Origin: Alphaproteobacteria bacterium
Lineage (GTDB): Bacteria; Pseudomonadota; Alphaproteobacteria; SP197
Length of the DNA: 64,000 nt
Direction: 5' to 3'
Assembly: GCA_965228895.1 (NCBI GenBank)
Contig: OZ245842.1
Location: forward strand, 3,168,001-3,232,000
Part shown: positions 1-64,000 of the stretch, one piece after another
How positions within the stretch are numbered: the first letter of the stretch is position 1
How the letters are laid out: the number at the start of each line of letters is the position of its first letter
Notes under the pieces: generated by a model
Seen by the model: the letters and a program-made list of their open reading frames with translations, nothing else
The model's database searches: none
Told to the model about the DNA's origin: nothing
Program-made: the position numbers and the translations under genes

Positions 1-156
1 CAGACCTTCGATCAGATCCAGACGCGCGCTGATCGTCGTCAAGGCCAGGACGGTGCCGACCGAGATAAGAACGATCAAGCCCAGTACGATCGAGAACAAC
101 GATGCGATCGGCAGGCGCAACCGGCTGGGTGCGGTATCCGTGTTCGGTGTGGTCAA
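1..156 (-). CDS. 5' part of a membrane-anchored protein (possibly sensor/adenylate cyclase-like), runs off the window edge
   Basis: Open minus frame from TTG at 156: MTTPNTDTAPSRLRLPIASLFSIVLGLIVLISVGTVLALTTISARLDLIEGL, one TM helix; co-directional with COQ9. Confidence 0.5.
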   Translation of the reverse strand, partial: MTTPNTDTAPSRLRLPIASLFSIVLGLIVLISVGTVLALTTISARLDLIEGL

Positions 157-181
157 CCGCGCATTCTTCGGTCGAGGGGTG

Positions 182-847
182 TCAGGCGCGCCTGCCCCGA
201 AGCCGGGTGAAGAACCCTTCGACCAGGCGGTCCGGGTTGGGCAGGACCTTCTCCAGACGGAAACGGGCCTTTTGGATGCTCATGACGTTATTGATGCGCC
301 GGTCGAGAAAAGCCCAGGTGTCGGCGAAACCTTCGGACTTGTCGTTGATCCAGTAGAGCAGCGTCGAAGAGTAAACGCCCGCCAGCAGCATGCGCTTGGT
401 GTAGAAGTTGATGTCGGTCGCGTCATCGCCGGCGGCGCGCCACATGAGATCGACCGTCCTGTAGAGGCCGCGGATCGTGCCCGGCCCGTTCTGCGGCATG
501 ACCTGAAGCGACAGCGCCCGGCGCACGGCCTCGCGGTGGGGCGCGTGCAGTTCCAGACGCACGCGCACGGCGGTCGCGATGCGCTCGCGGATGCGCATGG
601 CCGGCAGGTCGCGTGCTTCCAGTGCTTCGACCATGCGCCGGTCGGCCTCGGCGACGAACAGGTCGACCATTTCGTCGGCGCCGCCGGGGAACAGCCGCCG
701 GATCTCGGCGAGGTCAAACCCCAGATCGTCCCCACCGGCGCGCATCGCCGTCATGGTCCAGCCGTCGAAGGCAACATGGGGCAAGGTTGCCGCGAGCAGA
801 TCACGGCGCAGCGTGTCGCGGGACGTCTTGGCTTTGGTGGTGGTCAT
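182..847 (-). CDS. COQ9 family ubiquinone biosynthesis protein (rpsU-divergent type)
   Basis: LPHVAFDGW, WRAAGDDATDINFYTKR, TWAFLDRRI motifs; near def and rpsU. Confidence 0.9.
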   Translation of the reverse strand: MTTTKAKTSRDTLRRDLLAATLPHVAFDGWTMTAMRAGGDDLGFDLAEIRRLFPGGADEMVDLFVAEADRRMVEALEARDLPAMRIRERIATAVRVRLELHAPHREAVRRALSLQVMPQNGPGTIRGLYRTVDLMWRAAGDDATDINFYTKRMLLAGVYSSTLLYWINDKSEGFADTWAFLDRRINNVMSIQKARFRLEKVLPNPDRLVEGFFTRLRGRRA

Positions 848-905
848 CGCCTTGTCTCCTTGGGCCCTCTAAACGCTTGTTCGCTCGGAAAAGCCCGATG
901 GTTCA

Positions 906-1457
906 CTACTCGGCCGCCGCATCCTCGCCGGCATCCTCGATGTCGACTTCGCGCGGCGCGTACCAGCGCCATTCGCTTTCAAAGATCAGCTGCGACAGGT
1001 CCGCCATGCGCTGAGGATAGAGGATGCCGTCCAGATGATCGAACTCATGCTGGACGACAACCGCGTGCATGCCGTCGACCGTGCGGTCGATCGCCTCACC
1101 TTCCGGCGTCACCCCGGTGTAGCGCACCATGGGCGAGCGCGGCACCATACCGCGCAGTTCGGGCACCGAAAGGCAGCCTTCCCAGCCTTCGACCCGCTCG
1201 TCGCTCAAGAGTTCCCAGACCGGGTTGACGATGGCCGTGACGCCTTCGTAGTCGGGATCTTCCGGCGTGATAAAGACGGCGACGCGCAGGGGCACGTGGA
1301 CCTGCGGCGCGGCAAGGCCGCGGCCATTGGCGTCGTGCATGGTTTCGATCATGTCGTCGACCAGGCGGCGCACGCCGGGTAGTGTGGGGTCCGGCACCTC
1401 TTCGGCGCGGCGGCCCAGGACCGGATGTCCCATGCGGGCGATTTTAAGGATGGGCAC
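906..1457 (-). CDS. def: Peptide deformylase
   Basis: GxGLAAPQ, EGCLS and QHEFDHLDG motifs. Confidence 0.95.
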   Translation of the reverse strand: MPILKIARMGHPVLGRRAEEVPDPTLPGVRRLVDDMIETMHDANGRGLAAPQVHVPLRVAVFITPEDPDYEGVTAIVNPVWELLSDERVEGWEGCLSVPELRGMVPRSPMVRYTGVTPEGEAIDRTVDGMHAVVVQHEFDHLDGILYPQRMADLSQLIFESEWRWYAPREVDIEDAGEDAAAE

Positions 1458-1466
1458 GCGTTGCTC

Positions 1467-2351
1467 CTAGTTGTGCACGAGATCGGAACCAGAATACCGG
1501 AAACCGAAACCGTTGCCGCGCCCGGTGATATGGCCGATCGACGGCAACGGGAAATGCTGGGTCATGACGAGGACATCGCGTTCGCAGTAGCTGTCCAGAA
1601 ACCGGCGGCGCGTTTCGCCGCCCATTGCGGGATCGAAGTCGAAGGACGGCGACCATTCGGGGTGCGGCAACTGCATGGGGCAATGGATGAGATCGCCGGT
1701 CATGACGCCATCGGCGCCGTTCGAGCGCAAACGGAAGGCGACATGGCCGGCGGTGTGACCGGGCGTCGGTTCAAGCCAGATGTTGTCGTCGAGCTGATGG
1801 TCCATCTCGACAATGACCGCCTGGCCGGACTCGACCACCGGCAAGACGCTTTCCTCGTAGACCTTGTCCTCGCCGCCCGCCTCGGCCGCGGCGGCCTCCA
1901 GCTCGGCGCGCGCGAAAACGTACTTGGCGTTCGGGAAGGTCGGCACCCAGCGGCCATCAAGCAGCTTGGTGTTCCAGCCGACATGGTCGTAGTGCATGTG
2001 GCTGCACATGACGAAATCGATCGCTTCGGGCTGGACACCGGCCGCCGCCAGCTTGGTCAGCAGCGGCGATGCGCCCCATTGGTGGGCATCAGGTGTGCTG
2101 GGGATGGTCTTGTGGCTGCCGATACACGTATCGAGCAGGATGGTGTGACGGCCGGTCCTGACCAGATAGGTCTGGACCGGCATGATCAGCTCTCCCGTTT
2201 TGGGACAGATGGCCGCCGGTTCAAGCCACGACCGGTGGGGTTCGAGCGCTTCCGGCACCGCATCCGGGAAATCGCGATGCGGCAGGCCGGCCAGATCGAT
2301 CCGCTCGACCATGGCCTGAACCTGGATATCGCCGATGGAAAAACCCGTCAT
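1467..2351 (-). CDS. MBL-fold metallo-hydrolase
   Basis: HMHYDHVGWN, PTPGHTAGH, TGDLIH motifs. Confidence 0.9.
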   Translation of the reverse strand: MTGFSIGDIQVQAMVERIDLAGLPHRDFPDAVPEALEPHRSWLEPAAICPKTGELIMPVQTYLVRTGRHTILLDTCIGSHKTIPSTPDAHQWGASPLLTKLAAAGVQPEAIDFVMCSHMHYDHVGWNTKLLDGRWVPTFPNAKYVFARAELEAAAAEAGGEDKVYEESVLPVVESGQAVIVEMDHQLDDNIWLEPTPGHTAGHVAFRLRSNGADGVMTGDLIHCPMQLPHPEWSPSFDFDPAMGGETRRRFLDSYCERDVLVMTQHFPLPSIGHITGRGNGFGFRYSGSDLVHN

Positions 2352-2503
2352 GCCTTGAAAACCCTGCTGTTCGGCTTCAACTTATATAGTGACGGCGGCG
2401 CTTCACAACCCGTTGGCGCTGTGCTAGAAGCCGCCTCCCAGTTCATTTGAGCCGACTCGGGCCACGGGCCCAGACGACGAAGCCGACGTTAAGGAGACGA
2501 CCC

Positions 2504-2713
2504 ATCGTTCAAGTAAGTGTCCGCGACAACAATGTCGACCAGGCCCTGCGCGCGCTGAAGAAGAAGATGCAGCGCGAGGGCGTGTACCGTGAAATGAAGC
2601 TGCGTCGCCACTTCGAGAAGCCTTCGGAGAAGCGCAAGCGCGAGCAGGCCGAGGCTGTGCGCCGTCAGCGCAAGCTGGCCAGAAAGCGCGCCCAGCGCGA
2701 AGGCGCCGATTAA
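2504..2713 (+). CDS. rpsU: 30S ribosomal protein bS21, probable non-canonical start (ATC 2504 or GTT 2507)
   Basis: [24 protein letters not shown]...[10 protein letters not shown]; SD AAGGAG at 2491-2496 lies 7 nt before ATC. Confidence 0.95.
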
Positions 2714-2741
2714 GGCACGGATAGGTCATAGCCGACCACAA

Positions 2742-2773
2742 GGGCGGTGCGCTTCGGCGCAGCCGCCCTTTTT
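2742..2773 (+). terminator. Intrinsic terminator of rpsU
   Basis: GGGCGG-TGCGC TTCG GCGCA-G-CCGCCC followed by TTTTT. Confidence 0.85.
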
Positions 2774-2807
2774 GCTGCGCAGGCCTGCTTGCGCGCCAGC
2801 GCGCAAC

Positions 2808-3021
2808 CCCCTCACCCCAGCCCTCTCCCTCGCTGGGGAGAGGGAGCCCGGCTTCGTTTCCCTCGCCCCTTGAGGGAGAGGGATGCGCAGGCTCGGGCGC
2901 GTCAGCGCCACGGAGCCCGATCGACCCACATCGAACGATGTGGGTCGTGAATCGGCCTCCGATTATGAGGCAAGAGCTAGGCCACCGAATGGCCTAGCTC
3001 GGGCCGGAGCTGAGTGAGGGG
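2808..3021. repeat. Palindromic REP/MITE-like element, copy 1 (with an internal insert of hairpins)
   Basis: Ends CCCCTCAC...GTGAGGGG; internal CCCTCTCCC/GGGAGAGGG hairpins; aligns with the reverse complement of 54847-54970. Confidence 0.8.
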
Positions 3022-3047
3022 AAACCGTTCAAACAGGATCCGCTTGA

Positions 3048-4439
3048 TCACCCCAGCGACTTGACGACGTCCTCGACCATCTTCTTGGCGTCGGCGAACA
3101 GCATCATGGTGTTGTCGCGGTAGAAGAGCGGGTTGTCGATGCCGGCGTAACCGGGCGACAGCGACCGTTTGACCACCAGCACCGTGTTCGCCTTTTCCGC
3201 ATCCAGGATCGGCATGCCGGCGATCGGGCTCGACGGGTCGGTCTTGGCCAGCGGGTTGCAGACGTCGTTGGCGCCGATAACGAAGGCGACGTCGGCGGTA
3301 GCGAACTGGCTGTTGATCTCCTCCAGCTCAAACACCTCGTCATAGGGGACGCTTGCCTCGGCCAGCAGCACGTTCATGTGGCCGGGCATGCGGCCCGCGA
3401 CCGGGTGGATGGCATAGGCGACGTCGACGCCTGCCTCCTTCAGCATGTCGGCCATTTCGCGCACCGCGTGCTGGGCCTGGGCGACGGCCATGCCGTAGCC
3501 CGGCACGATGATGACCTTGCTGGCGTTCTGCATGATGAAGGCGGCGTCATCGGCGCTGCCCTGCTTCACCGTGCGGTCGCCGAGATCAGCGCCGGGTGCG
3601 GCACCCTCGCCGCCGAAACCGCCCAGGATGACGTTGAAGAACGAGCGGTTCATGCCCTTGCACATGATGTAGCTCAAGATCGCGCCGGACGAGCCGACCA
3701 GGGCGCCGGTGATGATCAAAAGCTCGTTTTCCAGCGTGAAGCCGATGCCTGCGGCGGCCCAGCCGGAATAGCTGTTCAGCATGGAGACGACGACGGGCAT
3801 ATCGGCGCCGCCGATCGGGATGATCAGCGTCACGCCGATCAGGAAGGCGAGTGCCGCGATGAGCAAGAACGCGAGTTCACTTTGTCCCGTGGCGAACCAG
3901 GCGCCGAGCGCGATAATCGCGATGCCGATGGCAAGGTTCAGGATGTGCTGGCCGGGGAAGACGACCGGCGCGCCGGAGACCAGACCCTGCAGCTTGGCAA
4001 AGGCGATGACCGAGCCGGAGAACGTGATGGCGCCGATCGCCATGCCGATCGCCATCTCGATGCGGCTCGCCATCTTGATGGTGCCGTCGGCGCCGACGAT
4101 GTTGTAGGCCTCCGGCGCATAGAACGCGGCGGCCGCGACCAGGACGGCGGCCATGCCGACAAGACTGTGGAATGCCGCGACAAGCTGCGGCATCGCCGTC
4201 ATCTGGATCCTGAGCGCGATGACGACACCTATCGCGCCGCCTATCACCAGGCCGGCGATAATCCAGGTATAGGAGAGCACGTTCGGATCGAGCACGGTGG
4301 TGACGATGGCGATCACCATGCCGGCGATGCCGATGATGTTGCCGCGCCTGGACGACGTCGGCGACGACAGACCCTTCAGCGCCAGGATGAAGCAGATCGC
4401 TGCGATCAGGTAAGCGATCGCGGAGAGATTGGCTGACAT
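3048..4439 (-). CDS. pntB: NAD(P)+ transhydrogenase subunit beta
   Basis: AAFHSLVG, IGGADMPVVVSMLNSYSGWA, PGYGMAVAQAQ, HPVAGRMPGHMNVLLAEA. Confidence 0.97.
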   Translation of the reverse strand: MSANLSAIAYLIAAICFILALKGLSSPTSSRRGNIIGIAGMVIAIVTTVLDPNVLSYTWIIAGLVIGGAIGVVIALRIQMTAMPQLVAAFHSLVGMAAVLVAAAAFYAPEAYNIVGADGTIKMASRIEMAIGMAIGAITFSGSVIAFAKLQGLVSGAPVVFPGQHILNLAIGIAIIALGAWFATGQSELAFLLIAALAFLIGVTLIIPIGGADMPVVVSMLNSYSGWAAAGIGFTLENELLIITGALVGSSGAILSYIMCKGMNRSFFNVILGGFGGEGAAPGADLGDRTVKQGSADDAAFIMQNASKVIIVPGYGMAVAQAQHAVREMADMLKEAGVDVAYAIHPVAGRMPGHMNVLLAEASVPYDEVFELEEINSQFATADVAFVIGANDVCNPLAKTDPSSPIAGMPILDAEKANTVLVVKRSLSPGYAGIDNPLFYRDNTMMLFADAKKMVEDVVKSLG

Positions 4440-4448
4440 GACCCGGCC

Positions 4449-4745
4449 CTAGCGCTGCTTTTTCTTGAACATCTGCAGCATGCGCTGCGTCACCGTGAAG
4501 CCGCCGAAGATGTTGACGGCGGCCAGCGTCACCGCGACGAACCCCAGGATCTTGGAGAGGTTCATGTCGGCGGGCCCGACGGCGATCAACGCGCCAACGA
4601 TGATGACGCTGGAAATCGCGTTGGTGACTGCCATCAGCGGCGTGTGCAGCGCCGGCGTCACGCTCCAGACGACGTAATAGCCGACGAAGATCGCCAGCAC
4701 GAAGACGGTCAGGCGGAAGACGAAGGGATCGACCGCAGCTTCCAT
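4449..4745 (-). CDS. pntAB: NAD(P)+ transhydrogenase subunit alpha part 2 (membrane)
   Basis: [18 protein letters not shown]; [16 protein letters not shown]. Confidence 0.95.
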
Positions 4746-4748
4746 TGT

Positions 4749-5906
4749 CTATTCTCCCCCTTGAGCGACCATCAGCGACGGATGAACGAGTTCGCCATCG
4801 CGCATGGCGCAGGCGCCGGCGATAACCTCGTCTTCCCAATCGATGGCGATGGCGCCTTGTTCGGTGTCGACCATGGGCGACAAGAAGTTCAGCAGATTGC
4901 GCGCGTAAAGCGCCGAGGCGTCGGCAGCCAGTCGCGCGGCGACGTTGGCGAACCCGACGATGGTCACGCCACCGGCCTGCACGACCTGATCGTATTCGGT
5001 GAGCTCGCAGTTGCCGCCGCCCTCAACCGCCAGATCGACGATCACCGACCCGGCCTTCATGTCGGCGACCATCTGGGCTGTGATCAGCTTGGGCGACGGT
5101 TTGCCCGGGATCTGCGCGGTGGTGATGCAGATGTCGTTTTTCTTCAAGGCCCCGTGGATCGCCTCGGCCTGGCGGCGTTTGTAGTCCTCGTCCATCTCCT
5201 TGGCGTAACCGCCAGAGGTCTCGGCTTCACCGGCGCCTTCGACCTCGACAAAGCTGGCGCCCAGGCTCTCGACCTGTTCCTTGACGGCGGGCCGGACGTC
5301 AAACGCGGAGACGACACCGCCCAGACGGCGTGCTGTGGCGATCGCCTGCAGACCGGCAACGCCCGCACCCAGGATCAAGACCTTGGCGGGCGCCACAGTA
5401 CCGGCTGCGGTCATCATCATCGGCATAACGTGTTTGTAATAGATGCCGGCGTCCAGCACGGCCTTGTAGCCGGCCAGGTTCGCCTGAGACGACAGCGCGT
5501 CCATCGACTGCGCGCGACTGATGCGCGGCACCAGTTCCATGGCGAAGACGGTCAGGTGGCGCTCGGCATAGCCGGCGAACTGGCCGGCTTCAGCCTGCGG
5601 ATTCAAAAGACCGATCAGAATCGCGCTTGGCGGCATGAGCGACAGTTCGTCGACGCCGCCATCGGCAACCGTCATCGGCCGCTGGACCTTCAACACGACA
5701 TTGGCGCCCGCAAGCGTTTGGGCGGCGTCGGCGGCAATCTGGGCGCCTGCCTCGGCAAATGCCGCATCGCTCAGGCCCGCGCCATCGCCCGCACCCGCCT
5801 CGATGGCGACCTCGAAACCCAAGGCGGCCAGTTTTTTCACCACGTCCGGAGACGCCGCCACGCGGGTCTCACCCGCCCGGCGCTCCCTGATAATCGCGAC
5901 TTTCAT
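4749..5906 (-). CDS. pntAA: NAD(P)+ transhydrogenase subunit alpha part 1 (NAD-binding dI)
   Basis: Start MKVAIIRER at 5906; PRISRAQSMDALSSQ, GAGVAGLQAIATA, GGYAKEM. Confidence 0.95.
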   Translation of the reverse strand: MKVAIIRERRAGETRVAASPDVVKKLAALGFEVAIEAGAGDGAGLSDAAFAEAGAQIAADAAQTLAGANVVLKVQRPMTVADGGVDELSLMPPSAILIGLLNPQAEAGQFAGYAERHLTVFAMELVPRISRAQSMDALSSQANLAGYKAVLDAGIYYKHVMPMMMTAAGTVAPAKVLILGAGVAGLQAIATARRLGGVVSAFDVRPAVKEQVESLGASFVEVEGAGEAETSGGYAKEMDEDYKRRQAEAIHGALKKNDICITTAQIPGKPSPKLITAQMVADMKAGSVIVDLAVEGGGNCELTEYDQVVQAGGVTIVGFANVAARLAADASALYARNLLNFLSPMVDTEQGAIAIDWEDEVIAGACAMRDGELVHPSLMVAQGGE

Positions 5907-6032
5907 GCCTTCCCCGGTCCACCCTCGCCCGTGTTGCAGTGCACAATGACCGATGGACTGGGGTTTGTGAAGCCCTCCTTGGGGGCGGTTTTCCGGGATA
6001 ATCACGAAACCGCGATGATCTGCCGGGCGCGG

Positions 6033-6074
6033 TTGACGGTTTCGGGTAAAGGTAATATTTAACCATATGGTTAA
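6033..6074 (+). promoter_or_regulatory. Sigma70-like promoter with a perfect 16-bp palindromic operator over the arsR-family start codon
   Basis: TTGACG(6033)-17 nt-TATTTA(6056); TTAACCATATGGTTAA at 6059-6074 contains the ATG at 6067. Confidence 0.75.
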
Positions 6075-6435
6075 TCAACAACAGGACGATCTGTCGTCTG
6101 CCTTTCACGCGCTGGCCGACCCGACGCGGCGCGCCATCCTGGCCCGGCTGGCGCAAGGCGAAGCGCCGGTCGGCGAGTTGGCGCGGCCGTTCGCCATGTC
6201 GGCGCCGGCGATCACCAAACACCTGAAGGTCCTGGAGCGCGCCGGCCTGATTCGCCGACGCGTCGAAGGCCGCGTGCATCATTGCCGGCTGGAAGCCGAA
6301 CCCCTGTCGCGCGCCCAAGACTGGATCGAAGAACATCGCGCGATCTGGGAACGGCAATTCGATCGCCTGGCACGCTACCTCGAACGCACACAAGACGCCG
6401 ACATCACACCAGAAGATGAGGAGAAAACACCATGA
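6067..6435 (+). CDS. ArsR/SmtB family regulator (SRPBCC-associated)
   Basis: FHALADPTRRAIL, SAPAITKHLKVLERAGLI. Confidence 0.92.
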   Translation: MVNQQQDDLSSAFHALADPTRRAILARLAQGEAPVGELARPFAMSAPAITKHLKVLERAGLIRRRVEGRVHHCRLEAEPLSRAQDWIEEHRAIWERQFDRLARYLERTQDADITPEDEEKTP

Positions 6436-6878
6436 CCGCCACGCAGCTGAAAACCGAATCGCTGACCATGCAGCGCCGCTTCAAGGCACCACGCGATCGC
6501 GTGTTCAAGGCCTTTACCGATCTGGACGTTCTGCGCGAATGGTGGGGACCGGAAGGCATGGATCTTCCCGAGGCGTCTTTGGACCTGAAGGTCGGCGGCG
6601 CTTATGACTTCCACATGCGCAATTCAGAAGGTGGCATCCACCGCGTTCATGGCACTTATGTCGAGATCGACGAACCCGAACGCCTGGTCTTCACCTGGCA
6701 ATGGGTGCGCGACGAACCGACTGCCGAAATGCTGATCACGCTCACCTTCCGCGACCACGGCGATGAGACGGAGCTTGAGCTGTTCCAGGAGAAGATGCCC
6801 GACGCCGAATCCGTCGCCGGACACGAGAAGGGTTGGATCAGCAGCTTCAACTGCCTTGAACAGTACCTGGCCGGATAA
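6432..6878 (+). CDS. SRPBCC (AHSA1/START) domain protein
   Basis: RFKAPRDRVFKAFTD..WWGP, DLKVGGAY, HEKGW; ATGA overlap with arsR. Confidence 0.9.
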   Translation: MTATQLKTESLTMQRRFKAPRDRVFKAFTDLDVLREWWGPEGMDLPEASLDLKVGGAYDFHMRNSEGGIHRVHGTYVEIDEPERLVFTWQWVRDEPTAEMLITLTFRDHGDETELELFQEKMPDAESVAGHEKGWISSFNCLEQYLAG

Positions 6879-6892
6879 GGAGCGCGTCGACG

Positions 6893-7522
6893 ATGGCCGA
6901 TCTCATTCTTTACGGCGGGCCGCTCAGCAACTTCGTGCGCACGGCCCGCATCGCCTGCCACGAAAAGGGCGTCGAGTACGATCTGGAATCGGATTTTGAA
7001 TTGAGCAGTCCCGAGCACGCGGCGCGCCATCCCTTCGGGCTGATCCCCGCCATGCGTCACGGCGATATCCGGCTGTTCGAGACCTTAGGTATCGCGACCT
7101 ATGTCGATCGCGCCTTCGACGGCCCGGCCCTGGTGCCCGCCGATGCGCTGGGCGCCGCACGCACCATGCAGTGGGTGAGCGCGTTCACTGATTTCGTCGT
7201 GCGCCACCTGGGCCGCGCCGTCATCTTCGAGCGTCTGGCCAAACCCCATTTCGGCATGGAGACGGACGAAGCGCGCATCGCCGAGGCCATGCCGAAGGTC
7301 GAGCGGATCATGGATGTCTATGACGAGACGCTCGCCGCAGCACCTTACTTTGGCGGTGATAACGCGACGCTCGCCGACTTCTTTATCATCGCCCAGATGT
7401 TCTACGCGGCTATCTGCCCGGACACCGAAACGATGATCGCCAGCAAACCGGCCATCACCGCGTGGATGGACCGCATGAACGAACGCGACAGCGTCAAGGC
7501 GACCGTGCCGCCGTTCGGTTGA
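6893..7522 (+). CDS. Glutathione S-transferase family protein
   Basis: HPFGLIPAM, LFETLGI, TLADFF motifs. Confidence 0.9.
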   Translation: MADLILYGGPLSNFVRTARIACHEKGVEYDLESDFELSSPEHAARHPFGLIPAMRHGDIRLFETLGIATYVDRAFDGPALVPADALGAARTMQWVSAFTDFVVRHLGRAVIFERLAKPHFGMETDEARIAEAMPKVERIMDVYDETLAAAPYFGGDNATLADFFIIAQMFYAAICPDTETMIASKPAITAWMDRMNERDSVKATVPPFG

Positions 7523-7562
7523 GGCACTGTCATGGCGCCGCCGTATCGGCTAGCGTCGCGCC

Positions 7563-8672
7563 ATGACAATTTCGACGACTCTACGTCCCCGTGCCCGAGA
7601 GGCCGGCGTTCCTTTCGAGGGGACACCTGGGCCGCTTAACGCGGTGACCGATATCGCCGGTGTCGAAGTCGGACATACGACGATCGTTCGCGGTGACGGC
7701 CCGCTCGTCATCGGCGAAGGGCCGGTGCGCACCGGTGTCACCGTGGTCTTTCCGCGCGGGCGCGCCGGCGTGATGGATCCCTGCTTCGCCGGCTATCACG
7801 GCCTGAACCCGTGGGGCGAACTGACGGGCATCCAGCGGTTGGAGGCCCAGGGTCTGATGGGCGGGCCGCTCGCGACCACCAACAGCATGTCGGTCGGCCT
7901 GGTGCGCGACACCATCGCGCGCTGGCTGACCGAAGGTCACGACAACGAAACGATGATGACCCTGATGGGCCAATCGATCCGCGTCGTCGGCGAGACCCAT
8001 GACGGTTTCCTGAACGATATCGTCGGCCAGCACGTGACGCGTGAGCACGTGATCGCCGCGCTGGGGGGCGCCACCGGCGGTGCGGTCGCCGAAGGCAGCG
8101 TCGGCGGCGGCACCGGCATGACGGTCTACGAGTTCAAGGGCGGCATCGGCACGGCGAGCCGGGTCGCCGCGACAGAGCCCGGAACCTGGACGCTGGGGGT
8201 GATTGTGCAAGCCAACCACGGGCTGCGCCGCGACCTGACAATCGCGGGTGTGCCTGTCGGCCGCCTTCTGGGCGGCGGACTGCGCGAGCGCGAAGCCGGG
8301 TCGATCATCGGCATGGCGATCACCGACGCGCCGCTGTTGTCGCCACAATTGAAACGCATCGCCCAACGGGTCGGCCTGGGCGTCGCGCGCAGCGGGGCGA
8401 TCGGGCGCAACAATTCCGGCGACATGTTTGTCGCGCTGTCGACCGCCAATCCGGGCACCCTGGCAGCGACCGACGGGCTCCGCGAAGCGCGGTTCCTGCA
8501 CGACGCCCATATCGATCCCCTGTTCGAGGCGGCGGTCGAGGCCGCCGACGAGGCCGTGATCAACGCCCTGTTCGCCGCCGAGACCATGACTGGTTGCGAC
8601 GGCAACAGGGCGCCGGAACTGCCCATCGATGACGTGCTGGAACTCCTTCGTCAGCATGGGCGTAAAGCCTGA
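7563..8672 (+). CDS. P1 family peptidase (DmpA-like aminopeptidase)
   Basis: GPLNAVTDIAGVEVGH, EGSVGGGTGM, KGGIGTASR, GSII autocleavage site. Confidence 0.92.
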   Translation: MTISTTLRPRAREAGVPFEGTPGPLNAVTDIAGVEVGHTTIVRGDGPLVIGEGPVRTGVTVVFPRGRAGVMDPCFAGYHGLNPWGELTGIQRLEAQGLMGGPLATTNSMSVGLVRDTIARWLTEGHDNETMMTLMGQSIRVVGETHDGFLNDIVGQHVTREHVIAALGGATGGAVAEGSVGGGTGMTVYEFKGGIGTASRVAATEPGTWTLGVIVQANHGLRRDLTIAGVPVGRLLGGGLREREAGSIIGMAITDAPLLSPQLKRIAQRVGLGVARSGAIGRNNSGDMFVALSTANPGTLAATDGLREARFLHDAHIDPLFEAAVEAADEAVINALFAAETMTGCDGNRAPELPIDDVLELLRQHGRKA

Positions 8673-8759
8673 GCCGCATTCGGATGAGAAATCCGGGCGG
8701 GCCTGCTATATGGGGACCGAGGTGGCGCATCTGAACCTGGAGCAACGGAGCCCCGTCGA

Positions 8760-9602
8760 ATGATCAAACGCGTGCTGGTCGGCGTCTGCCAATCGCCGGC
8801 CCAGAACGACATGGCAGCCCTGGCCGTCGACATCGCGAAACGCGCCGAGGCTGGCGTTACCGGCCTTGCGGTGGTCGATGCCGACCGCATCGCGCCGGTG
8901 TCGCCGGCAGTGACCGGCGTCTATTCCTCGCAAATCAAGCAGCGGGAAAACGAGCTGGCGGCGGCGCGCGATCAGGCGACCGTGCATATGGCGCCGCTGC
9001 GCAAGGCCGTCGAAGCGGAAGGCTTGCCCTTCAACGAACTAAGACTGGAAGGCGATAGCAGCGATGTCCTGCAGGACGCCTGGCGTTTTCAGGATATCTT
9101 CATCATGGCCAACCGTCCGTGGCCGCCGGGCGAGCGCACCGCCATGCAGGTGACCGCGGTGCTGCGGCTGATCGCCAGCGGCGTCAGGCCCGTCATTGCC
9201 GTTCCGCCGGGCGCGGCGGCATCGCCCCAGACGGTCATGGTCGCGATGTCCGGTTCGCTGGAATGCGCGAAGTCGATGAAGAACCTTCTGCAGATGAACA
9301 TCTGGCCCGATGCCGCCTTGCACCTTGTGACCTCGGCACCAGTCAAGACGGGCGAGCCGGCCGAGCAGCTCCTGGAGCACGCCGCAGAGTTCGCCCAGGC
9401 GTTTGGCCGCAAGACGTCGACCACGGTCATCGAGCGGCCCGCCGACCGCACCGGCGCCCTTATCGCCGCGGCGGCCGATGCGGGCGCGGAGGCGCTCGTC
9501 ATCGGCTCCAGCTACAAACGCTTTCTGGCCGTGCAGCGTTTCGGCAGCCACGCCCAGGAACTGCTACAGCGCTTCCCCGGCGCGGTGTTCGTGTCGCATT
9601 AG
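8760..9602 (+). CDS. Universal stress protein (two-domain)
   Basis: MIKRVLV N-terminus, RPVIAVP, LVIGS...FGSHAQELL..VFVSH C-terminus. Confidence 0.85.
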   Translation: MIKRVLVGVCQSPAQNDMAALAVDIAKRAEAGVTGLAVVDADRIAPVSPAVTGVYSSQIKQRENELAAARDQATVHMAPLRKAVEAEGLPFNELRLEGDSSDVLQDAWRFQDIFIMANRPWPPGERTAMQVTAVLRLIASGVRPVIAVPPGAAASPQTVMVAMSGSLECAKSMKNLLQMNIWPDAALHLVTSAPVKTGEPAEQLLEHAAEFAQAFGRKTSTTVIERPADRTGALIAAAADAGAEALVIGSSYKRFLAVQRFGSHAQELLQRFPGAVFVSH

Positions 9603-9710
9603 GGTCGGTATAGGTGAGAGGATGGAACACCGCTAGCTGTCGGTGATATCGAACATTGGATGGCTGTGTAGACAGCAGAAAATGGCGATGAATGAGCAAC
9701 GAAATCTTCT

Positions 9711-10634
9711 CTAAGAGCCACAACTCTCTTGAGTGATGACGTGTTCAGCAACGCGATTGCGGTCAACATCTAGAAAGACCTCTCGAATCGTCGCTCCTTC
9801 ATTCAGCAACAACACAGCCGGTGGATAAGAGCAAACATAGACTTCGACCAGCGTTTGAAAGAGTACGTCTTGAATCAGCTCTTCAAGATCGGCGCCATAG
9901 GCGGCGGAATCGATGACGTAGGTGCGGGTCAGCAAATTGCCGCTGGCCTGCATATGAAGCAACGTTGTCTCCTCATCGACGTAAACAGGTTGTGGCGCTT
10001 GGCGCGCGATGATACGCAACACTCTCGACAGGCTATTTGTCCGCAGGAGCGACTCTAGCTCGGCAACGACTGCCGCCGGATCGTCCGACGGCAGGAGTAT
10101 CGGCTGCTCGTCAAGCCTGTCGCTGACAAAGACTGACAGCACCGCCGCTGCGATTAGCACGGCGCAGCCTGTTGCAATGCCGGGTCCACCCATCTGCGGC
10201 AGCGGTGTGTTCGAATGGCCTGACGAAATGCTGTTCGTTGACGGCTTAAAGAACAGAACAAGATTTAGAATCGGGAGGACGGCAAGGGCGGCGTAAGCCT
10301 CGTCAGCAACACAGTCGAGCGACCGTGCCTTTGCGATACGGTAACAACTCCACCCGATCAGAATCATCCAACCGGCGTTAGCGGCGACAAGCACCCACAG
10401 GTACCCGCCAGACCGTGCTTCCAGAACGAAAATCCAAATGGCTTGGCTTGCGGCAACAGCAAAGATCAACAGCGCTGTATATCCAAAGTACGGGCCACGA
10501 CGCATCACGCGAAGTCGATGCCTCACGAAAGCAGCGACGATCGCGCCGAATAGGAACAGGCCGTAACTGATCGCCCAACGTCCGGCGTCCGACATTGTGA
10601 CGAAGTCGTAGGCTATATCTTCTATGAATTGCAT
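9711..10634 (-). CDS. Hypothetical membrane protein (N-terminal region DUF805-like), lower GC
   Basis: 307-aa ORF with several TM helices, R..YF and ARSLD..LPILNL..FKP pattern; AT-richer codon use. Confidence 0.6.
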   Translation of the reverse strand: MQFIEDIAYDFVTMSDAGRWAISYGLFLFGAIVAAFVRHRLRVMRRGPYFGYTALLIFAVAASQAIWIFVLEARSGGYLWVLVAANAGWMILIGWSCYRIAKARSLDCVADEAYAALAVLPILNLVLFFKPSTNSISSGHSNTPLPQMGGPGIATGCAVLIAAAVLSVFVSDRLDEQPILLPSDDPAAVVAELESLLRTNSLSRVLRIIARQAPQPVYVDEETTLLHMQASGNLLTRTYVIDSAAYGADLEELIQDVLFQTLVEVYVCSYPPAVLLLNEGATIREVFLDVDRNRVAEHVITQESCGS

Positions 10635-10752
10635 TTCGTTATATGATCAACATCTAATAGTTGTGTCAACGCCAGTGCGACTTCATTGCTATGGCTGTCA
10701 TCATCGGTGCGCGTTGAGACGGGTGATGCGGACAGCAACCTCTAGGCAAGAA

Positions 10753-10808
10753 CACGTCCAGGAAACGCTGCAACGCCTCCCCGGCGCGGCGTTTGTGTCG
10801 CACTAGGG
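10753..10808 (+). repeat. Diverged direct repeat of the usp 3' end (9549-9604)
   Basis: 56 bp, about 9 mismatches by hand alignment; encodes HVQETLQRLPGAAFVSH* versus HAQELLQRFPGAVFVSH*. Confidence 0.85.
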
Positions 10809-10868
10809 AACCCGCCACACTTATCGCGCGCCGGCTCAAGGCCGGGATGCGACGATGTCTTGGATGCG

Positions 10869-11555
10869 CTAGCCGGTGCGCGTCAGCCGGGCCTTGACGG
10901 CGTCGCTGGTGAGTTCGCGGCCGGCGTCGCGGCCGATCCAGCGGGCGGTCTTGTCATCCATGGCGACGAGTTCCTCGGCGAGCGCTAGCGCCGCCGCATT
11001 AAGCGGCGGATTGCGCTTACCGATCTGGCGCAGGGCCCAATTGACGGCTTTCTTGACGAAGTTGCGTTCGTCGGTTGCCGCGCGGCGGATGAGCGGCAGG
11101 TAGGCGGCGAACGTCTTGTCGGGCGCCTTCTTGTCGTGCACGGCGAGTGTCGCGATGAGGGCGAAACCGGCGCGGCGCACAAAGGTCTCCTTGCGCCGGC
11201 ACCACGATTTTGCTTTCGCGTGAGCGAACGGGGTCTTGCGGAGCAGACCCATGCAGAGCTGATCGCAGACATCCCAGGAATCGACGTCGACGACCCAGCG
11301 CTCGGCCTGCTCCTCCGTCACCTGTTTGGGGTCGTCGACGAGGACGCCGAGGATGCGTGCTTCGTGGATGCCGCTTTGCCAGAGCGCCTCGGCCAAGTCA
11401 TGGTCACGGCCGAGCTCCCTAGCGATCTTGCGTAGATCGGCGACCGAGATGCCGAGCGTGCCGTCGGGGTTGATGCCGAAGCGCGCCATGCCGGCGACGT
11501 TCTCGGCATTCCTCATCGCCTTCAGGCGATCAAGGACGGCCCCAACATCGCTCAC
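10869..11555 (-). CDS. DNA alkylation repair protein (AlkD-like)
   Basis: GMARFGI, DSWDVCD, DERNFVKKAVNWALRQIGKR. Confidence 0.9.
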   Translation of the reverse strand: MSDVGAVLDRLKAMRNAENVAGMARFGINPDGTLGISVADLRKIARELGRDHDLAEALWQSGIHEARILGVLVDDPKQVTEEQAERWVVDVDSWDVCDQLCMGLLRKTPFAHAKAKSWCRRKETFVRRAGFALIATLAVHDKKAPDKTFAAYLPLIRRAATDERNFVKKAVNWALRQIGKRNPPLNAAALALAEELVAMDDKTARWIGRDAGRELTSDAVKARLTRTG

Positions 11556-11567
11556 GACGAAGGCTGG

Positions 11568-12464
11568 TCAGTCGCGCCAGATCGGGTTGGACCAGGCGCG
11601 CTTGCCGGTCTTGTCGGCGACCGTGACGCGGAACCAGCTGTCCTTGAGACGCTTCAGCGGCAAGACCGCCTGCTGCATGTCGTCGCCCATCACCATGGCC
11701 GACTTCGAGCCGCGGCCCTGCAGCGAGACGGTCGCCGCCGGCGAGCAGCGCACGGTGACCGCGCCGTTATCGACGTCGATGCCGTGGATCTCCGGCCCCT
11801 GGCTTGAATAGTAGCGCCCGGCCTTCAGGGATTCCGTCAGCGCGTCGGGGTCGAGTTCCTCGGCATGCACCATGACCCAGCCGCCCAGCCAATCGTGGGT
11901 CAGCATGTGGGCGTCGTCGGTCGCATAACCGCTGAGCCGCCAGCCCTCGTTCAAGAGCTGATCGAGAAACGGCCAATCGTTGCCGCGGTCGACCTCGACG
12001 GCACTGCCGTGGTTATAGATCTCGATCGCGTGGGCGTTCGGGATCTTGCGCGCGTCGTTGTGGGTCAGCCCGTACCAGGAGGGATGGACAATGCCGACGA
12101 AGGCGCCGGCCTGATAGGCGCGCTCGGCCAGCTCCGGGCCGGTCTCGTCCGGCTTGTTCGGCTCGAAATCAAGCGGCAGGCCGATGCCGTGGACATGCCA
12201 GATTTCGTCGACCTCGGTGCGCGGGGCGTGCAGCTCCGCCGCAATGATCGTCGTGAAGTCCTTGGTGCGGCAATCGCGGGTATCGGAGACCGGATAGTCG
12301 TAGCACTCCATAAAGTGGTCGGAGAGCGCCAGGAAGTCATAGCCGGCATCGCGGTACGCCGCGCACACCCGTTCCGGCGCGTGATCACCGTCGGAATTGG
12401 TCGAATGGGTGTGAAGATTGCCCTTGTAGAACCGGCCCGGCCGGTCGAATGGCAGATTGAGCAT
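11568..12464 (-). CDS. PHP-domain (CehA/McbA-like) metallohydrolase
   Basis: KGNLHTHSTNSDG, GYDFLALSDH, ATDDAH, AWSNPIW; start moved to MLNLPF. Confidence 0.85.
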   Translation of the reverse strand: MLNLPFDRPGRFYKGNLHTHSTNSDGDHAPERVCAAYRDAGYDFLALSDHFMECYDYPVSDTRDCRTKDFTTIIAAELHAPRTEVDEIWHVHGIGLPLDFEPNKPDETGPELAERAYQAGAFVGIVHPSWYGLTHNDARKIPNAHAIEIYNHGSAVEVDRGNDWPFLDQLLNEGWRLSGYATDDAHMLTHDWLGGWVMVHAEELDPDALTESLKAGRYYSSQGPEIHGIDVDNGAVTVRCSPAATVSLQGRGSKSAMVMGDDMQQAVLPLKRLKDSWFRVTVADKTGKRAWSNPIWRD

Positions 12465-12648
12465 GGTCGGCAGAATCCCCGCTGAAGCCGATGGTCGCCG
12501 CTGCGATATGGCAGCATGTTGTGACAATTCCAACCATGGCAACACAAAATATTGGCAATCGCGGGGCAGATGGCCGGCGGCAACACGCGATCTGTCCGAC
12601 TGGACGCGGGTCGGCTAGACTTCCGGCAAGAAAACGAGGGGAGGATCA

Positions 12649-12972
12649 ATGCCGCATTTCTCGATTTTGTCTGCCGCCTTTTTGACCATCATCGCCATCA
12701 TCGCCATCGGCCAACCGGTCATGGCCGACGATCCCGTCGCCGGCGAGGTGCTGTCAGAAGTCTGGTGTTCGTCGTGCCACGCCATCCGTCCCGACGAGGC
12801 GACCAGCGACGCGGCGCCGTCGTTCGACACCATCGTCAACGTCTACGAACGAAGCCCCGATTTTCTATGGGGATGGCTGGCGAACCCGCACGGCGCCATG
12901 CCCAACCCCAACCTCTCCCGCGGCGAGATCGACGACATCGTCAGCTACATGGAAACCTTGCGCGAGTCCTGA
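12649..12972 (+). CDS. Periplasmic monoheme c-type cytochrome
   Basis: Signal peptide, CSSCH, HGAMP distal Met. Confidence 0.9.
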   Translation: MPHFSILSAAFLTIIAIIAIGQPVMADDPVAGEVLSEVWCSSCHAIRPDEATSDAAPSFDTIVNVYERSPDFLWGWLANPHGAMPNPNLSRGEIDDIVSYMETLRES

Positions 12973-13535
12973 ACGCAGGCGCACCGGTCCATGAGCCATC
13001 GCAATGACATCCCCGCGACACTGCACCAGCACGGCAACCGCTTCGTCGACAACGATGCCGTCGCCATGGGCGCGATGATCCTTTAAGCCGGTGACCGCAT
13101 CGGCCCGATGATGGCGCTCAGCGACATCAATCCCGACGCCTTCGCGCGCGGCCAAACGCAAGCCGCTCGTGCGATCAGCGCGGCGTTTCGGGCAGGCCTC
13201 GCGACGCCGTGGATGGGCCGGTTCTACCTCGACCGCCAGCGGCTTTGACCCGCCATTTGAGTCCGAAATGGCAGATGGCGGCCGGCCCGTGACCTGCTCA
13301 AAGGTGGCATGTCACACATACTCCCTCTTGATTATCGACAAGCGGGCCCTGGCGGAGAACCATAAGGGCAAGATTTCGGCCGGCTGCCGGCGGGTTTCAC
13401 AACCGTCTCGCGCCGCGTCATACGGACCGAAACAGAGCGCGTAAACGTGAACAAGAATTGCAACTGGGCACGGTGGCAACACCATCTCGTGCACCCAAAT
13501 GCATGCGATACAGGCTTGGATTGCGGAGGAAAAAC

Positions 13536-14462
13536 ATGGCGTTAAGCCGGCGAGATCTACTCGCATCGGCTGGCGGAGCAACGTTGGGGACGGCGCTGCA
13601 TGGGCGTTTGGCATGGGCCGGCGGTGACGGCCCCCTGACGCGCGTTATCCCTAGCTCTGGCCAGGAACTGCCGGTTATCGGCATGGGTAGCTGGATCACC
13701 TTCAATGTCGGGGAAGACGAGGCCTTGCGCGACGATCGCACCCAGGTGCTGCAGCGCTTCTTCGACCTGGGCGGTGCGATGGTCGACTCATCGCCCATGT
13801 ACGGCACCGCGCAGGAAGTGATCGGCTATTGTCTGGATCGCACCGAAAACAACGAAAACCTGTTCTCCGCCACCAAGGTCTGGACGCTGCTGCAATCCGA
13901 CGGGCCGGCCCAATTGGCCGAAGCGCGCAAGCTTTGGGGTGTCCAGAACTTCGATTTGGTCCAGATCCACAACCTCGTCAACTGGGAGGGCCACATGGAG
14001 ACCCTGCTGGAGGACCGGGCCAAAGGCGACCTCACGTATATCGGTATCACCACATCGCATGGGCGCCGCCACGAGGAGTTCGAGGAGATCGTCGAGAGCC
14101 AGCCGATCGACTTCATCCAACTGACCTACAACATCATGAACCGGCAGGCCGAGCAGCGGCTGTTGCCGATGGCCGCCGAGCATGGCGTGGCCGTGGTCGC
14201 CAACCGTCCGTTCCAGGGCGGCGCGTTGTTCGACATGTTCGGCGATCATCCGCTGCCCGAGTGGGCGGGCGAGTTCGGCGCAGAGAACTGGTCGCAGTTC
14301 TTCTTGAAGTTCATCGTTTCGCACCCCGCGATCACCTGCGCCATCCCCGCGACCTCGCAGCTGGACCATATGGACGAAAACATGGGCGCGCTTTATGGCG
14401 TTCTGCCGGACGCGGCAACGCGCCAGCGGATGATCGACTATGTGGAGAGCCTCTCGATCTAG
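13536..14462 (+). CDS. Aldo/keto reductase with Tat signal peptide
   Basis: SRRDLL Tat motif; IGMGSW, DSSPMYG, ATKVW, QIHNL, IPATS. Confidence 0.88.
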   Translation: MALSRRDLLASAGGATLGTALHGRLAWAGGDGPLTRVIPSSGQELPVIGMGSWITFNVGEDEALRDDRTQVLQRFFDLGGAMVDSSPMYGTAQEVIGYCLDRTENNENLFSATKVWTLLQSDGPAQLAEARKLWGVQNFDLVQIHNLVNWEGHMETLLEDRAKGDLTYIGITTSHGRRHEEFEEIVESQPIDFIQLTYNIMNRQAEQRLLPMAAEHGVAVVANRPFQGGALFDMFGDHPLPEWAGEFGAENWSQFFLKFIVSHPAITCAIPATSQLDHMDENMGALYGVLPDAATRQRMIDYVESLSI

Positions 14463-14603
14463 AGCGGATCGTGAACAGGTGGAACCGTGGAGCGGCTTCA
14501 CCTGTTCACGTGAATCCGCTCTCTATCTATGAGTAGAGCAGATTCGCCCGTCTTGACGGCATCGCAGAGCGATACCATCAAACGGGATCTGCTCTAGCGT
14601 CCT

Positions 14604-15245
14604 ATGCTGCCGTTCGACGCCGACGTCCTGACCTCGCTGTACGAGCAGGTCAACCGGGCGGTATGGCCGGCGCAGCTTGCCGTCTTTGTTCTGGCTGCCG
14701 TCTTGGTGGCCCTACCCTTCAAGCCGTTTGCGCTGGCTGGCCGATTGGCCGGTCTTGTTCTGGCCGGCGGATGGCTCGTCTGCGGCGCCGTCTTCCAGCT
14801 CGGCTACTTCGCACCGCTTAACTTCGCGGCACCGGTCTATGGCTGGTGTTTCATCGCCCAGGCCCTGTTGTTGCTGTGGACTCTGGTCTTGCGCAACAAG
14901 GTCCGGTTCGTTTGGGACGGCGGTTTCTACAGCTGGGCAGGTCTGGTCCTGGCGGTGGTGGCGCTGCTTCTGGCACCCTTGGGCAGCGTGCTGTTCGGCG
15001 CCGGGTGGGCAGCGGCCGAGCTACCGGGCCTGATGCCCGATCCGACCGCCCTTTTCACCCTCTCGCTTCTCCTGCTGGCACGCGCTCGCGCGCCGTGGCA
15101 CCTGATCGTGCTGCCGTTCCTTTGGTGTCTGGTCGCCGGCGCCACCGGATGGATCCTGGACGCCCCCTCCCTGATGATTCTGCCAGCCGCCGGCGTTCTG
15201 GCCACGCTGCTCCTGATCGCCAAGAACCGGCGGGTTGTCGCCTGA
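14604..15245 (+). CDS. DUF6064-like membrane protein
   Basis: MLPF...YEQVNRAVWPAQ, INF/LNFAA..YG, GLMPDPT; multiple TM helices. Confidence 0.7.
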   Translation: MLPFDADVLTSLYEQVNRAVWPAQLAVFVLAAVLVALPFKPFALAGRLAGLVLAGGWLVCGAVFQLGYFAPLNFAAPVYGWCFIAQALLLLWTLVLRNKVRFVWDGGFYSWAGLVLAVVALLLAPLGSVLFGAGWAAAELPGLMPDPTALFTLSLLLLARARAPWHLIVLPFLWCLVAGATGWILDAPSLMILPAAGVLATLLLIAKNRRVVA

Positions 15246-16697
15246 TCAGCCGTTGGCGATGTGGACCGGCGGGCGGCGATTGCGCCACGGCGCTGCTACT
15301 TCCAGCGCGCCAGCCAATCGCAGGAGAACATCTTCGGCGCCGAAGCGCGCGACAAAATGCACGCCGACCGGAAGACCGTCCGCCGTCCAGTGGAGCGGCA
15401 GGCTGATCGCCGGTTGGCCCGTCAGGTTGATCAGCGGCGTATAGCAAAAATAGCTGTAAAGGCGATCCATGATCGCCTGGGTGTCCTCGCCCGCGTGATT
15501 CAGGTCGACCGTGCCCAAGGGCGCCGGCGGGCGCGCGATGGTCGGCGTCATCAGAAGATCGTAGGTGTCAAAAAATCCCGCCATCTGTCGGGTGATCGTG
15601 TTGACCTGGTCGAAGGCCAGAATGAGATCGGTGGCGGTCATGCCGAGGCCGCGCTCGTACATCGCGAGCACGTTGGGCTCGACCGTCGTGTCGTCGATCG
15701 CCCGCCCGGTTTCCGCCGCCACCGCGCCCAGCATGGCTGGTTTGGCCGAGCACCAGAGATCGGTGAAGGTCTGGAAGTAGCTCTCGAAGCTGATCGCCGG
15801 GCTCGCCTCTTCGACCTTGTTGCCCATGCTTTCAAGCAGCGCCGCTGTCTTGTGCACCGCCTCGACCACCTGGGGATCGGGCGCGTAGGGCCCCCACGCT
15901 TCCGTCGACATGCCGATCCTGAGCGTCCTTGTCGGCGCACCGACTTCTTGGACATAGGGGCGGTAAGGCGGTGCGATCTCGAACGCCTCGCCCGGCGCCG
16001 GTCCGTGCAGTGCGTCGAGCAGGGCCGCCGTATCGCGGACGCTGCGCGTCATGCCGAGTTCGATGGCGAGTGGCGAGACCAGCGTCGAACCGCCGGGCGC
16101 CTTGGTCACACGCCCGCGCGACGGCTTGAGCCCGACCAGGCCGCAGGCGCTGGCCGGGATGCGCAGGGAGCCGCCGCCATCGCCGCCGCTGGCCATCGGC
16201 ACGACGCCGGCCGCGATGATGGCCGAGGAGCCGCCGCTGGAACCGCCCGAACTGTGGCCAGTGTTCCACGGGCTGCACGTCGCCCCGGTCAGGATGGATT
16301 CGGTTGTGCCGGTGGCGCCAAACTCCGGCGTCGTGGTGCGCCCCATCGGCACCAGTCCGGCGGCGCGAACGCGGCGCATGGTTTCCGTATCCTCGCGCGC
16401 GACAAAACCGGCGGCGAGCCGGCTGCCGGATTCACGGTTGCGACCGGCCTCCGCGCAGCCGAGATCCTTGATGAAATAGGGCACGCCGCGAAACGGTCCG
16501 TCGGGCAGCGCGTCGGCCTCGATGCCGTCGCGCCGGTCCTCGAAGATCTCGATGACGGCGTTGAGCTCAGGATTGACCGCCTCGGCACCGGCGACCGCGA
16601 GCCGCTGCAGTTCACCCGCCGTGACCTCGCCATCACACACCAGCCGCGCCAGATCGGTCGCGTCAAACGACGCGTACTCCTCAAGGTTCACAACCAC
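15246..16697 (-). CDS. Amidase (amidase signature family)
   Basis: IKDL, GGSSGGS, DGGGSLRIPASACG. Confidence 0.93.
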   Translation of the reverse strand: MVVNLEEYASFDATDLARLVCDGEVTAGELQRLAVAGAEAVNPELNAVIEIFEDRRDGIEADALPDGPFRGVPYFIKDLGCAEAGRNRESGSRLAAGFVAREDTETMRRVRAAGLVPMGRTTTPEFGATGTTESILTGATCSPWNTGHSSGGSSGGSSAIIAAGVVPMASGGDGGGSLRIPASACGLVGLKPSRGRVTKAPGGSTLVSPLAIELGMTRSVRDTAALLDALHGPAPGEAFEIAPPYRPYVQEVGAPTRTLRIGMSTEAWGPYAPDPQVVEAVHKTAALLESMGNKVEEASPAISFESYFQTFTDLWCSAKPAMLGAVAAETGRAIDDTTVEPNVLAMYERGLGMTATDLILAFDQVNTITRQMAGFFDTYDLLMTPTIARPPAPLGTVDLNHAGEDTQAIMDRLYSYFCYTPLINLTGQPAISLPLHWTADGLPVGVHFVARFGAEDVLLRLAGALEVAAPWRNRRPPVHIANG

Positions 16698-16750
16698 ACT
16701 CCCCGTTGCTCGCGGTCAGGCTAGCACGGGTCAGGATTCGCGGAAGCCGC

Positions 16751-17428
16751 TTATACGTGCCAATGCGGCGGATAGGCGTCGTCGTAGCCCGGCAGTTCGG
16801 CTGTGCGTGTGCGCCATGCATCGATGTTGGGGTAACGCTCCGCCAAGGTGTCGAAGCCGAGATCGAGGTGGCGCAGGGTGTCGCGCGCGGCGATGCGCAG
16901 AAAGAACTCGAGATAGGTATGGGCGACGATATCGGCGGCGCTAACGATTTCGCCGGCGAGCCAGGGGCGATTGCCGAGCACGGTTTCGAAACGGGTGAAC
17001 TCCGCGTGCAGATCACCGGCGGCGGCGCGCATGTCGTCGGCATGATCGTCGACCGTGCATGCGAAGGCCGGGTTGATGATGCGGTTGGCGTTGGGTTCGA
17101 TGTGATAGACGGTGGCGAAGATCCAACGCCAGATCTCGCCGGTCGCCGTCGGATCGGCGCCGAACAGCGGCGGGTCTGGGAAGCGGGCGTCGAGATAGGT
17201 CATGATCGCGATGGATTCGGTGAGCGTGACGTCGCCGTCGCGCAGCACCGGCACCTCGCCGCGATCGTTGAGCGCCAGATAGGCCGGCGCCTTGTGCTCC
17301 TTTTGGGAGAACTGAAGCTGGTGCGAGGTGAACGGGATATCCTTCAGCGCGGCGGTCAAAAGGACGCGCCAGGCAAAGGGGCTGCCGCTGCCCCAGTAGA
17401 TCTCGATGCCGGGCGCGCCCGGTGTCAT
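16751..17428 (-). CDS. Glutathione S-transferase family protein
   Basis: YWGSGSPFAWRV, NDRGEVPVL, ESIAI. Confidence 0.9.
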   Translation of the reverse strand: MTPGAPGIEIYWGSGSPFAWRVLLTAALKDIPFTSHQLQFSQKEHKAPAYLALNDRGEVPVLRDGDVTLTESIAIMTYLDARFPDPPLFGADPTATGEIWRWIFATVYHIEPNANRIINPAFACTVDDHADDMRAAAGDLHAEFTRFETVLGNRPWLAGEIVSAADIVAHTYLEFFLRIAARDTLRHLDLGFDTLAERYPNIDAWRTRTAELPGYDDAYPPHWHV

Positions 17429-17452
17429 GACATCACCCTGCTGCTGACCGGC

Positions 17453-17869
17453 TCAGGCGAGGATCGGATGATCGGGTTCGACCGGAACGGTCTTCCAGTG
17501 TTCGCTCTCGCCGTGGGTGACATAGGTCTCCCATACCAGCCCAGCCGGATCGACGATGCTGGTCTTGTCGGAAATGGCATAGCAGCAGTGAACGCAGCCT
17601 TCCACGTCGGCCGAGTCCTCATTGTCCTGCAGGCGTCGGTCGAGCGCCGCGAACGCGTCCTTGGTATCGGCCTGAATGCCGACGTGATCGAGACCGGTGC
17701 GGTCGGGGCTGGTGTTGAGGCTGACCGCGAAGTTGATGCGCGGGTCGTCCAGCAGCCACTTGGCGTAGCCGTCCTTGACGGCGGTCGGCGGCGCATCGAA
17801 CAGATTGCCGTAGAAACGGATAGCTTCGTCCATGTCGGGAACCGAGACATGCATGTGAAGTCGGTACAT
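17453..17869 (-). CDS. arsI: ArsI/CadI family VOC metalloenzyme (C-As lyase-like)
   Basis: RLHMHVSV, YAKWLLDDPRINFA, LDHVGIQ, CCYA vicinal Cys pair, DPAG..WE. Confidence 0.8.
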   Translation of the reverse strand: MYRLHMHVSVPDMDEAIRFYGNLFDAPPTAVKDGYAKWLLDDPRINFAVSLNTSPDRTGLDHVGIQADTKDAFAALDRRLQDNEDSADVEGCVHCCYAISDKTSIVDPAGLVWETYVTHGESEHWKTVPVEPDHPILA

Positions 17870-17883
17870 GGGTGTTGCTCCTC

Positions 17884-18237
17884 TCAGCGGACGCGAGCGG
17901 ACTCGCGGCGCTTGGCTGATTTGCGGCGCGGTGCGGTGCGCAGCGGGCCTTCGTGAACCCGGCAGCAGTCTTCGGTCAGGAAGCGCAGCAGTCTGTCGGT
18001 CCCGTCGTGGTTGATCGCGTACATGATCTGGCGCTGCTCGCGCCACGACCGCAGCAGATTGGCGCGTTCGAGCTGGGCCAAATGACGCGACATGGTTGAC
18101 GGATTGGCACCGAGCTTCGCGGCAATCTCGCCGGACGGCAGGCCGTGGGGTTCGTGTTCGACCAACAGGCGATAGGCCGCAAGGCGGGTCTCCTGCCCCA
18201 GGGCCAGCAAGGCGTCGATGACGTTTTCTGATTTCAT
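17884..18237 (-). CDS. arsR: ArsR family arsenic-responsive repressor (C-terminal CC type)
   Basis: ALGQETRLAAYRLL, STMSRHL, FLTEDCC; directly upstream of arsI. Confidence 0.82.
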   Translation of the reverse strand: MKSENVIDALLALGQETRLAAYRLLVEHEPHGLPSGEIAAKLGANPSTMSRHLAQLERANLLRSWREQRQIMYAINHDGTDRLLRFLTEDCCRVHEGPLRTAPRRKSAKRRESARVR

Positions 18238-18239
18238 AT

Positions 18240-18272
18240 TTGCACTATCGTGCAATTATACAGTTGCGTCAA
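18240..18272 (-). promoter_or_regulatory. Probable ArsR operator and promoter
   Basis: Palindrome TTGCAC-TATC-GTGCAA at 18240-18255, 2 nt from the arsR ATG; minus-strand TTGACG at 18272-18267. Confidence 0.6.
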
Positions 18273-18348
18273 ACACAATGTCTTTTCGCGACCTCACCAC
18301 ATGGTCAGGCAACGACGTCAACGGATCAGCCGTCAGATCTGTCTGCTG

Positions 18349-18708
18349 TCAGTTCGGGAACACGTTGATAAAGAGGAGCGGCTCGCCATCGAAACGTTTG
18401 TCGTCGTACTGACGCAGAACCAGAGCGAACCGGCCGGGGCGCGACGCATCGACGATCATTTCTGCGGGTTCTAACGGTCCGACCTGCAGGCCTATATCGA
18501 AGTTCTCCAGCAAAATGACGGCACTGCGATCCGTCCTCACCCGGATCACGATCATACTGCCGACGGTCGTGTCATAGCCTACCTGCCCGCCTTCGGCCCG
18601 GCCCTGCTCGATCGTCAGGTCGATCTGGAAATTGTCAGCCCAGGCCCCGTGTGCATGCGCCACAAACACGGCAACGCTGGCCAGGATGAGAACAGTGAAA
18701 CGCAACAT
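18349..18708 (-). CDS. Secreted hypothetical protein, cupredoxin-like pattern
   Basis: Signal peptide; beta-strand pattern ending in RPGRF. Confidence 0.55.
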   Translation of the reverse strand: MLRFTVLILASVAVFVAHAHGAWADNFQIDLTIEQGRAEGGQVGYDTTVGSMIVIRVRTDRSAVILLENFDIGLQVGPLEPAEMIVDASRPGRFALVLRQYDDKRFDGEPLLFINVFPN

Positions 18709-18979
18709 CGGCAAACCACCTCGCATCTACGACAACCACGGACAACGCAGTTCAACCGACGCGACAGGTCCGGCCTTACATGCGCTCAACGCCTGCTGTT
18801 CTAGCGCGGTTGGCGCCGGACGGCCATACGCCAGTGGTTGACGAACCCAGCGGTCGGAACAACGGGCCAACGCGGCGCGGGAGATAACTGCGAAGGCCGC
18901 TGCCAGCAAGCAGCAACCGGCCCGAACGCGCCTTTCGCGGCATCGGTCCAAGACTTCACCATCAAAGCGAAACGAGGTC

Positions 18980-19120
18980 CTATGCGGCCGGCCGCTTCTT
19001 CTTGGTTGCCATGAAGACGCCGAAACCCGCGACAACCATGCCAACCCACGCGAGCGGCGGCATGATCTCGTCCAGCACGGTCCAGGCAAAGGCCGCCGCC
19101 ATGAGGGGCTGCCCAGGTGG
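18980..19120 (-). pseudogene. C-terminal remnant of a DMT/EamA transporter
   Basis: Translates to QPLMAAAFAWTVLDEIMPPLAWVGMVVAGFGVFMATKKKRPAA*, typical last two EamA helices, with no N-terminal part. Confidence 0.55.
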
Positions 19121-19123
19121 TCG

Positions 19124-19804
19124 TCAGCCGGCGGCGACCGGCGTGAAGTCGCCGGTTGTCTTGTTCAGCCAGTGGAGTTCGCCTTCGGCGATCGAGAACC
19201 AGGCGCCATGCAGATCGAGGCTGCCCGCTTCGACGGCTTCGGCAACGAAAGGGAAACTCTTCAGGTGATCGAGTGATTGTTCGATTGCCAATCGCTCGAG
19301 GATGCGCAGACGTTCGGACTTCGTCAGACCGTTATCGCATGCCTGCATCGCGGCGCGCGCCGGCGCCAGAAGATCGACCCACGGACCGATGAACCGGCCC
19401 TGGGGCATGTTCTCGGCCGCCAGCGCGGCAGCCACGCCACTGCAAGAGCCGTGACCCATGACGACGATAACGTCGACACCGAGCACCGTGACGGCAAATT
19501 CAACCGCCGCGGACGTGCCGTGGAACGAGCCGGTCTCCGGGTGGTGGGTATCGCAAGGCGGCACGATGGCACCGACATTGCGCACGACAAACAGTTCACC
19601 CGGCGCGGCCGAAAAAATCGTCGCCGGATCAACCCGGCTGTCGGCGCAGCCGATGATCATGGTGCGCGGCGCTTGTCCTTCGGCGAGTTCGCGGAACAAC
19701 GCCGACTGTTCGGCGTATCGCCCCTGGCGAAAGCGTCGGTAGCCGCGAAGCAGGCGTTCGGGCACCAGTCTGGGCTGTGTTGGTGCCGTGGTGGTGACGG
19801 TCAT
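19124..19804 (-). CDS. Beta-class carbonic anhydrase
   Basis: GCADSRV, GELFVVRNVG, VMGHGSCSG. Confidence 0.95.
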   Translation of the reverse strand: MTVTTTAPTQPRLVPERLLRGYRRFRQGRYAEQSALFRELAEGQAPRTMIIGCADSRVDPATIFSAAPGELFVVRNVGAIVPPCDTHHPETGSFHGTSAAVEFAVTVLGVDVIVVMGHGSCSGVAAALAAENMPQGRFIGPWVDLLAPARAAMQACDNGLTKSERLRILERLAIEQSLDHLKSFPFVAEAVEAGSLDLHGAWFSIAEGELHWLNKTTGDFTPVAAG

Positions 19805-19841
19805 GGGACGCCCCTGTCGGAAGTCTTCGTGCTAGATCGCA

Positions 19842-20153
19842 TCAGAACCGCTCCGCGCGCAAGACCTGACAGTCGCTAACGGCGACAACGCCGATATGAC
19901 GCTCGACGACCTGGAAGATGGAATCCAGAAGGCCGTCTAGCCGATCGGGTCGGATGACACAGACAACCTGCACCATGCCGCCGGCGCGCCCGACCTGGCC
20001 TTCGCTGCTCCAATGGCCCGAGCGACCGGAACCGCCGATGACAGGCAGAATCGAATAGCCGGTCACGCCCGCCGCTTCGATCGCGTCCGTCAGCCGGCCT
20101 TTCATGGGCGCTTCGATGATGATGGCCACGCGTTTGGCTTCATGGGTTTCCAT
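19842..20153 (-). CDS. sbtB: SbtB-like P-II family protein
   Basis: GVTGYSI..GGSGRSG pattern; overlaps/abuts sbtA. Confidence 0.75.
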   Translation of the reverse strand: METHEAKRVAIIIEAPMKGRLTDAIEAAGVTGYSILPVIGGSGRSGHWSSEGQVGRAGGMVQVVCVIRPDRLDGLLDSIFQVVERHIGVVAVSDCQVLRAERF

Positions 20154-20157
20154 GGTT

Positions 20158-21141
20158 CTAGACTCCCGTAATCGCGCGCGCGACGGCAAGGTAGATGGGT
20201 AACCCGAGGATGAGATTAAACGGAAACGTAACCCCGAGCGACAACGTTAGATAGACCGCCGGATCCGCCTCCGGCACCGCGACGCGCATGGCCGCCGGCA
20301 CGGCGATATAGGAGGCCGAGGCCGACAGCACCATCAGAAGCATCACGCCGCCTGTGGAGAGGCCCAAGAGCGCCCCCGCCCCGGCACCGAACAACGCGCC
20401 GATGATGGGCATTAGACCGCCGAAGAGGAGCAATCCGGGCGTCATGAGTTTGCGGCTTTCGCGCAAACCCCGCCCGGCGATCAGGCCCATGTCGAGGAGG
20501 AACAGGCAGAGCGCGCCCTTGAACGGCGCGACCATGAAGGCCTCGATTTCGGCCAGCCCCTCTGGCCCGGTGATCATGCCGATGGCGAAGGCGCCGACCA
20601 AAAGCACGATGGAGCCGTTGAGCAAGATTTCGCGCCACAAGGCGCCATCCATGCGCGACGTGCCGCTGGAGCTCAGCAGCCAAAGCGCCGAGAGGATCGC
20701 CGGCGCCTCCATGGCGGCGGCGACGGCAACCATGAACCCCTCCGCGGCGATCCCCTGAGTTTCCAGAATCGAGCTTCCCGCCACGAACGTGACGATCGAG
20801 ATCGAGCCGTAGTGCGCGGCGACCACCGCCGCGTTGGTGCGGTCCAGCCGCGTCATCACGCGAAGCAGGCCGAAGGCGACGAAAGGCAATCCGGCCGAAA
20901 GGATGATACCGGCGGCAAGCGTCGAGCCGAGATGAAAATCGATGCCGTGTTCGGCGACGGAAACGCCGCCCTTGAACCCAATGGCAAAGAGCAGATAGAT
21001 CGAGAGTGCCTTGGCGGCGGCCTCGGGAAACGTGAGCTCGGAGCGTGCGAAGGCGGCGGCGACACCCAAAACAAATGCCAGGATCAGCGGCGATCCCAGA
21101 TTCTCCAACGCAAGCCCGAAAAACCCTTCCACCAACACCAC
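20158..21141 (-). CDS. sbtA: Sodium-dependent bicarbonate transporter SbtA family
   Basis: YLLFAIGFKGG, AHYGSISIVTF, SASYIAVPAAMR, LGVTFPFN. Confidence 0.92.
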   Translation of the reverse strand: MVLVEGFFGLALENLGSPLILAFVLGVAAAFARSELTFPEAAAKALSIYLLFAIGFKGGVSVAEHGIDFHLGSTLAAGIILSAGLPFVAFGLLRVMTRLDRTNAAVVAAHYGSISIVTFVAGSSILETQGIAAEGFMVAVAAAMEAPAILSALWLLSSSGTSRMDGALWREILLNGSIVLLVGAFAIGMITGPEGLAEIEAFMVAPFKGALCLFLLDMGLIAGRGLRESRKLMTPGLLLFGGLMPIIGALFGAGAGALLGLSTGGVMLLMVLSASASYIAVPAAMRVAVPEADPAVYLTLSLGVTFPFNLILGLPIYLAVARAITGV

Positions 21142-21229
21142 CCCGCTGCCCGAGAAATCCGCCCGCTCCTATGTCGAACTATCGGTCCATTTGCAACTTG
21201 TATCGGGGATTGGAGCGAGGTAGCGGCGC

Positions 21230-21583
21230 CTACTGCTGCTCGCAAATGACGGGGATGTCGTTCATCCATTCCATCGCGATCATGATCTCGTCCATCGGGA
21301 TTTCGGCCTGCAGCGCGTCGGACGCCTCCCGGTCGTTGGTGACCTGGGCGACCACCATCTCCTGCTGCTTCGGGGTAAGGTCAAGCCGCGCTCTTTCGCC
21401 GACGCACGCGCAGCCGCTGTCGGAAAGGTTAAGTTGAACTCGGCACTCCGCAACCAGCGTGTCGGCGGCATCGGGAGACGAGGCGTCGGCAGCGGTGCCG
21501 CCGGCGTCGGGGGCCGATTGACAGGCCGCGACGAGCGAAGCCAGCAGAACGACGGACGCAAAGACGCCATGGCGTTTGGCCAT
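21230..21583 (-). CDS. Four-Cys secreted paralog 1 (lipoprotein)
   Basis: Lipobox LVAAC; EC..QL.LSDSGCAC ... W....P..CE. Confidence 0.75.
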   Translation of the reverse strand: MAKRHGVFASVVLLASLVAACQSAPDAGGTAADASSPDAADTLVAECRVQLNLSDSGCACVGERARLDLTPKQQEMVVAQVTNDREASDALQAEIPMDEIMIAMEWMNDIPVICEQQ

Positions 21584-21633
21584 CGCTCCCCTTCTCCCGA
21601 CCAGACGTCGCAACGTTGGCGCGGCGGCCGCGG

Positions 21634-21957
21634 TTACGGCTGCTCACAATCGGTGGGGGCGCTCATCATCCACTCGGCCGCCTGGGTCATTTCTTCGACG
21701 GTCATGCCCTGCATCAGGCTGTCGGATGCGGCTTTGTCATCGGTCACCTGGGCCAGCACAAACTCTTGCTGAGTCTCCGAAAGATCGCGGCGTGCGCTTT
21801 CACCGATGCAAGCGCAGCCACTATCGGAGAGCTCAAGTTGAACGTGGCATTCGTCCACCAGATCATCCGCGGCGTCCGCGTGCGCCTGACCAGCGATGAG
21901 GCCTGAAGCCAGTAAGGCGCCGAGGACGGCAGCGCCGAGACGGTGTGACGAAATCAT
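21634..21957 (-). CDS. Four-Cys secreted paralog 2
   Basis: Signal peptide AHA; ECHVQLELSDSGCAC ... WMMSAPTDCE. Confidence 0.75.
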   Translation of the reverse strand: MISSHRLGAAVLGALLASGLIAGQAHADAADDLVDECHVQLELSDSGCACIGESARRDLSETQQEFVLAQVTDDKAASDSLMQGMTVEEMTQAAEWMMSAPTDCEQP

Positions 21958-22066
21958 GATCTTTCCCCTATCGCTGATCAGCAGAAATCCACGGGTGACC
22001 TTTTAGGCCGCGAGGGCCGATCTGTCGAACGACCGGAGGTAGATGAGAGAAAACGCCACTGTCTTG

Positions 22067-22387
22067 TCAGTCGAACTCACATTTTGCCGGCGCATTGTCC
22101 ATCCAATCGCCGACATCGAAGACTTCTGTATCGGTCATCTCGCCTTCGAGTTTGGTGGACGCGGCTTCATCGCCGGTCAACTGCGCGACGACGTAGCCGC
22201 GCTGCGTTTTCGATAGCTCCTTGTCCGCGCTGTTGGCGATGCACTTGCACACGCTTTCGGCCAACTCAAGCTGGCCGAGGCAGGCCTTAACCAGCGGGTC
22301 GGCGGTTTCGGCCCGGGTCCCGGCTGAGAAAGCCAGGACGAGAACCGTGCCCGCCACGGCGACCCAGGACAGCGATGGCTTGGTCAT
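22067..22387 (-). CDS. Four-Cys secreted paralog 3
   Basis: Signal peptide; ACLGQLELAESVCKC ... WMDNAPAKCE. Confidence 0.75.
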   Translation of the reverse strand: MTKPSLSWVAVAGTVLVLAFSAGTRAETADPLVKACLGQLELAESVCKCIANSADKELSKTQRGYVVAQLTGDEAASTKLEGEMTDTEVFDVGDWMDNAPAKCEFD

Positions 22388-22441
22388 GGTGTTCCCTTCC
22401 CTACCGACCAGCGAACGATCTCGTCGGCCGACTGCACACGC

Positions 22442-22765
22442 CTACTCAAACTCGCACTCGGCCGGCACTTGGTCCAACCAATCCAGAGAATAGTCGATTT
22501 CCTCGTCGGTCAGGTCCTGCGCGATCTCGTCGGCCACGGCGTCATCGCCCCAGACCAGCGCCAGTACGAAGTCCTGCTCATCCAGACTGAGCTCTTCGGC
22601 TGCGCTGTCGCCAAGGCACTCGCAGGCGCTCTCTGTCATGTCCAACTGAATGAGGCATTCCTCAACCAACGCCTCGACCGCATCCGCGCGTGCGGTTCCA
22701 ACAAAGAGAGACGAAGTGATGAGTGCACCGGCGATCGCGGCGCAGAACATACGAGCGTTGAGCAT
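22442..22765 (-). CDS. Four-Cys secreted paralog 4
   Basis: Signal peptide ARA; ECLIQLDMTESACEC ... WLDQVPAECE. Confidence 0.75.
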   Translation of the reverse strand: MLNARMFCAAIAGALITSSLFVGTARADAVEALVEECLIQLDMTESACECLGDSAAEELSLDEQDFVLALVWGDDAVADEIAQDLTDEEIDYSLDWLDQVPAECEFE

Positions 22766-22907
22766 AGTGTTCCCCTGCAAAGTCTTTGTTGAACAAGCGT
22801 GTAGAGGACTCGACATGTCGGCCCAGAACGGGCCTGAGACAGATTGCCTGCGCCTTGTTTACGACGGCCAAATGCCGCTGTCGATCATCCCTAAGACGGT
22901 CTGCCGG

Positions 22908-22936
22908 TTGACACGGCCCGGCGACACACCTATGTG
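22908..22936 (+). promoter_or_regulatory. Sigma70-like promoter of the thr leader/thrS
   Basis: TTGACA(22908-22913)-17 nt-TATGTG(22931-22936); predicted +1 at about the leader ATG (22944). Confidence 0.7.
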
Positions 22937-22943
22937 AACGCCC

Positions 22944-23021
22944 ATGTTCGGCTGGAATGCACAAACGTGGACGACCACGACGACCCGCAAAGGCGGGCCG
23001 CTGGGTTGTCGCGCGCGCTGA
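22944..23021 (+). CDS. Thr-rich leader peptide (25 aa) of the thrS attenuator
   Basis: MFGWNAQTWTTTTTRKGGPLGCRAR*; six Thr codons, five consecutive, upstream of thrS. Confidence 0.85.
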   Translation: MFGWNAQTWTTTTTRKGGPLGCRAR

Positions 23022-23051
23022 ACGCCGCTTAGATAAAACACACACCCATTG

Positions 23052-23080
23052 GCCCCGCCGGCGACGGACGGGGCTTTTTT
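23052..23080 (+). terminator. Attenuator terminator upstream of thrS
   Basis: GCCCCGCCG-GCGA-CGGACGGGGC then TTTTTT; 5' arm can alternatively pair with 22992-23006. Confidence 0.85.
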
Positions 23081-23124
23081 GTGTCCGGCCTCCGTCCACG
23101 CCCACGATGCAACGGAGACAAGAC

Positions 23125-24300
23125 ATGGACGAGAACGATCATAGAGCCATCGCCAACCGGATGGACCTGTTCCACCAGCAGGAGGAAGGTCCCGGTATGG
23201 TGTTCTGGCATCCCCGAGGATTCGCGCTCTACCGGATCATCGAGGACCACATCCGCGGCCACATGAAGCGCTCAGGCTTTCGCGAAATCCGCACGCCACA
23301 GCTTTTGGCGCGCGAGCTGTGGGAAAAAAGCGGTCACTGGGAAAAGTTCGCCGGCAACATGTTCGTCATCGACGACGACGAACACGCCCATGCGCTGAAA
23401 CCCATGAGCTGTCCGGCGCACGTGCAGGTCTTCAACAAGCGGGTGCGCTCGTTCCGCGACCTGCCGCTTCGTCTCGCCGAGTTCGGCGCCTGTCACCGCA
23501 ACGAACCGTCCGGTGCGCTTCATGGCCTGATGCGCACACGCGCGTTCGTGCAGGACGACGCGCATATCTTCTGCGCGCCCGATGATGTCGAATACGAGGT
23601 CGCGCGGTTCTGCCGCATGCTGTTCCAGATCTATGACGCGTTCGGCTTCGATGATGTCGCCGTCGCGTTTTCGACACGACCAGACAAGCGCGCGGGATCA
23701 GACGAAGCCTGGGACTGCGCCGAAGCCGCCCTGGAGGCTGCCGCCAAGGCGGCCGAACTCGACTATCGAGTCGACCCGGGCGAAGGCGCGTTTTATGGAC
23801 CCAAGCTGGACTTCCATCTGCGCGACAGTCACGGGCGCGACTGGCAGTGCGGCACCGTGCAGCTTGACCTGGTGCTGCCCGAACGCCTGGACGCCAGCTA
23901 CATCGACAGCGACGGCCAGCGCGCGCGTCCGGTGATGATCCACCACGCGGTGCTGGGCAGCATCGAGCGTTTTATCGGCATGCTGCTGGAACACCATAGC
24001 GGCGATCTGCCCCTGTGGCTGGCGCCCGAGCAGGTTATTGTCGCGAACATCACCGACGCCTCGGCGCCTTATGCGCACGAGGTCGCATCGAAGCTGGAAG
24101 CCGACGGCTTGCGCGTTGCACTCGATGTGCGATCGGATCGCATCGCCAAGAAGATCATCGATGCGCGCAGCGCGGGCATCCCGGTCCTGGCCGCCGTTGG
24201 TGAGCGCGAAGCACGCGACGGCACGGTCTCGCTTCGCCAGCGCGACGGCAGTCAAGACGTTGTGGCTCTCAACGACGCGGCCTGTGTCTTGGCTCCCTGA
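23125..24300 (+). CDS. thrS: Threonine--tRNA ligase, short form lacking TGS and editing domains (probably auxiliary)
   Basis: Starts at MDENDHR after SD GGAGA; KPMSCPAH, HRNEPSGALHGLMR, YGPKLD, QCGTVQLD, GSIERF; 391 aa. Confidence 0.92.
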   Translation: MDENDHRAIANRMDLFHQQEEGPGMVFWHPRGFALYRIIEDHIRGHMKRSGFREIRTPQLLARELWEKSGHWEKFAGNMFVIDDDEHAHALKPMSCPAHVQVFNKRVRSFRDLPLRLAEFGACHRNEPSGALHGLMRTRAFVQDDAHIFCAPDDVEYEVARFCRMLFQIYDAFGFDDVAVAFSTRPDKRAGSDEAWDCAEAALEAAAKAAELDYRVDPGEGAFYGPKLDFHLRDSHGRDWQCGTVQLDLVLPERLDASYIDSDGQRARPVMIHHAVLGSIERFIGMLLEHHSGDLPLWLAPEQVIVANITDASAPYAHEVASKLEADGLRVALDVRSDRIAKKIIDARSAGIPVLAAVGEREARDGTVSLRQRDGSQDVVALNDAACVLAP

Positions 24301-24374
24301 GCGCGCCCGGTACGGCCCGGCATTGCGTGAACTTTGTGGTCGCGTAGAGTGCAGGATTCGATGGGGGAGCCTTC

Positions 24375-25913
24375 ATGGAAGATCGCTACGCCAAGAAATG
24401 GCGCGCGCTGGTCGGCATCAGCCTGCTTTCGTTTATCGTTTTCATGGATTACGGCATCGTCAACACGATTCTGCCGGGCATCCAGGCCGACCTCCTGGCG
24501 AGCGTCAGGCAATTGCAATGGGTCATGAACGTCTTCTTTATGACGCTTGCCATGTTCATGGTGACGATGGGGCGTCTGGGCGACATCTATGGCCGCCGGC
24601 GCGTGCTCTATATCGGCGTTGTCGTCTTCGGCGTCGCCTCGGCGGTGTGCGGCGCGTCGCCTGACCCCGCCATTCTGATCGCCGCGCGTGCGGTGCAGGG
24701 CACGGCGGCCGCAATCGGGCTGACCTGTGCGGCATCGCTGGTCACCCATGCCTTTCCGGAGGACGAGAAAGGCCGCGCGCTCGGTTTCTTCATGAGCATC
24801 ACCGCCGTCGGCATGGCGATCGGCCCGGTGATCGGCGGTTTCTTCCTGTCGTTTCTGTCGTGGCGCTGGGCGTTTTACGTCAACATTCCCGTCATCATCG
24901 TCGGCTTCATGATCTGCCGTGGCGCGGTGCCGGAAACGCCGCGCCTGCTGAGCGAAAAGGTCGACTGGCTGGGCCTGTTGTTCCTGGTGCCGGGCATCGG
25001 CGTCATGGTGCTGGCGATCATGCAGGGCAATAGCTGGGGCTGGGGCTCCGACGTCATGATCGCGCTCTATATCGTGACCGCCCTCTGCCTGGTCGCGTTT
25101 ATCGTTGTCGAGAAGCGCGTGGCCTCGCCCATCGTAGACCTTAAACTTTTTCGCCACCCAATGTTCCAAAGCGCGGTCTTCGCCGGCTTCGGCCTGGGCG
25201 GCTTTATCGGCATCGGCACGTTTCTGCCGGCGCTTTTCCTGATCAACATCCAGGGAATGCCGGCCTATGTCGCCGGCATGATGCTGCTGCCGATCACCGT
25301 GCTTGTCATGATCATCCCGCCGGCGATCGGCAAACTGGTCGACGCCAGGGGCCCGGCCGGTTTCATGATCCTGGGTCAGGCGATCCTGGTGATCGCCGCA
25401 GTTGTCCAGGTCTTCTTCGTCCCGGCGTCGCCGGCCTGGTTCGTGCTGCTGGGGCTTGCGCTGTTCGGCCTGGGCTGGGGTTTCCAGCAGGCCTCGACGG
25501 CGGTCGCTGCTACCAGCGCACTGCCGCCCGAAGCGGCCGGGCTTGCCATCGGCTCGCTGTGGACGTTCTGGAACATCGCCTCGTCGATCACGCTCGCGGT
25601 CGGTGGCATGATCCTGCGCGTCGTCGATCAGTCGCGCCTGGACGCGTCGCTGGCGGCGAACAACATCTCGCTCAGCAACCAGCAGCAGCATGTCATCCGC
25701 AGCCTTTTGTCGGACCCCAGTCGCGCAGAACAGACGCTGGGCGAACTGCCGGCCAAACTGTCGACGGAAATCACGCCCCTGTTCCACGACAGTTTCACAG
25801 AAGGCTACAACGGCGCCATGCTGTTCATGGCGATCTGGTGCGCGGTATGTCTGATCGGCACGATCCTGACCGCCATGCGCGGGCGCAAGGCCACTGCAGC
25901 AACGCCAGACTGA
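24375..25913 (+). CDS. MFS transporter, DHA2 (14-TM drug:H+ antiporter) type
   Basis: GRLGDIYGRRR motif A, GPVIGG motif C, WRWAFYVNIP, DWLG, PIVDLKLF. Confidence 0.9.
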   Translation: MEDRYAKKWRALVGISLLSFIVFMDYGIVNTILPGIQADLLASVRQLQWVMNVFFMTLAMFMVTMGRLGDIYGRRRVLYIGVVVFGVASAVCGASPDPAILIAARAVQGTAAAIGLTCAASLVTHAFPEDEKGRALGFFMSITAVGMAIGPVIGGFFLSFLSWRWAFYVNIPVIIVGFMICRGAVPETPRLLSEKVDWLGLLFLVPGIGVMVLAIMQGNSWGWGSDVMIALYIVTALCLVAFIVVEKRVASPIVDLKLFRHPMFQSAVFAGFGLGGFIGIGTFLPALFLINIQGMPAYVAGMMLLPITVLVMIIPPAIGKLVDARGPAGFMILGQAILVIAAVVQVFFVPASPAWFVLLGLALFGLGWGFQQASTAVAATSALPPEAAGLAIGSLWTFWNIASSITLAVGGMILRVVDQSRLDASLAANNISLSNQQQHVIRSLLSDPSRAEQTLGELPAKLSTEITPLFHDSFTEGYNGAMLFMAIWCAVCLIGTILTAMRGRKATAATPD

Positions 25914-25998
25914 CTGTCGTCACCACATCGTTGTTCACTAAAGCGCGGCAATGGCAGACTTCGGATCATTTGGAACGGTGTATGAAAGGTAAATCTTC

Positions 25999-26949
25999 AT
26001 GAGATATGTTGTACGGGCCATCGCGGCCGCTCTCGTCGTTTGGGTGGGCGTCGGTTTCGCGCCGACGACCATGGCGCAGGACCATCCGCCGGCGGTGATC
26101 TTTGAAGGCTTGATGGACAACTTCTTCGGCCAGGACAACGGTCTCGTGGTCTTCGGCACTTATGACATCGCCTTTGCGCCGGAGGGCCAAATCGATGCCA
26201 TCGTCGGCGTCGTCAATTCCGACGGCGAGGTAATGGCGCAGTTCCCGTTTTTCCCGGATTACAAAATTCACGAGGGGGTGTTCGGACGCATCCAAGTTGT
26301 TGGACCGGCCGACGTTCAATTGACCGAACCTGGTATCTACACGATGGTCTTTGTCGTGGACGGCGAACCGATCACACGGTTTCCGTTTCTGCTGGAACAG
26401 ACCGGTGACGGTTCGGATCCTTTCGATCCCGAAAAAACCTACGCCTTCGACGGATACTGGCGCACGCTCGCTCACATCACGACCGGCAGTGTGAACGATC
26501 AACCAATTCCGATATTTTCGATTTGGCTCGGCGGCGTCGATATGCCGACGCCGGATACCTTCCAGGAGTACTTCGCGGCCGAACTCATGCGCGATGGCGT
26601 GCTCATTGCCCATGCCCAAAAGCAAACGAGCTCCTACAGCAATGGTCAATTCAGGCGCCAAGAGGTCATCATCTACCAGCCCCATGAGGAAAATCAGGCG
26701 CACAACGCCATTGCGTTCACCATGGCCGACATGTCTGTTGACGGTTCCTATGAGCTGAACATCAGTCGACAATCCGACGGCGGCCTGTTGCGCAGTTACC
26801 GCTTTACGGTTTCCGGCGGTGAGATCGTACCTTTGCCCCGGACACAACTGGGCTTCGAACCGGCATCCGACTACATCGTGCCGCGAGTCACGCGTAAAGG
26901 ATCGACCATCTACGAGTTCGAAGAAGTAATCTGGATCGCCAGTGAATAG
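25999..26949 (+). CDS. Secreted hypothetical protein (beta-rich)
   Basis: 316-aa ORF, signal peptide ending TMA-Q, SD upstream. Confidence 0.7.
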   Translation: MRYVVRAIAAALVVWVGVGFAPTTMAQDHPPAVIFEGLMDNFFGQDNGLVVFGTYDIAFAPEGQIDAIVGVVNSDGEVMAQFPFFPDYKIHEGVFGRIQVVGPADVQLTEPGIYTMVFVVDGEPITRFPFLLEQTGDGSDPFDPEKTYAFDGYWRTLAHITTGSVNDQPIPIFSIWLGGVDMPTPDTFQEYFAAELMRDGVLIAHAQKQTSSYSNGQFRRQEVIIYQPHEENQAHNAIAFTMADMSVDGSYELNISRQSDGGLLRSYRFTVSGGEIVPLPRTQLGFEPASDYIVPRVTRKGSTIYEFEEVIWIASE

Positions 26950-26972
26950 CATGGTGCGATCAAGAGCATGAG

Positions 26973-27001
26973 TTGACCACGCGCCCGCAACGGCATAGAT
27001 A
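26973..27001 (+). promoter_or_regulatory. Sigma70-like promoter of the met leader/metG
   Basis: TTGACC(26973-26978)-17 nt-TAGATA(26996-27001); predicted +1 at about the leader ATG (27007). Confidence 0.65.
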
Positions 27002-27006
27002 GAGGC

Positions 27007-27087
27007 ATGGTCAATCTGACGAACCTTTCGGCCGCGATGATGAAACCGCACATGATGCATGGGGCGGCTTCCTTCGTTATGTCCTGA
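27007..27087 (+). CDS. Met-rich leader peptide (26 aa) of the metG attenuator
   Basis: MVNLTNLSAAMMKPHMMHGAASFVMS*; five internal Met codons including two MM doublets. Confidence 0.8.
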   Translation: MVNLTNLSAAMMKPHMMHGAASFVMS

Positions 27088-27116
27088 CGACACCAAGAAT
27101 TACCTGACCACGAAAC

Positions 27117-27148
27117 AAGCCGCCTCCTTCGCGAGGCGGTTTTTCTTT
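27117..27148 (+). terminator. Attenuator terminator upstream of metG
   Basis: AAGCCGCCTC-CTTCGC-GAGGCGGTTT then TTCTTT; 5' arm complementary to GGGGCGGCTT at 27061-27070. Confidence 0.85.
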
Positions 27149-27188
27149 GTCGAATGCCGTCTTGCGTCTTGGCGCAGCGGAGAACGAC

Positions 27189-28754
27189 ATGAACTACCAT
27201 TCCGACACGACCCGAAGACCGTCCTGGTACATCACGACGGCGATCCCTTACGTCAATGCCGCGCCCCATATCGGCTTTGCGCTGGAGCTGGTGCAGGCCG
27301 ACTGCCTGGCGCGCTTTCATCAGGCCGCCGGCTATGACGTGCGCTTCCAGACAGGTAGCGACGAAAACAGCCTGAAGAATGTTGTCGCCGCCGAGAAGGC
27401 CGGCGTCACGGCACGCCAGCTTGTCGCCGAGAACGCGCAGCTCTTCGTGCGCCTGGGCAACGCGCTGAACACACGCGCCGACGGTTTCATCCGCACCAGC
27501 GCCGATGCGCGCCATCGCCTTGGCGTCGAAAAGCTGTGGCGCGCCGCTGACGCGCGCGGCGACATCTACAAAAAGGCCTATAGCGGCCTCTATTGCGTGG
27601 GCTGCGAACAATTCTATCGGCCCGACGACCTCGAACACGGCAGGTGTCCGGAACACGGCACCGAACCGGAGGAGGTCGAGGAAGAGAACTACTTCTTCCG
27701 ACTATCGCGCTACCGCCATGCGCTGCTTGAACGCATCACCTCTGGCGAGCTTTCGATCGAACCGGCGGGCCGCAGGAACGAAGTGCTGCGATGGCTCGAG
27801 GAAGGGCTGGATGACTTTTCGATCTCGCGGTCAAGCGAACGTGCCCATGGCTGGGGCTTGGCCGTGCCGGGCGATCCCGATCAGGTCATCTACGTCTGGT
27901 TCGATGCGCTGGGCAACTATGTCACCGCGCTCGATTACGATATCGAAGGCGGCCTTTATCAACGTTACTGGACCGGCGCCGCACAGCGCAGCCATGTTGT
28001 CGGCAAAGGCATCACTCGGTTTCACGCGATCTATTGGCCGGCCATGCTGCTGTCGGCCGGTCTGCCCTTGCCCGATCGTATTCTGGTGCACGGCTATGTC
28101 ACTGTCGAAGGCGACAAGATCGGCAAGTCGACGGGCAACGCCGTCGACCCGCTTCCGGTCATCGCCGCTTACGGCGCGGACGCGCTGCGCTACTACCTGC
28201 TGCGCCATATCCGAACCGCCGAAGACGGCGACTTCAGCCACGAGCGGCTGGCGCAAACCTATCAAACCGAGCTCGCCGGGCAATACGGCAACCTCGCCAA
28301 CCGCGTGTTGAGTTTGATCGAACGCTATGCGGATGGCGTTGTGCCCGCACGCGCCGAGAACGCCGAACCGACTGCGCTCGCCAAAGCAGTGGCGGACCTG
28401 CCGAACGCCGTTGCGGCGCATGTCGACCGGTTCTCGCTGCACGAAGCCGTGGCCGCGATCTGGGACGTCATCGGCGAGGCCAACCGCCATGTCGCCGCGA
28501 CCGAACCGTGGTCGCTGGCCAAACAGGTCGCGGCCCTCGACGACAGCACGGAGGCAAGCGCGGCGCGGCGGGCTCTCAATACCTGCTTGCACGACCTCGC
28601 CACAGCACTTGATGCCGTGGCACGTGCCTGCTGGCCGTTTCTGCCCGAGACGTCGGAAAAACTGCTGGCGCAGCTCGGCCTGACATCGGCCGTTGACCGT
28701 CGACCTCTCACGGGGCGGCGTGTGCGCTCAGGGTCGGTGTTGTTTCCGCGTTGA
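27189..28754 (+). CDS. metG: Methionine--tRNA ligase, single-knuckle short form with variant motifs (probably auxiliary)
   Basis: YITTAIPYVN.PHIGF, GSDEN, CVGC...CPEH knuckle, YVWFDAL, GKGITRFHAIYWPA, KIGKS. Confidence 0.92.
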   Translation: MNYHSDTTRRPSWYITTAIPYVNAAPHIGFALELVQADCLARFHQAAGYDVRFQTGSDENSLKNVVAAEKAGVTARQLVAENAQLFVRLGNALNTRADGFIRTSADARHRLGVEKLWRAADARGDIYKKAYSGLYCVGCEQFYRPDDLEHGRCPEHGTEPEEVEEENYFFRLSRYRHALLERITSGELSIEPAGRRNEVLRWLEEGLDDFSISRSSERAHGWGLAVPGDPDQVIYVWFDALGNYVTALDYDIEGGLYQRYWTGAAQRSHVVGKGITRFHAIYWPAMLLSAGLPLPDRILVHGYVTVEGDKIGKSTGNAVDPLPVIAAYGADALRYYLLRHIRTAEDGDFSHERLAQTYQTELAGQYGNLANRVLSLIERYADGVVPARAENAEPTALAKAVADLPNAVAAHVDRFSLHEAVAAIWDVIGEANRHVAATEPWSLAKQVAALDDSTEASAARRALNTCLHDLATALDAVARACWPFLPETSEKLLAQLGLTSAVDRRPLTGRRVRSGSVLFPR

Positions 28755-28769
28755 TCCGAAAACCGGAAC

Positions 28770-29561
28770 TTAAGGACTAGCCGCCATCCATTCGCTCGCC
28801 AGGCGTTGGGCTTCGGCCATCTGGTCGGAGGTCATTTCTGTGAGCACGATGTCGCGGTTGTGGGCGGCAACAGTGTCGCCCTGGGCTGCGGCGAGACCGA
28901 ACCACAGGAAGGCGCGGGCGAGATTGCGCTCCATACCGGCGCCGTCATAGTACATGACCGCCAGGCGGTGCTGGGCACCGGCATGACCTTGGTCGGCGGC
29001 GCGGCGAAACCACGTCGCGGCGATCGTGTCGTCCTGCGTCACACCGCGGCCCATGTAATGCATGTTGCCCAGATTGAACTGTGCCTTGACGTTACCCTGC
29101 CATGCGGCTTCCGAGAACCAGGTGACGGCGGCCGCGTAGTCGAGCGGCACACCCTCGCCCTTGACATACATGGTGGCGAAGTCGAATTGCGCGACGTGGA
29201 AACCCTGCTCGGCCGCACGGCCAATCCACTTCGCGGCTTCGCCGTGGTCCTGCGGCACGCCGATGCCGGCATAGTACATGACGCCGATATTGTACTGCGA
29301 CATGAAGTGGCCGCCTTCGGCCGCGCGGGCGAACCACAGTGCGGCGCTCTCGTTGTCCTGGGGCACGCCGAGGCCGTCGAAATAGAGCGCGCCGACATTG
29401 TACTGGGCTTGCGTCAGGCCTTGCTCTGCGAGCGGCATCCATGCCGCCATCGCAGCCTCGTAGTCACCGCTTTCGTATGCGCTGGTGCCGTCCTGGAGCG
29501 TGGCTTGCGCCGGCGCCGCCAGCAGCACGGTCACGACACACAACAAGGCCAGATATCGCAT
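28770..29561 (-). CDS. Sel1-like repeat protein, secreted
   Basis: Repeated AQYNxGxxYxxGxGVPQD..A..WF..AA.QG; signal peptide. Confidence 0.93.
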   Translation of the reverse strand: MRYLALLCVVTVLLAAPAQATLQDGTSAYESGDYEAAMAAWMPLAEQGLTQAQYNVGALYFDGLGVPQDNESAALWFARAAEGGHFMSQYNIGVMYYAGIGVPQDHGEAAKWIGRAAEQGFHVAQFDFATMYVKGEGVPLDYAAAVTWFSEAAWQGNVKAQFNLGNMHYMGRGVTQDDTIAATWFRRAADQGHAGAQHRLAVMYYDGAGMERNLARAFLWFGLAAAQGDTVAAHNRDIVLTEMTSDQMAEAQRLASEWMAASP

Positions 29562-29808
29562 GCCTGCCTCCGCCATGACGGCAAGCCTACGCCCGGCCAT
29601 CAAAAGCGCCGGTAACCGCCGTCACTGATCTGACATCAGCCTACGCGAAACGCGCCTTCTGGCTCAGACAATGAAATGTGACAGGGCCGCCGAGAACCCT
29701 TGTGAAACTGCCAAAAACCCGATGTCTGGCTGTCGCGGATGTGGTGCCTGAACGTCTTATTCTTGCAATGTATCTGTCATGTGGAAAACGCGTGGCACGA
29801 CTGACGGC

Positions 29809-30240
29809 TTATCTGTCGAGCTCTTGCTGGAACAAGTCCGGCCGTTCGCGTTTGGCGATGTTCATCATCGCTTCCGTTACCCTCGCCATCGCCTGCGGCT
29901 GCTGCAATCGCTGGCCGATCCGCGTAATCGTGACCACGGCACCGTCGAGTTCGCGTTGTTCAAACGCCCCGCCAAGAAAGACCCAAAAAAATCGGCCCGT
30001 CTTCACCCCGAACGTCCCACAGTTTGACACCATCACATAGATTTCCGTGTGGTACGCGATGTCTTTGTCACCTACCTGAACCCGGACGTCGGCGTCATAG
30101 GCAGCGCCCGTTTCGTACTGTTCGGGCACCTGATCAACGAGCATACCGACGAACAGACCCGCCCCCGGCAACTTCATGATGATATCTTTGCGTCGAACGG
30201 TCGCACTGAGACCGCTCATGTTGTTGTGCCCATCCGTCAT
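29809..30240 (-). CDS. Hypothetical protein
   Basis: 143-aa ORF starting 7 nt after the stop of the upstream gene. Confidence 0.55.
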   Translation of the reverse strand: MTDGHNNMSGLSATVRRKDIIMKLPGAGLFVGMLVDQVPEQYETGAAYDADVRVQVGDKDIAYHTEIYVMVSNCGTFGVKTGRFFWVFLGGAFEQRELDGAVVTITRIGQRLQQPQAMARVTEAMMNIAKRERPDLFQQELDR

Positions 30241-30247
30241 CGCCCAC

Positions 30248-30625
30248 TCACGGCACCATCACGCATTGGCCGAGCATGATCGTGTTGTAGCCGGCATCCC
30301 AGCGCGAACTGTTTAGCTCATACGGCGCGTTGCAGGCGGCATAGCCGATCTGGTTGTCGCATGACGAAAGGTTGACGATCTCGTCGGCCTGGATGGCAAC
30401 CAGTTCGAAGTTGTCACTCTGACAACTACCCAACGCACCGTCGCCGTAGCAGCACGCGTAAGCGTTGATGTCACGGTCGCAGGTGTTCTGCAGGCTGACG
30501 TTTCGTGTATGCCCGCGCAGTTCGACGCATTCAGTCGCGAACTCGTCACCGGCCGCGGCCGACCAGAGCAGTGGAACCAGAAGCGCGACAACGAGGCCGG
30601 CTACAACAAGGGTTCTCATGTGCAT
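30248..30625 (-). CDS. Secreted Cys-rich hypothetical protein
   Basis: Signal peptide; eight Cys in about 100 mature residues. Confidence 0.65.
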   Translation of the reverse strand: MHMRTLVVAGLVVALLVPLLWSAAAGDEFATECVELRGHTRNVSLQNTCDRDINAYACCYGDGALGSCQSDNFELVAIQADEIVNLSSCDNQIGYAACNAPYELNSSRWDAGYNTIMLGQCVMVP

Positions 30626-30800
30626 CTCCGTCAGGTCCTGTGCCGCGCGCCTCAGCGCAGCGGCGTCACGACGTTACGGGCGCCCTTCATCGGATGCGTT
30701 CATCATAACACAACCCCGCATATGCGGGGGTTATGGCCGTCACACATATATGGGAGATGGTTAATGGCTTAGAAGGCGGTTTTTACGGCAATTCCGACGC

Positions 30801-31166
30801 TTAGCCTTGATTCAGGCCGAGTTCGCGCTGCTTTTTTTTGGTCAGGTTTAACGACGCCAGGCGGTGGGATTCGGCGAGGTAGTCCATTAGCTCGTCGTCG
30901 GCAAGGCCGGGTTCCTCAAAGTGCTGGATCCAGCTCATGCCGCGCGAGGCGAAATAGGGTGCGGGACGCACACCCGGCTGCTGCTTCAGCATCTCATAGG
31001 CGATCTTGGAGACCTTGAACGTGAAGCGCGCGCCGTCGCCGTCGTCCCAGCCGCCGATAGCGAAGACCTTGTCGCCGACCTTCCAGACGTCGGAACCGCC
31101 CCATTGAACGACATGGCTGGTCGCCGGCAGGGAGGCGCAGAAGGTGTTGAACTCGTCATAGGTCAT
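30801..31166 (-). CDS. MmcQ/YjbR family protein
   Basis: FCASLP..QWG..VWKVGDKVFA, RPAPYFA..W, LTKKKQRELG. Confidence 0.9.
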   Translation of the reverse strand: MTYDEFNTFCASLPATSHVVQWGGSDVWKVGDKVFAIGGWDDGDGARFTFKVSKIAYEMLKQQPGVRPAPYFASRGMSWIQHFEEPGLADDELMDYLAESHRLASLNLTKKKQRELGLNQG

Positions 31167-31196
31167 GATGCGTCGCCACCTTCCCCGCACCGCACC

Positions 31197-32114
31197 CTAC
31201 TGGTTGCCGCGCGCTTTCAGTTCGGCGTCGACGGCATCCATGTTCTGCTCCAAGAGGTCCGGAATATCGGCCACCGGCGGATGATCGGGATAACGCTCGT
31301 TCATGGTATCGATAATGGTCTGGCGCTCCTTGTAGCTCAACACCCGGTCCGTATTGGCCGCGGCGACCAGCGACACGAAATCTTCCAGATAAGACTTTTG
31401 CGCCGGCACCAGATCGGCGAGCGGGCCCGGCTCGCCGTGACCGGGGTATACCATGACATCGGGCTCAAAGGTCCTGGCCAGCCAGTCGAGCTGTTTGATC
31501 CAGTCCAGCACGTGACCGTCAAGCAGGAACGGCGTGCGCCCGACCGCGAAGAGGTCGCCGGCGATCAGCATGCGCCGCGAGGGTTCGTAGTAAAGCGTCA
31601 TGGTGACGGACTCGCCGTGGCCGAGCTCATAGATCTCGAACGTGAAGTCGCCGAGCGTTAGCGTTTCGCCGTCGGCGACAATACGATCGATCACCAGCGG
31701 TTCCACCGCACTGTCATCAGGGTAAAGCTCGCGGGTCAATGCGAGATGACCCTTGGTGTCATTCGCGAGTTCGTCGGCGGTGGCTTGGGAACCGATGACC
31801 GGGGCGCCGAACGCATCACGAAAGACGTTGATGCCGCCGACATGATCGGGATGGGGGTGCGTGATCAAGACACCGGCCACACGCTCGGCGCGATCACCGA
31901 CGACCTCCACGACATCGCCGGCGAGCGAGCGAAGTCTCTGGCTATCAATGATGACGACCGTGTTGCCGTCATCGAAGATATAGGTGTTGACCTCGCCATC
32001 ACCCTTTACCGCGTAACGGTTGGTCAGCATCATGGCGCTATCGGCTACCGCCGGCGCCAAGGTCGCGGGCATCAGCGTGGCAACTAGAAACAACAATAGG
32101 CAGCGCATGGACAT
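31197..32114 (-). CDS. Secreted MBL-fold metallo-hydrolase
   Basis: Signal peptide; THPHPDHVGG, AGDL, YPGHG. Confidence 0.88.
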   Translation of the reverse strand: MSMRCLLLFLVATLMPATLAPAVADSAMMLTNRYAVKGDGEVNTYIFDDGNTVVIIDSQRLRSLAGDVVEVVGDRAERVAGVLITHPHPDHVGGINVFRDAFGAPVIGSQATADELANDTKGHLALTRELYPDDSAVEPLVIDRIVADGETLTLGDFTFEIYELGHGESVTMTLYYEPSRRMLIAGDLFAVGRTPFLLDGHVLDWIKQLDWLARTFEPDVMVYPGHGEPGPLADLVPAQKSYLEDFVSLVAAANTDRVLSYKERQTIIDTMNERYPDHPPVADIPDLLEQNMDAVDAELKARGNQ

Positions 32115-32255
32115 GGGCCGCTCAATCCCATTCTGTCATCGAAACACCATTGTTCCAGGCCATTATTCCGCGTGCATTGTGTCGATCCGATGTCACCCAC
32201 AGGTGGACGTGACGACAGTGAGATATCGTGACCAACTTGTCCAAGAGGAAAGACG

Positions 32256-32882
32256 ATGACGAGGATTGCAGGCGCTGCCGCGGGTGCGTTGGTGGTGTTC
32301 ACTCTGACGGCCGGTACGCCCGAGACCCTGGCCGATCAGGAAGCCGCGAACTACACCCATGTGACATCCAGCCCCTGGGGACGGTGTTACGTCCGCTCCG
32401 CGCCGGCCAGCGGTTACGGCAGCGAGGGTGTTAGCGACGTCTATGTCGTCGGCGACGTCGATCAACCGGACCGCAAGGTCGCGACCTATGACTTCTTCAG
32501 CCTGAGTTTCTACCTGTCGTGCAACGTGATCGGCGACGACGGTGTGCCCGATGTCGCGATGGTCGGTCTTGGACCGTGGGCGCGCGGCCACACGCCAGAC
32601 GATGAGACAGTCGCCTTGGCGTTGTTCTACGGCGGGGACGAAGTCGCACGTTATTCGACCTTGGATATCGCCGGCGACAACCCCGATGCCGTGGACTGTT
32701 CGGTCTCGCACTATCAGGTGCTCGGCCCGATTGACGGTTACATCCGCAATGGCGACGACCGGACGGTCTTCCAGGTCACCACCCTGGACGGACGCACACT
32801 CTCGTTCGACGCGGTCACCGGCGACCTTGTGGACAGCGTCGAGGACGAACCGCCCGGTTTCGGTATCGGCGCCTGCCCCTGA
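32256..32882 (+). CDS. Secreted hypothetical protein, tandem paralog A
   Basis: Signal peptide; shares AANY.HV, WG.CY.RS.P, DFFS, GPW.RG, STLDIAGD, C.VSHYQV with the next gene. Confidence 0.75.
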   Translation: MTRIAGAAAGALVVFTLTAGTPETLADQEAANYTHVTSSPWGRCYVRSAPASGYGSEGVSDVYVVGDVDQPDRKVATYDFFSLSFYLSCNVIGDDGVPDVAMVGLGPWARGHTPDDETVALALFYGGDEVARYSTLDIAGDNPDAVDCSVSHYQVLGPIDGYIRNGDDRTVFQVTTLDGRTLSFDAVTGDLVDSVEDEPPGFGIGACP

Positions 32883-32987
32883 TGCGGTAGCCTCGGCATG
32901 AAAGCGGGGGCCGACCGGCGTGAACCGGCATAGGCTTGGAGCGTCTGCCCCCGTACCAGGGCCGCCATCGGGGGAGATCAAGGGGTT

Positions 32988-33614
32988 ATGCCGTCACGTT
33001 TTGCCGCTGCGGCGTTTGCCATTCTGGCACCGTGTGTCTTGGCGCTAACCGGGCCTGCCCTGGCCGACCGGGAAGCCGCCAACTACGGTCATGTCATCAC
33101 CGATACCTGGGGCACGTGTTATGCCCGTTCGGTGCCCAGCGAAGCCTATGGCAATGGCGGGCGCACCGACATCTACCGCATCGGTTCGCTCGACGAGCCG
33201 GATATTCTGGTCGCCAGTTTTGACTTCTTCTCCCAGCAGCTCTTCCTGGACTGCCAGGTCAGTGACGGCGAAGGCGGCTTTGACGTCTCGGTGGTCGCGC
33301 TTGGACCCTGGCCGCGCGGCTCCGAACCCGATCACGAGACGGTGGCGCTTGCCATGTTCTTTGGCAGTGAGGAAATCGCGCGCCATTCGACCCTGGATAT
33401 CGCCGGCGACAGACCGGGCGCCGTCAGCTGCACGGTTTCCCACTATCAGGTGATCGACCGGGTGAACGGTTTCGGCCGCGATCTGGACGGTCACGAGGTC
33501 ATCATTTTGACCACGGTCGATGGCCAAATCATGAGTTTCGATCTGGTCACGGGCGACCTGCTGCACACCGAAACCGGATTGCCGTCGGGACCCGGTGGCG
33601 GCGAATGCCCTTAG
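32988..33614 (+). CDS. Secreted hypothetical protein, tandem paralog B
   Basis: Same motifs and length (208 aa) as 32256-32882; both end in CP. Confidence 0.75.
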   Translation: MPSRFAAAAFAILAPCVLALTGPALADREAANYGHVITDTWGTCYARSVPSEAYGNGGRTDIYRIGSLDEPDILVASFDFFSQQLFLDCQVSDGEGGFDVSVVALGPWPRGSEPDHETVALAMFFGSEEIARHSTLDIAGDRPGAVSCTVSHYQVIDRVNGFGRDLDGHEVIILTTVDGQIMSFDLVTGDLLHTETGLPSGPGGGECP

Positions 33615-33653
33615 ATCGGATTCTGTTTGTTCCCCGCTCACGCGGGGTCGGCG

Positions 33654-33722
33654 CCGGCCCACTCCCCCTCCCGACCACCCATGGCAGCATCCTCGGGGTG
33701 GTCGGGAGGGGGAGTGGGCCGG
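33654..33722. repeat. Perfect 27-bp inverted repeat (REP-like hairpin) between convergent genes
   Basis: CCGGCCCACTCCCCCTCCCGACCACCC, 15-nt loop, exact reverse complement. Confidence 0.85.
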
Positions 33723-33747
33723 TGGTGCCAACTAAACCAAGATCTCG

Positions 33748-34188
33748 CTAACCGGGATCGCGTCGATATCGCTGCCAGCCGCCGTCGGACCAAGCCTCGG
33801 CCGTAAAGGACGGGATGTCTTTGTCGATGCCGTAGTAGTGGCCGGCCTCATTGGTAAAGATGTGAACGACCAGTTCCAGGCCCGCGTCGTCGTCCAGCGC
33901 GCCGGCCGCGACACCCATCGGCTCGTCGGGTCCGTGGTCGAAGAACAGGCTGGACCCGCAGTTACGGCAGAAGCCACGGCGCGACACCGCTGAGGACTGA
34001 TACCATGCAAGGCCCTTGTCCTCGGTGATCGCGAATCCGTCGCGTGCCGCGGCCGTCGCCGCGTAGACATGGCCGCTCATGCGCCGGCATTGGCGGCAAT
34101 GACACGCAATGACACGCCGGTCCGGCGTGTCGATCGAGAACCGGACCTGGCCGCAGACACAACCGCCGGTGACGTTGGTGGATGTCAT
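33748..34188 (-). CDS. GFA family protein
   Basis: GGCVCGQV, CHCRQCRR, RGFCRNCGS. Confidence 0.92.
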   Translation of the reverse strand: MTSTNVTGGCVCGQVRFSIDTPDRRVIACHCRQCRRMSGHVYAATAAARDGFAITEDKGLAWYQSSAVSRRGFCRNCGSSLFFDHGPDEPMGVAAGALDDDAGLELVVHIFTNEAGHYYGIDKDIPSFTAEAWSDGGWQRYRRDPG

Positions 34189-34562
34189 GGCCAGGCGTTC
34201 GCCTCCTCATCAAAGTTCGATGTCTGCACGCCGACGACACAGAAGCGCTGGCCGGTCGGCGCCTCCATGACGGTCCAGTGCGCCATGGCCTTTACCGTCT
34301 GCGCGCCAAGCTGTTCCAGGCGCGCGACCTCGGCAGCGATATCATCGGTTTCGATATCCACGTGCACGCGCGGATCATGGTCGACCTGCTGCACCTCGAC
34401 GTCGAGGCCGCCCGGTCCGCTGTCGAACTGCACGTAGTTCGGATCGTCGGGGTCGAAGGGTCGGGCCTTCAGCCCGAGCGCCTTGCCCCAGAAATCGGCG
34501 GCCGTGTGAACGTCGTCGGTCCGGCAGTCGATGATCAAGCCGCCCAATCGGCTCTTATGCAT
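34185..34562 (-). CDS. VOC family protein
   Basis: MHKSRLGG.IIDC, RVHVDIETDD, APTGQRFCVV. Confidence 0.88.
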   Translation of the reverse strand: MHKSRLGGLIIDCRTDDVHTAADFWGKALGLKARPFDPDDPNYVQFDSGPGGLDVEVQQVDHDPRVHVDIETDDIAAEVARLEQLGAQTVKAMAHWTVMEAPTGQRFCVVGVQTSNFDEEANAWP

Positions 34563-34646
34563 ACTGACTCTCCTGTATGGCGACAGGGCTGCGGCGAGGC
34601 GACAGTGTCGGCACAGGATAAGGCGGCGATCAAGTGGGAACGCGAT

Positions 34647-36398
34647 TCAAGTCGAGAACAGCAACTTGATCGTCACATTGTTGCCGTGAGCTGTCGATTC
34701 CATGCGGTCGGGGTAAACACCAGTCAAAAACTCGGCGAGACCATAGGAGAACGACTCCTCCTCCAGGAACGAGCGCCGTTTCACGCCGACATTCGGCAGC
34801 GACAGCAGCGTTCCGTTGTAGGTGATCGATACGATGAAACGGAAGTCGTCGAAGCTGATCTCCGCGCGCAAATCGCTAGACACCAGGTGAGCGTGCTGAA
34901 GATGACCGAGCACCTGATTGGTGCTGGTCGTCGCGCGCTTGATCAAATCTTCGTCCACCCCCCACGCACGGCCCCTGTCGAGCAACAAACCAGCGAGGTC
35001 GTCCTGCTGCGTTGTCGCCTTTTCGAACGACAGGTCAGCCTTGCGCCGGCTGCCCAAGCGGAACACCAAGTGCAACGCGAGCGCCGATACCACCGCTATC
35101 GACAACATGGTGTCGGTCAGCGGCTGCAACACCTTCGGCAGTTGTTTGAAGTAGTCGTGATAAACTTCGCGCGCCAAGCCCAGCAACATGGGAATGCCGA
35201 TCACAAAGGTCATGCGGGTATCGATGTTGCGCGACTGAATGATCTGGATGCCGCCGGCGATCATAAACGACGCGGTGAACAAAAGTGCTGCACCCAGGAC
35301 GGCCGGCGGCAGCAACACAAAGAGCGCGCTGATCTTAGGACTGAAGGCAAAGAGGATCAGGAAACCGGCGGCAACAAAGGCAATCGCGCGGCTGGTCGCG
35401 CCCGAGGCCTTGGAAACACCGACCAGGCTGGGACCGGTATTCATGCCGATGACGCCGAGCAGGCCGCCCAAAACACAGCCAATGCCATCGGCATACATGC
35501 CGCCCTTGATCGTCGTCATATCGGGGTGCTTCCAGTCGTCATCATTGATCTTCTGGCATGTCGTGATGACGCCGACGGTTCGAAGCGCCGCGGCAATGCC
35601 GGCGACAAGAAACGCCGGAATCAGCGTGGCATCGAACGTGTAGCCGATCTGGTCAAAACCAGGCAGTGCGACCACCATCGCCTCGTCCAACGCCTGCCAC
35701 CGATCAGGGCGGATATGACCGAGCACAATGGCCAGCACGAGACCAACGACGATACCGATCATGGTGCACATGAGCCGCGCCATACCGCCGCCCCAGACCG
35801 CCAGCCCGAGGATGCACGCAAAGGTCAAGCCCGCGATCGCGATATGGGTGACGTAGTCGGGCTGACCGAGCATTTCGACGCCCAGAACGTGGTCCATCGC
35901 GACAAGGCCAAGCTGGATGCCGACGATCGCGACGATGAAACCGCTGATGGCCGGCGGGAACATGACCCGCAAGCGTTTCAAAAAACGCGCAAAAACGAGC
36001 TCGACCAGGCCGGCGAATATGGTCATGGCGAACACCGCCGGCAGCCCGCCGCTCTCCGCCGCCAGGACCGATGGGCCCAGGTAGATCGCTGAAAAAACTG
36101 GCGGCGCCAAAAAGCCGGAGCCGATGGGTCCGCGCGGAAGCGCCTGCAGCATCGTCGCCAACGCAATTGCGATCATGCCCAGGCTGGTCGCGCTGATTGT
36201 CGCCTCGTGCGACGCGCCGGCGGCGCGGAACACGATGATGATGAGCATGAGATAGACGGACAGCAGCGCCGCATACTGCAAGCCGAGCGCCAGCAAGACG
36301 GGTGGCGGCGGACGTTCGTCAACGGCGTAGATCAGGTCTTCCGGTCGTTTCGCCAACGGACTTTCCGCGCCCCCATCACCCAACAACCATACCGCCAC
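34647..36398 (-). CDS. NCS2 (xanthine/uracil) permease with a C-terminal soluble extension
   Basis: LIYAVDERPP, FPPAISG, GMYADG, TGPSLVG..SGATSR, PKISALF.LLPPAVLG. Confidence 0.85.
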   Translation of the reverse strand: MAVWLLGDGGAESPLAKRPEDLIYAVDERPPPPVLLALGLQYAALLSVYLMLIIIVFRAAGASHEATISATSLGMIAIALATMLQALPRGPIGSGFLAPPVFSAIYLGPSVLAAESGGLPAVFAMTIFAGLVELVFARFLKRLRVMFPPAISGFIVAIVGIQLGLVAMDHVLGVEMLGQPDYVTHIAIAGLTFACILGLAVWGGGMARLMCTMIGIVVGLVLAIVLGHIRPDRWQALDEAMVVALPGFDQIGYTFDATLIPAFLVAGIAAALRTVGVITTCQKINDDDWKHPDMTTIKGGMYADGIGCVLGGLLGVIGMNTGPSLVGVSKASGATSRAIAFVAAGFLILFAFSPKISALFVLLPPAVLGAALLFTASFMIAGGIQIIQSRNIDTRMTFVIGIPMLLGLAREVYHDYFKQLPKVLQPLTDTMLSIAVVSALALHLVFRLGSRRKADLSFEKATTQQDDLAGLLLDRGRAWGVDEDLIKRATTSTNQVLGHLQHAHLVSSDLRAEISFDDFRFIVSITYNGTLLSLPNVGVKRRSFLEEESFSYGLAEFLTGVYPDRMESTAHGNNVTIKLLFST

Positions 36399-36525
36399 AG
36401 ATCCTGAGGCGCTGCAATCGCGCGCGCTCTACAACCGGCTTGGCGATTGCACCACCCATCCGATATACGCCAAGCTGACGCCCCACGACACGGGCAATCC
36501 GCACCGTTCTTGCAAGGAGCGAACC

Positions 36526-37731
36526 ATGTGGCTTAAGGGCGGCCAGCTTTACGACGTCGACAGCGGCAGCTTCGCGCCCGGCGATATCCGCCTTGAAGGC
36601 GGCGTCATCGCCGAGATCGGGCGCGCGCCGTCAGGCACCCATGCGGTCGACCTGGACGGCGCCTATCTGCTGCCCGGTTTCATCGACTGTCATGTCCACA
36701 TCTGCGTCAACACGGAATCGGCCGACGGCAACAACCCATGGCGCGACGCGCTTCCCGCCACCATCGCACTGTGGGCGGCGCGCGCGGCACGGCGTCTGGT
36801 GCGCTGCGGCATCACGACGGCGCGCGATGTCGGCGGTTGGGACTATCACGAGATCGCCGTGCGCGAGGCCATCGACACCGGCTGGATCGAGGGTCCTCGC
36901 TTGTTGTGCTCGGGCAAGATCCTATCCATCACGTCTTCGACACGGCCCTATTACCCCGGCATGTACGAAGAAGCCGATGGGCCCGATGCCGTTCGCCATG
37001 CGGCGCGCAAACAGCTCGCCAACGGCGCCAACCTGATCAAGGTTCTGGCATCGGGCGCGGTCAACTCGACGAAGTATGAGCGGGCTGACGCCATCCAGTA
37101 CCGGCCCGACGAGCTGCGCGCAGCCGTCGAGATCGCGCAAGACAACTTCACCCACGTCGCCGCCCATGCCCACGCGACCGAGGCGATCAAAAACGCCATC
37201 CTGGCGGGTTGCCGCAGCGTCGAACACGGTACCTATGGATCGGATGAGACGTTCAAGCTGATGGTCGAGCACGGCACCTATATGGTGCCGACCATCTGTA
37301 CCGCGCACGCCTTCCTGCAGGATCCCGCGTTTGCCGCCAAAGCGCTGCCCCATGTACGCGAGCGCTATGAGGTCTTGCAGAAGATCCGCTATGCGAATCT
37401 CAACAAGGCGCGCGAGGCCGGCGTCAAGGTTGCCATGGGCACCGATGTCGGTACGCCCGGCAACCATTGCGGCGACAACATGCAAGAGGTCGCATTGATG
37501 GTGGAGCGCTGCGGTTTCTCGCCGGCCGAGGCGATCAGGAGCGCCACGGTTATCGCCGCCGAGCTGCTGGGACTGGACGATCAGGTCGGGCGGCTCCAGC
37601 CCGGCTTCGCCGGCGATGTGATTGCGGTTGCCGGTAATCCGCTGGACGACATCTATACGATGCGCGATGTTTTCTTTGTCGCCGCCAGGGGCCAGATCGT
37701 ACGCAACGATCGCGCCAAGATCCAACTTTAG
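36526..37731 (+). CDS. Amidohydrolase family protein (Xaa-Pro dipeptidase-like)
   Basis: PGFIDCHVH, IKV, AAHAH, SVEHG, GTDVG. Confidence 0.92.
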   Translation: MWLKGGQLYDVDSGSFAPGDIRLEGGVIAEIGRAPSGTHAVDLDGAYLLPGFIDCHVHICVNTESADGNNPWRDALPATIALWAARAARRLVRCGITTARDVGGWDYHEIAVREAIDTGWIEGPRLLCSGKILSITSSTRPYYPGMYEEADGPDAVRHAARKQLANGANLIKVLASGAVNSTKYERADAIQYRPDELRAAVEIAQDNFTHVAAHAHATEAIKNAILAGCRSVEHGTYGSDETFKLMVEHGTYMVPTICTAHAFLQDPAFAAKALPHVRERYEVLQKIRYANLNKAREAGVKVAMGTDVGTPGNHCGDNMQEVALMVERCGFSPAEAIRSATVIAAELLGLDDQVGRLQPGFAGDVIAVAGNPLDDIYTMRDVFFVAARGQIVRNDRAKIQL

Positions 37732-37770
37732 GAAAAATAGATAACTAATTGAAAAAAATGAGTAATATGT

Positions 37771-38370
37771 ATGGAGGCTAAAGTCAGGAAAATCGTGCGG
37801 TTTGTCGACGAAACGTTGATCGAGGGCGGGCGCGAGGCGGCCTCGCCCCTGGTCCTTATCGGTGTCGCGGCGGTCATCGCGAACCCCTGGGCCGGCCACG
37901 GTTTTGTCGAGGACCTGCAGCCGGAGATCAGGGCGCAGGCACCGGGTTTAGGCGAGCGCCTAACCGCAGAGGTCATCGCGCTGGCCGGCGGCGGCGACAA
38001 GGTCGAGGGCTACGGCAAGGCGGCGGTGGTCGGCGAGGCCGGCGAGGTCGAACACGCCTCGGCCATGATCCACACGCTGCGCTTCGGCAACCACTTCCGC
38101 ACCGCCGTCGGCGCGGAGACCTATCTCTCCTTCACCAACACGCGCGGCGGTCCGAACGCCCCGGTGGTCATTCCGATGATGGACAAGCACGATGCCGGAC
38201 GGCGCAGTCACTACCTGACCCTGCAGTTCGCCATTCCCGATGCGCCAGCCGCCAACGAGATCGTCGTGGCGCTGGGCGCCTCGATTGGCGGCCGGCCCCA
38301 TCATCGTATCGGCGACCGCTACCAGGACCTCGCCGACATGGGCAAGGGCGCGGACGACGCGCCGGTGTGA
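37771..38370 (+). CDS. Amino acid synthesis family protein (DUF1185)
   Basis: AAVIANPWAG, YGKAAVVG..GEVEH, RSHY, DAPAANEI. Confidence 0.88.
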   Translation: MEAKVRKIVRFVDETLIEGGREAASPLVLIGVAAVIANPWAGHGFVEDLQPEIRAQAPGLGERLTAEVIALAGGGDKVEGYGKAAVVGEAGEVEHASAMIHTLRFGNHFRTAVGAETYLSFTNTRGGPNAPVVIPMMDKHDAGRRSHYLTLQFAIPDAPAANEIVVALGASIGGRPHHRIGDRYQDLADMGKGADDAPV

Positions 38371-38371
38371 C

Positions 38372-39094
38372 ATGACGCTGGCGCGCATAAGAAAGACCTC
38401 CCTGCTTTCTCTGCTCGCGTTCGCGTTTTCAGTCACCCTTGGAGCGGCACAGGCCGACACGCTCGTGGTTGGCACGACGGGCGATTACAAGCCGCTTACC
38501 TGGTACGATGAGGCAACAAACACGTTCAGCGGCCGCGATATCGATCTGATAAAGGCGTTCGCCGACCACGAAGACCTGACCCTTCTTTTTGTGCAGACAA
38601 CCTGGCCGACGCTGACCGCCGACTTGCTGGCCGGCAAGTTCGACGTTGCGATCGGCGGCATCTCGCGCACCCGACAACGCGCAGGGGACGCCCTGCTCTC
38701 CGTTACCATCGAAGAAACAGGCAAGGTCGCGCTGGTGCGTTGCGGCGAGGAAGACAAGTATGGTTCGCTCGAAGCCATCGACCAGTCGGGCACCACGGTC
38801 GTCGAGAACCGCGGCGGGACCAACGCACAGTTCGCCCTGGCCAAGCTGATGAACGCCGTGCTGATCATCGTGCCGGATAACGAGCAGCCGTTCGTCTACC
38901 TATTCGACGAACGCGCCGACGTCATGTTCACCGACTCGATCGAGGCGATCTATCAGCAACAACTGACCAATGGCCTGCTGTGCGCGGTTAAGCCGGACGA
39001 ACCCTATACCCGCGTCGAGAAGGTCGTCATGTTCGCCAAGGACAAACGAGACCTGCTCGACGCCTTCGATACTTGGTTCGAGGCGCGCGACTGA
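38372..39094 (+). CDS. Family 3 solute-binding protein / cyclohexadienyl dehydratase (PheC-like)
   Basis: Signal peptide; VGTTGDYKP, TTWPTL, GGIS, NRGGTN, TDSIEA. Confidence 0.8.
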   Translation: MTLARIRKTSLLSLLAFAFSVTLGAAQADTLVVGTTGDYKPLTWYDEATNTFSGRDIDLIKAFADHEDLTLLFVQTTWPTLTADLLAGKFDVAIGGISRTRQRAGDALLSVTIEETGKVALVRCGEEDKYGSLEAIDQSGTTVVENRGGTNAQFALAKLMNAVLIIVPDNEQPFVYLFDERADVMFTDSIEAIYQQQLTNGLLCAVKPDEPYTRVEKVVMFAKDKRDLLDAFDTWFEARD

Positions 39095-39106
39095 CCACGC
39101 GCGGCG

Positions 39107-39262
39107 TCAGTTTCCGCGGCCGCGGTCGATGCTGTTGTCGGCGCGGTATTCCTGGCGCTCGTTGTGATAGGTGAATCCATCGTCGTCTCGTTGCGACGTC
39201 GCGCAGGCGGCTGTCGCCATACCAACGCCCACGAGAACGACTAAAGCGGCCAAGCGTGTCAT
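39107..39262 (-). CDS. Small lipoprotein (51 aa), paralog 1
   Basis: MTRLAALVVLVGVGMATAAC lipobox; similar to 40537-40683. Confidence 0.7.
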   Translation of the reverse strand: MTRLAALVVLVGVGMATAACATSQRDDDGFTYHNERQEYRADNSIDRGRGN

Positions 39263-39387
39263 CAGCTTTCCATCCTTCCAGACCAATTCATCGGTCCAGA
39301 AGACGTGGGGCTGGCGCGCCGCGTTGCATCGCAGGCCGGGCACACATTCGTTCACGTCTGCGCGGGTTCCAGCAGCCGTCAGGCGCC

Positions 39388-39421
39388 AAAAAGAGAAACC
39401 GGCGCCCCGAAAGGCGCCGGC
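39388..39421 (-). terminator. Intrinsic terminator of the Gly/Asn-rich gene
   Basis: Minus strand GCCGGCGCC-TTTCGG-GGCGCCGGT then TTCTCTTTTT. Confidence 0.75.
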
Positions 39422-39448
39422 TCCTAAACCCAGACGTGATGCCCCGAT

Positions 39449-40273
39449 CTAGCCGTCGTGGGTGCCGGATTCGTCGCCGCCGATACCATCAGTGCCGAAG
39501 TTGCCGTTCACACGATCGGCGATTTCACGTTCAGTGTCATGCACCGTGATTCCGGTCTCGCCGGTTTCACTGTCGGCGACGTCGTTGTCACCCTCGTTTG
39601 TCTCACTGTCGGCGGCGTCGGCTTCGCCCTCGCTCTCGCCGTCATCGTCGGCTCCGACGGGATTATCGTCGATGCCCAACAGTTCGTTGACGGCATGAAC
39701 GACGGCTTCCGTCACCGTCTTGTTGGCAGCGTCGTCAAGATCTTTGGCGGCTTCTGCCAGATTGCCATCTTGCACGTTGTCGGCGTAACCAGCGATGTTG
39801 CCGACCGCCGAGTTCTCGTTGGCATTCTCAAGCGCGTTCTCCGAAGCGTGGGCAGCGTTCAAGCGACCGAGGTCGCTGGCGTGCGCATCCGCAACACCGT
39901 CGCCATCGGTATCAACATTGTCCTTGGTATGGCCATGGGCATTGCCATTGTTGGTATTACCCGCATCGGCCTGGGAACCGTTGTTGCCATTATTGCCGTT
40001 ATTGCCGTTGTTGCCGTTGCCGCTATTGCCGCCGCCGTTGCCGTTGCCGCCCCCGTTACCGTTGCCGCCGCCATTACCGTTGCCACCGCCGTTACCATTG
40101 CCGCCGCCGTTACCGTTGCCGCCGCCATTGCCATTACCGGCGGCATAGGCTGCGTTGTCCTGGAAGCTCAAGGTCGAGGCATCAAACGAGAGCGGAACTG
40201 TCGCCGCCATCAGCGCCGCTACGGCGACGGCCGATGTCAGGCACACGATGTTGCGTGGTTTTCTGCTTTTCAT
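39449..40273 (-). CDS. Secreted Gly/Asn-rich low-complexity protein
   Basis: Signal-like N-terminus, (GNGNGG)n and (GNN)n tracts, LGRLNAAHAS core, acidic tail. Confidence 0.75.
   Translation of the reverse strand: MKSRKPRNIVCLTSAVAVAALMAATVPLSFDASTLSFQDNAAYAAGNGNGGGNGNGGGNGNGGGNGNGGGNGNGGGNGNGGGNSGNGNNGNNGNNGNNGSQADAGNTNNGNAHGHTKDNVDTDGDGVADAHASDLGRLNAAHASENALENANENSAVGNIAGYADNVQDGNLAEAAKDLDDAANKTVTEAVVHAVNELLGIDDNPVGADDDGESEGEADAADSETNEGDNDVADSETGETGITVHDTEREIADRVNGNFGTDGIGGDESGTHDG
39980..40140 (-). repeat. Coding tandem repeat (about 5 GNGNGG units plus GNN units)
   Basis: 18-bp and 9-bp degenerate units such as GCCGCCGTTACCGTTGCC. Confidence 0.85.
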
Positions 40274-40536
40274 TTCATCGTCCTGGTCGCGTTGGCGCTC
40301 TCTGCCCATCACTCTAAGCGAAACTCGTCTGCACAGGGGAAAAAGCTGAGGTTTGTTAACCATTTGGCACGCGAGCTGTGACGAACGACACCACGTCGAT
40401 CGCGCCTACGGCGTAGAAAACCACCGGCAAGAGCAGGATCCTTGGCGTGCTCGACTTCGTGCGCTCAACTGCTGCCGCGACTCGACGGAATCAGGACCAA
40501 CACCAACGATCCGTCAGCGTACGCCGCGAGAACACG

Positions 40537-40683
40537 CTAGTTCCGACCGCCATCGCGACCTTTGTTGAACGTGCCGCGGTCGTTGCCATAGCTTGTCCCG
40601 TCGGTGTCCTGCTGGGGTACCGCGCACGCGGCGATGCCTGTTGCAAGGCCAATCAGGACGACAAAGACTGCCAAGTGTTTCAT
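40537..40683 (-). CDS. Small lipoprotein (48 aa), paralog 2; absent from the ORF track
   Basis: MKHLAVFVVLIGLATGIAACAVPQQDTDGTSYGNDRGTFNKGRDGGRN*. Confidence 0.7.
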   Translation of the reverse strand: MKHLAVFVVLIGLATGIAACAVPQQDTDGTSYGNDRGTFNKGRDGGRN

Positions 40684-41029
40684 GCGTCAAACCCCAATCT
40701 GCTGCGTTGTCATAACTCTACGTTCGATCTGAGGTTTGTTCGCCGCGCTACCAGGGGTTGGTTCAAACACATTCGATCACGTCTTCGCGCATCGTCTTGC
40801 CCGCGCCGGGCCTTCCTTAACGGTCAGATATGGTGGGCTATCCCAGTGCTTCGGATCCGATCTGTCCCAAACGTTGTGGAATCTCGACCTAAGCGGTTGA
40901 AACGGTTGAGCTCAACAGGAGGTTTCGTCACCATGATTCCGATACGCGGTCGGCTCGCCGCGGCACCGTGGTGTCGACAAGGCGAGCGAGGAGGACGGCC
41001 GAACACGGGCGCAAGTGTAAGGGGGAACA

Positions 41030-42517
41030 ATGAGTTGCTTGGCTGGCGTGTCGACGATGGTGTGCCGTGTTCTTTTTGTTGGCGGCATGATCGCTATAGC
41101 CTTAGGCAGCCAAGCCTTCGCGGACGATCCGCCGCCCGGCGACCCCCTCGTCAATCCGCCGGAGTTCGAGATCATCAACGGTGCCGCGACGGGAACTCTG
41201 GTTGTCGACTGGGGTCCGGTCGAGGTCGGCGGCGAGGTGATCAACACCATCGCCTACAACAATGTGTACAGCCCGCCGCTGATCCGTGTGGCGCGCGGCG
41301 GTTCGATCGACCTGACGCTGACCAACAACCTGACCAACCAGTACACCAACATCCACTTTCACGGCATGCAGGTCTCGCCCAAGGGTGATTCCGACAACAT
41401 CTTCCGGCTGACCGACGCGGGCGAGACGAACCGCTATCACGTCGAGATCCCGCTTGCCCATCAGCCGGGTCTCTACTGGTACCACTCGCACGGTTATGAG
41501 GTGTCGCAGCGCCAGGTCATCGGTGGCTTGTCGGGCGGCATCATCGTCGAGGGCATCCTGGATCCCTTCCCCGAGCTGGCCGGCATCCGTGAACAGGTCA
41601 TGCTGCTGAAGAACACACGCACCCTGTTCGGCGATCTGCCGAACGTGTCGGTAACCGACTATCCGTCCTATCGCATGATCAACGGTCAGGTGAACCCGAC
41701 CATCGACATTCAGCCTGGTGAGCTGCAGTTCTGGCGCTTCGGCAATATCGCCGCCAATCAGTACTTCCACATCAAGCTGGACGGCCACCAGTTCCACATC
41801 ATCGCGCGCGACGGCAACCTGGGCACCGAGGTCCAGACGGTCGACGAACTGTTCATCGCGCCAGCCGGCCGTGTCGAGGTTCTGGTGCGCGGCGGCGATG
41901 CCGGCACCTACAAACTTCACATGTTCAGCACGACCACCGGACCCACAGGCGATCAGTACGAGCCGACAACGCTGGGCACCATGGTGGTGGCCGGCGAGCC
42001 CGTCGAAGGCCCGCCCCTGCCGGCCAACTTCCCGCCGGTGCGCGATCTGCGCGATCTGACGATCACCGAGGAACGCGAGATCGTCTTCTCAGAGGACGAC
42101 CGCTACTTCTACGTCAACGGCGCGAAGTTCGACTATGACGTCGTCAACACGGTGGTGCCGTTGGGCGCGATCGAGGTCTGGACGATCTCCAACCCGACCG
42201 AGGAGCTGCACGCCTTCCACATTCATCAGCTGGACTATCAGGTCATCGAGATCAACGGCGAGCCCGTGCCGTTCTATGGTCACCAGGACACGGTCTCGGT
42301 TCCCATACGCGGCGAGGTCAAGGTCATCATTCCGTTCGATGATCCCGTGATCCTGGGCAAGTTCGTCTATCACTGCCACATCCTGGAGCACGAGGACGGC
42401 GGCATGATGGCCGCGATCGAGGTGGTGCCGCCGGAAGCCTATGACACCGCGCTCTTCCTCTCGGACAAGGGCGGTTTCTGTAACGAGTGGAGCTACTGCG
42501 TTGCCTCGTCCGAGTAA
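41030..42517 (+). CDS. Multicopper oxidase (true start may be 41057 or 41087)
   Basis: NIHFHG, WYHSH, HAFHIH, HCHILEHEDGGMM. Confidence 0.95.
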   Translation: MSCLAGVSTMVCRVLFVGGMIAIALGSQAFADDPPPGDPLVNPPEFEIINGAATGTLVVDWGPVEVGGEVINTIAYNNVYSPPLIRVARGGSIDLTLTNNLTNQYTNIHFHGMQVSPKGDSDNIFRLTDAGETNRYHVEIPLAHQPGLYWYHSHGYEVSQRQVIGGLSGGIIVEGILDPFPELAGIREQVMLLKNTRTLFGDLPNVSVTDYPSYRMINGQVNPTIDIQPGELQFWRFGNIAANQYFHIKLDGHQFHIIARDGNLGTEVQTVDELFIAPAGRVEVLVRGGDAGTYKLHMFSTTTGPTGDQYEPTTLGTMVVAGEPVEGPPLPANFPPVRDLRDLTITEEREIVFSEDDRYFYVNGAKFDYDVVNTVVPLGAIEVWTISNPTEELHAFHIHQLDYQVIEINGEPVPFYGHQDTVSVPIRGEVKVIIPFDDPVILGKFVYHCHILEHEDGGMMAAIEVVPPEAYDTALFLSDKGGFCNEWSYCVASSE

Positions 42518-43640
42518 GCGAGCGAGGGGCTTTTCCAGCGTCGCGCGCGCTGCCGCAACAATGGGCTTCCTGGCCGGTCCGGTCCCGACGACACCGGCCG
42601 TCGCCCAGGAAGGTGTCTATCCGAACGTTCAGGTCACGATCCCCGTCCAGATCCAGAATGACTGGTTGATACACCGCAGCGACGGGTCGGCCAGCAACTC
42701 GCTGAACGCGGACATCGAACCGGAGATCGACCTGCTGTTCTCGCAGGACCTGATCTTGACGACCCATGTCACCTTCGACCAACAGAACGATCCCGGCCCC
42801 GGTGATTTCTGGATCTTTCAGAACCAGGAACTCTATGTTGAAGAGCTTTACCTGCGCTACCGCCCGCAGCGGTACGACTTCCTGATCGGCAAGTTCGATG
42901 TGACCTTTGCGCAAGGTCCCAACCTGGCGCCCGGTATCTACGGCACCGATTTCATCGACGACTATCAGGTCAACGAGAACTGGGGCGGCCAGGTCGGCTA
43001 TCGCTTCGGCGGGACGGAAAGCGGCACGCATACGTTCCTCGCCTCAACGTTCTTTGCCGACACCACGGTCTTGAGCGAGGCGTTGATCACCGGGCGCCCG
43101 CGTCTTCGCCTGTCCGATGGCGGACCCGGCAATACCGAGGATTTTTCGTCCTTTGCCATCAACTATTACGCCACCGCCTTTCCAAACACGGGCCTGGAGT
43201 ACAGCCTGGGCTTCGTTCAGTTGGGCCGAGGCCAGGGCGATGTCTCGTCCGAACAGGGCTATACCGCCGGTCTGACCTGGTCGATCCCGCTGGTCGACAG
43301 CAACGAGGCGACACTTTCGAACAATTTCGTCGAGCTGCGGCCGTTCGCGGAGATCACCTATTTCGACAACGCGGGCGGTATGGAGGGCGCGGAGACAACC
43401 TATGTCTCGGCCTTCATGGAGCTGTTCTACGGCCGATGGGATATCTCGGCGGGCGGCACCTATCGCAGCAACGGCAACCATTCGGGCGGAACCGGCACCG
43501 ACGACTATCTGGTCACCGGCACGGTCGGCTACAACTTCGATGGCGGCCTGGGTCTTTGGGCAGGTTACCGCTTCCAAAAAGACAGCGGCGTGCGCAGCAA
43601 CGGACCGGGCGTCCAAATGACCTATCAACTTCAGTTCTAG
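42441..43640 (+). CDS. Outer-membrane beta-barrel/porin-like protein (start uncertain)
   Basis: EELYLRY, GKFDV.F, alternating beta pattern, C-terminal YQLQF. Confidence 0.7.
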   Translation: MTPRSSSRTRAVSVTSGATALPRPSKRARGFSSVARAAATMGFLAGPVPTTPAVAQEGVYPNVQVTIPVQIQNDWLIHRSDGSASNSLNADIEPEIDLLFSQDLILTTHVTFDQQNDPGPGDFWIFQNQELYVEELYLRYRPQRYDFLIGKFDVTFAQGPNLAPGIYGTDFIDDYQVNENWGGQVGYRFGGTESGTHTFLASTFFADTTVLSEALITGRPRLRLSDGGPGNTEDFSSFAINYYATAFPNTGLEYSLGFVQLGRGQGDVSSEQGYTAGLTWSIPLVDSNEATLSNNFVELRPFAEITYFDNAGGMEGAETTYVSAFMELFYGRWDISAGGTYRSNGNHSGGTGTDDYLVTGTVGYNFDGGLGLWAGYRFQKDSGVRSNGPGVQMTYQLQF

Positions 43641-43716
43641 TTCGGGCCTGCGCTAAGCCGCTTGCCTGCCGCGCGCCAAGCGGCTAGAAGGCCGGTCGTC
43701 TTTTTTCGGAGAGTTT

Positions 43717-43743
43717 ATGTCAGAGGCCGTTGTCATCGGCTGA
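43717..43743 (+). CDS. 8-aa uORF MSEAVVIG (toiL-like leader of yjhX)
   Basis: SD GGAGAG upstream; codons 4-7 complementary to 43846-43855; promoter-like TTGCCT(43662)-17 nt-TAGAAG(43685). Confidence 0.65.
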   Translation: MSEAVVIG

Positions 43744-43864
43744 CGGGTTTCCGTCCTTCGTAAACCCGTCGTCTTGAACCCCCGTCGTGGGCTTGGCCCG
43801 CGGGCCGCGTTTGCGTCCGCGCCCGGCGCGCGGTGGCGTTCCCGTATGACAATGGACCGAGATC

Positions 43865-44122
43865 GTGAATATTTCCCGCGACCAGCAGCGCGTGCTCCAC
43901 GCGCTGGCGCAAGGCGCTATCATTCGTTACGAGCGCAACCTGAAAGGCAAGATTGCCGAAATTGAATGTGTGACCCGTGAAGGCTGGCTGCTGAGCAACT
44001 GCACCATGGCGGTGTTCCGTGCGCTGAAGCGCAAGGGATTGATCGCCTCGCAGAACAGCCAGCCCTATCGTATCACGCGAAAGGGACTCAGTGCCGTCAG
44101 GCCCCAGGTCGACAACCGCTGA
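43865..44122 (+). CDS. yjhX: YjhX/TopAI family (UPF0386) protein
   Basis: [32 protein letters not shown]...[16 protein letters not shown]. Confidence 0.9.
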
Positions 44123-44219
44123 AGTGGCGTTTTGCGTTGAGGACGTCGCCGGCCGGGCGCAGTATTCGCCGGCGTCCGGCCGGCCACGTCTTACCCCAGC
44201 ACCACGAAGGGTCACCTTG

Positions 44220-44795
44220 ATGGCAGCAATCACTTCGCTTCACCCGGCGATCGACAAGGGGCTGACCACGGGCGATGCCAACTTTGCCGGCGGCACGCTC
44301 ACATGCCGCTGTGCGGACGACCCGGTCAAGGTGACGGTGGCAAGCCAGGTCGCGTACAACCATCTTTGCGGCTGCACGAAATGCTGGAAACCCGGCGGTG
44401 CGCTGTTTGCATTGATCGCCGTCGTGGCGCGCGATGATGTGGCGGTTACGGAGAACGGCGACAAACTCACCGTCGTCGACCCCGAGGCGTCTATCCAGCG
44501 CCATGCCTGCAAGGACTGCGGCGTCCACATGATTGGCCGCATCGAGGACGAGACGCACCCGTTCTTCGGCTTGGATTTCGTCCATACCGAACTTTCCGAC
44601 CAGACTGGCTGGCAGGAGCCACAGTTCGCGGCCTATGTGTCTTCGATCATCGAAGCGGGTACCGACCCCGACGACATGTCAGCTATCAGAAAGCGGCTCA
44701 ACGACGTTGGCCTTCCGACCTATGACTGTTTGTCGCCGCCGTTGATGGACGCGATCGCCGTACATGTTGTCAACGCCGCAAACGTTGTGCGTTAG
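44220..44795 (+). CDS. gfa: S-(hydroxymethyl)glutathione synthase
   Basis: [48 protein letters not shown]. Confidence 0.92.
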
Positions 44796-45315
44796 CTCAA
44801 AGCCCCGTTGGATTGCGCCAGCGCATATCGCGGCGCCGTGATCAACCGGATGACGGACGGACATCCCGGCAGTAACGTTGTGTATCTAGCGACGTTACTG
44901 ACCGTGAAAGCGGTAGACCGCTTGATCGACCGCGTCTGCCGCTCGCGTGTGAACCGGCCTGCGCGAGTTAGGCGGATAGTAAATCACGACAACCTCAACC
45001 AGCAATGCCAGTCACGTTACTTTGAATCACGGCCACTTTACTTCAAAACAAATAGTGGGTCACAACACGACACACGAAAGTGCTTCGTCTGTAATGAACC
45101 GTGATTTTCCAAGACTCCGGTCGGCGGCGCTTAATCGCGCCTGGTGTCCACGGGAAGGGGAAGCTGTGGGCCCGGCAAGTAGAGCACGTGAATGGTCCCG
45201 TCGCCGCCGAAATCGGGTGGCCGGCGGCTGGATCGGGTCCGGGCGCTTCATTCATCTCACTCCCCCAAACACCTTTAAAGCTGCACAAATGTGCCAACTT
45301 TGGAGGGTTGGGATT

Positions 45316-46527
45316 ATGAAAAAGGAGCTACTACTGGGAACCACCGCGATGGTTTCGGTTGGCTTGGTAGCCGGACAAGCGTCCGCCGCCGAGCCGATTG
45401 AGCTTAGTTTTGGTGGCTACCACAATTGGGCGGTGTTCCTCACGCAAAACGACGACAGCGCGGGCAACGGTGTTTCGATTCCGAACGAGCCCGGCTTTAA
45501 CAAAGGCGACCACGACATCAAGTTCGATGGCGAATTGCAGGTCAGAGGCAGCACTGTTTTGGATAACGGCCTCGAAGTCGGTGTTCGCATCGAGATCGAG
45601 GGCGAGACCCAGGCCGATCAGATGGACGAGAACTACGCCTACATCGAAGGCTCGTTCGGTACCTTCCGGATCGGTAACGACGACCCGGTGTCTTATTCCA
45701 TGGCAACCGCCGCGCCTTACATCAACTATATATTCTCGGCCAACACGCCGACGGTGTTCGCTAACGGTCTGTCCCAGTTCTTTGCTCAGACGACCGGTCT
45801 TGCCCGTTCGCGTTTCGCGGCTGGTGTGAGCGCAACATTCGCCACGTTCCCAAATCAAACGTTTGACGATGCGCGGGTGATGTACTTCTCGCCGGTGTTC
45901 AACGGCTTCCAGTTCGGCGCCTCCTATGCGCCGAACAACACCGAAGCCGTTCCGTCAACTGTGTATCTCTTGCCAGTCCTGGTCGGTGGCACATCGACGT
46001 CGCCTGCCGGTACGCACGGTGAGACCTGGTCGGTCGCCGCGCGCTATGACGGTGAAATCGGTGACTTCGGCCTGACGGTTGCGGGTGGTTATCTTGAAGT
46101 CATGAACAAGGCCATCTCCAACTTACCAACTGGTCTGGGCAACACGGACTCTGAGTCATGGAACGCCGGTATCGTGTTGTACTATGGGAACTGGGGCCTG
46201 GGTGGATCATATCTAAGTACCGATGACAACTTCAATGTCGCAGGTACAGATACTGAAGCCTATGACATTGGCCTGTCGTATTATGCTGATGGACCTTGGA
46301 GCGCTGGTATCTACTGGTTGCATCAGGAGTTCGACTATGCTCCTGGTACGCTTGTTGCCGGCGCCGTCACCGACGAATTCGATGCGTACCGTATCCTCGG
46401 TCAGTACGACCTGGGTCCGGGCATCGCCGTTACCGGCGCTCTCGGTTTCGACCAGTTCGAAGACGGTGTGGTCAATCGCGACTACGACACCTACTTCGGC
46501 GGCGCCGGTCTGATGATCTCGTTCTAG
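45316..46527 (+). CDS. Alphaproteobacterial porin
   Basis: MKKELLLGTTA signal, LDNGLEVG..E.EG, YFSPVFNGFQFGASYAP, C-terminal Phe. Confidence 0.9.
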   Translation: MKKELLLGTTAMVSVGLVAGQASAAEPIELSFGGYHNWAVFLTQNDDSAGNGVSIPNEPGFNKGDHDIKFDGELQVRGSTVLDNGLEVGVRIEIEGETQADQMDENYAYIEGSFGTFRIGNDDPVSYSMATAAPYINYIFSANTPTVFANGLSQFFAQTTGLARSRFAAGVSATFATFPNQTFDDARVMYFSPVFNGFQFGASYAPNNTEAVPSTVYLLPVLVGGTSTSPAGTHGETWSVAARYDGEIGDFGLTVAGGYLEVMNKAISNLPTGLGNTDSESWNAGIVLYYGNWGLGGSYLSTDDNFNVAGTDTEAYDIGLSYYADGPWSAGIYWLHQEFDYAPGTLVAGAVTDEFDAYRILGQYDLGPGIAVTGALGFDQFEDGVVNRDYDTYFGGAGLMISF

Positions 46528-46653
46528 ACCTTCTGGACTTTGTGCAGCACTTTCCTTGCGCAAACTGGAGCCCCGCTGCGCCCTCAACGCCGCGGGGTTT
46601 CCTTATGACACCCTGATCAGACGAGCATTGGACAGCCAGCCGGCTTCCGGTAA

Positions 46654-47376
46654 ATGGGGGTGATGGCGCGAGCAAAAGATGGCAACAAGAAACGACCGGC
46701 CAGGCGTCGCATGCGCCTGTGGCAGCGTCTGCTGGCACTGGTGTTCGTCGTGGTCGTGGTGCTGCCGGTCGTGCTGATCGGCGTGTTCGCCGCCGTGCCG
46801 CCGCCGGTAACGCCGTTGATGCTGATCCGCCAGGCCGATGGCTATGGCATCGACAAGACATGGGTGTCGCTGGAGCGTATCTCACCCCACCTGCCCGACG
46901 CGGTCATCGCGTCGGAGGACAACAACTTCTGCAGCCATAGCGGCTTCGACTGGGGCGAGATCGAAAAGGCGGTCGAGACCTATCAGGACGGCGGCCGCCT
47001 GAGGGGCGCCAGCACGATCACCCAGCAGACGGCGAAGAACCTGTTCCTGTGGCCCGGCCGCAGCTTCGCCCGCAAGGGAATCGAAGCCTGGCTCGCCGTG
47101 CTGCTCGACCTCCTGTGGAGCAAACAGCGGATCCTTGAGGTCTACCTGAATATCGTCGAGTGGTCGGGTGGCGTCTATGGCGCCCAGGCGGCCGCCTATC
47201 ACTATTTCGGCAAGCCGGCGAGCGCGCTGACCCAGCGCGAGGCTGCCCTTCTGGCGACCGTGCTGCCCAATCCGCTGCAGCGCTCGGCGTCCAACCCGAC
47301 GGGAACGCAGGCGAACCAGGCCAATGTCATCGTTCGCCGCATCGGCCAGCTCGGACCGCTGCTGGATTGTTACTGA
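46654..47376 (+). CDS. mtgA: Monofunctional peptidoglycan transglycosylase
   Basis: AVIASED..F..H.GFD, RGASTITQQTAKNLFLW, RILEVYLN. Confidence 0.95.
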   Translation: MGVMARAKDGNKKRPARRRMRLWQRLLALVFVVVVVLPVVLIGVFAAVPPPVTPLMLIRQADGYGIDKTWVSLERISPHLPDAVIASEDNNFCSHSGFDWGEIEKAVETYQDGGRLRGASTITQQTAKNLFLWPGRSFARKGIEAWLAVLLDLLWSKQRILEVYLNIVEWSGGVYGAQAAAYHYFGKPASALTQREAALLATVLPNPLQRSASNPTGTQANQANVIVRRIGQLGPLLDCY

Positions 47377-47424
47377 CAGACCGGCCGTTGTGTTAGGCTC
47401 CGTGACCCTGATGGGAGCTTAACC

Positions 47425-48063
47425 ATGGGCCACAGCGATCACCCGGTTGGCCACATCGTCAGCGACGACACCTTGCCGCCCGGTGCGCCGTGGAGCGGCG
47501 TGGTCGAGGTCGGCGCGCGGTTGCGTGTCGTCGATCTGGAGGGTCATCAGGGCGTCGACTTCCTGTGCTACAACGCCGACGATCCGACCGAGCGCTACAA
47601 CGCGCCGAACACGGTCAAGGCGGCCGGCAACATCACGCTCAACGCCGGCACCGTGCTCTATTCCGACCGGGCGCGTCCCATGATGACGGTCGAGGGCGAC
47701 ACCTGTGGCGGTCATGACACAATCGGTGGCTGCTGTTCGTCGTGGAGCAACGCGATGCTGTACGGCGTCGAAGGCGTGCCGGGCTGCCGCGAGAACTTCC
47801 TCAAAGCCATTGAACCCCACGGCCTTGGCTGGCGCGATGTGGTGCCCAACATCAACTTCTTCTGTTCCGTTCCGGTCGGCGAGAATGGTGCGCTGGCGCC
47901 CGGCGTCTTCGCAACCAGCCGTTCGAAGGCCGGCGACTATGTCGAGCTGGCCGCCGCCATGCGTGTGCTGGTGGCGATTTCCAACTGTCCGCAGGTCAAC
48001 AACCCGTGCAACGATGGCGCGCCGACGCCGATACGCGTGATCGTGCACACGAGGGATGACTGA
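47425..48063 (+). CDS. DUF1989 (urea carboxylase-associated) protein
   Basis: DLEGHQGVD, HDTIGGCC, GCRENF, NINFF, SNCPQVNNPCN. Confidence 0.88.
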   Translation: MGHSDHPVGHIVSDDTLPPGAPWSGVVEVGARLRVVDLEGHQGVDFLCYNADDPTERYNAPNTVKAAGNITLNAGTVLYSDRARPMMTVEGDTCGGHDTIGGCCSSWSNAMLYGVEGVPGCRENFLKAIEPHGLGWRDVVPNINFFCSVPVGENGALAPGVFATSRSKAGDYVELAAAMRVLVAISNCPQVNNPCNDGAPTPIRVIVHTRDD

Positions 48064-48828
48064 ATGATTGCAGCGAACAACAGCCGGGGCATCGCGCGCC
48101 TGGGCATCGTGGTGCCGGTCTCCAACACGAACCTTGAACCGGACATGGTTATGCTGCGGCCCGATGGCGTCTCGTTGCATTTTGCGCGCGCCGGCGGTTA
48201 TGACATCGACCAGATCCCGGACTCAGAGCAAATGCGCAAGTTCGCCGACGCCACGCTGGACGAGGTCGTCGACGGTCTAAGAGCGGCGCTTGCCGACATG
48301 GTCCTTTATGGCTGCACGTCGGCAACCCTGTCACATGGCCCGGCCTATGACCGCGCCTTTGTCGAGCGAATCGAGACGCGAGCCGGCGTCCCCGCGATCA
48401 CGGCCGCCAGCGCGGTCGTCGAGGCGGCGCAGGATCTGGGCGTCGCGAAGGTCGGCTTCTGCTCGCCCTATACCGAACAGCTCAACACCGAAGCCGCCGC
48501 CTTTCTGGGCGCCTGCGATATTGAGGTGGTGAGCGATGCTTATGTCGGCGAAGACCTCGGCAACTACGGTCAAAGCGCGCTGACGCCCGACGACGTGTTC
48601 GTGCTGGGTTGTCGTGCCGACAGCCCGGGCGCCGAGGCCATCGTCCTGACGTGCACGGATATGCGCGCGGTGGAGGCGATCGATGCGCTGGAAGCGCGCC
48701 TGAAAAAGCCGGTCATCACCAGTAACCAGGCGCTTGTGTACACCGCCATCAAGCGTCTTGGCCTGGACGGGCGGGTTCCCGGCACGCTTGGCGAGAGAGT
48801 GACGGAAGCGGTGCGCGCGGCCGAATAG
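48064..48828 (+). CDS. Asp/Glu racemase / maleate isomerase family protein
   Basis: GIVVPVSNTNLE, YGCTSA, LTCTDM, VITSNQA. Confidence 0.88.
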   Translation: MIAANNSRGIARLGIVVPVSNTNLEPDMVMLRPDGVSLHFARAGGYDIDQIPDSEQMRKFADATLDEVVDGLRAALADMVLYGCTSATLSHGPAYDRAFVERIETRAGVPAITAASAVVEAAQDLGVAKVGFCSPYTEQLNTEAAAFLGACDIEVVSDAYVGEDLGNYGQSALTPDDVFVLGCRADSPGAEAIVLTCTDMRAVEAIDALEARLKKPVITSNQALVYTAIKRLGLDGRVPGTLGERVTEAVRAAE

Positions 48829-49011
48829 ACAGCGACCGGCTTTGCCGCTGGAAACCGCCGCATCAATCGGCGATGATCGGGTGTCAGGCTAACGCCTGTT
48901 GCCGCCACCTGAGCAACCGTGGTGATGGCCTTCGTCTGGCACATGTGATGAAGGCAGACAAGCGGCTCACTCTTGGACCTAACCGCAGACACGTCACCGG
49001 CAAGCGATAGC

Positions 49012-49767
49012 ATGGCGCGGCTTTCCAATGGCATTCGCCTGGCGACCTGGAACATCCACTCAGGCATCGGCAGCGACGAGCGCATGGACATGGATCGCGT
49101 GGTGTCGGTGATCGACGCGATCGAGCCCGACATCATCGGCTTGCAGGAAGTCGGCTGGCACCGCTCCCATCATTCGAAGGTCGATCAGTTCGCTTTTCTG
49201 CGGGAGAAGACCGGCTATCACGTGGTCGAGGGCCTGTCGCGCGACCCCCTGCGCTCGCAGTTCGGCAACGCGCTCCTGACACGCTTCCCGGTCACCAGCC
49301 GGCGCTGGGTCGACCTGAAGGTACTTGGCCACCCGCCTCGCGCCGCCGTTGCCGGCGAGATCGGCGATCAGACGACGCAAGTCTGCGCCGTCGTCACCCA
49401 CTTCGGCCTGACGCCGCCGGAACGAGAGATGCAGGCAAGGCGGCTGTTGGATGTCTTCGCGCCCGAAAGCAACGGCTCGCCGCCAACCGTCATCCTGGGT
49501 GATTTCAACATGGTGCGCGAATCGACGCGCGCATCGCGCCTGCTGGGCGAGCACTTTTCAACCTGCGTCGCGGCGCCAACCTATCCCTCCTGGCGGCCGG
49601 TGCTGCCGCTCGACAGGATCTATCTCTCCGCGCATTGGAAGGTTCGCGAGGTCCGCGTGATCGATAGCGATCCGGTCAGCACGGTGTCCGATCATCTTCC
49701 CCTGGTCGCCGATGTCGAGCTTGTGGCCCAACCGGCCGCGCTCACAGCAGTGGACTTGCCAGCCTGA
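49012..49767 (+). CDS. Endonuclease/exonuclease/phosphatase family protein
   Basis: ATWNIH, LQEV, FGNALL, GDFN, LDRI, SDHLP. Confidence 0.92.
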   Translation: MARLSNGIRLATWNIHSGIGSDERMDMDRVVSVIDAIEPDIIGLQEVGWHRSHHSKVDQFAFLREKTGYHVVEGLSRDPLRSQFGNALLTRFPVTSRRWVDLKVLGHPPRAAVAGEIGDQTTQVCAVVTHFGLTPPEREMQARRLLDVFAPESNGSPPTVILGDFNMVRESTRASRLLGEHFSTCVAAPTYPSWRPVLPLDRIYLSAHWKVREVRVIDSDPVSTVSDHLPLVADVELVAQPAALTAVDLPA

Positions 49768-51238
49768 GCGTATTCTCGACGAGCTGTTGTCCGAAGGACC
49801 GCTTCGCCCATTCGGCCTTGTCGAGTTTATCGGACGCCTCGATGTAGCTCTCCTGCAAGGCTCCAAGCTGCGCCGCGAACTCCGCACCATAGATAAATAG
49901 AGCGACCTCGTAGTTGAGCCACAGGCTGCGGTAGTCGAAGTTGGCGGTGCCGAACATCGACATCGTACCGTCGGCCATGATGGACTTCGTGTGCAACAGG
50001 CCATCGCGGAACAGGCGGATCTCGACGCCCAATTCGAGCAGATCGTCGTAATAGGACCGGCTGGCATGGCGCGCCCAGAATGAGTCGACGACCTCGGGCA
50101 CGATCAAGGTGACCTTGACGCCGCGGCCCGCGGCACCGCGCAGCGCCAACAGCATCGGCGGGTCGGGAATCAGGTAGGGTGTCGTCAAAATCAGGCGGTG
50201 GTGCGCCGCGTTGATGAGCGCTAGCAGCATCTGCAAGAGACCGTCTTTGGTCTCGACCGGCCCCGACGCGACGACTTGAACATCGGCCGGGCCGTTGGGC
50301 TCAACATGCTTGAGTTGCGTGTGATCGATGAGGTCATAGATCGATTCGCCGCTCTCAAGCACCCAGTCGCCGATCATCGTCGCGCCGAGCAGGGGTGCTG
50401 CCGCGCCGTCCAGACGCACCATCGCATCGACCCACTGGCCGACACCTTCGTTCTGTTTGAAGAGCCGAGGGTCCACCAGGTTCATGCTGCCGGTCCACGC
50501 CACCCGGCCGTCGACAACGACGATCTTGCGGTGAAGGCGCAGATCGGTGCGGCTGAAAAACGCGCGGATCGGCCCGACTGGCAGGGCAGGCAACACGTCG
50601 ACGCCGGCATCGCGCAACTGCTTTGGCTGTCCACTGGCCATCCAGGGCCGGCTGCCGATCGAATCGACCAGAACACGACAGGCGATACCGCGTCTGGCTG
50701 CGCGCAGCAACGCCTCAAAAACCAGGTCGGCCGCACCGCCTTCCTGCCAGATGTAGAACTCCATGAGAACGCTGGTTGCCGCGTTGTCGATGTCCCGCGC
50801 CATCGTCTGCAGGATCTGTTCGGCGTTGGAGAACAGTTCGAACTGGCTGCCACGCACCGTCGGACTGCCGGCGGTATGGCGGCCCAGTCGGTCGAGCCGT
50901 TCGGCGGCCGGCGGATGGCGCGACCAGTCGATATCAGTCAGGCCATCGCCGATGGCGGCCTGGTTGAGCTTGGCATAATCGAGACGAAGCGCCGCGATCT
51001 TGCGGCCACGCCGCATGCCGACCCGGCGCTCGCCGATCAGCAGATAGACGAGCGCGCCGATGAGAGGAAGTGCTGCAACCAGGATCAGCCACGCCAGCCC
51101 GACACCGGTTGTCGGGCGCGACATGATCACGCGAACGGCTATCGCGATGCCGATCACGAACAGAATAAGCAGAACCAGGGGGCCCGAAGCGGGAAAGAAT
51201 TCGATCACACCGCATACTGCTCGACCCCCGATTGCCAA
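49742..51238 (-). CDS. cls: Cardiolipin synthase (start may be 51208)
   Basis: Two N-terminal TM helices; two HKD motifs HRKIVVVD and HTKSIMAD. Confidence 0.93.
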   Translation of the reverse strand: MAIGGRAVCGVIEFFPASGPLVLLILFVIGIAIAVRVIMSRPTTGVGLAWLILVAALPLIGALVYLLIGERRVGMRRGRKIAALRLDYAKLNQAAIGDGLTDIDWSRHPPAAERLDRLGRHTAGSPTVRGSQFELFSNAEQILQTMARDIDNAATSVLMEFYIWQEGGAADLVFEALLRAARRGIACRVLVDSIGSRPWMASGQPKQLRDAGVDVLPALPVGPIRAFFSRTDLRLHRKIVVVDGRVAWTGSMNLVDPRLFKQNEGVGQWVDAMVRLDGAAAPLLGATMIGDWVLESGESIYDLIDHTQLKHVEPNGPADVQVVASGPVETKDGLLQMLLALINAAHHRLILTTPYLIPDPPMLLALRGAAGRGVKVTLIVPEVVDSFWARHASRSYYDDLLELGVEIRLFRDGLLHTKSIMADGTMSMFGTANFDYRSLWLNYEVALFIYGAEFAAQLGALQESYIEASDKLDKAEWAKRSFGQQLVENTLRLASPLL

Positions 51239-51415
51239 TCAAGACTGGCATCCCGAGGCGACAAAACCTGAGGTATGGGCTCGGCCTGACGGCATCTGCT
51301 TCGCCGTCCGGGACGCCGCCTCGCGCTGCTAAGAACCGCAGCGTTTCAACCTAGAAGCGAGACCAGTAGTATGGTCAATCAATGGGCGCCGCGCGGCGAG
51401 CGAGGGGTAGGCATC

Positions 51416-53953
51416 ATGGCGGACGATACGTCGAAGGCGACCGAAGAGGCGCTTCAGCAATGGGCCGCGTCGAAGCAGGGCCTGACCAGCGACGAAGCCC
51501 AGAAGCGCCTGGCGCAATACGGCCCCAACGCGATCACGGCCAAGGAAGAGAGCCTCCTGAAAAAACTCCTCGGCTATTTCTGGGGTCCCATACCCTGGAT
51601 GATCGAGGCCGCCGCCCTGCTCTCGCTCCTGGTCCAGCACTGGATCGACTTCGCCATCATCATGGTGCTGCTGATCTATAACGCCGGCATCGGCTTTTGG
51701 CAGGAGCGCAAAGCTGCCAACGCGCTTGCCGCGCTGAAGAAAGGCTTGGCGCCGAAAGCCCATGTCGAACGCGACGGCGCGTGGTCGACCATTGATGCGG
51801 CCGATCTGGTGCCGGGTGACGTCGTGCGTTTGCGCCTGGGCGAAATCGTGCCGGCCGACGTCGCCCTGGTCAACGGCGACTATATCAGCATCGACCAATC
51901 GGCCCTGACCGGCGAATCGCTGCCGGTCAACAAGAAGGTCGGCGAGACCGCCTATTCCGGCAGTATCGCCAAACAGGGCGAGATGATCGCCGTCGTCACG
52001 GGCACGGGCGGCAACACGTTCTTTGGCCGGACCGCAAAACTGGTCGCGGGCGCCGGCGCAAAGTCGCATTCGCAACAGGCGGTCATGCGCATCGGCGACT
52101 TCCTGATCGTCATGGCGATCGGACTGAGCATTCTCTTGATCGGCTTCGAGCTCTACCGCGACATCGTGCTGCAAGATGCCTGGCACTGGAGCGACGCGGT
52201 CAAGATCCTGCAGTTCGTCCTGATCCTGGTCATCGCGTCGATCCCGGTTGCGATGCCCGCGGTGCTGTCGGTCACCATGGCTCTGGGCGCTCTGGCGCTA
52301 TCGAAGAAGAAAGCCATCGTCTCGCGCCTGGAAGGCATCGAGGAAATGGCCGGCGTCGACATTCTTTGTTCCGACAAGACGGGGACGCTGACCAAAAATC
52401 AGTTGACCCTGGGCGATCCCGTGGTGTTCGGCGGTGCGACGCCGGAGGCCTGCATTCTGGCCGGCGCGCTGGCGTCGAAGAAAGAGAACGACGACGCCAT
52501 CGATCTGGCGGTTATCGCCGGCGTGAAGGACCCGTCGGCCATGGCGGGCTACACCCAGACCGACTTCACGCCCTTTGATCCCGTGCACAAACGCACGGAA
52601 GCAACGATCACCGATGCCCAAGGCAACAAGGAGATGGTGACCAAGGGCGCGCCCCAGGTGATTACCGCGATGGCGAAGCTGGACAAGGCGACCGAGGAAA
52701 AGGCGCAGAAGGCGGTCGACGCCATGGCGGCCAAAGGCTTTCGTGCCCTGGGCGTGGCGCAGTCGAAGGACGGCGGCACGACCTGGACATTCCTGGGCAT
52801 CCTGCCGCTCTATGATCCGCCGCGCGATGACTCCAAGGAGACCATCCGACAGGCCCAGGAACACGGTCTGTCGGTAAAGATGGTAACCGGCGACGACGTC
52901 GCCATCGCCAGCGAGATCGCCGGCCAGTTGGGCATGGGGACGCACATCCAGGCCGCCAACGATCTCTTCAAGGAGGGCAGCGATCCCGACCACGTGTCGG
53001 ATCAGACGGCCGAGGCCATCGAGAAAGCCGAGGGGTTCGCGCGCGTCTTCCCGGAGCACAAATACGGCATCGTCAAGGCGCTGCAGAGGCGTGGCCATAT
53101 CGTCGCCATGACCGGTGACGGCGTGAACGATGCGCCGGCGCTGAAGCAGGCCGATTGCGGCATCGCGGTCAGCGGCGCGACGGATGCGGCACGCGCGGCG
53201 GCGGCGCTGATCCTGACCGCGCCGGGCCTTTCCGTCATCATCACGGCGATCGAAGAAGCACGGCAGATCTTCGAGCGCATCATGAGCTACACGATCTATC
53301 GCATCGCCATGACGATCGACATCATGTTCGTGGTCGTGCTGGCGACGATCTTCTTCGACTTCCGTCCCCTGACCGCCGTCATGATCATCGCGCTCGCCCT
53401 GCTCGACGACATCCCGATCATGACCATCGCCTACGACTACACGCGCATCGACAAGAAACCGGTGCGCTGGGAGATACGCCGCGTTCTCCTGTGTTCGTCG
53501 GTGATGGGCATCCTGGCGGTCGCCCAGAGTTTCGGCCTGTTGCTGATCGGCATGGCGTGGATGAACGATGCGAACCTGCAGGCATGGATCCCGATGGATC
53601 AGGCGCATCTCCAGACGGCGGTGTTTCTCCAGTTGGTCGCAGGCGGCCATTTGATGCTGTTCGTCACGCGTACCAAGGGTTTCTTCCTGGCCCCGCCGCT
53701 ACCCAGCTTGCCGCTGTTCGGCGCCATCTTCGGCACCCAGGTCTTCGCGGTCATGATGTGCGGCTTCGGCTGGCTGATGCCGGCCCTGCCGTGGGTCCTG
53801 ATCGCGCTGGTCTGGGGCTATGTCATCGTCTGGATGTTCATTCTGGACGTCGCGAAGCTTGGCCTTTACCGGCTGCTTGAGAACCGCGCGCATCACCGCA
53901 GCAAACATCTGGAAACGATGAGCCAGACGCTGCATCCGTACGCGCAACCCTGA
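51416..53953 (+). CDS. Plasma-membrane proton-efflux P-type ATPase (type IIIA, PMA1-like)
   Basis: WGPIPWMIEAAA, TGES, IPVAMPAVLSVTMA.GA, CSDKTGT, KGAP, DPPR, TGDGVNDAPALK, DIPIMTIAYD. Confidence 0.92.
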   Translation: MADDTSKATEEALQQWAASKQGLTSDEAQKRLAQYGPNAITAKEESLLKKLLGYFWGPIPWMIEAAALLSLLVQHWIDFAIIMVLLIYNAGIGFWQERKAANALAALKKGLAPKAHVERDGAWSTIDAADLVPGDVVRLRLGEIVPADVALVNGDYISIDQSALTGESLPVNKKVGETAYSGSIAKQGEMIAVVTGTGGNTFFGRTAKLVAGAGAKSHSQQAVMRIGDFLIVMAIGLSILLIGFELYRDIVLQDAWHWSDAVKILQFVLILVIASIPVAMPAVLSVTMALGALALSKKKAIVSRLEGIEEMAGVDILCSDKTGTLTKNQLTLGDPVVFGGATPEACILAGALASKKENDDAIDLAVIAGVKDPSAMAGYTQTDFTPFDPVHKRTEATITDAQGNKEMVTKGAPQVITAMAKLDKATEEKAQKAVDAMAAKGFRALGVAQSKDGGTTWTFLGILPLYDPPRDDSKETIRQAQEHGLSVKMVTGDDVAIASEIAGQLGMGTHIQAANDLFKEGSDPDHVSDQTAEAIEKAEGFARVFPEHKYGIVKALQRRGHIVAMTGDGVNDAPALKQADCGIAVSGATDAARAAAALILTAPGLSVIITAIEEARQIFERIMSYTIYRIAMTIDIMFVVVLATIFFDFRPLTAVMIIALALLDDIPIMTIAYDYTRIDKKPVRWEIRRVLLCSSVMGILAVAQSFGLLLIGMAWMNDANLQAWIPMDQAHLQTAVFLQLVAGGHLMLFVTRTKGFFLAPPLPSLPLFGAIFGTQVFAVMMCGFGWLMPALPWVLIALVWGYVIVWMFILDVAKLGLYRLLENRAHHRSKHLETMSQTLHPYAQP

Positions 53954-53967
53954 CCGGAGCGACAGCC

Positions 53968-54816
53968 GTGAACTATGACAAGCAGTTCATCGTCAAGCCG
54001 GGCAGCAAGGTCGACTTGAGCAAGATCGATGCCGGCTTCAAGGACAAGCACGAGAGCCACGAAGACGCCCTGCCGGAAACCGAGGCCTATCGCGACAAGC
54101 TGCGCGACCTGCAGTTTCGCCTCTATGCCGAGGGCAAACAGTCGCTCTTGATCTGCCTGCAGGCGCTCGATGCCGCGGGCAAGGACGGCACCGTCAACCA
54201 CGTGTTGAGCGCCATGAACCCCCAGGGTTGCCGTGTTAATGGCTTCAAGCAGCCGAGCTCGGAGGAACTGGCGCACGATTTCCTGTGGCGCATCCACAAG
54301 GCGACGCCAGCCAAGGGCGAGGTCGCGATCTTCAACCGCTCGCACTACGAAGATGTGCTGGTGGTGCGCGTGCACGACCTCGTGCCGAAATCGGTGTGGT
54401 CGAAACGCTACGACCTGATCAACGACTTCGAGCGGCTGCTGGTCGATAACGGCACGAGGATCGTCAAGTTCTACCTGCATATCAGCGAGGACGAACAGCT
54501 TCGCCGTTTCAAACAGCGCATCGACGACCCCGCGCGCAACTGGAAGATCAGCGATGCCGACTACAAGGAACGCGCCTATTGGGCGGACTACCAGAAGGCC
54601 TACGAAGAGGCCCTAAGCAAATGCAGCACCGAGCACGCGCCTTGGTATGTCATCCCCGCGAACCACAAGTGGTTCCGTAACCTTGCGGTCTCGGAGATCA
54701 TCGTGAAGACGCTTGAAGCGATGGACCCGAAGATCCCCGCGCCGAGCGTTGATCTGGATGCCATCAAGAAGCAGTACCATGCCGCCGAGATCGCCGAGAA
54801 GGACGGCAAGGTGTGA
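53968..54816 (+). CDS. Polyphosphate kinase 2 family protein (class III-like)
   Basis: QALDAAGKDG, FKQPS.EE..HDFLWR, FNRSHYEDVL, KWFRN. Confidence 0.92.
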   Translation: MNYDKQFIVKPGSKVDLSKIDAGFKDKHESHEDALPETEAYRDKLRDLQFRLYAEGKQSLLICLQALDAAGKDGTVNHVLSAMNPQGCRVNGFKQPSSEELAHDFLWRIHKATPAKGEVAIFNRSHYEDVLVVRVHDLVPKSVWSKRYDLINDFERLLVDNGTRIVKFYLHISEDEQLRRFKQRIDDPARNWKISDADYKERAYWADYQKAYEEALSKCSTEHAPWYVIPANHKWFRNLAVSEIIVKTLEAMDPKIPAPSVDLDAIKKQYHAAEIAEKDGKV

Positions 54817-54846
54817 CATCCGTGCTGTTCGAATCATGGCGCACAC

Positions 54847-54970
54847 CCCCTCACCCAGCTCCGGCTAATGCGCTAACGCACTTAAGCCTGCACAACCCTC
54901 TCCCTCGCCGGGGAGAGGGAAAGACAAGCGGACTCCCTCTCCCCTTGAGGGAGAGGGTTGGGGTGAGGGG
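54847..54970. repeat. Palindromic REP/MITE-like element, copy 2
   Basis: CCCCTCAC...GTGAGGGG ends; reverse complement aligns with 2808-3021. Confidence 0.8.
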
Positions 54971-55000
54971 TCGGCACGATGGCGCGCCCAAAAGAACACC

Positions 55001-56215
55001 ATGACCATCATCTTCGTCGTCTTTGTCGTCGTTTATGTCGGCATGATCTTCGGCAGCTTGCCGGGGCTGAAGCTCGATCGTTCGGCGATTGCTTTGGTCG
55101 GCGCCATCGCGCTTCTGGCGACCGGTGTCATGAGCCGTGAACAGGCGGGCGCGTCAATCAATTTCTCGACCATCGGCCTGTTGTTCGGGCTGATGATCGT
55201 GTCGGCCAACTTCGACCTGTCGGGGCTCTATTCGGCGCTCTCCGACCGGATCGGCGCAATGGCGCTGGGACCGCGCGCGCTGTTGGCCGTGGTTGTCGGC
55301 CTGGCTGGTTTGTTGTCGGCACTGTTGACCAACGACGTGGTGGCGGTCGCACTGACACCGGTGCTGTTGGGCTACTGCATCGACCGTAAGCTCAACCCCG
55401 TGCCGTTTCTGCTGGCGCTTGCCTGCGGCACCAATGTCGGGTCGATCGCGACGATCATCGGCAGCCCGCAGAACATGCTGATCGGCCAGCACTTCGATCT
55501 CTCGTTCACGGCGTTCATGGGTTACACGGCGGTGCCGGCGATCGCCTCGATGGGAATCGTGTGGGCGGTGATCGGCTGGCAGTTCAAGCACGACTGGGAC
55601 CTGCCACACCACGTCAAAGCGAAACCCCTGAAGCACCGCCACTTCCGAAAAGGAGAGGCGATCAAGGGTGCGGTCGTCACAGCCATCGTGGTCGGGCTGT
55701 TTGTCGCGACCGACTGGCCGCGCGACCTGATCGCGCTCGCCGCCGGCGCCATCCTGCTGGCCAATGCGCATTTTGCCTCGCACAAGATGCTGCACCGGGT
55801 CGACTGGCAGCTTCTGGTGCTGTTCATCGGCCTCTTCGTCGTCAACGGCGCGCTGCAGCTGACCGGCCTGCCGCAAACCTGGATCGCCGACATGCGCGCC
55901 GCCGGTTTTGATCTGACGGACCCAGCGATCATCTTTGTCGTGACTGTCGTCTTGAGCGACATCGTGTCGAACGTACCGAGCATCATGCTGTTGCTGCCGT
56001 TCGCCGAGGACGCCAGCCTGGGCCCGGTCATGGCGATCGCCAGCGGCCTGTCGAGCAACCTGGTTGTCGTCGGCAGCCTGGCCAGCATCATCGTCGTCGA
56101 TGCGGCGGCGCGGCGCGGGTTGAAGATTTCGTTCTGGGCCTTCGCGCGCACCGGCGTTCCGATCACGCTGATGACGTTGCTGGCCGGCGCCGGTTGGTTG
56201 TGGTTCGTCTCGTGA
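55001..56215 (+). CDS. ArsB/NhaD/SLC13-type ion transporter
   Basis: LDRSAIAL.GA, SALLTND, NVGSIATIIGSPQN, VDWQLL, VSNVP. Confidence 0.85.
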   Translation: MTIIFVVFVVVYVGMIFGSLPGLKLDRSAIALVGAIALLATGVMSREQAGASINFSTIGLLFGLMIVSANFDLSGLYSALSDRIGAMALGPRALLAVVVGLAGLLSALLTNDVVAVALTPVLLGYCIDRKLNPVPFLLALACGTNVGSIATIIGSPQNMLIGQHFDLSFTAFMGYTAVPAIASMGIVWAVIGWQFKHDWDLPHHVKAKPLKHRHFRKGEAIKGAVVTAIVVGLFVATDWPRDLIALAAGAILLANAHFASHKMLHRVDWQLLVLFIGLFVVNGALQLTGLPQTWIADMRAAGFDLTDPAIIFVVTVVLSDIVSNVPSIMLLLPFAEDASLGPVMAIASGLSSNLVVVGSLASIIVVDAAARRGLKISFWAFARTGVPITLMTLLAGAGWLWFVS

Positions 56216-56296
56216 CCAGTCTCAACGACCTTCGGCACAACACAGGCAGCGAGTCACCTACGACTGCATGTCAGCGTTGACATGGACCAGAGTTAA

Positions 56297-57364
56297 TCAT
56301 TCCCAAACACTAGCACTGGCGGCATCGTAGAAAGCTACCTCCATTTGAGATCGTTGACCTCTTAGTGCCGCCATGTTTTGAGCTTTGGCAACAATCGCTC
56401 GATTAGCGTCACTATTCGGATCTCCGAAGATGCTCACGTAGAGTTTTGCAAACTGACCCCTTGCCAGCCTGTTGAGAATGTGGTCGTCGCTTGAGCCAAG
56501 AGAATGCCCGTGTATGAAGAAACAATGGCGTCGTTGTCGAGCGTTTGCTGTCAACTGCTTGAAACCTTGATAGAGGTAAGCGTTGTGGCGAATTTTAGAC
56601 TTCTTCTGCGCGCTCTCTCCTTCTGCAACAAACAGAGGAAATTTGTTGTCGCCAATCGCAGCGCGAGCTTGGTCAATCAGGCGGTCATTGGTTCTGATCC
56701 ACGTGAATTTCTGCAGTTCGTTGCCAGCATCGAACAAGTGTAGCGCACCATGAAGGAAGTGAACTTTTGCATTGTGAGCGCCTACCTCACCTTGCCAAAC
56801 GACATAGTCAGCATCAGGGTCATCTTCATCGTTCCCAAATCCGTCGTTTGAAGTCAGTACTATCGGATCATCCTCGTCCGCATCCTCGTGCATCAGAGTC
56901 CAGTACAACAACAGGTCGTAGTTCAGAGTGAATACCTGACCATCGCCATTCTCCCCGAGGAAATGACTAAGGAACTGGCGGCATGACCAAAACTTCTGAT
57001 GGGGAACTTCCGCAGGAATGTTGGGGTGGTTGCCCGCAATAGTGGCCAACAAGATTTCCTTTAGCGCACTTGCATCACGCGTCATTCGCTCAGGAGCATC
57101 TCTCTCAGAAGGTGCATAAATCGGCGTGAGCTTCGCACCCGCTTCGAGGTTACGTATTGCAATCTCGAAATCTTGAGTTCCTAAGACGTCGAAAACCTTA
57201 GTTAACTCGGGATTCCCAGAAAAATCTGCTTCATTGAAAAGCGAGCCGTAGTGAAAGATGTCAGGACAACAGGCAATGCTAAAGCCATTGCCGAGCAGGA
57301 GATGACGTTTCGTATAGCCGGCGGAATCTGCAATCGCGTCACCGAACGAGATCAGGTCTACCAG
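56297..57364 (-). CDS. DUF4917 (SIR2-like) protein, probable CTG start, low GC
   Basis: Frame open 93 codons upstream of the track start, containing HLLLGNGFS; also TLNYDLL, FLHGALH, HGHSL..DDHI; no ATG/GTG/TTG before the in-frame upstream stop. Confidence 0.75.
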   Translation of the reverse strand: MVDLISFGDAIADSAGYTKRHLLLGNGFSIACCPDIFHYGSLFNEADFSGNPELTKVFDVLGTQDFEIAIRNLEAGAKLTPIYAPSERDAPERMTRDASALKEILLATIAGNHPNIPAEVPHQKFWSCRQFLSHFLGENGDGQVFTLNYDLLLYWTLMHEDADEDDPIVLTSNDGFGNDEDDPDADYVVWQGEVGAHNAKVHFLHGALHLFDAGNELQKFTWIRTNDRLIDQARAAIGDNKFPLFVAEGESAQKKSKIRHNAYLYQGFKQLTANARQRRHCFFIHGHSLGSSDDHILNRLARGQFAKLYVSIFGDPNSDANRAIVAKAQNMAALRGQRSQMEVAFYDAASASVWE

Positions 57365-57550
57365 TTCTTCTCACCACCTTTTTGTTTGCCGTTCGCGTGA
57401 TTCACACAACAGTCTACAACCAAACCGTGTAGAATGCGATGCTGATTTAGGGACGAGACCATGAACGCTACTGTAATCACAGAAAATTACCCTCTGGTAC
57501 GGTCAGAGCAATCCTTCGACAGTTAGATAGGCTTGAGGAATCGCCCTCTG

Positions 57551-59305
57551 CTATCCTGACGCCTGAGCAAAGGCGGTCTTGCCGCGCGCGATTTCGGCTT
57601 CCTCGGCGGCGGTCAGCGGGCGTGGTTCAAGCCAGCCGTGATAGCCGACAACCGGGCCGGCCAATGGCAGAGAAACATCGACATGGAAGTTGAAGCGGCC
57701 GTCCTCGACCGCCTCATGGGCGTCTGAGCGCGGCGCCAGCATCATGGGCATGGCGATGCCGAACAGCGACCAACGGCGCACGACGATGTGGAGACGGCCG
57801 TCGGCGACGACCAGCGCCAAGCCGACCGTGATCGCGCCGAACCGTTCGTTCAGCAGATAGGCCGAGCGGCCGCGCCCCTGGGATTGCAGACTCTCGAACG
57901 TCTGGCCGTCAAAATCGCGGTGCCAGGTCTCCTGCCCGTCCTCAGCCGTAAACGTCACCTTGACCGGGAGATCGTCACCGGCATCCGGGAAACCGATCAC
58001 ACGGCCGGCGAGCCGCGCCAGGAACCCCGTGCCGCGCGTCACCCTGGCCCTACCCTCGGCCACCATGGTGCCGTCCAGATCGTGCATTGCCTGGATCGGC
58101 GCGGGCAGATCGTCCCAGGCGCTGCCCAGAAGCCGGCGGTAAAGCGGCTGCTCGGCGGTCGACGGGCCTTCGTCGCGTACACCCCAACGCATGGAGAAAC
58201 GTTCGAAGAGCGTTTCGTAGTCCGCGAGGTCGACATCGTCGATCGCGGGTCGGGCGCCCGGTTCGGGCGTGCGGCCGGCAAGGCAGCGGCGCACGACCGC
58301 CGCGATCGCCATGGCCGGAACGAAGGGACCGTGATCGTCTTCGGCGATCAGGTGCCAGGTGCGTTCGGTGCGCGTGCCATCTTCGCCGCGCCCGGCGATG
58401 GCGACGAACATGCCACTGCGGTCCTCGCCCCAGCGCAGCCACGACGCCAGCCGTGCGATGATCGGCGCGAACAGCTTGAGCGGGGGCAACAGATGAAAGC
58501 GCACGAGGGTTGCGGCGATGTTGAAGCCGCGCTGCGGCAGGTCGGGACCCGGCGAAAAGCCGAACCAGATCGCCTTGAGGCCATGCCACTGCAACAGCAT
58601 AAGCTGGTTGTCGGGGACGTCGACCAGCGAGAACAGCCGGTTCTTCAGCGGCAGCACGCCCGGCGGCGCGATGGTCGAACGGCGGGTCTCGGCGAGCGCA
58701 TAACCGGTGACAGGCTGGCCGCGATAGATCAGATCGATCGGTTTGCCCGCGTAAGAGATGCCAGCGATGACAACGTTCTTGCCGAGCGTGGCGTGCGGCG
58801 ATGGCGCGATGCCGGCGGTGATCGTTTCGACCCGGGGCATCGGTTCGGTCAAATGGCGCATGACCGCCGACGATAGGGTTGGATAGGAACTGGCGCCGGT
58901 CAACACAAAGCACCCGCGTTCACGCGCCATGTCGTTGAACTGGCCGATGCCCATGACAAAAGCCGAAGCATCCGCCAGGTCGATATAGTTGACACCGCCG
59001 CCGATACAGGCGCGGACGAGTTTGTAAACGTCGCCGGGATAGTCCTGAAACGGGCCGGACGCATCGACCACCAGGTCGGGGTCATAGGCGCCGAGCGTCG
59101 CGATGATATCGCCGTCGCGATCAAAGACTGCGGGCTCTGCGTCGGCGTCGGCCAGATAGGTGTCGCAGAAGGCGCGCGCCTTTGTGATGTTACGGCCGGC
59201 GATCAGCAGCTTTAGACCGGGCTCATCGACCAGGAGGCGCGCCAGCCGGCCGCCGAACGTGCCGTAACCGCCGACAATCAACACCGTCAACTTGGTTTCG
59301 CTCAT
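57551..59305 (-). CDS. Saccharopine dehydrogenase-like NAD-binding protein fused to DUF4166
   Basis: GGYGTFGGR, DASGPFQ, YIDLAD; C-terminal ETWHRDF, YHGWL. Confidence 0.85.
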   Translation of the reverse strand: MSETKLTVLIVGGYGTFGGRLARLLVDEPGLKLLIAGRNITKARAFCDTYLADADAEPAVFDRDGDIIATLGAYDPDLVVDASGPFQDYPGDVYKLVRACIGGGVNYIDLADASAFVMGIGQFNDMARERGCFVLTGASSYPTLSSAVMRHLTEPMPRVETITAGIAPSPHATLGKNVVIAGISYAGKPIDLIYRGQPVTGYALAETRRSTIAPPGVLPLKNRLFSLVDVPDNQLMLLQWHGLKAIWFGFSPGPDLPQRGFNIAATLVRFHLLPPLKLFAPIIARLASWLRWGEDRSGMFVAIAGRGEDGTRTERTWHLIAEDDHGPFVPAMAIAAVVRRCLAGRTPEPGARPAIDDVDLADYETLFERFSMRWGVRDEGPSTAEQPLYRRLLGSAWDDLPAPIQAMHDLDGTMVAEGRARVTRGTGFLARLAGRVIGFPDAGDDLPVKVTFTAEDGQETWHRDFDGQTFESLQSQGRGRSAYLLNERFGAITVGLALVVADGRLHIVVRRWSLFGIAMPMMLAPRSDAHEAVEDGRFNFHVDVSLPLAGPVVGYHGWLEPRPLTAAEEAEIARGKTAFAQASG

Positions 59306-59751
59306 GCCAGGAACCGGTCGCGGTAATCGTTGTCGACGAGGTAACAGACCTCACGCCGGCCAAACAACCGGAAACGGTTGCGCGCCACGAGGTCGTAGAG
59401 CCAGTCGCGCCATGTCCGCGGCAGCAAACGAAACACACAGGCCAGCGACCAGGGAAAACCGAGCCCTTTCGCCATTCGGATCGATCCCTCCGACCTGAAC
59501 CAGGCGCGCCCGTCCTCGATCAGGATGTTGGTCTCGTAGTTCTCGGGGTCGAGACCGAGGTGCACATAAAGCGCGTGGCCCAACGGCGACTGGGCAGGCA
59601 GCAGTCGGTAACGGCCCTGCCGATCGTGTTTGAGGACGAACCGCGCCCAGCGCGAACAGAGAACGCAATGACCGTCGAAGACGATGACCGGCTTGTCATC
59701 GGGAAAGTCCGGAACGGCGGGATCCTCGCGATAGGCGTAGGCTGGCGTCAT
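59302..59751 (-). CDS. DCC1-like thiol-disulfide oxidoreductase (DUF393)
   Basis: FDGHCVLC, RDWLYDLVARNRFRLFG...C. Confidence 0.9.
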   Translation of the reverse strand: MTPAYAYREDPAVPDFPDDKPVIVFDGHCVLCSRWARFVLKHDRQGRYRLLPAQSPLGHALYVHLGLDPENYETNILIEDGRAWFRSEGSIRMAKGLGFPWSLACVFRLLPRTWRDWLYDLVARNRFRLFGRREVCYLVDNDYRDRFLA

Positions 59752-59846
59752 GGCGCGGGACCATAGCATGATCGGTGAATGATCGGCGACGCGATGGACG
59801 GCGGCCCCAAAGCAACGCACAATCACCACGAAAACCGCCACGCTGA

Positions 59847-60071
59847 ATGGGAACGACCATGGACCTGGACGATCTGGAACTCGAACTGAACAAGCTGTTG
59901 TCGGGTGTCGAAAATCGCCCGGAAGACCGCCACGAACTGCACATGATGATCAAGGAAAAGCTCGGCGAGATGCGCGCCATGGGTATGCCGATCCCCGAAG
60001 ACCTCCTGCGCTTCGAAGCGGAGCTGGAAGAGGCCGAGGATTCGGAGCGGACGGAGGAGAAAAAGGACTGA
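59847..60071 (+). CDS. Small acidic hypothetical protein
   Basis: PEDRHEL...L.EMRAMGMPIPEDL..FE..L pattern. Confidence 0.7.
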   Translation: MGTTMDLDDLELELNKLLSGVENRPEDRHELHMMIKEKLGEMRAMGMPIPEDLLRFEAELEEAEDSERTEEKKD

Positions 60072-60095
60072 GGTTCGAGAGACAGCCTTAAGAGG

Positions 60096-60746
60096 ATGCA
60101 GCAGAAGCCACGGCTGATCTCCTTCGACCTGGACGGCACGCTCGTCCACCGGTCGACAACCTGTCTGGAGCTGGCCAAGGCCCATGATTGCCTGGACGAG
60201 GTCATGGCGCTGGAGGCGGGTTACACCTGTGGCGAGATCACCCACCGTGAGTTTGCCGAGCGAAACGCGGCGGTCTATCGCGACTGGCCGCTGGAAGACG
60301 CCGAACGGGCGGCGCTTGCCCTGCCCCTGATCGACGGTCTCTCCGATACCGTTCGGACGTTGAAGGCGTCGGGCCCTCACATTCTGATCGTGACCGTCAC
60401 CTGGTCTTTTGTTGCGCTGGCGCTCGTGCGCTCGTTCGGCCTGGATGGTTTCGCCGGCGCCACCATGGGTGAGCGTGACGGCCGGTTGACCGGCGAAGTC
60501 ACCACCCATTTCGGCGAGGTCGACAAGCCGCGCTATGTCGAAGCCTATGGACGCGAACACGGTATCGGACTCAGCCAGTGCGTCGCGATCGGCGACAGCC
60601 GCTCGGATTTGCCGCTGTTCGCGGCGGTCGGCCATGCAATTGCGCTCAATGCCACCAACGACGCACGCGAAGCCGCCCATACGACCGTCGACACCGACGA
60701 CCTGCGCGACGTGTTGCCGCATATCGGTTTTGAACCGGCAGCCTAG
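60096..60746 (+). CDS. HAD-IB (SerB-like) phosphatase
   Basis: FDLDGTL, K, IGDSRSD. Confidence 0.85.
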   Translation: MQQKPRLISFDLDGTLVHRSTTCLELAKAHDCLDEVMALEAGYTCGEITHREFAERNAAVYRDWPLEDAERAALALPLIDGLSDTVRTLKASGPHILIVTVTWSFVALALVRSFGLDGFAGATMGERDGRLTGEVTTHFGEVDKPRYVEAYGREHGIGLSQCVAIGDSRSDLPLFAAVGHAIALNATNDAREAAHTTVDTDDLRDVLPHIGFEPAA

Positions 60747-60816
60747 ACATTCCCGCGACATTCCATCCCGGCTCAAGGCCGGGACGCGGAAACGTTCTTC
60801 GACGACCAATGGCGCC

Positions 60817-61695
60817 TTAGAACAGATTCACCTTCCTGGTCATCGACTGCCAGCGTTGCAGGCGTTCGCGCATGGCTTTGGGGTCGCGTTCGGCGACGGC
60901 GTGGACCAGCACGTTCAACGCGGCGACCAGCGCCCCGGTGGATTCGAGCAACAGGCCACTGCGTGACGGTGCGTGGACGATGAGGTCGGTGTAGCTCTGC
61001 GCCCAGTGACAGGACTCATCGGAGACGACGACGAGGTCGCGGCCGGCGTCGCGGCACATCTGGCATAGGACCGGCGCTTCACGCGCATAGGGCACGACGT
61101 CGACGACGATCACACAGTCCGCGTGACCGTCGCCGTCGGTCTGCGCGCTGCCGACCCATTCCGTCAGCATACTGTCGTGGGCCGCGAGAAAACGCACGTC
61201 GTCGCGGGCGATCGCCAGGCGGCGCGAGAAATCCTCGGCCGCGCCGCGCACCGACTGAAAGCCGGTGACAAAAACGTTGCGCGCTTCGGCCACCGTTTCG
61301 ACCAGGCGTTCGGCGCGATCGCCGGAGAACTGTTCGAAGACGGTGATGAGCGCCCTCACCTCGGAGTCCAGCATGTCCTTCAGCGGGTCATCGTCCAGCG
61401 TCGTGCTGCGCGCGAAGCCGAGCTGGCCGGCGCTCTGGTCAGCCTGCATTTCGCGTTTGAGGCCGGGCATGCCGCGATAGCCGAGACGGCTTAAGAGGCG
61501 GCTCACCGTGACCTCGCTGGTGCCGGCCTTCATGGCAATCGAGGCGCCGGTCTCGAAGCCCAGCTCGCCCGCGTTCAACAAAATGAACTGCGCGACCTTC
61601 GCCTCCTGGCGCGGCAGTGTCGGCATCAGCTCCTCGATCTGCGTGACGAAGCGCGGCTGGCTCGCCAACGGATGTGAGGAGAAGATTTCCTTCAT
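60817..61695 (-). CDS. MurR/RpiR family transcriptional regulator
   Basis: SEVTVSR..RLGY.G HTH plus SIS domain. Confidence 0.9.
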   Translation of the reverse strand: MKEIFSSHPLASQPRFVTQIEELMPTLPRQEAKVAQFILLNAGELGFETGASIAMKAGTSEVTVSRLLSRLGYRGMPGLKREMQADQSAGQLGFARSTTLDDDPLKDMLDSEVRALITVFEQFSGDRAERLVETVAEARNVFVTGFQSVRGAAEDFSRRLAIARDDVRFLAAHDSMLTEWVGSAQTDGDGHADCVIVVDVVPYAREAPVLCQMCRDAGRDLVVVSDESCHWAQSYTDLIVHAPSRSGLLLESTGALVAALNVLVHAVAERDPKAMRERLQRWQSMTRKVNLF

Positions 61696-61743
61696 GAAAG
61701 CAATCTTTCAGACATTGACTTTGGAAGAATACTTTCATAGCGT
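61695..61743 (+). promoter_or_regulatory. Divergent control region with two operator palindromes overlapping the potD promoter
   Basis: TGAAAG-CAAT-CTTTCA (61695-61710), TGGAAG-AATA-CTTTCA (61722-61737); TTGACT(61715)-17 nt-TAGCGT(61738). Confidence 0.7.
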
Positions 61744-61841
61744 TTCTGACAAATCAACGGGTTTGGGCGGCTGCGTTTCCGCATCGGCGTCGTCGCTCAC
61801 GACAACAACCGCGACGCGGCATGGATGAGGGGAGACGAGCT

Positions 61842-62906
61842 ATGAGCATTCCAACCAGCAAAGCGGCTGGGTTTTTGAAGAGCGCCGCAGCCGGCGTTGC
61901 GGCGGCCGCGCTGATTGCGTTGACGGCGCCGGCGGCCGAGGCCCAGGGCGAGCTCAATGTCTATAACTGGGGCGACTACATCAATCCGGAAGTGCTGAAG
62001 CGCTTCGAGGACGAAACCGGCATCAAGGTCAACCTGGATACCTACGGCACCAACGAGGAAATGCTGGCGAAGATCCAGGCTGGCGCGACGGGTTACGACA
62101 TCGTGTTCCCGTCGGTCCACATGCACGACATCATGTACAAGCTGGATCTGCTGTGGGAGAGCAACATCAATGAGAGCCCGGGCTTCGAGAACATCGATCC
62201 GGACTTTATCCGCGCTCAGACCGACCCTGAAGGTTCGTGGTGCCTGCCCTATGCCTGGGGCACGGTCGGCATCGTCTATAACAAGAACATCGTGCCGGAA
62301 CTGACGAGCTGGGAAGACTTCTTTGCCATTCCCGATGAGCACGGCGGCAAAATCACCATGCTAGACGATCTGCGCGAGACCATCGGCGTCGGCCTGATCG
62401 TCAACGGCTATTCGGTCAACACCGACAACCCCGACGAGATCAAGGTCGCCGAGGAGTACATCACCGAACGGCGCGACAACATCTCGGCCTTCACCTATGA
62501 CGTGATCCCGCTGGTGCAGTCCGGCGACATCGCCGCCGCCCACTGGTATGTCGGCGCCATGTACGCGGTGCTGCAGGATCCCGAAAACTTGGGCTACGTG
62601 ATCCCGTCGGAAGGCGCGACGATGTATCAGGAAGACATCTGCGTTCTCGAATCCGCGCCGAACAAGGAAAACGCGGTCAAGTTCATGGAGTTCTACATGC
62701 AGCCCGAGATCCCGGTGCTGAATGTCGAACAGCAGCTCAACGGCACGCCGAACATGGTGTCGCGCGAGATGCTGCCGGAGGAGTTCAAGAGCCACCCCGG
62801 CATGAACCCCTCAGCAGAGGTGATGGCCAAGCTGCAGATCTTCGAGGATCTGGGCGAAGACCTGAAGCTCTATGACCGGGCGTGGACCAGGATCCGCACC
62901 CAGTAA
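61842..62906 (+). CDS. potD: Spermidine/putrescine-type ABC substrate-binding protein
   Basis: LNVYNWGDYI, NEEMLAK, GYDIVFPS, PYAWGTVGI. Confidence 0.85.
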   Translation: MSIPTSKAAGFLKSAAAGVAAAALIALTAPAAEAQGELNVYNWGDYINPEVLKRFEDETGIKVNLDTYGTNEEMLAKIQAGATGYDIVFPSVHMHDIMYKLDLLWESNINESPGFENIDPDFIRAQTDPEGSWCLPYAWGTVGIVYNKNIVPELTSWEDFFAIPDEHGGKITMLDDLRETIGVGLIVNGYSVNTDNPDEIKVAEEYITERRDNISAFTYDVIPLVQSGDIAAAHWYVGAMYAVLQDPENLGYVIPSEGATMYQEDICVLESAPNKENAVKFMEFYMQPEIPVLNVEQQLNGTPNMVSREMLPEEFKSHPGMNPSAEVMAKLQIFEDLGEDLKLYDRAWTRIRTQ

Positions 62907-63002
62907 TCCCAGACCTGCGGGCGGGCGCTGCCAAACTTGCGGTGTCCGTCCGGCTTCTTCATCTTGTGACCTGCTTGGGCAGTTGGGGCGTTTGATCAAC
63001 AC

Positions 63003-64000
63003 ATGCTTGTTGTCATCTCCGAAGCGGTCAAGCGGTTCGCCGCGCCGGAAGGCGGCTTCATCAGCGCGCTTGATGCGGTCTCGCTTGATGTCGGCGACAG
63101 CGAGTTCGTCACCCTTCTAGGCCCGTCGGGCTGCGGCAAGACGACCCTGCTTCGCGCGATCAGCGGGTTCGAGGATCTGGACTCCGGTTCCATCACCATC
63201 GACGGCCAGGCGATGGAACACGTGCCGCCGCACAAGCGCCCAGTGAACACAGTCTTTCAGAACTACGCCCTCTTCCCGCACTTATCGGTCGGCGACAACA
63301 TTACCTACGGCCTTGAGGTCACCGGCTGCCCGAAGGCCGAGCGCAAGAAGCGCATGGCTGACGCGCTCGACCTGGTCGGGCTCGGCGGGTTCGAGCGGCG
63401 CAAACCGCGCCAGCTTTCCGGTGGTCAGCAGCAACGTGTCGCTCTGGCGCGCGCCATCGTCAACCGCCCGAAGCTGTTGCTGTTGGACGAGCCGCTCTCG
63501 GCACTCGACCGCAAGCTGCGCCAGGCGATGCAATTGGAACTGAAGAACATTCAAAACGAGCTCGGCATCTCGTTCGTCTTCGTGACCCATGACCAGGAAG
63601 AAGCGCTGACCATGTCGGACCGCATCATCGTGATGGATCACGGACGGGTGCAGCAGATGGGGACGCCGACGGAAATCTATGACGCGCCGGCCTCGATCTT
63701 CGTCGCCCAGTTCATCGGCGAGAGCAATCTGTTCGAAGGCCGGGTGTCGCGCGACGGCAACGCGGTCATGCTGGAAACCGAACACGGCCTGCGACTTTTC
63801 GCCACCGACAGCGCGGGCACGTTGACCAATGGCGGCCGCGCGACGGTGCTTCTTCGCCCTGAAGACCTGGATCTCGCGACGGACGACGATCAGGGCGGCA
63901 GCGATCACGCGCTGATCGACGCGACGCTTATGCAGACCGTCTTTGTCGGTTCCGACTTCCAGGTTGTCGCGCAGACCGCTGGCGGACAGGAGCTCAAGGC
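63003..64000 (+). CDS. potA: Polyamine ABC transporter ATP-binding protein (partial, runs off the window)
   Basis: GPSGCGKT, VFQNYALFPHL, LSGGQQQRVALARA, LLLDEPLSALD, FVTHDQEEA. Confidence 0.88.
   Translation, partial: MLVVISEAVKRFAAPEGGFISALDAVSLDVGDSEFVTLLGPSGCGKTTLLRAISGFEDLDSGSITIDGQAMEHVPPHKRPVNTVFQNYALFPHLSVGDNITYGLEVTGCPKAERKKRMADALDLVGLGGFERRKPRQLSGGQQQRVALARAIVNRPKLLLLDEPLSALDRKLRQAMQLELKNIQNELGISFVFVTHDQEEALTMSDRIIVMDHGRVQQMGTPTEIYDAPASIFVAQFIGESNLFEGRVSRDGNAVMLETEHGLRLFATDSAGTLTNGGRATVLLRPEDLDLATDDDQGGSDHALIDATLMQTVFVGSDFQVVAQTAGGQELK

Follow-up and report, generated by a model that had tools for sequence, protein, structure and literature searches.

A short second threonyl-tRNA synthetase gene (thrS2) and a divergent second methionyl-tRNA synthetase gene (metG2) were found on one strand of the 64,000-nucleotide stretch of alphaproteobacterial DNA analysed here (the window), each behind a leader whose small open reading frame (uORF) is rich in codons for the cognate amino acid. 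This observation of two spare synthetase genes behind cognate leaders, made in an earlier note, was confirmed. It is probably best explained by classical ribosome-mediated attenuation driving back-up synthetases, as two independent modules of an auxiliary synthetase with its cognate attenuator that are chance neighbours in this genus. Along the + strand, the Thr leader and its terminator are followed by thrS2, an MFS gene, a 316-aa ORF that had been missed in the earlier reading, the Met leader with its terminator, and metG2. The coding regions downstream of the leaders are:

23125..24300, + strand, thrS2, encoding a ThrRS of 391 aa with just two parts, the class II catalytic core and the anticodon-binding domain
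24375..25913, + strand, DHA2-type MFS transporter of 512 aa with its own Shine-Dalgarno (SD) sequence GGGGGAG (PF07690, 178 bits)
25999..26949, + strand, 316-aa ORF between the MFS gene and the Met leader, with a signal-peptide-like N-terminus and no confident family (DUF6941 at 23 bits, under the cut-off)
27189..28754, + strand, metG2, a 521-aa MetRS with start ATG 27189

The Thr leader consists of the following elements:

22908..22936, + strand, putative sigma-70-type promoter, -35 TTGACA (22908-22913), 17-nt spacer, -10 TATGTG (22931-22936)
22944..23021, + strand, uORF, 25 sense codons and a stop, MFGWNAQTWTTTTTRKGGPLGCRAR; 6 of 7 consecutive codons encode Thr
22970..23010, + strand, hairpin 1:2, in which Thr codons with CCCGC pair to GCGGGCCGCUGGGUUGUC in the minimum free energy (MFE) fold
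23051..23080, + strand, intrinsic terminator, GC-rich stem GGCCCCGCCGG / CGGACGGGGC (23051-23074), then T6 (23075-23080)
23088..23117, + strand, predicted hairpin, in which GCCUCCGUCC pairs with the thrS2 SD ACGGAG (23112-23117)

The uORF ATG (22944) lies 7 nt past the putative -10 and has no SD upstream; the transcript would carry little or no 5' untranslated sequence. TTGAC was kept at an equal distance from the uORF in most of 10 aligned Thr-leader loci, its register being shifted for some in the MAFFT alignment. The Thr codons occupy 22965-67 and 22971-85, and hairpin 1:2 would act as an anti-antiterminator that a ribosome stalled on these codons would melt. Among 10 sequences, the 16 pairs of this hairpin were paired in 82% of cells and 6 of them were changed on both sides. 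The covariation score of the whole leader structure was reached by only 1 of 500 shuffles, and hairpin plus terminator were 87.7% paired, versus 32-56% in slid controls. The terminator hairpin (-19.5 kcal/mol) was nearly invariant in the same 10 sequences (97% paired). Its 5' arm, together with the preceding ACCCA, is also complementary to GGCGGGCCG..UGGGU (22992-23006), and this antiterminator helix 2:3 was 77% paired, versus 30-55% in slid controls, with no pair changed on both sides. When the Thr codons were masked by a ribosome footprint, helix 2:3 with the terminator 5' arm was formed in 5/5 Thr leaders, at -31 to -40 kcal/mol versus -19.5 to -23.6 for the terminators. Full-length equilibrium folds were switched by the same masking in four of seven Thr leaders (the window's, G142, G067 and G416), and not in G239, G100 and G301. 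Additionally, in all 10 sequences the MFE fold of the full leader pairs the SD to a CUCC-type segment that precedes it, SD and anti-SD co-varying in G239, G100 and G142.

The Met leader is built on the same plan:

26973..27001, + strand, putative promoter, -35 TTGACC (26973-26978), 17-nt spacer, -10 TAGATA (26996-27001)
27007..27087, + strand, uORF, 26 sense codons and a stop, MVNLTNLSAAMMKPHMMHGAASFVMS; 5 Met codons are internal
27061..27070, + strand, antiterminator strand GGGGCGGCUU, able to pair with AAGCCGCCUC, the 5' arm of the terminator
27117..27151, + strand, intrinsic terminator AAGCCGCCUC-CUUCGC-GAGGCGGUUU (27117-27142), then the T-tract UUCUUUG

Here the uORF ATG (27007) is found 5 nt past the putative -10, and a similar layout (TTGnnn-N17-(-10)-N5-9-ATG) precedes the Met leaders of homologues. 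Neither leader promoter was called by a consensus promoter scanner, because its -10 hexamer rule fails on them. Every sequence feature of the 5' architecture described for both genes (TTGAC, 17 nt, -10, ATG, cognate-rich leader, antiterminator and terminator) was recovered. Internal Met codons are numbers 11-12 (27037-42), 16-17 (27052-57) and 25 (27079-81), whereas the leader of the sister genomes, MLNHVVTASLKTMPRMFHGAA(T/S)FVMS and stop, has just three scattered ones. GGGGCGGCUU is also complementary to GGCCGC (27031-36), in region 1; in the MFE of the free leader it is already paired with the terminator 5' arm. With Met codons 11-12 masked, the antiterminator was formed with 10/10 arm bases paired, whereas modelled stalls at Met 16-17 or Met 25 gave no antiterminator in the window's leader. 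Across the Met leaders, folding with the footprint masked paired region 2 with the 5' arm of the terminator in 9 of 10. The terminator itself has 10 pairs by the scanner call (-16.1 kcal/mol). The proposed alternation of terminator and antiterminator was reproduced by the folding models for both leaders.

Both leaders stood out in their genome. A scan of 5.5 Mb on both strands, with fixed criteria (uORF, hairpin, T-tract and downstream ORF), gave 104 sites. Among them, 6 Thr within 7 codons occurred in the thrS2 leader alone, and 4 Met in the metG2 leader alone. Conservation extended over genera and phyla. The short thrS always had a leader ORF with the same terminator ahead of it, Thr-rich in most genomes. 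All 7 other short-thrS genomes recognised among 400 other genomes of the class had a uORF and this terminator directly upstream, with at least 4 Thr codons in 5/7; the leaders of G416 and G301 mix Ile, Val and Thr, contain 4 and 2 Thr codons and lack a clear U-tract. Where Met-rich means two or more Met within 5 consecutive residues, Met-rich uORFs preceded 37 of 51 MetRS genes of the HxGF type (14/51 had none by this criterion) and 9 of 27 of the HIGH type, versus 3 of 152 control stretches. Met-rich leaders such as 'MMMPRS' and 'MMPRSRGR' were found before homologous MetRS genes of Proteobacteria, Myxococcota, Actinomycetota and Chloroflexota. The lack of cognate-rich leaders at homologues had been named in the earlier note as an outcome that would refute it, and this check came out in its favour. 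Neither leader was matched in Rfam, nor was any T-box match obtained. A literature search yielded no description of either leader.

Both products scored over their NCBIfam equivalog cut-offs, and both enzymes look intact. A 447-aa ORF from 22957 was rejected as thrS, the start being ATG 23125 with SD ACGGAG (23112-17). ThrRS2 matched PF00587 and PF03129, the TGS and editing domains being absent, and its match to TIGR00418 (471 bits) is restricted to positions 164-548 of the model. Residues 242-614 of E. coli ThrRS align to it with no gap; it keeps C334, H385, H511, Y462-G463 and L489, and retains all three zinc ligands. It is 56% identical to the full-length ThrRS of its host genome; its best 120 matches were all of 371-422 aa, and short ThrRSs (~395 aa) formed one clade of their own in the tree. 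MetRS2 (PF09334, 317 bits; TIGR00398, 417 bits, over cut-off) has PHIGFA for HIGH, KIGKS for KMSKS and a CxxC..CPxH zinc knuckle; it is 41% identical to the ordinary metG product and was placed in a clade of Chloroflexota/Actinomycetota type. The variant motifs (HxGF, KIGKS) for which metG2 had been called atypical are present, but they are traits of its clade: Phe replaces the second His of HIGH in 20/20 aligned family members, and an HxGF-type enzyme is the sole MetRS of one 0.9-Mb Patescibacteria genome.

As the view of thrS2 and metG2 as extra copies predicted, the host genome has at other sites a thrS of full length (a frame of 652 aa; 662 bits) and a metG of the ordinary kind (524 bits). 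In the 330 nt ahead of each, no uORF rich in Thr or Met was found. Likewise, the short thrS was a second copy beside a full-length one in 10/10 genomes, and the leader-bearing MetRS was a second MetRS in 9/9 proteobacterial or myxococcal and 5/5 actinomycete or Chloroflexota genomes tested. Distribution in the class was patchy (7/400 genomes for the short thrS, 1/400 for the metG2 type).

The linkage of the two units is of a different standing. The MFS gene (203.5 bits against TIGR00711, under the cut-off of 230.2) starts at 24375, 74 nt after the thrS2 stop (24300), and the scanner found no terminator-like site in this gap, as the earlier note had stated; the two genes are probably co-transcribed. 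The MFS gene is syntenic in the sister genomes G001 and G002, where 90-160 bp separate it from the Met leader and the 316-aa ORF is absent; on this comparison, that ORF is an insertion specific to the host genome. A thrS2-MFS pair with no terminator in between occurs in the three genomes of the genus and, apparently, on one more contig of 9463 bp (thrS2 80% and MFS 79% identical). The whole thrS2-MFS-metG2 linkage was seen only in the genus and, apparently, in two near relatives. Neither the short thrS nor the MFS gene of the locus was present at any of 80 metG2-type loci (flanks up to 6 kb each side), and neither the MFS gene nor metG2 in any of 6 short-thrS neighbourhoods outside the genus. 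As the grouping was seen only in the genus and close relatives, the cassette that had been proposed is not conserved.

On the attenuation reading, each module has its own promoter, and transcription would start at or just before the AUG of the leader ORF. With ample Thr-tRNA(Thr) or Met-tRNA(Met), the ribosome would pass the Thr or Met codons and reach the stop, hairpin 1:2 and the GC-rich terminator would form, and transcription would end short of the synthetase gene. We infer that the uORFs are translated and that the trigger is a drop in charging, when the amino acid is short or the housekeeping enzyme is lost or inhibited. The ribosome would then stall on the Thr run or a Met pair and cover region 1, leaving region 2 to pair with the terminator 5' arm as antiterminator, and RNA polymerase would continue into thrS2 (probably with the MFS gene and the 316-aa ORF) or into metG2. 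ThrRS2, a catalytic-core enzyme without cis-editing, would top up Thr charging, and MetRS2, presumably a horizontally acquired enzyme of Chloroflexota/Actinomycetota type, Met charging. A ThrRS without editing is expected to mischarge serine, from work on truncated E. coli ThrRS. Such an enzyme would be an odd back-up under threonine scarcity, and this counts against the explanation.

Several known systems are comparable. In Bacillus subtilis (thrS/thrZ), a silent spare ThrRS is switched on by low Thr-tRNA charging through a T-box; the pairing of a housekeeping and a spare ThrRS is shared, but the sensor at the present locus would be a translated leader, and the spare is without N-terminal domains. 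The E. coli pheST, thr and trp attenuators have the same cognate-rich uORF, 1:2 hairpin and antiterminator exclusive with an intrinsic terminator, pheST being an attenuated synthetase gene as cited in PMC1262725. Unlike them, the genes controlled here are extra, divergent paralogues, and the uORFs appear to start at the transcript 5' end without SD. In Streptomyces, attenuators were reported before trpS and leuS (Seliverstov 2005, PMC1262725), and in S. lividans leaderless leader peptides before alaS, thrS, trpS and leuS (Droste 2021, PMC8079986). Shared features are leaderless leader ORFs and then hairpins before synthetase genes including thrS, and trpS2 is an auxiliary copy. However, in S. 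lividans the thrS leader contains 2 Thr codons and lacks a clear terminator, and the gene behind the Thr leader described here encodes a ThrRS without editing, in Alphaproteobacteria. In text passages of these two reports, no Met leader ahead of a MetRS gene is listed, and no precedent for a leader built on Met codons was found. E. coli ThrRS cut down to residues 242-642 serves as a construct for crystallography and assays, and in the presence of threonine it hydrolyses ATP (PMC11252418); ThrRS2 matches E. coli residues 242-614 one for one, but represents a natural gene family. The stress-induced second ThrRS of Anabaena (T1/T2) maintains charging, T2 answering zinc limitation (Rubio 2015, PMC4787780; PMC9437257), whereas no sign of zinc control was seen at the thrS2 locus.

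It is possible, though doubtful, that the same regulatory mechanism was selected for resistance and not for nutritional back-up. ThrRS2 and MetRS2 would be insensitive to the inhibitor, the attenuators would sense the charging collapse that it causes, and the DHA2 pump, made from the same transcript as ThrRS2, would export the compound. Divergent second synthetases commonly give resistance to natural inhibitors (PMC5388404, PMC9437257), and the distance of ThrRS2 (56%) and MetRS2 (41%) from the housekeeping copies, the foreign type of metG2, the drug-type MFS gene behind thrS2 in the genus and on the 9463-bp contig, and the patchy distribution are all in line with such a role. However, ThrRS2 retains Gly463 and Leu489, the marks of obafluorin and borrelidin sensitivity, no biosynthetic or other resistance genes were found within ~4 kb upstream or 3.4 kb downstream of the locus, and the pump is unlinked to the short thrS in the 6 genomes outside the genus and to all 80 metG2-type loci. 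ObaO, the obafluorin self-immunity ThrRS encoded in the oba gene cluster (bioRxiv 10.1101/704981; PMC11252418), is likewise a second ThrRS beside a housekeeping copy. Its resistance determinant, G463S (Gly463 to Ser), also gives borrelidin resistance (PMC11252418); but ObaO is full length (construct residues 241-637, on a 637-residue scale) with Ser at 463, whereas ThrRS2 is short, with Gly463 and no cluster nearby. The anti-antibiotic module of the earlier note received no direct support. From that interpretation, the second copies, leaders and folds were retained; the cassette as a conserved unit was not.

It is unlikely that the paralogues serve a job other than bulk tRNA charging, such as regulated mistranslation, a special tRNA or an aminoacyl-tRNA for a secondary pathway, which the leader would tie to cognate supply. 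Some synthetase paralogues are known to act outside translation (PMC9437257), and the loss of the whole editing domain from ThrRS2 and the Phe found in all 20 aligned MetRS2 relatives could be read this way. Catalytic and zinc residues and anticodon-binding domains are nevertheless intact, the Patescibacteria genome relies on an HxGF MetRS alone, the window has no tRNA gene, and neighbouring genes are unconserved.

The Thr-leader chassis was found before asd, dapA-like and other genes. A reading in which the uORFs sense nothing is very improbable. The hairpins would then be plain terminators or would bind a protein or sRNA, and constraints on the RNA sequence would produce the excess of Thr or Met as a side effect. 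In its favour, the RNA clearly dictates the C-terminal half of each leader peptide (GGCGGG giving 'GG'), and the same terminator chassis follows uORFs without single-residue enrichment (e.g. four copies in G094). Against it, the codon runs are found in the 5' half of the uORFs, which is variable, and match the gene behind them (Thr for thrS2, Thr/Lys/Met for asd, Lys for dapA-like, Met for MetRS), the enrichment stays though peptide sequences differ among genera, and Met-rich uORFs are far more frequent at HxGF loci than in control stretches (37/51 versus 3/152).

The sequences 5' of thrS2 (the gene of the short second ThrRS, ThrRS2) and of metG2 (the gene of the second MetRS, MetRS2) have an anatomy that fits classical ribosome-mediated attenuation. 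The sequence features claimed in the earlier note for both leaders, thrS2, the MFS gene and metG2 were confirmed and are arranged as follows.

Features of the locus (window coordinates)
5' of the Thr leader, + strand: candidate promoter read from the sequence, TTGACA-17-TATGTG
22944-23021, + strand: leader ORF (uORF) of the Thr leader, 25 codons, MFGWNAQTWTTTTTRKGGPLGCRAR followed by a stop
23051-23080, + strand: Thr-leader terminator, a GC-rich hairpin then T6
23088-23117, + strand: second hairpin, GCCUCCGUCC paired with the Shine-Dalgarno (SD) sequence of thrS2
23125-24300, + strand: thrS2, 391 aa
24375-25913, + strand: DHA2-type MFS gene, 74 nt 3' of thrS2
25999-26949, + strand: ORF316, 316 aa, with a signal-peptide-like N-terminus
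5' of the Met leader, + strand: candidate promoter read from the sequence, TTGACC-17-TAGATA
27007-27087, + strand: uORF of the Met leader, 26 codons, MVNLTNLSAAMMKPHMMHGAASFVMS followed by a stop
27117-27142 plus a T-tract, + strand: Met-leader terminator
27189-28754, + strand: metG2, 521 aa

The Met-leader terminator was picked up by the terminator scanner, which returned no terminator-like site in the gap between thrS2 and the MFS gene; both promoter-like sites were missed by the promoter scanner. In a genome-wide leader scan, in which numerous Trp and Cys matches within coding sequence were false positives, the two uORFs were extreme values, with six Thr in seven codons and five internal Met in 26 codons, respectively. 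For the housekeeping thrS and metG, 330 nt of upstream sequence were inspected and contained no Thr- or Met-rich uORF.

Control of synthetase genes by leader-peptide attenuation is well established. Under such a regime, transcription would terminate before the synthetase gene as long as charged tRNA is abundant, and stalling of a ribosome at the cognate codons would permit read-through into that gene. Since the controlled genes are extra synthetases, their simplest role would be that of back-ups restoring charging, a logic also followed by thrZ of B. subtilis. A search of the 5.53-Mb genome for a full-length thrS and an ordinary metG found both elsewhere: the housekeeping thrS lies in a 652-aa frame (662 bits) and is 56% identical to thrS2, and the housekeeping metG is of the usual alphaproteobacterial kind (524 bits) and 41% identical to metG2. 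A T-box or riboswitch as the sensor was rejected for lack of an Rfam match: no Rfam family was found in the window at gathering score, and none between 22800 and 27300 at E values up to 10. The window contains no tRNA gene. Comparable control is described in Streptomyces, where trpS and leuS attenuators are documented (PMC1262725) and leaderless leaders precede four synthetase genes of S. lividans (PMC8079986).

ThrRS2 consists of the class II core and the anticodon-binding domain only (PF00587, PF03129); it lacks the N-terminal part of bacterial ThrRS with its TGS and editing (second additional) domains. Model TIGR00418 scored 471 bits (cut-off 384), at model positions 164-548 only, and the protein, whose first residue corresponds to residue 239 of the E. 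coli enzyme, aligned without gaps to residues 242-614 of E. coli ThrRS (1qf6). In E. coli numbering, the zinc ligands Cys334, His385 and His511 are kept, as are Tyr462-Gly463 (ThrRS2 residues 224-225) and Leu489. The best 120 database matches all measured 371-422 aa, at identities of 66-100%, with source names including Kiloniellales, Ferrovibrio, Falsiroseomonas and Minwuiales. Short ThrRS occurred in seven of 400 other genomes sampled from the class (E 1e-165 or better; 63-70% identity), and among 60 nearer relatives only in the two genomes of the same genus. All of the matches listed from a metagenome scan with ThrRS2 (80 loci) were ordinary ThrRS with at most 58% identity. An unrooted FastTree phylogeny of 77 rows, without bootstrap, separated 22 short ThrRS from 28 full-length sequences of the class and 27 metagenome sequences by a branch with SH-like support of 100. 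A full-length thrS accompanied the short one in 10/10 genomes, the full-length gene being split over contigs in sister genome G001.

Cognate-rich leaders were found before most short thrS genes. All seven distant ones carried, directly upstream, a uORF and then a shared terminator, GGCCCCGCCGG-loop-CGGACGGGGC. The peptides, each ended by a stop, were MLMMLQALNTTTTTRSGGPWGFDVR, MSQVRATTTTTTTTRLGGPCGAGMR, MNRLLQSQRTTTRTTRLGGPAGIVMR and, in two genomes, MSQMRKHQQVTTTWTADRRPRGVGLC; less typical Ile/Val/Thr leaders, MQSIILTVVTIKVTATGGEPWCHA and MQNVILTVVTIKVAAAGGGRGRCAC, had terminators without a clear U-tract. In a 10-sequence alignment, 87.7% of the cells of the hairpin plus terminator were paired, as against 32-56% with slid partners, and the terminator taken by itself was 97% paired. 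Changes on both sides affected six of the 26 pairs of the Thr leader, all within the 1:2 hairpin (the anti-antiterminator), and the covariation score was matched by one of 500 shuffles. The antiterminator, in which GGCGGGCCG..UGGGU pairs with ACCCA..GGCCCCGCC, was 77% paired (30-55% in slid controls) and showed no compensatory change in the same alignment. When the transcript was ended after the 5' arm of the terminator and a 30-nt ribosome footprint was masked on the Thr codons, the antiterminator was predicted to form in 5/5 genomes at -31 to -40 kcal/mol; the terminator hairpins had predicted energies of -19.5 to -23.6 kcal/mol, that of the window being -19.5. Full-length equilibrium folds reproduced the switch in only four of seven Thr leaders.

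The SD of thrS2 was paired with an upstream CUCC-type segment in 10/10 folds, and both sides co-varied in three lineages. This SD-sequestering hairpin was observed at 23088-23117 (+) and at equivalent positions in loci L045, L046 and L048-L054. The folds suggest that it may add a layer of translational control over thrS2. A relay in which the freed 3' arm of the terminator binds the anti-SD and so releases the SD was also considered and found no support, the SD being still paired in most cases and in the window. The 3' arm paired downstream in seven of ten read-through folds.

MetRS2, which has catalytic and anticodon-binding domains, scored 417 bits with TIGR00398 (cut-off 336) and 317 bits with PF09334. 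Its signature motifs deviate, PHIGFA replacing HIGH and KIGKS replacing KMSKS, and the Phe of the former is invariant in 20/20 aligned family members; a CxxC..CPxH knuckle is present that is missing from the genome's own metG product. A close homologue was found in only one of 400 other genomes of the class, and relatives with 55-88% identity were named from Methylocapsa, Bosea, Chelativorans, Methylocystis and Rhizobium, among others. A scan of species-representative genomes yielded 80 loci of the metG2 type, 51 of which had the HxGF form of the motif. In a FastTree phylogeny of 84 rows, the MetRS of Pseudomonadota and Myxococcota, including that of the window, formed one group of 19 (support 97) adjoined by a Chloroflexota clade and an Actinomycetota clade, with Patescibacteria and archaea further out and the genome's own metG as a long outgroup branch. 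Judged from its sequence, metG2 is a foreign-type MetRS gene. An HxGF enzyme is the sole MetRS of one 0.9-Mb Patescibacteria genome, which makes the variant motifs compatible with housekeeping function. The leader-bearing MetRS was a second copy in all genomes tested, i.e. 9/9 from Proteobacteria and Myxococcota and 5/5 from actinomycetes and Chloroflexota.

A Met-rich uORF, defined by at least two Met per 5-residue window, preceded 37 of the 51 HxGF loci, nine of 27 HIGH loci and three of 152 control stretches; this tally leaves out one of the 80 loci, which had little sequence upstream, and a single HxGI locus, which was kept apart. The HxGF loci without such a uORF include those of Patescibacteria. 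Proteobacterial peptides were MDNTVISTFVMMMPRS (Rhizobium), MDRLFANATMMMLRS (Agrobacterium), MFDRLPISAVAMMMPLSIPEAGPPGM (Reyranellaceae) and MTIYRTFPFADMMMPRFYIGAGSFCAN, each before a stop; in other phyla, the types ..VMMPRSRGR and ..MMPRRRGC (actinomycetes, both before a stop) and MMMEMAMRTPRG.. (Ktedonobacterales) were seen. The evidence from actinomycetes and Chloroflexota consists of uORFs and two-MetRS status, and that from proteobacterial leaders includes folds and terminators. The terminator hairpin of the window had a predicted energy of -16.1 kcal/mol and is followed by a T-tract. Masked-ribosome folds predicted an antiterminator in nine of ten proteobacterial leaders, formed between a GGCGG-type segment just 3' of the Met codons and the 5' arm of the terminator. 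For the window, the modelled stall worked at Met codons 11-12 and not at 16-17 or 25; the leader of the sister genomes has only three scattered Met codons. RNAalifold on ten Met leaders returned five uninformative pairs from a structurally poor MAFFT alignment. Actinomycetota uORFs end near-identically in ..MMPR(S/R)RG(R/C) and a stop (L076, L085-L089, L100, L105, L107, L113-L116, L119 and others), and their 'MMPRS' core is shared with Rhizobium (MMMPRS before the stop). Reading the Rhizobium sequence by eye showed that CCGCGCU, 3' of the Met codons, is complementary to AGCGUGGC; the Pro-Arg-Ser codons may for this reason be constrained by the RNA.

The proposal in the earlier note of spare synthetases under attenuator control held for both genes as a prediction, and phylogenies of the paralogues placed metG2 apart from the genome's own metG, as they did short ThrRS from full-length. 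The further idea of a conserved, paired anti-antibiotic cassette did not survive comparison, the genes not being linked in the neighbourhoods compared outside the genus. The order thrS2-MFS-metG2 is syntenic in both sister genomes, and the flanks of the 80 metG2-type loci, taken out to as much as 6 kb per side, contained neither a short thrS nor this MFS gene. In six other genomes, the short thrS was followed by unrelated genes, for a SIMPL/DUF541 protein, an aminoglycoside N-acetyltransferase-like protein, a Kef-type exchanger, an alginate-export-like protein, a DUF1275 protein and an amidohydrolase. Equal-sized match contigs suggest that one contig of 19,875 bp carries both thrS2 (77%) and metG2 (72%), and another of 9,463 bp both thrS2 (80%) and the MFS gene (79%). 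Judging from gene order, the 'cassette' is a local arrangement.

The selective trigger may be a natural inhibitor, against which the spare enzymes would confer resistance, or starvation. Both enzymes are divergent and patchily distributed, and a pump gene is present in the lineage of the window, as resistance would have it; its product clearly matched PF07690 and aligned over its full length with the EmrB subfamily model TIGR00711, at 203.5 bits against a cut-off of 230.2. However, this pump is not a conserved partner. The Gly463 to Ser substitution (E. coli numbering) that makes ObaO, the obafluorin self-immunity ThrRS, resistant lies at a position where substitution is described as protecting against borrelidin as well (PMC11252418), but it is absent from ThrRS2, which has Gly there. 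Self-resistance synthetases of the ObaO or MupM type sit in or beside the biosynthetic cluster of the inhibitor, whereas thrS2 and metG2 do not: no producer genes lie nearby, and the flanking genes gave no hint of a biosynthetic cluster.

A covariance model built from the Thr leaders was searched in 150 genomes of the class. It recovered the three known thrS2 leaders of these genomes at 100-117 bits and gave 11 further matches at 34-69 bits, spread over nine genomes, G142 among them; inspected matches below about 31 bits were ordinary terminators at gene ends. Inspection and Pfam scans revealed the same chassis before other alphaproteobacterial genes, i.e. a uORF ending in ..GG(P)..R and a stop, a GGCGGG strand and the terminator GGCCCCGCCGG/CGGACGGGGCC. 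It precedes asd in L232, L237, L250 and L251, with Thr/Lys/Met-rich peptides (MRRSTDKRTTTSTKTPAGVVEACAR, MYMLTIKRMTKKTPAGGAVESCAR and MIRIATTTMTTKKATRFGGLPRGMS, each before a stop), and dapA-like genes in L233, L234, L236 and L238, with Lys-rich uORFs (e.g. MRRLMNVAAKAKAPPPGTEDPRLR and a stop). Genome G094 has four copies (L229/L249, L239, L240 and L242): a GNAT gene follows two of them, an ABC ATPase gene another and a gene of unknown family the remaining one, and the uORFs there were not enriched in any single residue. In the genome of the window (G000), the leader scan gave two further sites with a leader-like uORF and a terminator.

[quoted passage not shown]
about 818,410-818,600, + strand: asd leader (L223), uORF ending in ..MTKTTTKTPVVRR and a stop, terminator GGGGCCGGAAGGCCCC-T6
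about 3,405,170-3,405,335, + strand: DAHP leader (L224), Tyr/Phe/Trp-rich uORF MTSTSRHTAYFWYFGYPTPPAPAEDRSA and a stop, terminator

The gene directly 3' of the first is asd (NF011456, 485 bits), and this leader is a candidate for Thr/Lys attenuation in the aspartate pathway. The second precedes an AroG-type DAHP synthase gene (TIGR00034, 525 bits), and its uORF starts 9 nt 3' of a -10-like TATCTA, near-leaderless like the leaders of thrS2 and metG2. No Rfam 15 family matched any of the leader RNAs described here, those of G094 included. For genome annotation, that release at present lacks both uORFs as well as the Thr and Met RNA motifs.

The kind of system is already known; what sets this example apart as a new variant is its Met-codon leader, together with a natural editing-less ThrRS and a modular chassis. 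The literature searched, with most subscription journals and supplements outside its scope, yielded no Met-codon leader before a MetRS gene, no editing-less ThrRS family with a Thr leader and no chassis common to asd, dapA and thrS2. New with respect to these sources are a natural editing-less ThrRS family predicted to be a conditionally expressed spare in Alphaproteobacteria, a Met-codon leader conserved in four phyla 5' of a second MetRS (foreign-type in Proteobacteria), and a re-usable attenuator chassis whose regulatory codons vary with the controlled gene. If confirmed, they would provide simple reporters of Thr- and Met-tRNA charging and a handle on cellular tolerance of an unedited ThrRS, and would mark out many unannotated second synthetases as inhibitor-resistance candidates. 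Taken together, both leaders could represent unrecognised, widespread families of RNA regulators, with the synthetases acting as a charging-triggered defence against natural inhibitors, a joint reading to which we give somewhat less than an even chance. For its Met part, an 'MMMPRS'/'MMPRSRGR' attenuator may accompany a second MetRS in Actinomycetota, Chloroflexota, Myxococcota and Proteobacteria; if true, this would make the leader the first ribosomal sensor dedicated to the charging of Met-tRNA. For the chassis, the GGCGGG antiterminator strand and the GGCCCCGCCGG/CGGACGGGGCC terminator may stay fixed and the uORF codons be exchanged, so that thrS2, asd, dapA-like genes and even GNAT and ABC genes may each answer to a different translational signal. 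Should the synthetases indeed be a charging-triggered defence against inhibitors, the leaders would be ready-made biosensors for such compounds.

The genes flanking the locus encode an SbtA-like transporter, a beta-carbonic anhydrase, a Sel1-repeat protein, YjbR and an MBL-fold protein, along with small ORFs without known family. At 19124-21141 (-), the gene of the SbtA-like Na+-dependent bicarbonate transporter (PF05982, 365 bits) adjoins that of the beta-carbonic anhydrase (PF00484), and the two are likely an inorganic-carbon uptake pair. ORF316 has a lower GC3 (0.69) and matched families below threshold only (DUF6941, CsgH-like). It is an insertion seen in the genome of the window only; in the sister genomes, 90-160 bp separate the MFS gene from the Met leader, and in G001 this stretch contains a perfect inverted repeat 3' of the MFS stop codon.

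What the first reader, a model, noticed from the sequence alone, without database searches (positions are those of the whole stretch)
26973..27188. Methionine-sensing leader-peptide attenuator upstream of metG
Seen: leader MVNLTNLSAAMMKPHMMHGAASFVMS* (27007-27087) with two MM doublets. GGGGCGGCTT (27061-27070) is complementary to the terminator 5' arm AAGCCGCCTC (27117-27126), and GGCCGC (27030-27035) offers a competing helix. Established: Met genes are usually controlled by SAM riboswitches, T-boxes or MetJ/MetR, and Met is not among the classical attenuation amino acids. Inference: stalling at the first MM leaves the antiterminator free. This is mechanistically odd because MetRS also charges initiator tRNA, so the leader must still initiate while elongator Met-tRNA is limiting. 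Stalling at the second MM might cover the antiterminator, so the two doublets may have different roles.
Basis: partly seen in the sequence, partly recalled or inferred. Interest (0 to 1): 0.85.

Follow-up and report, generated by a model that had tools for sequence, protein, structure and literature searches.

The report
Methionine-sensing leader switch for spare MetRS
A tiny methionine-rich reading frame followed by a transcription stop signal sits in front of a second, spare methionyl-tRNA synthetase gene, and the same design recurs in several bacterial phyla, so it most likely switches the spare enzyme on when charged methionine tRNA runs short.

Summary
A 26-codon ORF (27007-27087, five internal Met codons), an intrinsic terminator (27117-27148) and a leader segment (27061-27070) complementary to the terminator's 5' arm lie before a MetRS gene whose ATG is at 27189.

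It is not the housekeeping metG. The genome has a second MetRS, 43% identical, with no such leader.

The design recurs. By an automatic criterion, 25 of 80 related MetRS loci carry a Met-cluster mini-ORF upstream; shuffles give 2.5 and the reverse strand 4. The loci come from Alpha- and Gammaproteobacteria, Myxococcota, Chloroflexota and Actinomycetota, and cluster on the MetRS tree.

In the ten alphaproteobacterial leaders:
- the Met codons sit at the same alignment columns;
- the antiterminator pairs in 70 of 70 cells, with two compensatory pairs;
- the ATG lies 5-7 nt after a -10-like box, so the transcript looks leaderless (background 60 of 181,581 ATGs).

A twin Thr-run leader precedes a truncated second ThrRS 4 kb upstream.

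No Rfam family matches, and my searches found no paper describing a Met leader. No expression data were available. Verdict: a leader-peptide attenuator of new specificity (Met), leaderless, controlling an auxiliary synthetase.

The parts
26973..26978 (+). -35-like hexamer TTGACC
   Evidence: Read. The geometry TTGA(C/T)N-17-TANNNN-5..7-ATG is present in 10 of 10 alphaproteobacterial leaders, against 60 of 181,581 ATG triplets genome-wide. Promoter function is inferred, not measured.
26996..27001 (+). -10-like hexamer TAGATA, 5 nt before the leader ATG
   Evidence: The spacing puts the transcription start at or beside the A of the ATG, which makes the leader leaderless by inference.
27007..27087 (+). 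Leader ORF, 26 codons, MVNLTNLSAAMMKPHMMHGAASFVMS*
   Evidence: An ORF of the same length and frame is kept in G004 and G005 although the N-terminal half has diverged.
27037..27042 (+). Sensor Met codons 11-12 (ATGATG)
   Evidence: They align with the ATGATGATG run of L040, L041, L042, L044, L048 and L049 and with the ATGATG of L043. G004 and G005 have one ATG in the same block. A ribosome mask here leaves the antiterminator free.
27038..27055 (+). Region 1 (anti-antiterminator strand), which pairs with region 2
   Evidence: RNAduplex gives -14.3 kcal/mol for 1:2. The region overlaps the Met codons and holds the second MM doublet (27052-27057) near the hairpin top.
27061..27070 (+). Region 2, antiterminator strand GGGGCGGCTT
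   Evidence: Pairs with 27117-27126 at -17.9 kcal/mol; 1 of 1000 shuffles is as good. It is the consensus helix of the 10-sequence alignment, with 70 of 70 cells paired.
27117..27126 (+). Region 3, terminator 5' arm AAGCCGCCTC
27133..27148 (+). Region 4, terminator 3' arm GAGGCGGTTT, and the T-rich tail
   Evidence: 10-pair stem, 6 GC. The 3:4 duplex is -16.3 kcal/mol.
27179..27182 (+). GGAG ribosome-binding site of the MetRS gene, 6 nt before its ATG
   Evidence: Read from the sequence.
27189..28754 (+). Auxiliary MetRS gene (metG2), 521 aa
   Evidence: TIGR00398 at 416.8 bits against a cut-off of 336.35. It is 43% identical to the genome's other MetRS. Two MetRS genes are present in the genome.
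22908..23080 (+). Twin element: promoter-like TTGACA-17-TATGTG, 7 nt, Thr leader ORF 22944-23021 (MFGWNAQTWTTTTTRKGGPLGCRAR*), terminator hairpin 23051-23074 plus T run
   Evidence: T-rich leaders precede truncated ThrRS paralogs in other Alphaproteobacteria: 8 of 9 by the automatic scan, and the ninth (L125) by eye without an ATG start.
23125..24300 (+). Truncated second ThrRS (catalytic and anticodon-binding part only)
   Evidence: TIGR00418 matched on profile positions 164-548 of 565. A full-length ThrRS lies elsewhere in the genome. The start at 23125 is inferred from homologs that begin MDD/MDE.

Best explanation
This is a ribosome-mediated (leader-peptide) transcription attenuator that reads the supply of charged elongator tRNA-Met. 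It controls a second, auxiliary methionyl-tRNA synthetase.

Proposed course of events:
1. Transcription starts at or next to the A of the leader ATG (27007), so a ribosome loads on the 5' end without a Shine-Dalgarno site.
2. When Met-tRNA is plentiful, the ribosome runs through the Met codons. Region 2 is then either held by region 1 or covered by the ribosome, the 27117-27142 hairpin forms, and transcription stops before metG2.
3. When Met-tRNA is scarce (Met starvation, or failure or inhibition of the housekeeping MetRS), the ribosome stalls at codons 11-12.
4. The stalled ribosome covers region 1 and leaves region 2 (27061-27070) free to pair with the terminator's 5' arm.
5. RNA polymerase then reads through into metG2.

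What is shown and what is inferred:
- Shown: the sequence parts, their conservation and their covariation.
- Inferred: the transcription start, translation of the leader, and the response to Met-tRNA.
For: 1. All parts are present.

2. Cognate logic.
- The gene downstream is a MetRS.
- Four kb upstream, a run of Thr codons with the same promoter-ORF-terminator layout precedes a ThrRS paralog.
- In the class sample, 8 of 9 truncated ThrRS paralogs carry such a leader by the automatic scan, and the ninth has a T/V/I-rich stretch with no ATG start found.

3. Recurrence.
- 25 of 80 related MetRS loci have an ATG mini-ORF with an M.?M cluster within 300 nt upstream. The reverse strand gives 4, and 200 shuffles give a mean of 2.5 and a maximum of 7.
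- Six further GTG-start leaders and one single-Met leader were found by eye.

4. Tree. The leader label needs 5 changes on the MetRS tree, against 23.5 for shuffled labels. A clade with SH-aLRT 96 holds 21 rows, 19 of them with a leader, including all 14 Proteobacteria and Myxococcota rows.

5. Conserved geometry in the 10 alphaproteobacterial leaders.
- Met codons lie between nt 25 and 76, with the shared cluster at nt 31-42.
- The antiterminator strand is at nt 54-66.
- Its complementarity to the cognate 5' arm is reached by 0-32 of 1000 shuffles.
- All four regions can pair in turn.

6. Antiterminator helix. RNAalifold's only consensus helix is the antiterminator. It pairs in 70 of 70 cells, has 2 pairs with changes on both sides, and slid controls pair in 37-66% of cells.

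7. Ribosome-mask folding. In L040, L042, L043, L044, L048 and L049, a stall at the Met run raises sequestration of the 5' arm to 0.73-0.99. Without a ribosome or at the stop codon it is 0.04-0.89, and in L040 it is already 0.89 with no ribosome.

8. Leaderless geometry is present in 10 of 10 leaders, against 60 of 181,581 ATGs genome-wide.

9. Link to a spare enzyme.
- 14 of 15 leader-bearing genomes tested have two MetRS genes.
- 5 of 10 loci scored as leaderless at the time have two. One of those five, L102, later proved to carry a single-Met leader.
- The housekeeping metG and thrS of this genome have no such leader.

10. A sub-threshold T-box (45.2 bits, E 6.5e-9, gathering score 93) precedes a homolog in L087. 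That is a different sensor of the same kind of signal on the same gene family.
Against: - There is no expression, transcription-start or ribosome data for this organism.
- In this window the model is less clean than in its relatives. With the RNA cut before the 3' arm, the antiterminator forms whether or not a ribosome sits at codons 11-12 (0.96 with no ribosome, 0.85 at the stop codon). The off state therefore depends on kinetics, with 1:2 forming first, or on ribosome position.
- Folding of the full RNA at equilibrium gives the terminator in nearly every state and nearly every locus, so thermodynamics alone does not show a switch.
- The z-score of the whole leader fold is only -1.53.
- Stalls at codons 16, 17 and 25 are predicted to favour termination. 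That would work against induction if the ribosome passes the first doublet.
- The sister species have single Met codons, not doublets.
- For the gamma and Chloroflexota leaders I found no antiterminator inside the ORF: 666-936 of 1000 shuffles do as well.
- The loci are related to one another, so the counts overstate independence.
- MetRS also charges initiator tRNA, so severe failure could stop translation of the leader and force termination.
Confidence: 0.8

Rival explanations
1. The leader peptide is an arrest peptide whose amino-acid sequence (MM followed by Pro or Arg-Pro) stalls the ribosome in response to some other signal. That signal could be free methionine, a drug or a translation factor. 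Under this reading the Met codons are not read as a tRNA gauge.
For: A Pro, or Arg-Pro, follows the Met run in many unrelated leaders: MMMP in L040, L042, L044, L048 and L049; MMRP or MMPR in Actinomycetota; MMKP in the window.
Against: - The CCG or CCC codon after the Met run is part of the GC-rich region 1 stem, which explains the Pro without any role for the peptide.
- The rest of the peptide varies freely.
- The Thr twin follows plain cognate-codon logic.
- Chloroflexota leaders use MxMxM without Pro.
Confidence: 0.07
2. The RNA is a switch that works without translation, such as a riboswitch or a tRNA-binding leader, and the ORF is incidental.
For: A T-box-like leader precedes a homolog in L087, so translation-free RNA control exists in this gene family.
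Against: - No Rfam family matches the window or 13 other leader loci.
- The leader is short, about 110 nt before the terminator, and has no conserved unpaired core.
- The features that are conserved are the ATG at the start, the open frame, the position of the Met codons and the four pairing regions.
Confidence: 0.05
3. The hairpin is simply the terminator of the upstream thrS2-MFS-ORF316 operon, and the mini-ORF is a chance frame.
For: The hairpin lies 168 nt after the stop of the 316-aa ORF (26949), and no other terminator was found between them.
Against: - The same ORF-plus-terminator unit precedes metG2 homologs that have quite different upstream genes: a DUF7002 protein (with a CysRS before it), an EamA transporter, a chaperonin, and one unannotated ORF.
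- The promoter geometry and the Met clusters are far above chance.
- The hairpin may well also stop upstream read-through; the two roles do not exclude each other.
Confidence: 0.03
4. The roughly 140-nt unit is a stand-alone small RNA or small-protein gene with its own promoter and terminator, acting in trans.
For: It has a promoter-like site and a terminator of its own. Search one search listed a paper on Sinorhizobium (PMC6614838; title and start of abstract seen) reporting that a terminated trp attenuator RNA acts in trans.
Against: - The unit is always found directly upstream of, and co-oriented with, the auxiliary MetRS.
- The peptide sequence is not conserved.
- A trans role would be an addition to attenuation, not a replacement for it.
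Confidence: 0.04

Closest known systems
Classical leader-peptide attenuators upstream of aminoacyl-tRNA synthetase genes: pheST in gamma-proteobacteria and trpS and leuS in Streptomyces (PMC1262725, conclusion section read); His leader before hisS paralogs in bacilli (PMC2965389, passages read)
   Same: A short ORF rich in the cognate codon, then alternative antiterminator and terminator hairpins, in front of the synthetase for that amino acid.
   Different: The amino acid is Met, which neither paper lists. PMC1262725 states that no conserved RNA structures were seen upstream of methionine operons. The ORF here appears to start at the 5' end of the transcript rather than after a Shine-Dalgarno site.
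Attenuation control of the auxiliary, indolmycin-resistant TrpRS of Streptomyces coelicolor (Vecchione and Sello 2010; seen only as a title in the reference list of PMC4787780; PMC2897330 is not held; content recalled)
   Same: A spare synthetase paralog is switched on through ribosome-mediated attenuation when charging of its tRNA falls.
   Different: Trp rather than Met. Whether metG2 is resistant to any inhibitor is unknown.
Polycysteine leaderless short ORFs of mycobacteria (bioRxiv 10.1101/834739, abstract read)
   Same: A leaderless mini-ORF with a run of one codon acts as a sensor through ribosome stalling.
   Different: According to its abstract, that system unmasks a ribosome-binding site and so controls translation of Cys metabolic genes. 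Here there is an intrinsic terminator, and the target is a synthetase.
T-box leaders of second synthetase genes in Firmicutes (thrZ of Bacillus subtilis; recalled, with the title seen in the reference list of PMC4787780)
   Same: A spare synthetase is induced when its cognate tRNA is uncharged. A sub-threshold T-box precedes a homolog of this MetRS in L087.
   Different: A T-box binds tRNA directly. There is no T-box in the window.

Membership tests
Ribosome-mediated leader-peptide transcription attenuator | Short ORF upstream of the gene, enriched in codons for the amino acid concerned | tested here: met
   5 internal Met in 25 residues. 3 internal Met in the sister species. Met clusters in 25 of 80 related loci against 2.5 in shuffles.
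Ribosome-mediated leader-peptide transcription attenuator | Intrinsic terminator between the leader ORF and the regulated gene | tested here: met
   Hairpin 27117-27142 plus T tail. The 3:4 duplex is -16.3 kcal/mol.
Ribosome-mediated leader-peptide transcription attenuator | Antiterminator helix mutually exclusive with the terminator | tested here: met
   27061-27070 pairs with 27117-27126 at -17.9 kcal/mol, reached by 1 of 1000 shuffles. 70 of 70 cells paired across 10 leaders, with 2 compensatory pairs.
Ribosome-mediated leader-peptide transcription attenuator | Upstream strand (region 1) that overlaps the regulatory codons and competes for the antiterminator strand | tested here: inconclusive
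   A 1:2 duplex of -14.3 kcal/mol exists, and relatives range from -9.7 to -19.2. At equilibrium in the window, however, the antiterminator wins even without a ribosome (0.96).
Ribosome-mediated leader-peptide transcription attenuator | The leader is translated, and read-through responds to the charged cognate tRNA | not testable with these tools
   No RNA run is available for the organism, so this needs reporters, Ribo-seq or in vitro assays.
Ribosome-mediated leader-peptide transcription attenuator | Shine-Dalgarno-led initiation of the leader, as in the trp, his and pheST leaders | tested here: not met
   Only 5 nt lie between the -10-like box and the ATG. The same geometry is present in 10 of 10 alphaproteobacterial leaders. 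The GAGG one base before the ATG is too close to serve (my judgement).
Rfam leader, riboswitch and T-box families | Match to a curated covariance model at its gathering score | tested here: not met
   0 hits in the whole window. Only E above 3 around the leader. 0 hits in 13 other leader loci.
Leaderless sensory short ORFs (mycobacterial polyCys type) | Transcript begins with the start codon of the mini-ORF | tested here: inconclusive
   Promoter geometry supports it: 10 of 10 alphaproteobacterial leaders, and by my reading a TANNNT box 6-7 nt before the ATG in 8 of 8 actinobacterial ATG leaders printed. No 5'-end data exist.
Leaderless sensory short ORFs (mycobacterial polyCys type) | [quoted passage not shown] | tested here: not met
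   An intrinsic terminator lies between the leader and metG2. The GGAG at 27179-27182 is 30 nt beyond the terminator's T tail.

The most novel reading that the evidence does not exclude
The Met leader and its MetRS form a mobile sensor-plus-spare-enzyme module that has moved between phyla. It nests Proteobacteria and Myxococcota inside a Chloroflexota-like clade, with a sister set in Actinomycetota. Its purpose may be to rescue translation when the resident MetRS is poisoned by natural inhibitors that are still largely unknown.

The window pairs it with a Thr-sensing twin that drives a ThrRS lacking the editing domain together with a drug-type efflux pump. That arrangement looks like a small inducible resistance island against synthetase inhibitors.

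The leaderless start would also make induction depend on initiator Met-tRNA while the stall depends on elongator Met-tRNA. One RNA would then compare the two pools charged by the same enzyme.
Probability: 0.3. Interest if true: 0.85.

Novelty: new variant of a known kind. Interest (0 to 1): 0.7.

Why it matters
- New specificity. Leader-peptide attenuation is textbook biology for Trp, His, Phe, Leu, Thr and Ile/Val. I found no report of it for Met. Full-text searches returned none, and Rfam has no matching family.
- The Met case is mechanistically pointed, because every round of leader translation itself needs a Met-tRNA (the initiator) charged by the enzyme class being regulated. The leader also appears to be leaderless, so it depends wholly on that initiator.
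- The element marks out a clade of inducible spare MetRS genes across at least four phyla. This gives a simple sequence flag for auxiliary synthetases. It also hints at selective pressure on MetRS in soil and water bacteria from inhibitors, oxidation or Met limitation.
- It offers a compact natural Met-tRNA sensor for reporters.

Tried and rejected
- Rfam: no family at gathering score in the window, in 13 leader loci or in 9 further loci. Around the leader there were only chance-level hits with E above 3.
- Equilibrium folding of the full leader with ribosome masks gave the terminator in nearly all states and loci, so it was uninformative. I replaced it with folding of the RNA cut before the 3' arm.
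- The simple promoter scan found no site, because its rule requires T at the last position of the -10 box. I used my own pattern with a genome-wide background instead.
- A column-wise test of the terminator helix on alignment A4 was dropped, because the 3' arms of two subgroups are aligned one column out of register (my reading). Per-sequence duplexes were used instead.
- I looked for a Cys leader before the CysRS next to metG2 in L040 and L042 and found none. That CysRS follows what I read, without any family search, as the 3' end of a gltX-like gene and looks like ordinary housekeeping context.
- I looked for a biosynthetic cluster or mobile genes around the island. The Pfam hits were ordinary: amidase, aldo-keto reductase, amidohydrolase, carbonic anhydrase, bicarbonate transporter, Sel1 repeats and a metallo-beta-lactamase fold.
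- For the gamma and Chloroflexota leaders no antiterminator inside the ORF stands out. Their switch geometry is unresolved.
- Expression: no RNA holder was listed for the stretch, and read laying was not used.
- Supplementary files of papers were closed and were not consulted. Lists of predicted attenuators in the supplements of PMC2965389 or PMC4833913 could in principle contain a metG entry that I could not see.
Full report
**What is there**

Positions 27007-27087 on the + strand read ATG...TGA and encode MVNLTNLSAAMMKPHMMHGAASFVMS. A hairpin at 27117-27142 (10 pairs, 6 of them GC) followed by a T-rich tail is the only + strand terminator-like site in 26500-27500. The MetRS gene starts at 27189, not 27190. 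The frame from 27190 has stops, while 27189-28754 gives a 521-aa protein that passes the metG model TIGR00398 (416.8 bits, cut-off 336.35). A GGAG lies 6 nt before that ATG. Rfam has nothing for the leader (best E 3.6) or for the whole window.

**The gene is a spare synthetase**

The genome (one 5.53-Mb contig) has two MetRS genes over the family cut-off and two ThrRS genes. The window's MetRS is 43% identical to the other one. Both are closest to the same solved bacterial MetRS chains, the window copy much more distantly: 388 against 668 bits to 4dlp. Orthologs at 87-88% identity occur only in the two other species of the genus among 33 genomes of the family. One more, at 55%, turned up in a 401-genome sample of the class. 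That genome also appears among named records as an alphaproteobacterial MAG. The housekeeping metG and thrS of this genome have no cognate-codon mini-ORF upstream.

**A twin element 4 kb upstream**

Before a truncated ThrRS (profile positions 164-548 of 565) lies a 25-codon ORF, MFGWNAQTWTTTTTRKGGPLGCRAR (22944-23021). It is followed by a strong hairpin and a T run (23051-23080); the fold has a z-score of -2.5. The class sample held nine truncated ThrRS paralogs (59-70% identical, except L148 at 57%). Eight carry a T-rich leader ORF by the automatic scan: seven have runs of three to eight Thr, and L123 has mixed Thr/Val/Ile. The ninth, L125, shows a similar T/V/I stretch with no ATG start found. 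By my reading all nine have a near-identical terminator. The ThrRS gene is followed by a DHA2-type MFS efflux pump (24375-25913) and a 316-aa protein with a weak DUF6941 match, and then by the Met leader.

**The Met leader is a family**

A scan of one genome per species with an alignment of four metG2 proteins returned 80 loci of this MetRS subfamily. With a fixed rule (ATG ORF of 8-45 aa within 300 nt upstream, containing M.?M after the first residue), 25 of 80 loci score. The reverse strand gives 4 of 80, and 200 shuffles give a mean of 2.5, sd 1.5 and a maximum of 7. One of the 25 (L074) lies outside the leader clades and may be chance.

Examples:

| Group | Loci | Leader peptide |
|---|---|---|
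| Alphaproteobacteria | L040 | MISNLPTFVLAMMMPLSIPEAEFFGM |
| Alphaproteobacteria | L048 | MTNSASIVSICMMMPLSKSEAAGLGV |
| Alphaproteobacteria | L041 | M(RM)FDNRCNKFVSMMMRPL... |
| Gammaproteobacteria | L055, L060 | Met-cluster mini-ORFs |
| Myxococcota | L068, L076 | Met-cluster mini-ORFs |
| Chloroflexota | L046, L047, L050, L101 | MxMxM type |
| Actinomycetota | L069 | MICAPTRRMMRPSRGC |

By eye I then found six GTG-start versions ((V)NTYGRQVMMPRSRGR and similar) and one single-Met version in the actinobacterial clade.

On a quick maximum-likelihood tree of 83 rows (one short row, L095, left out; SH-aLRT support only), the leader label needs 5 changes against 23.5 for shuffled labels (0 of 500 shuffles as low). 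A clade with support 96 holds 21 rows, 19 with a leader, including all 14 Proteobacteria and Myxococcota rows.

Patescibacteria and DPANN archaea, where this enzyme type is also found, show no leader. The one Patescibacteria genome I tested (G453) has a single MetRS.

**Link to being a second copy**

Of 15 leader-bearing genomes tested, 14 have two MetRS genes over the cut-off. The exception is the Caldilineaceae MAG behind L050. Of 10 loci scored as leaderless at that time, 5 have two. One of those five, L102, later proved to have a single-Met leader.

**Structure**

Ten alphaproteobacterial leaders align from the ATG to the T run (alignment A4). The window's first ATGATG falls in the columns of the ATGATGATG of the others, and the sister species have one ATG in the same block.

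Each leader can form three successive duplexes:

| Duplex | Position | Energy (kcal/mol) |
|---|---|---|
| Region 1 with region 2 | region 1 starts at nt 29-40, overlapping or just after the Met codons | -9.7 to -19.2 |
| Region 2 with region 3 | region 2 at nt 54-66; region 3 is the terminator 5' arm | -10.7 to -17.9 |
| Region 3 with region 4 | region 4 is followed by the T run | -10.5 to -16.3 |

- The complementarity of the 5' arm to nt 54-66 of its own leader is reached by 0-32 of 1000 shuffles in all ten leaders.
- RNAalifold's only consensus helix on A4 is this antiterminator: 7 pairs, none broken, 2 with changes on both sides.
- The pair count gives 70 of 70 cells paired, against 37-66% when the partner is slid. 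The covariation score is 0.346 against 0.240 in shuffles, and 1 of 500 shuffles is as high.
- The ten sequences are relatives, so these figures are supportive and not proof.

Actinobacterial leaders show the same four-part layout by my reading of the sequences: AUG AUG CCC CGC ... CGG GGC, then GAGGCCCCG ... CGGGGCCUC and a U-rich tail.

**Ribosome masks**

I folded the RNA cut just before the 3' arm, as a stand-in for the moment of decision. In L040, L042, L043, L044, L048 and L049, a mask at the Met run raises sequestration of the 5' arm to 0.73-0.99. Without a ribosome or at the stop codon it is 0.04-0.89, and L040 is already at 0.89 with no ribosome.

The window behaves differently:

| Ribosome position | 5' arm sequestered |
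|---|---|
| none | 0.96 |
| codons 11-12 | 0.95-0.96 |
| stop codon | 0.85 |
| codons 16, 17 or 25 | 0.15-0.16 |

The second doublet would favour termination. It is not conserved in the sister species (only M16) and lies in the CAUG...CAUG top of the 1:2 hairpin. How the off state is reached in this genus must depend on kinetics that I cannot compute. Folding of the complete RNA at equilibrium is dominated by the terminator and is uninformative.

**Leaderless start**

All ten alphaproteobacterial leaders have TTGA(C/T)N, 17 nt, TANNNN, then 5-7 nt and the ATG. In this genome only 60 of 181,581 ATG triplets have that context. Only one mini-ORF in the genome combines that context with a nearby terminator, and it is this one. 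The eight actinobacterial ATG leaders printed have, by my reading, a TANNNT box 6-7 nt before the ATG, and the GTG versions likewise. The Thr twin has TTGACA-17-TATGTG-7-ATG. With no 5'-end data this remains an inference.

**Chance**

The genome has 34,379 ATG mini-ORFs of 10-45 aa. Of these, 540 have a Met cluster with at least 3 internal Met, and 7 of those have a terminator nearby.

**Other sensors on the same gene family**

The two rows that branch beside the actinobacterial leader clade (L063, L087) carry the T-box core sequence upstream. In L087 the T-box model scores 45.2 bits, E 6.5e-9, below its gathering score of 93.

**Literature**

Seven full-text searches found no paper on a Met leader peptide or attenuation of metG.

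| Paper | What I saw | Relevant content |
|---|---|---|
| PMC1262725 | passages and conclusion | attenuators before trpS and leuS in Streptomyces; none for methionine operons |
| PMC2965389 | passages | a His leader before hisS paralogs, and switches between T-box and leader peptide |
| bioRxiv 10.1101/834739 | abstract | leaderless polyCys sensory ORFs |
| PMC4633059 | passages | no mention of Met attenuators |
| PMC4787780 | abstract and reference list | duplicated synthetases are common; cites the auxiliary TrpRS attenuation paper, which is not held |

Supplements were closed.

**Verdict**

The element is best filed as a leader-peptide transcription attenuator of a new specificity and with a leaderless start. 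It belongs to a cross-phylum family tied to an auxiliary MetRS, and in this window it is paired with a Thr twin. Confidence that it senses Met-tRNA through ribosome stalling is about 0.8.

What the spare enzyme is for is open. Candidates are a backup under Met limitation, resistance to inhibitors, or tolerance of stress.

Noticed in passing
window 22908-26949 (+): A Thr-run leaderless leader and terminator precede a ThrRS that lacks the N-terminal editing part. A DHA2-type MFS efflux pump and a 316-aa protein with a weak DUF6941 match follow and look like one operon. T-rich leaders precede truncated ThrRS paralogs in other Alphaproteobacteria (8 of 9 by scan, the ninth by eye). No Rfam family matches.
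   Followed up: partly
window 21230-22816 (-): Four tandem paralogous genes encode small proteins of 106-127 aa. By my reading each has an N-terminal signal-like stretch and a shared Cys-containing core (..C.VQL.LS.S.C.C.GE..). The one copy scanned has no Pfam match.
   Followed up: no
L087 2668-2937; L063 about 2700-3000: A T-box-like leader (45.2 bits, E 6.5e-9, below Rfam's gathering score) lies upstream of MetRS homologs in two Thermomicrobiales-like records that branch beside the actinobacterial Met-leader clade. This is a switch of sensor type within one gene family.
   Followed up: partly
L066, L072, L075, L090, L096, L113 (about 130-190 nt before the MetRS start): Actinobacterial Met leaders that start with GTG directly after a TANNNT box ((V)N.YG..VMMPRSRGR*). 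The ATG-only scan missed them. Together with the single-Met leader of L102, all 15 rows of that clade carry a leader.
   Followed up: partly
L050, L055, L060, L101 upstream regions: These four loci also score on the reverse strand, meaning CAT clusters on the + strand. This may reflect a strand that pairs with the AUG run. No antiterminator was found inside their ORFs.
   Followed up: no
L040 694-2772; L042 678-2794: In two Reyranellaceae records the Met leader and metG2 sit directly after a CysRS gene and a DUF7002 gene, which follow what I read as the end of a gltX-like gene. No Cys leader was found.
   Followed up: partly
window 19124-21141 (-): A beta-class carbonic anhydrase gene lies next to an Sbt-type Na+-dependent bicarbonate transporter gene.
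   Followed up: no
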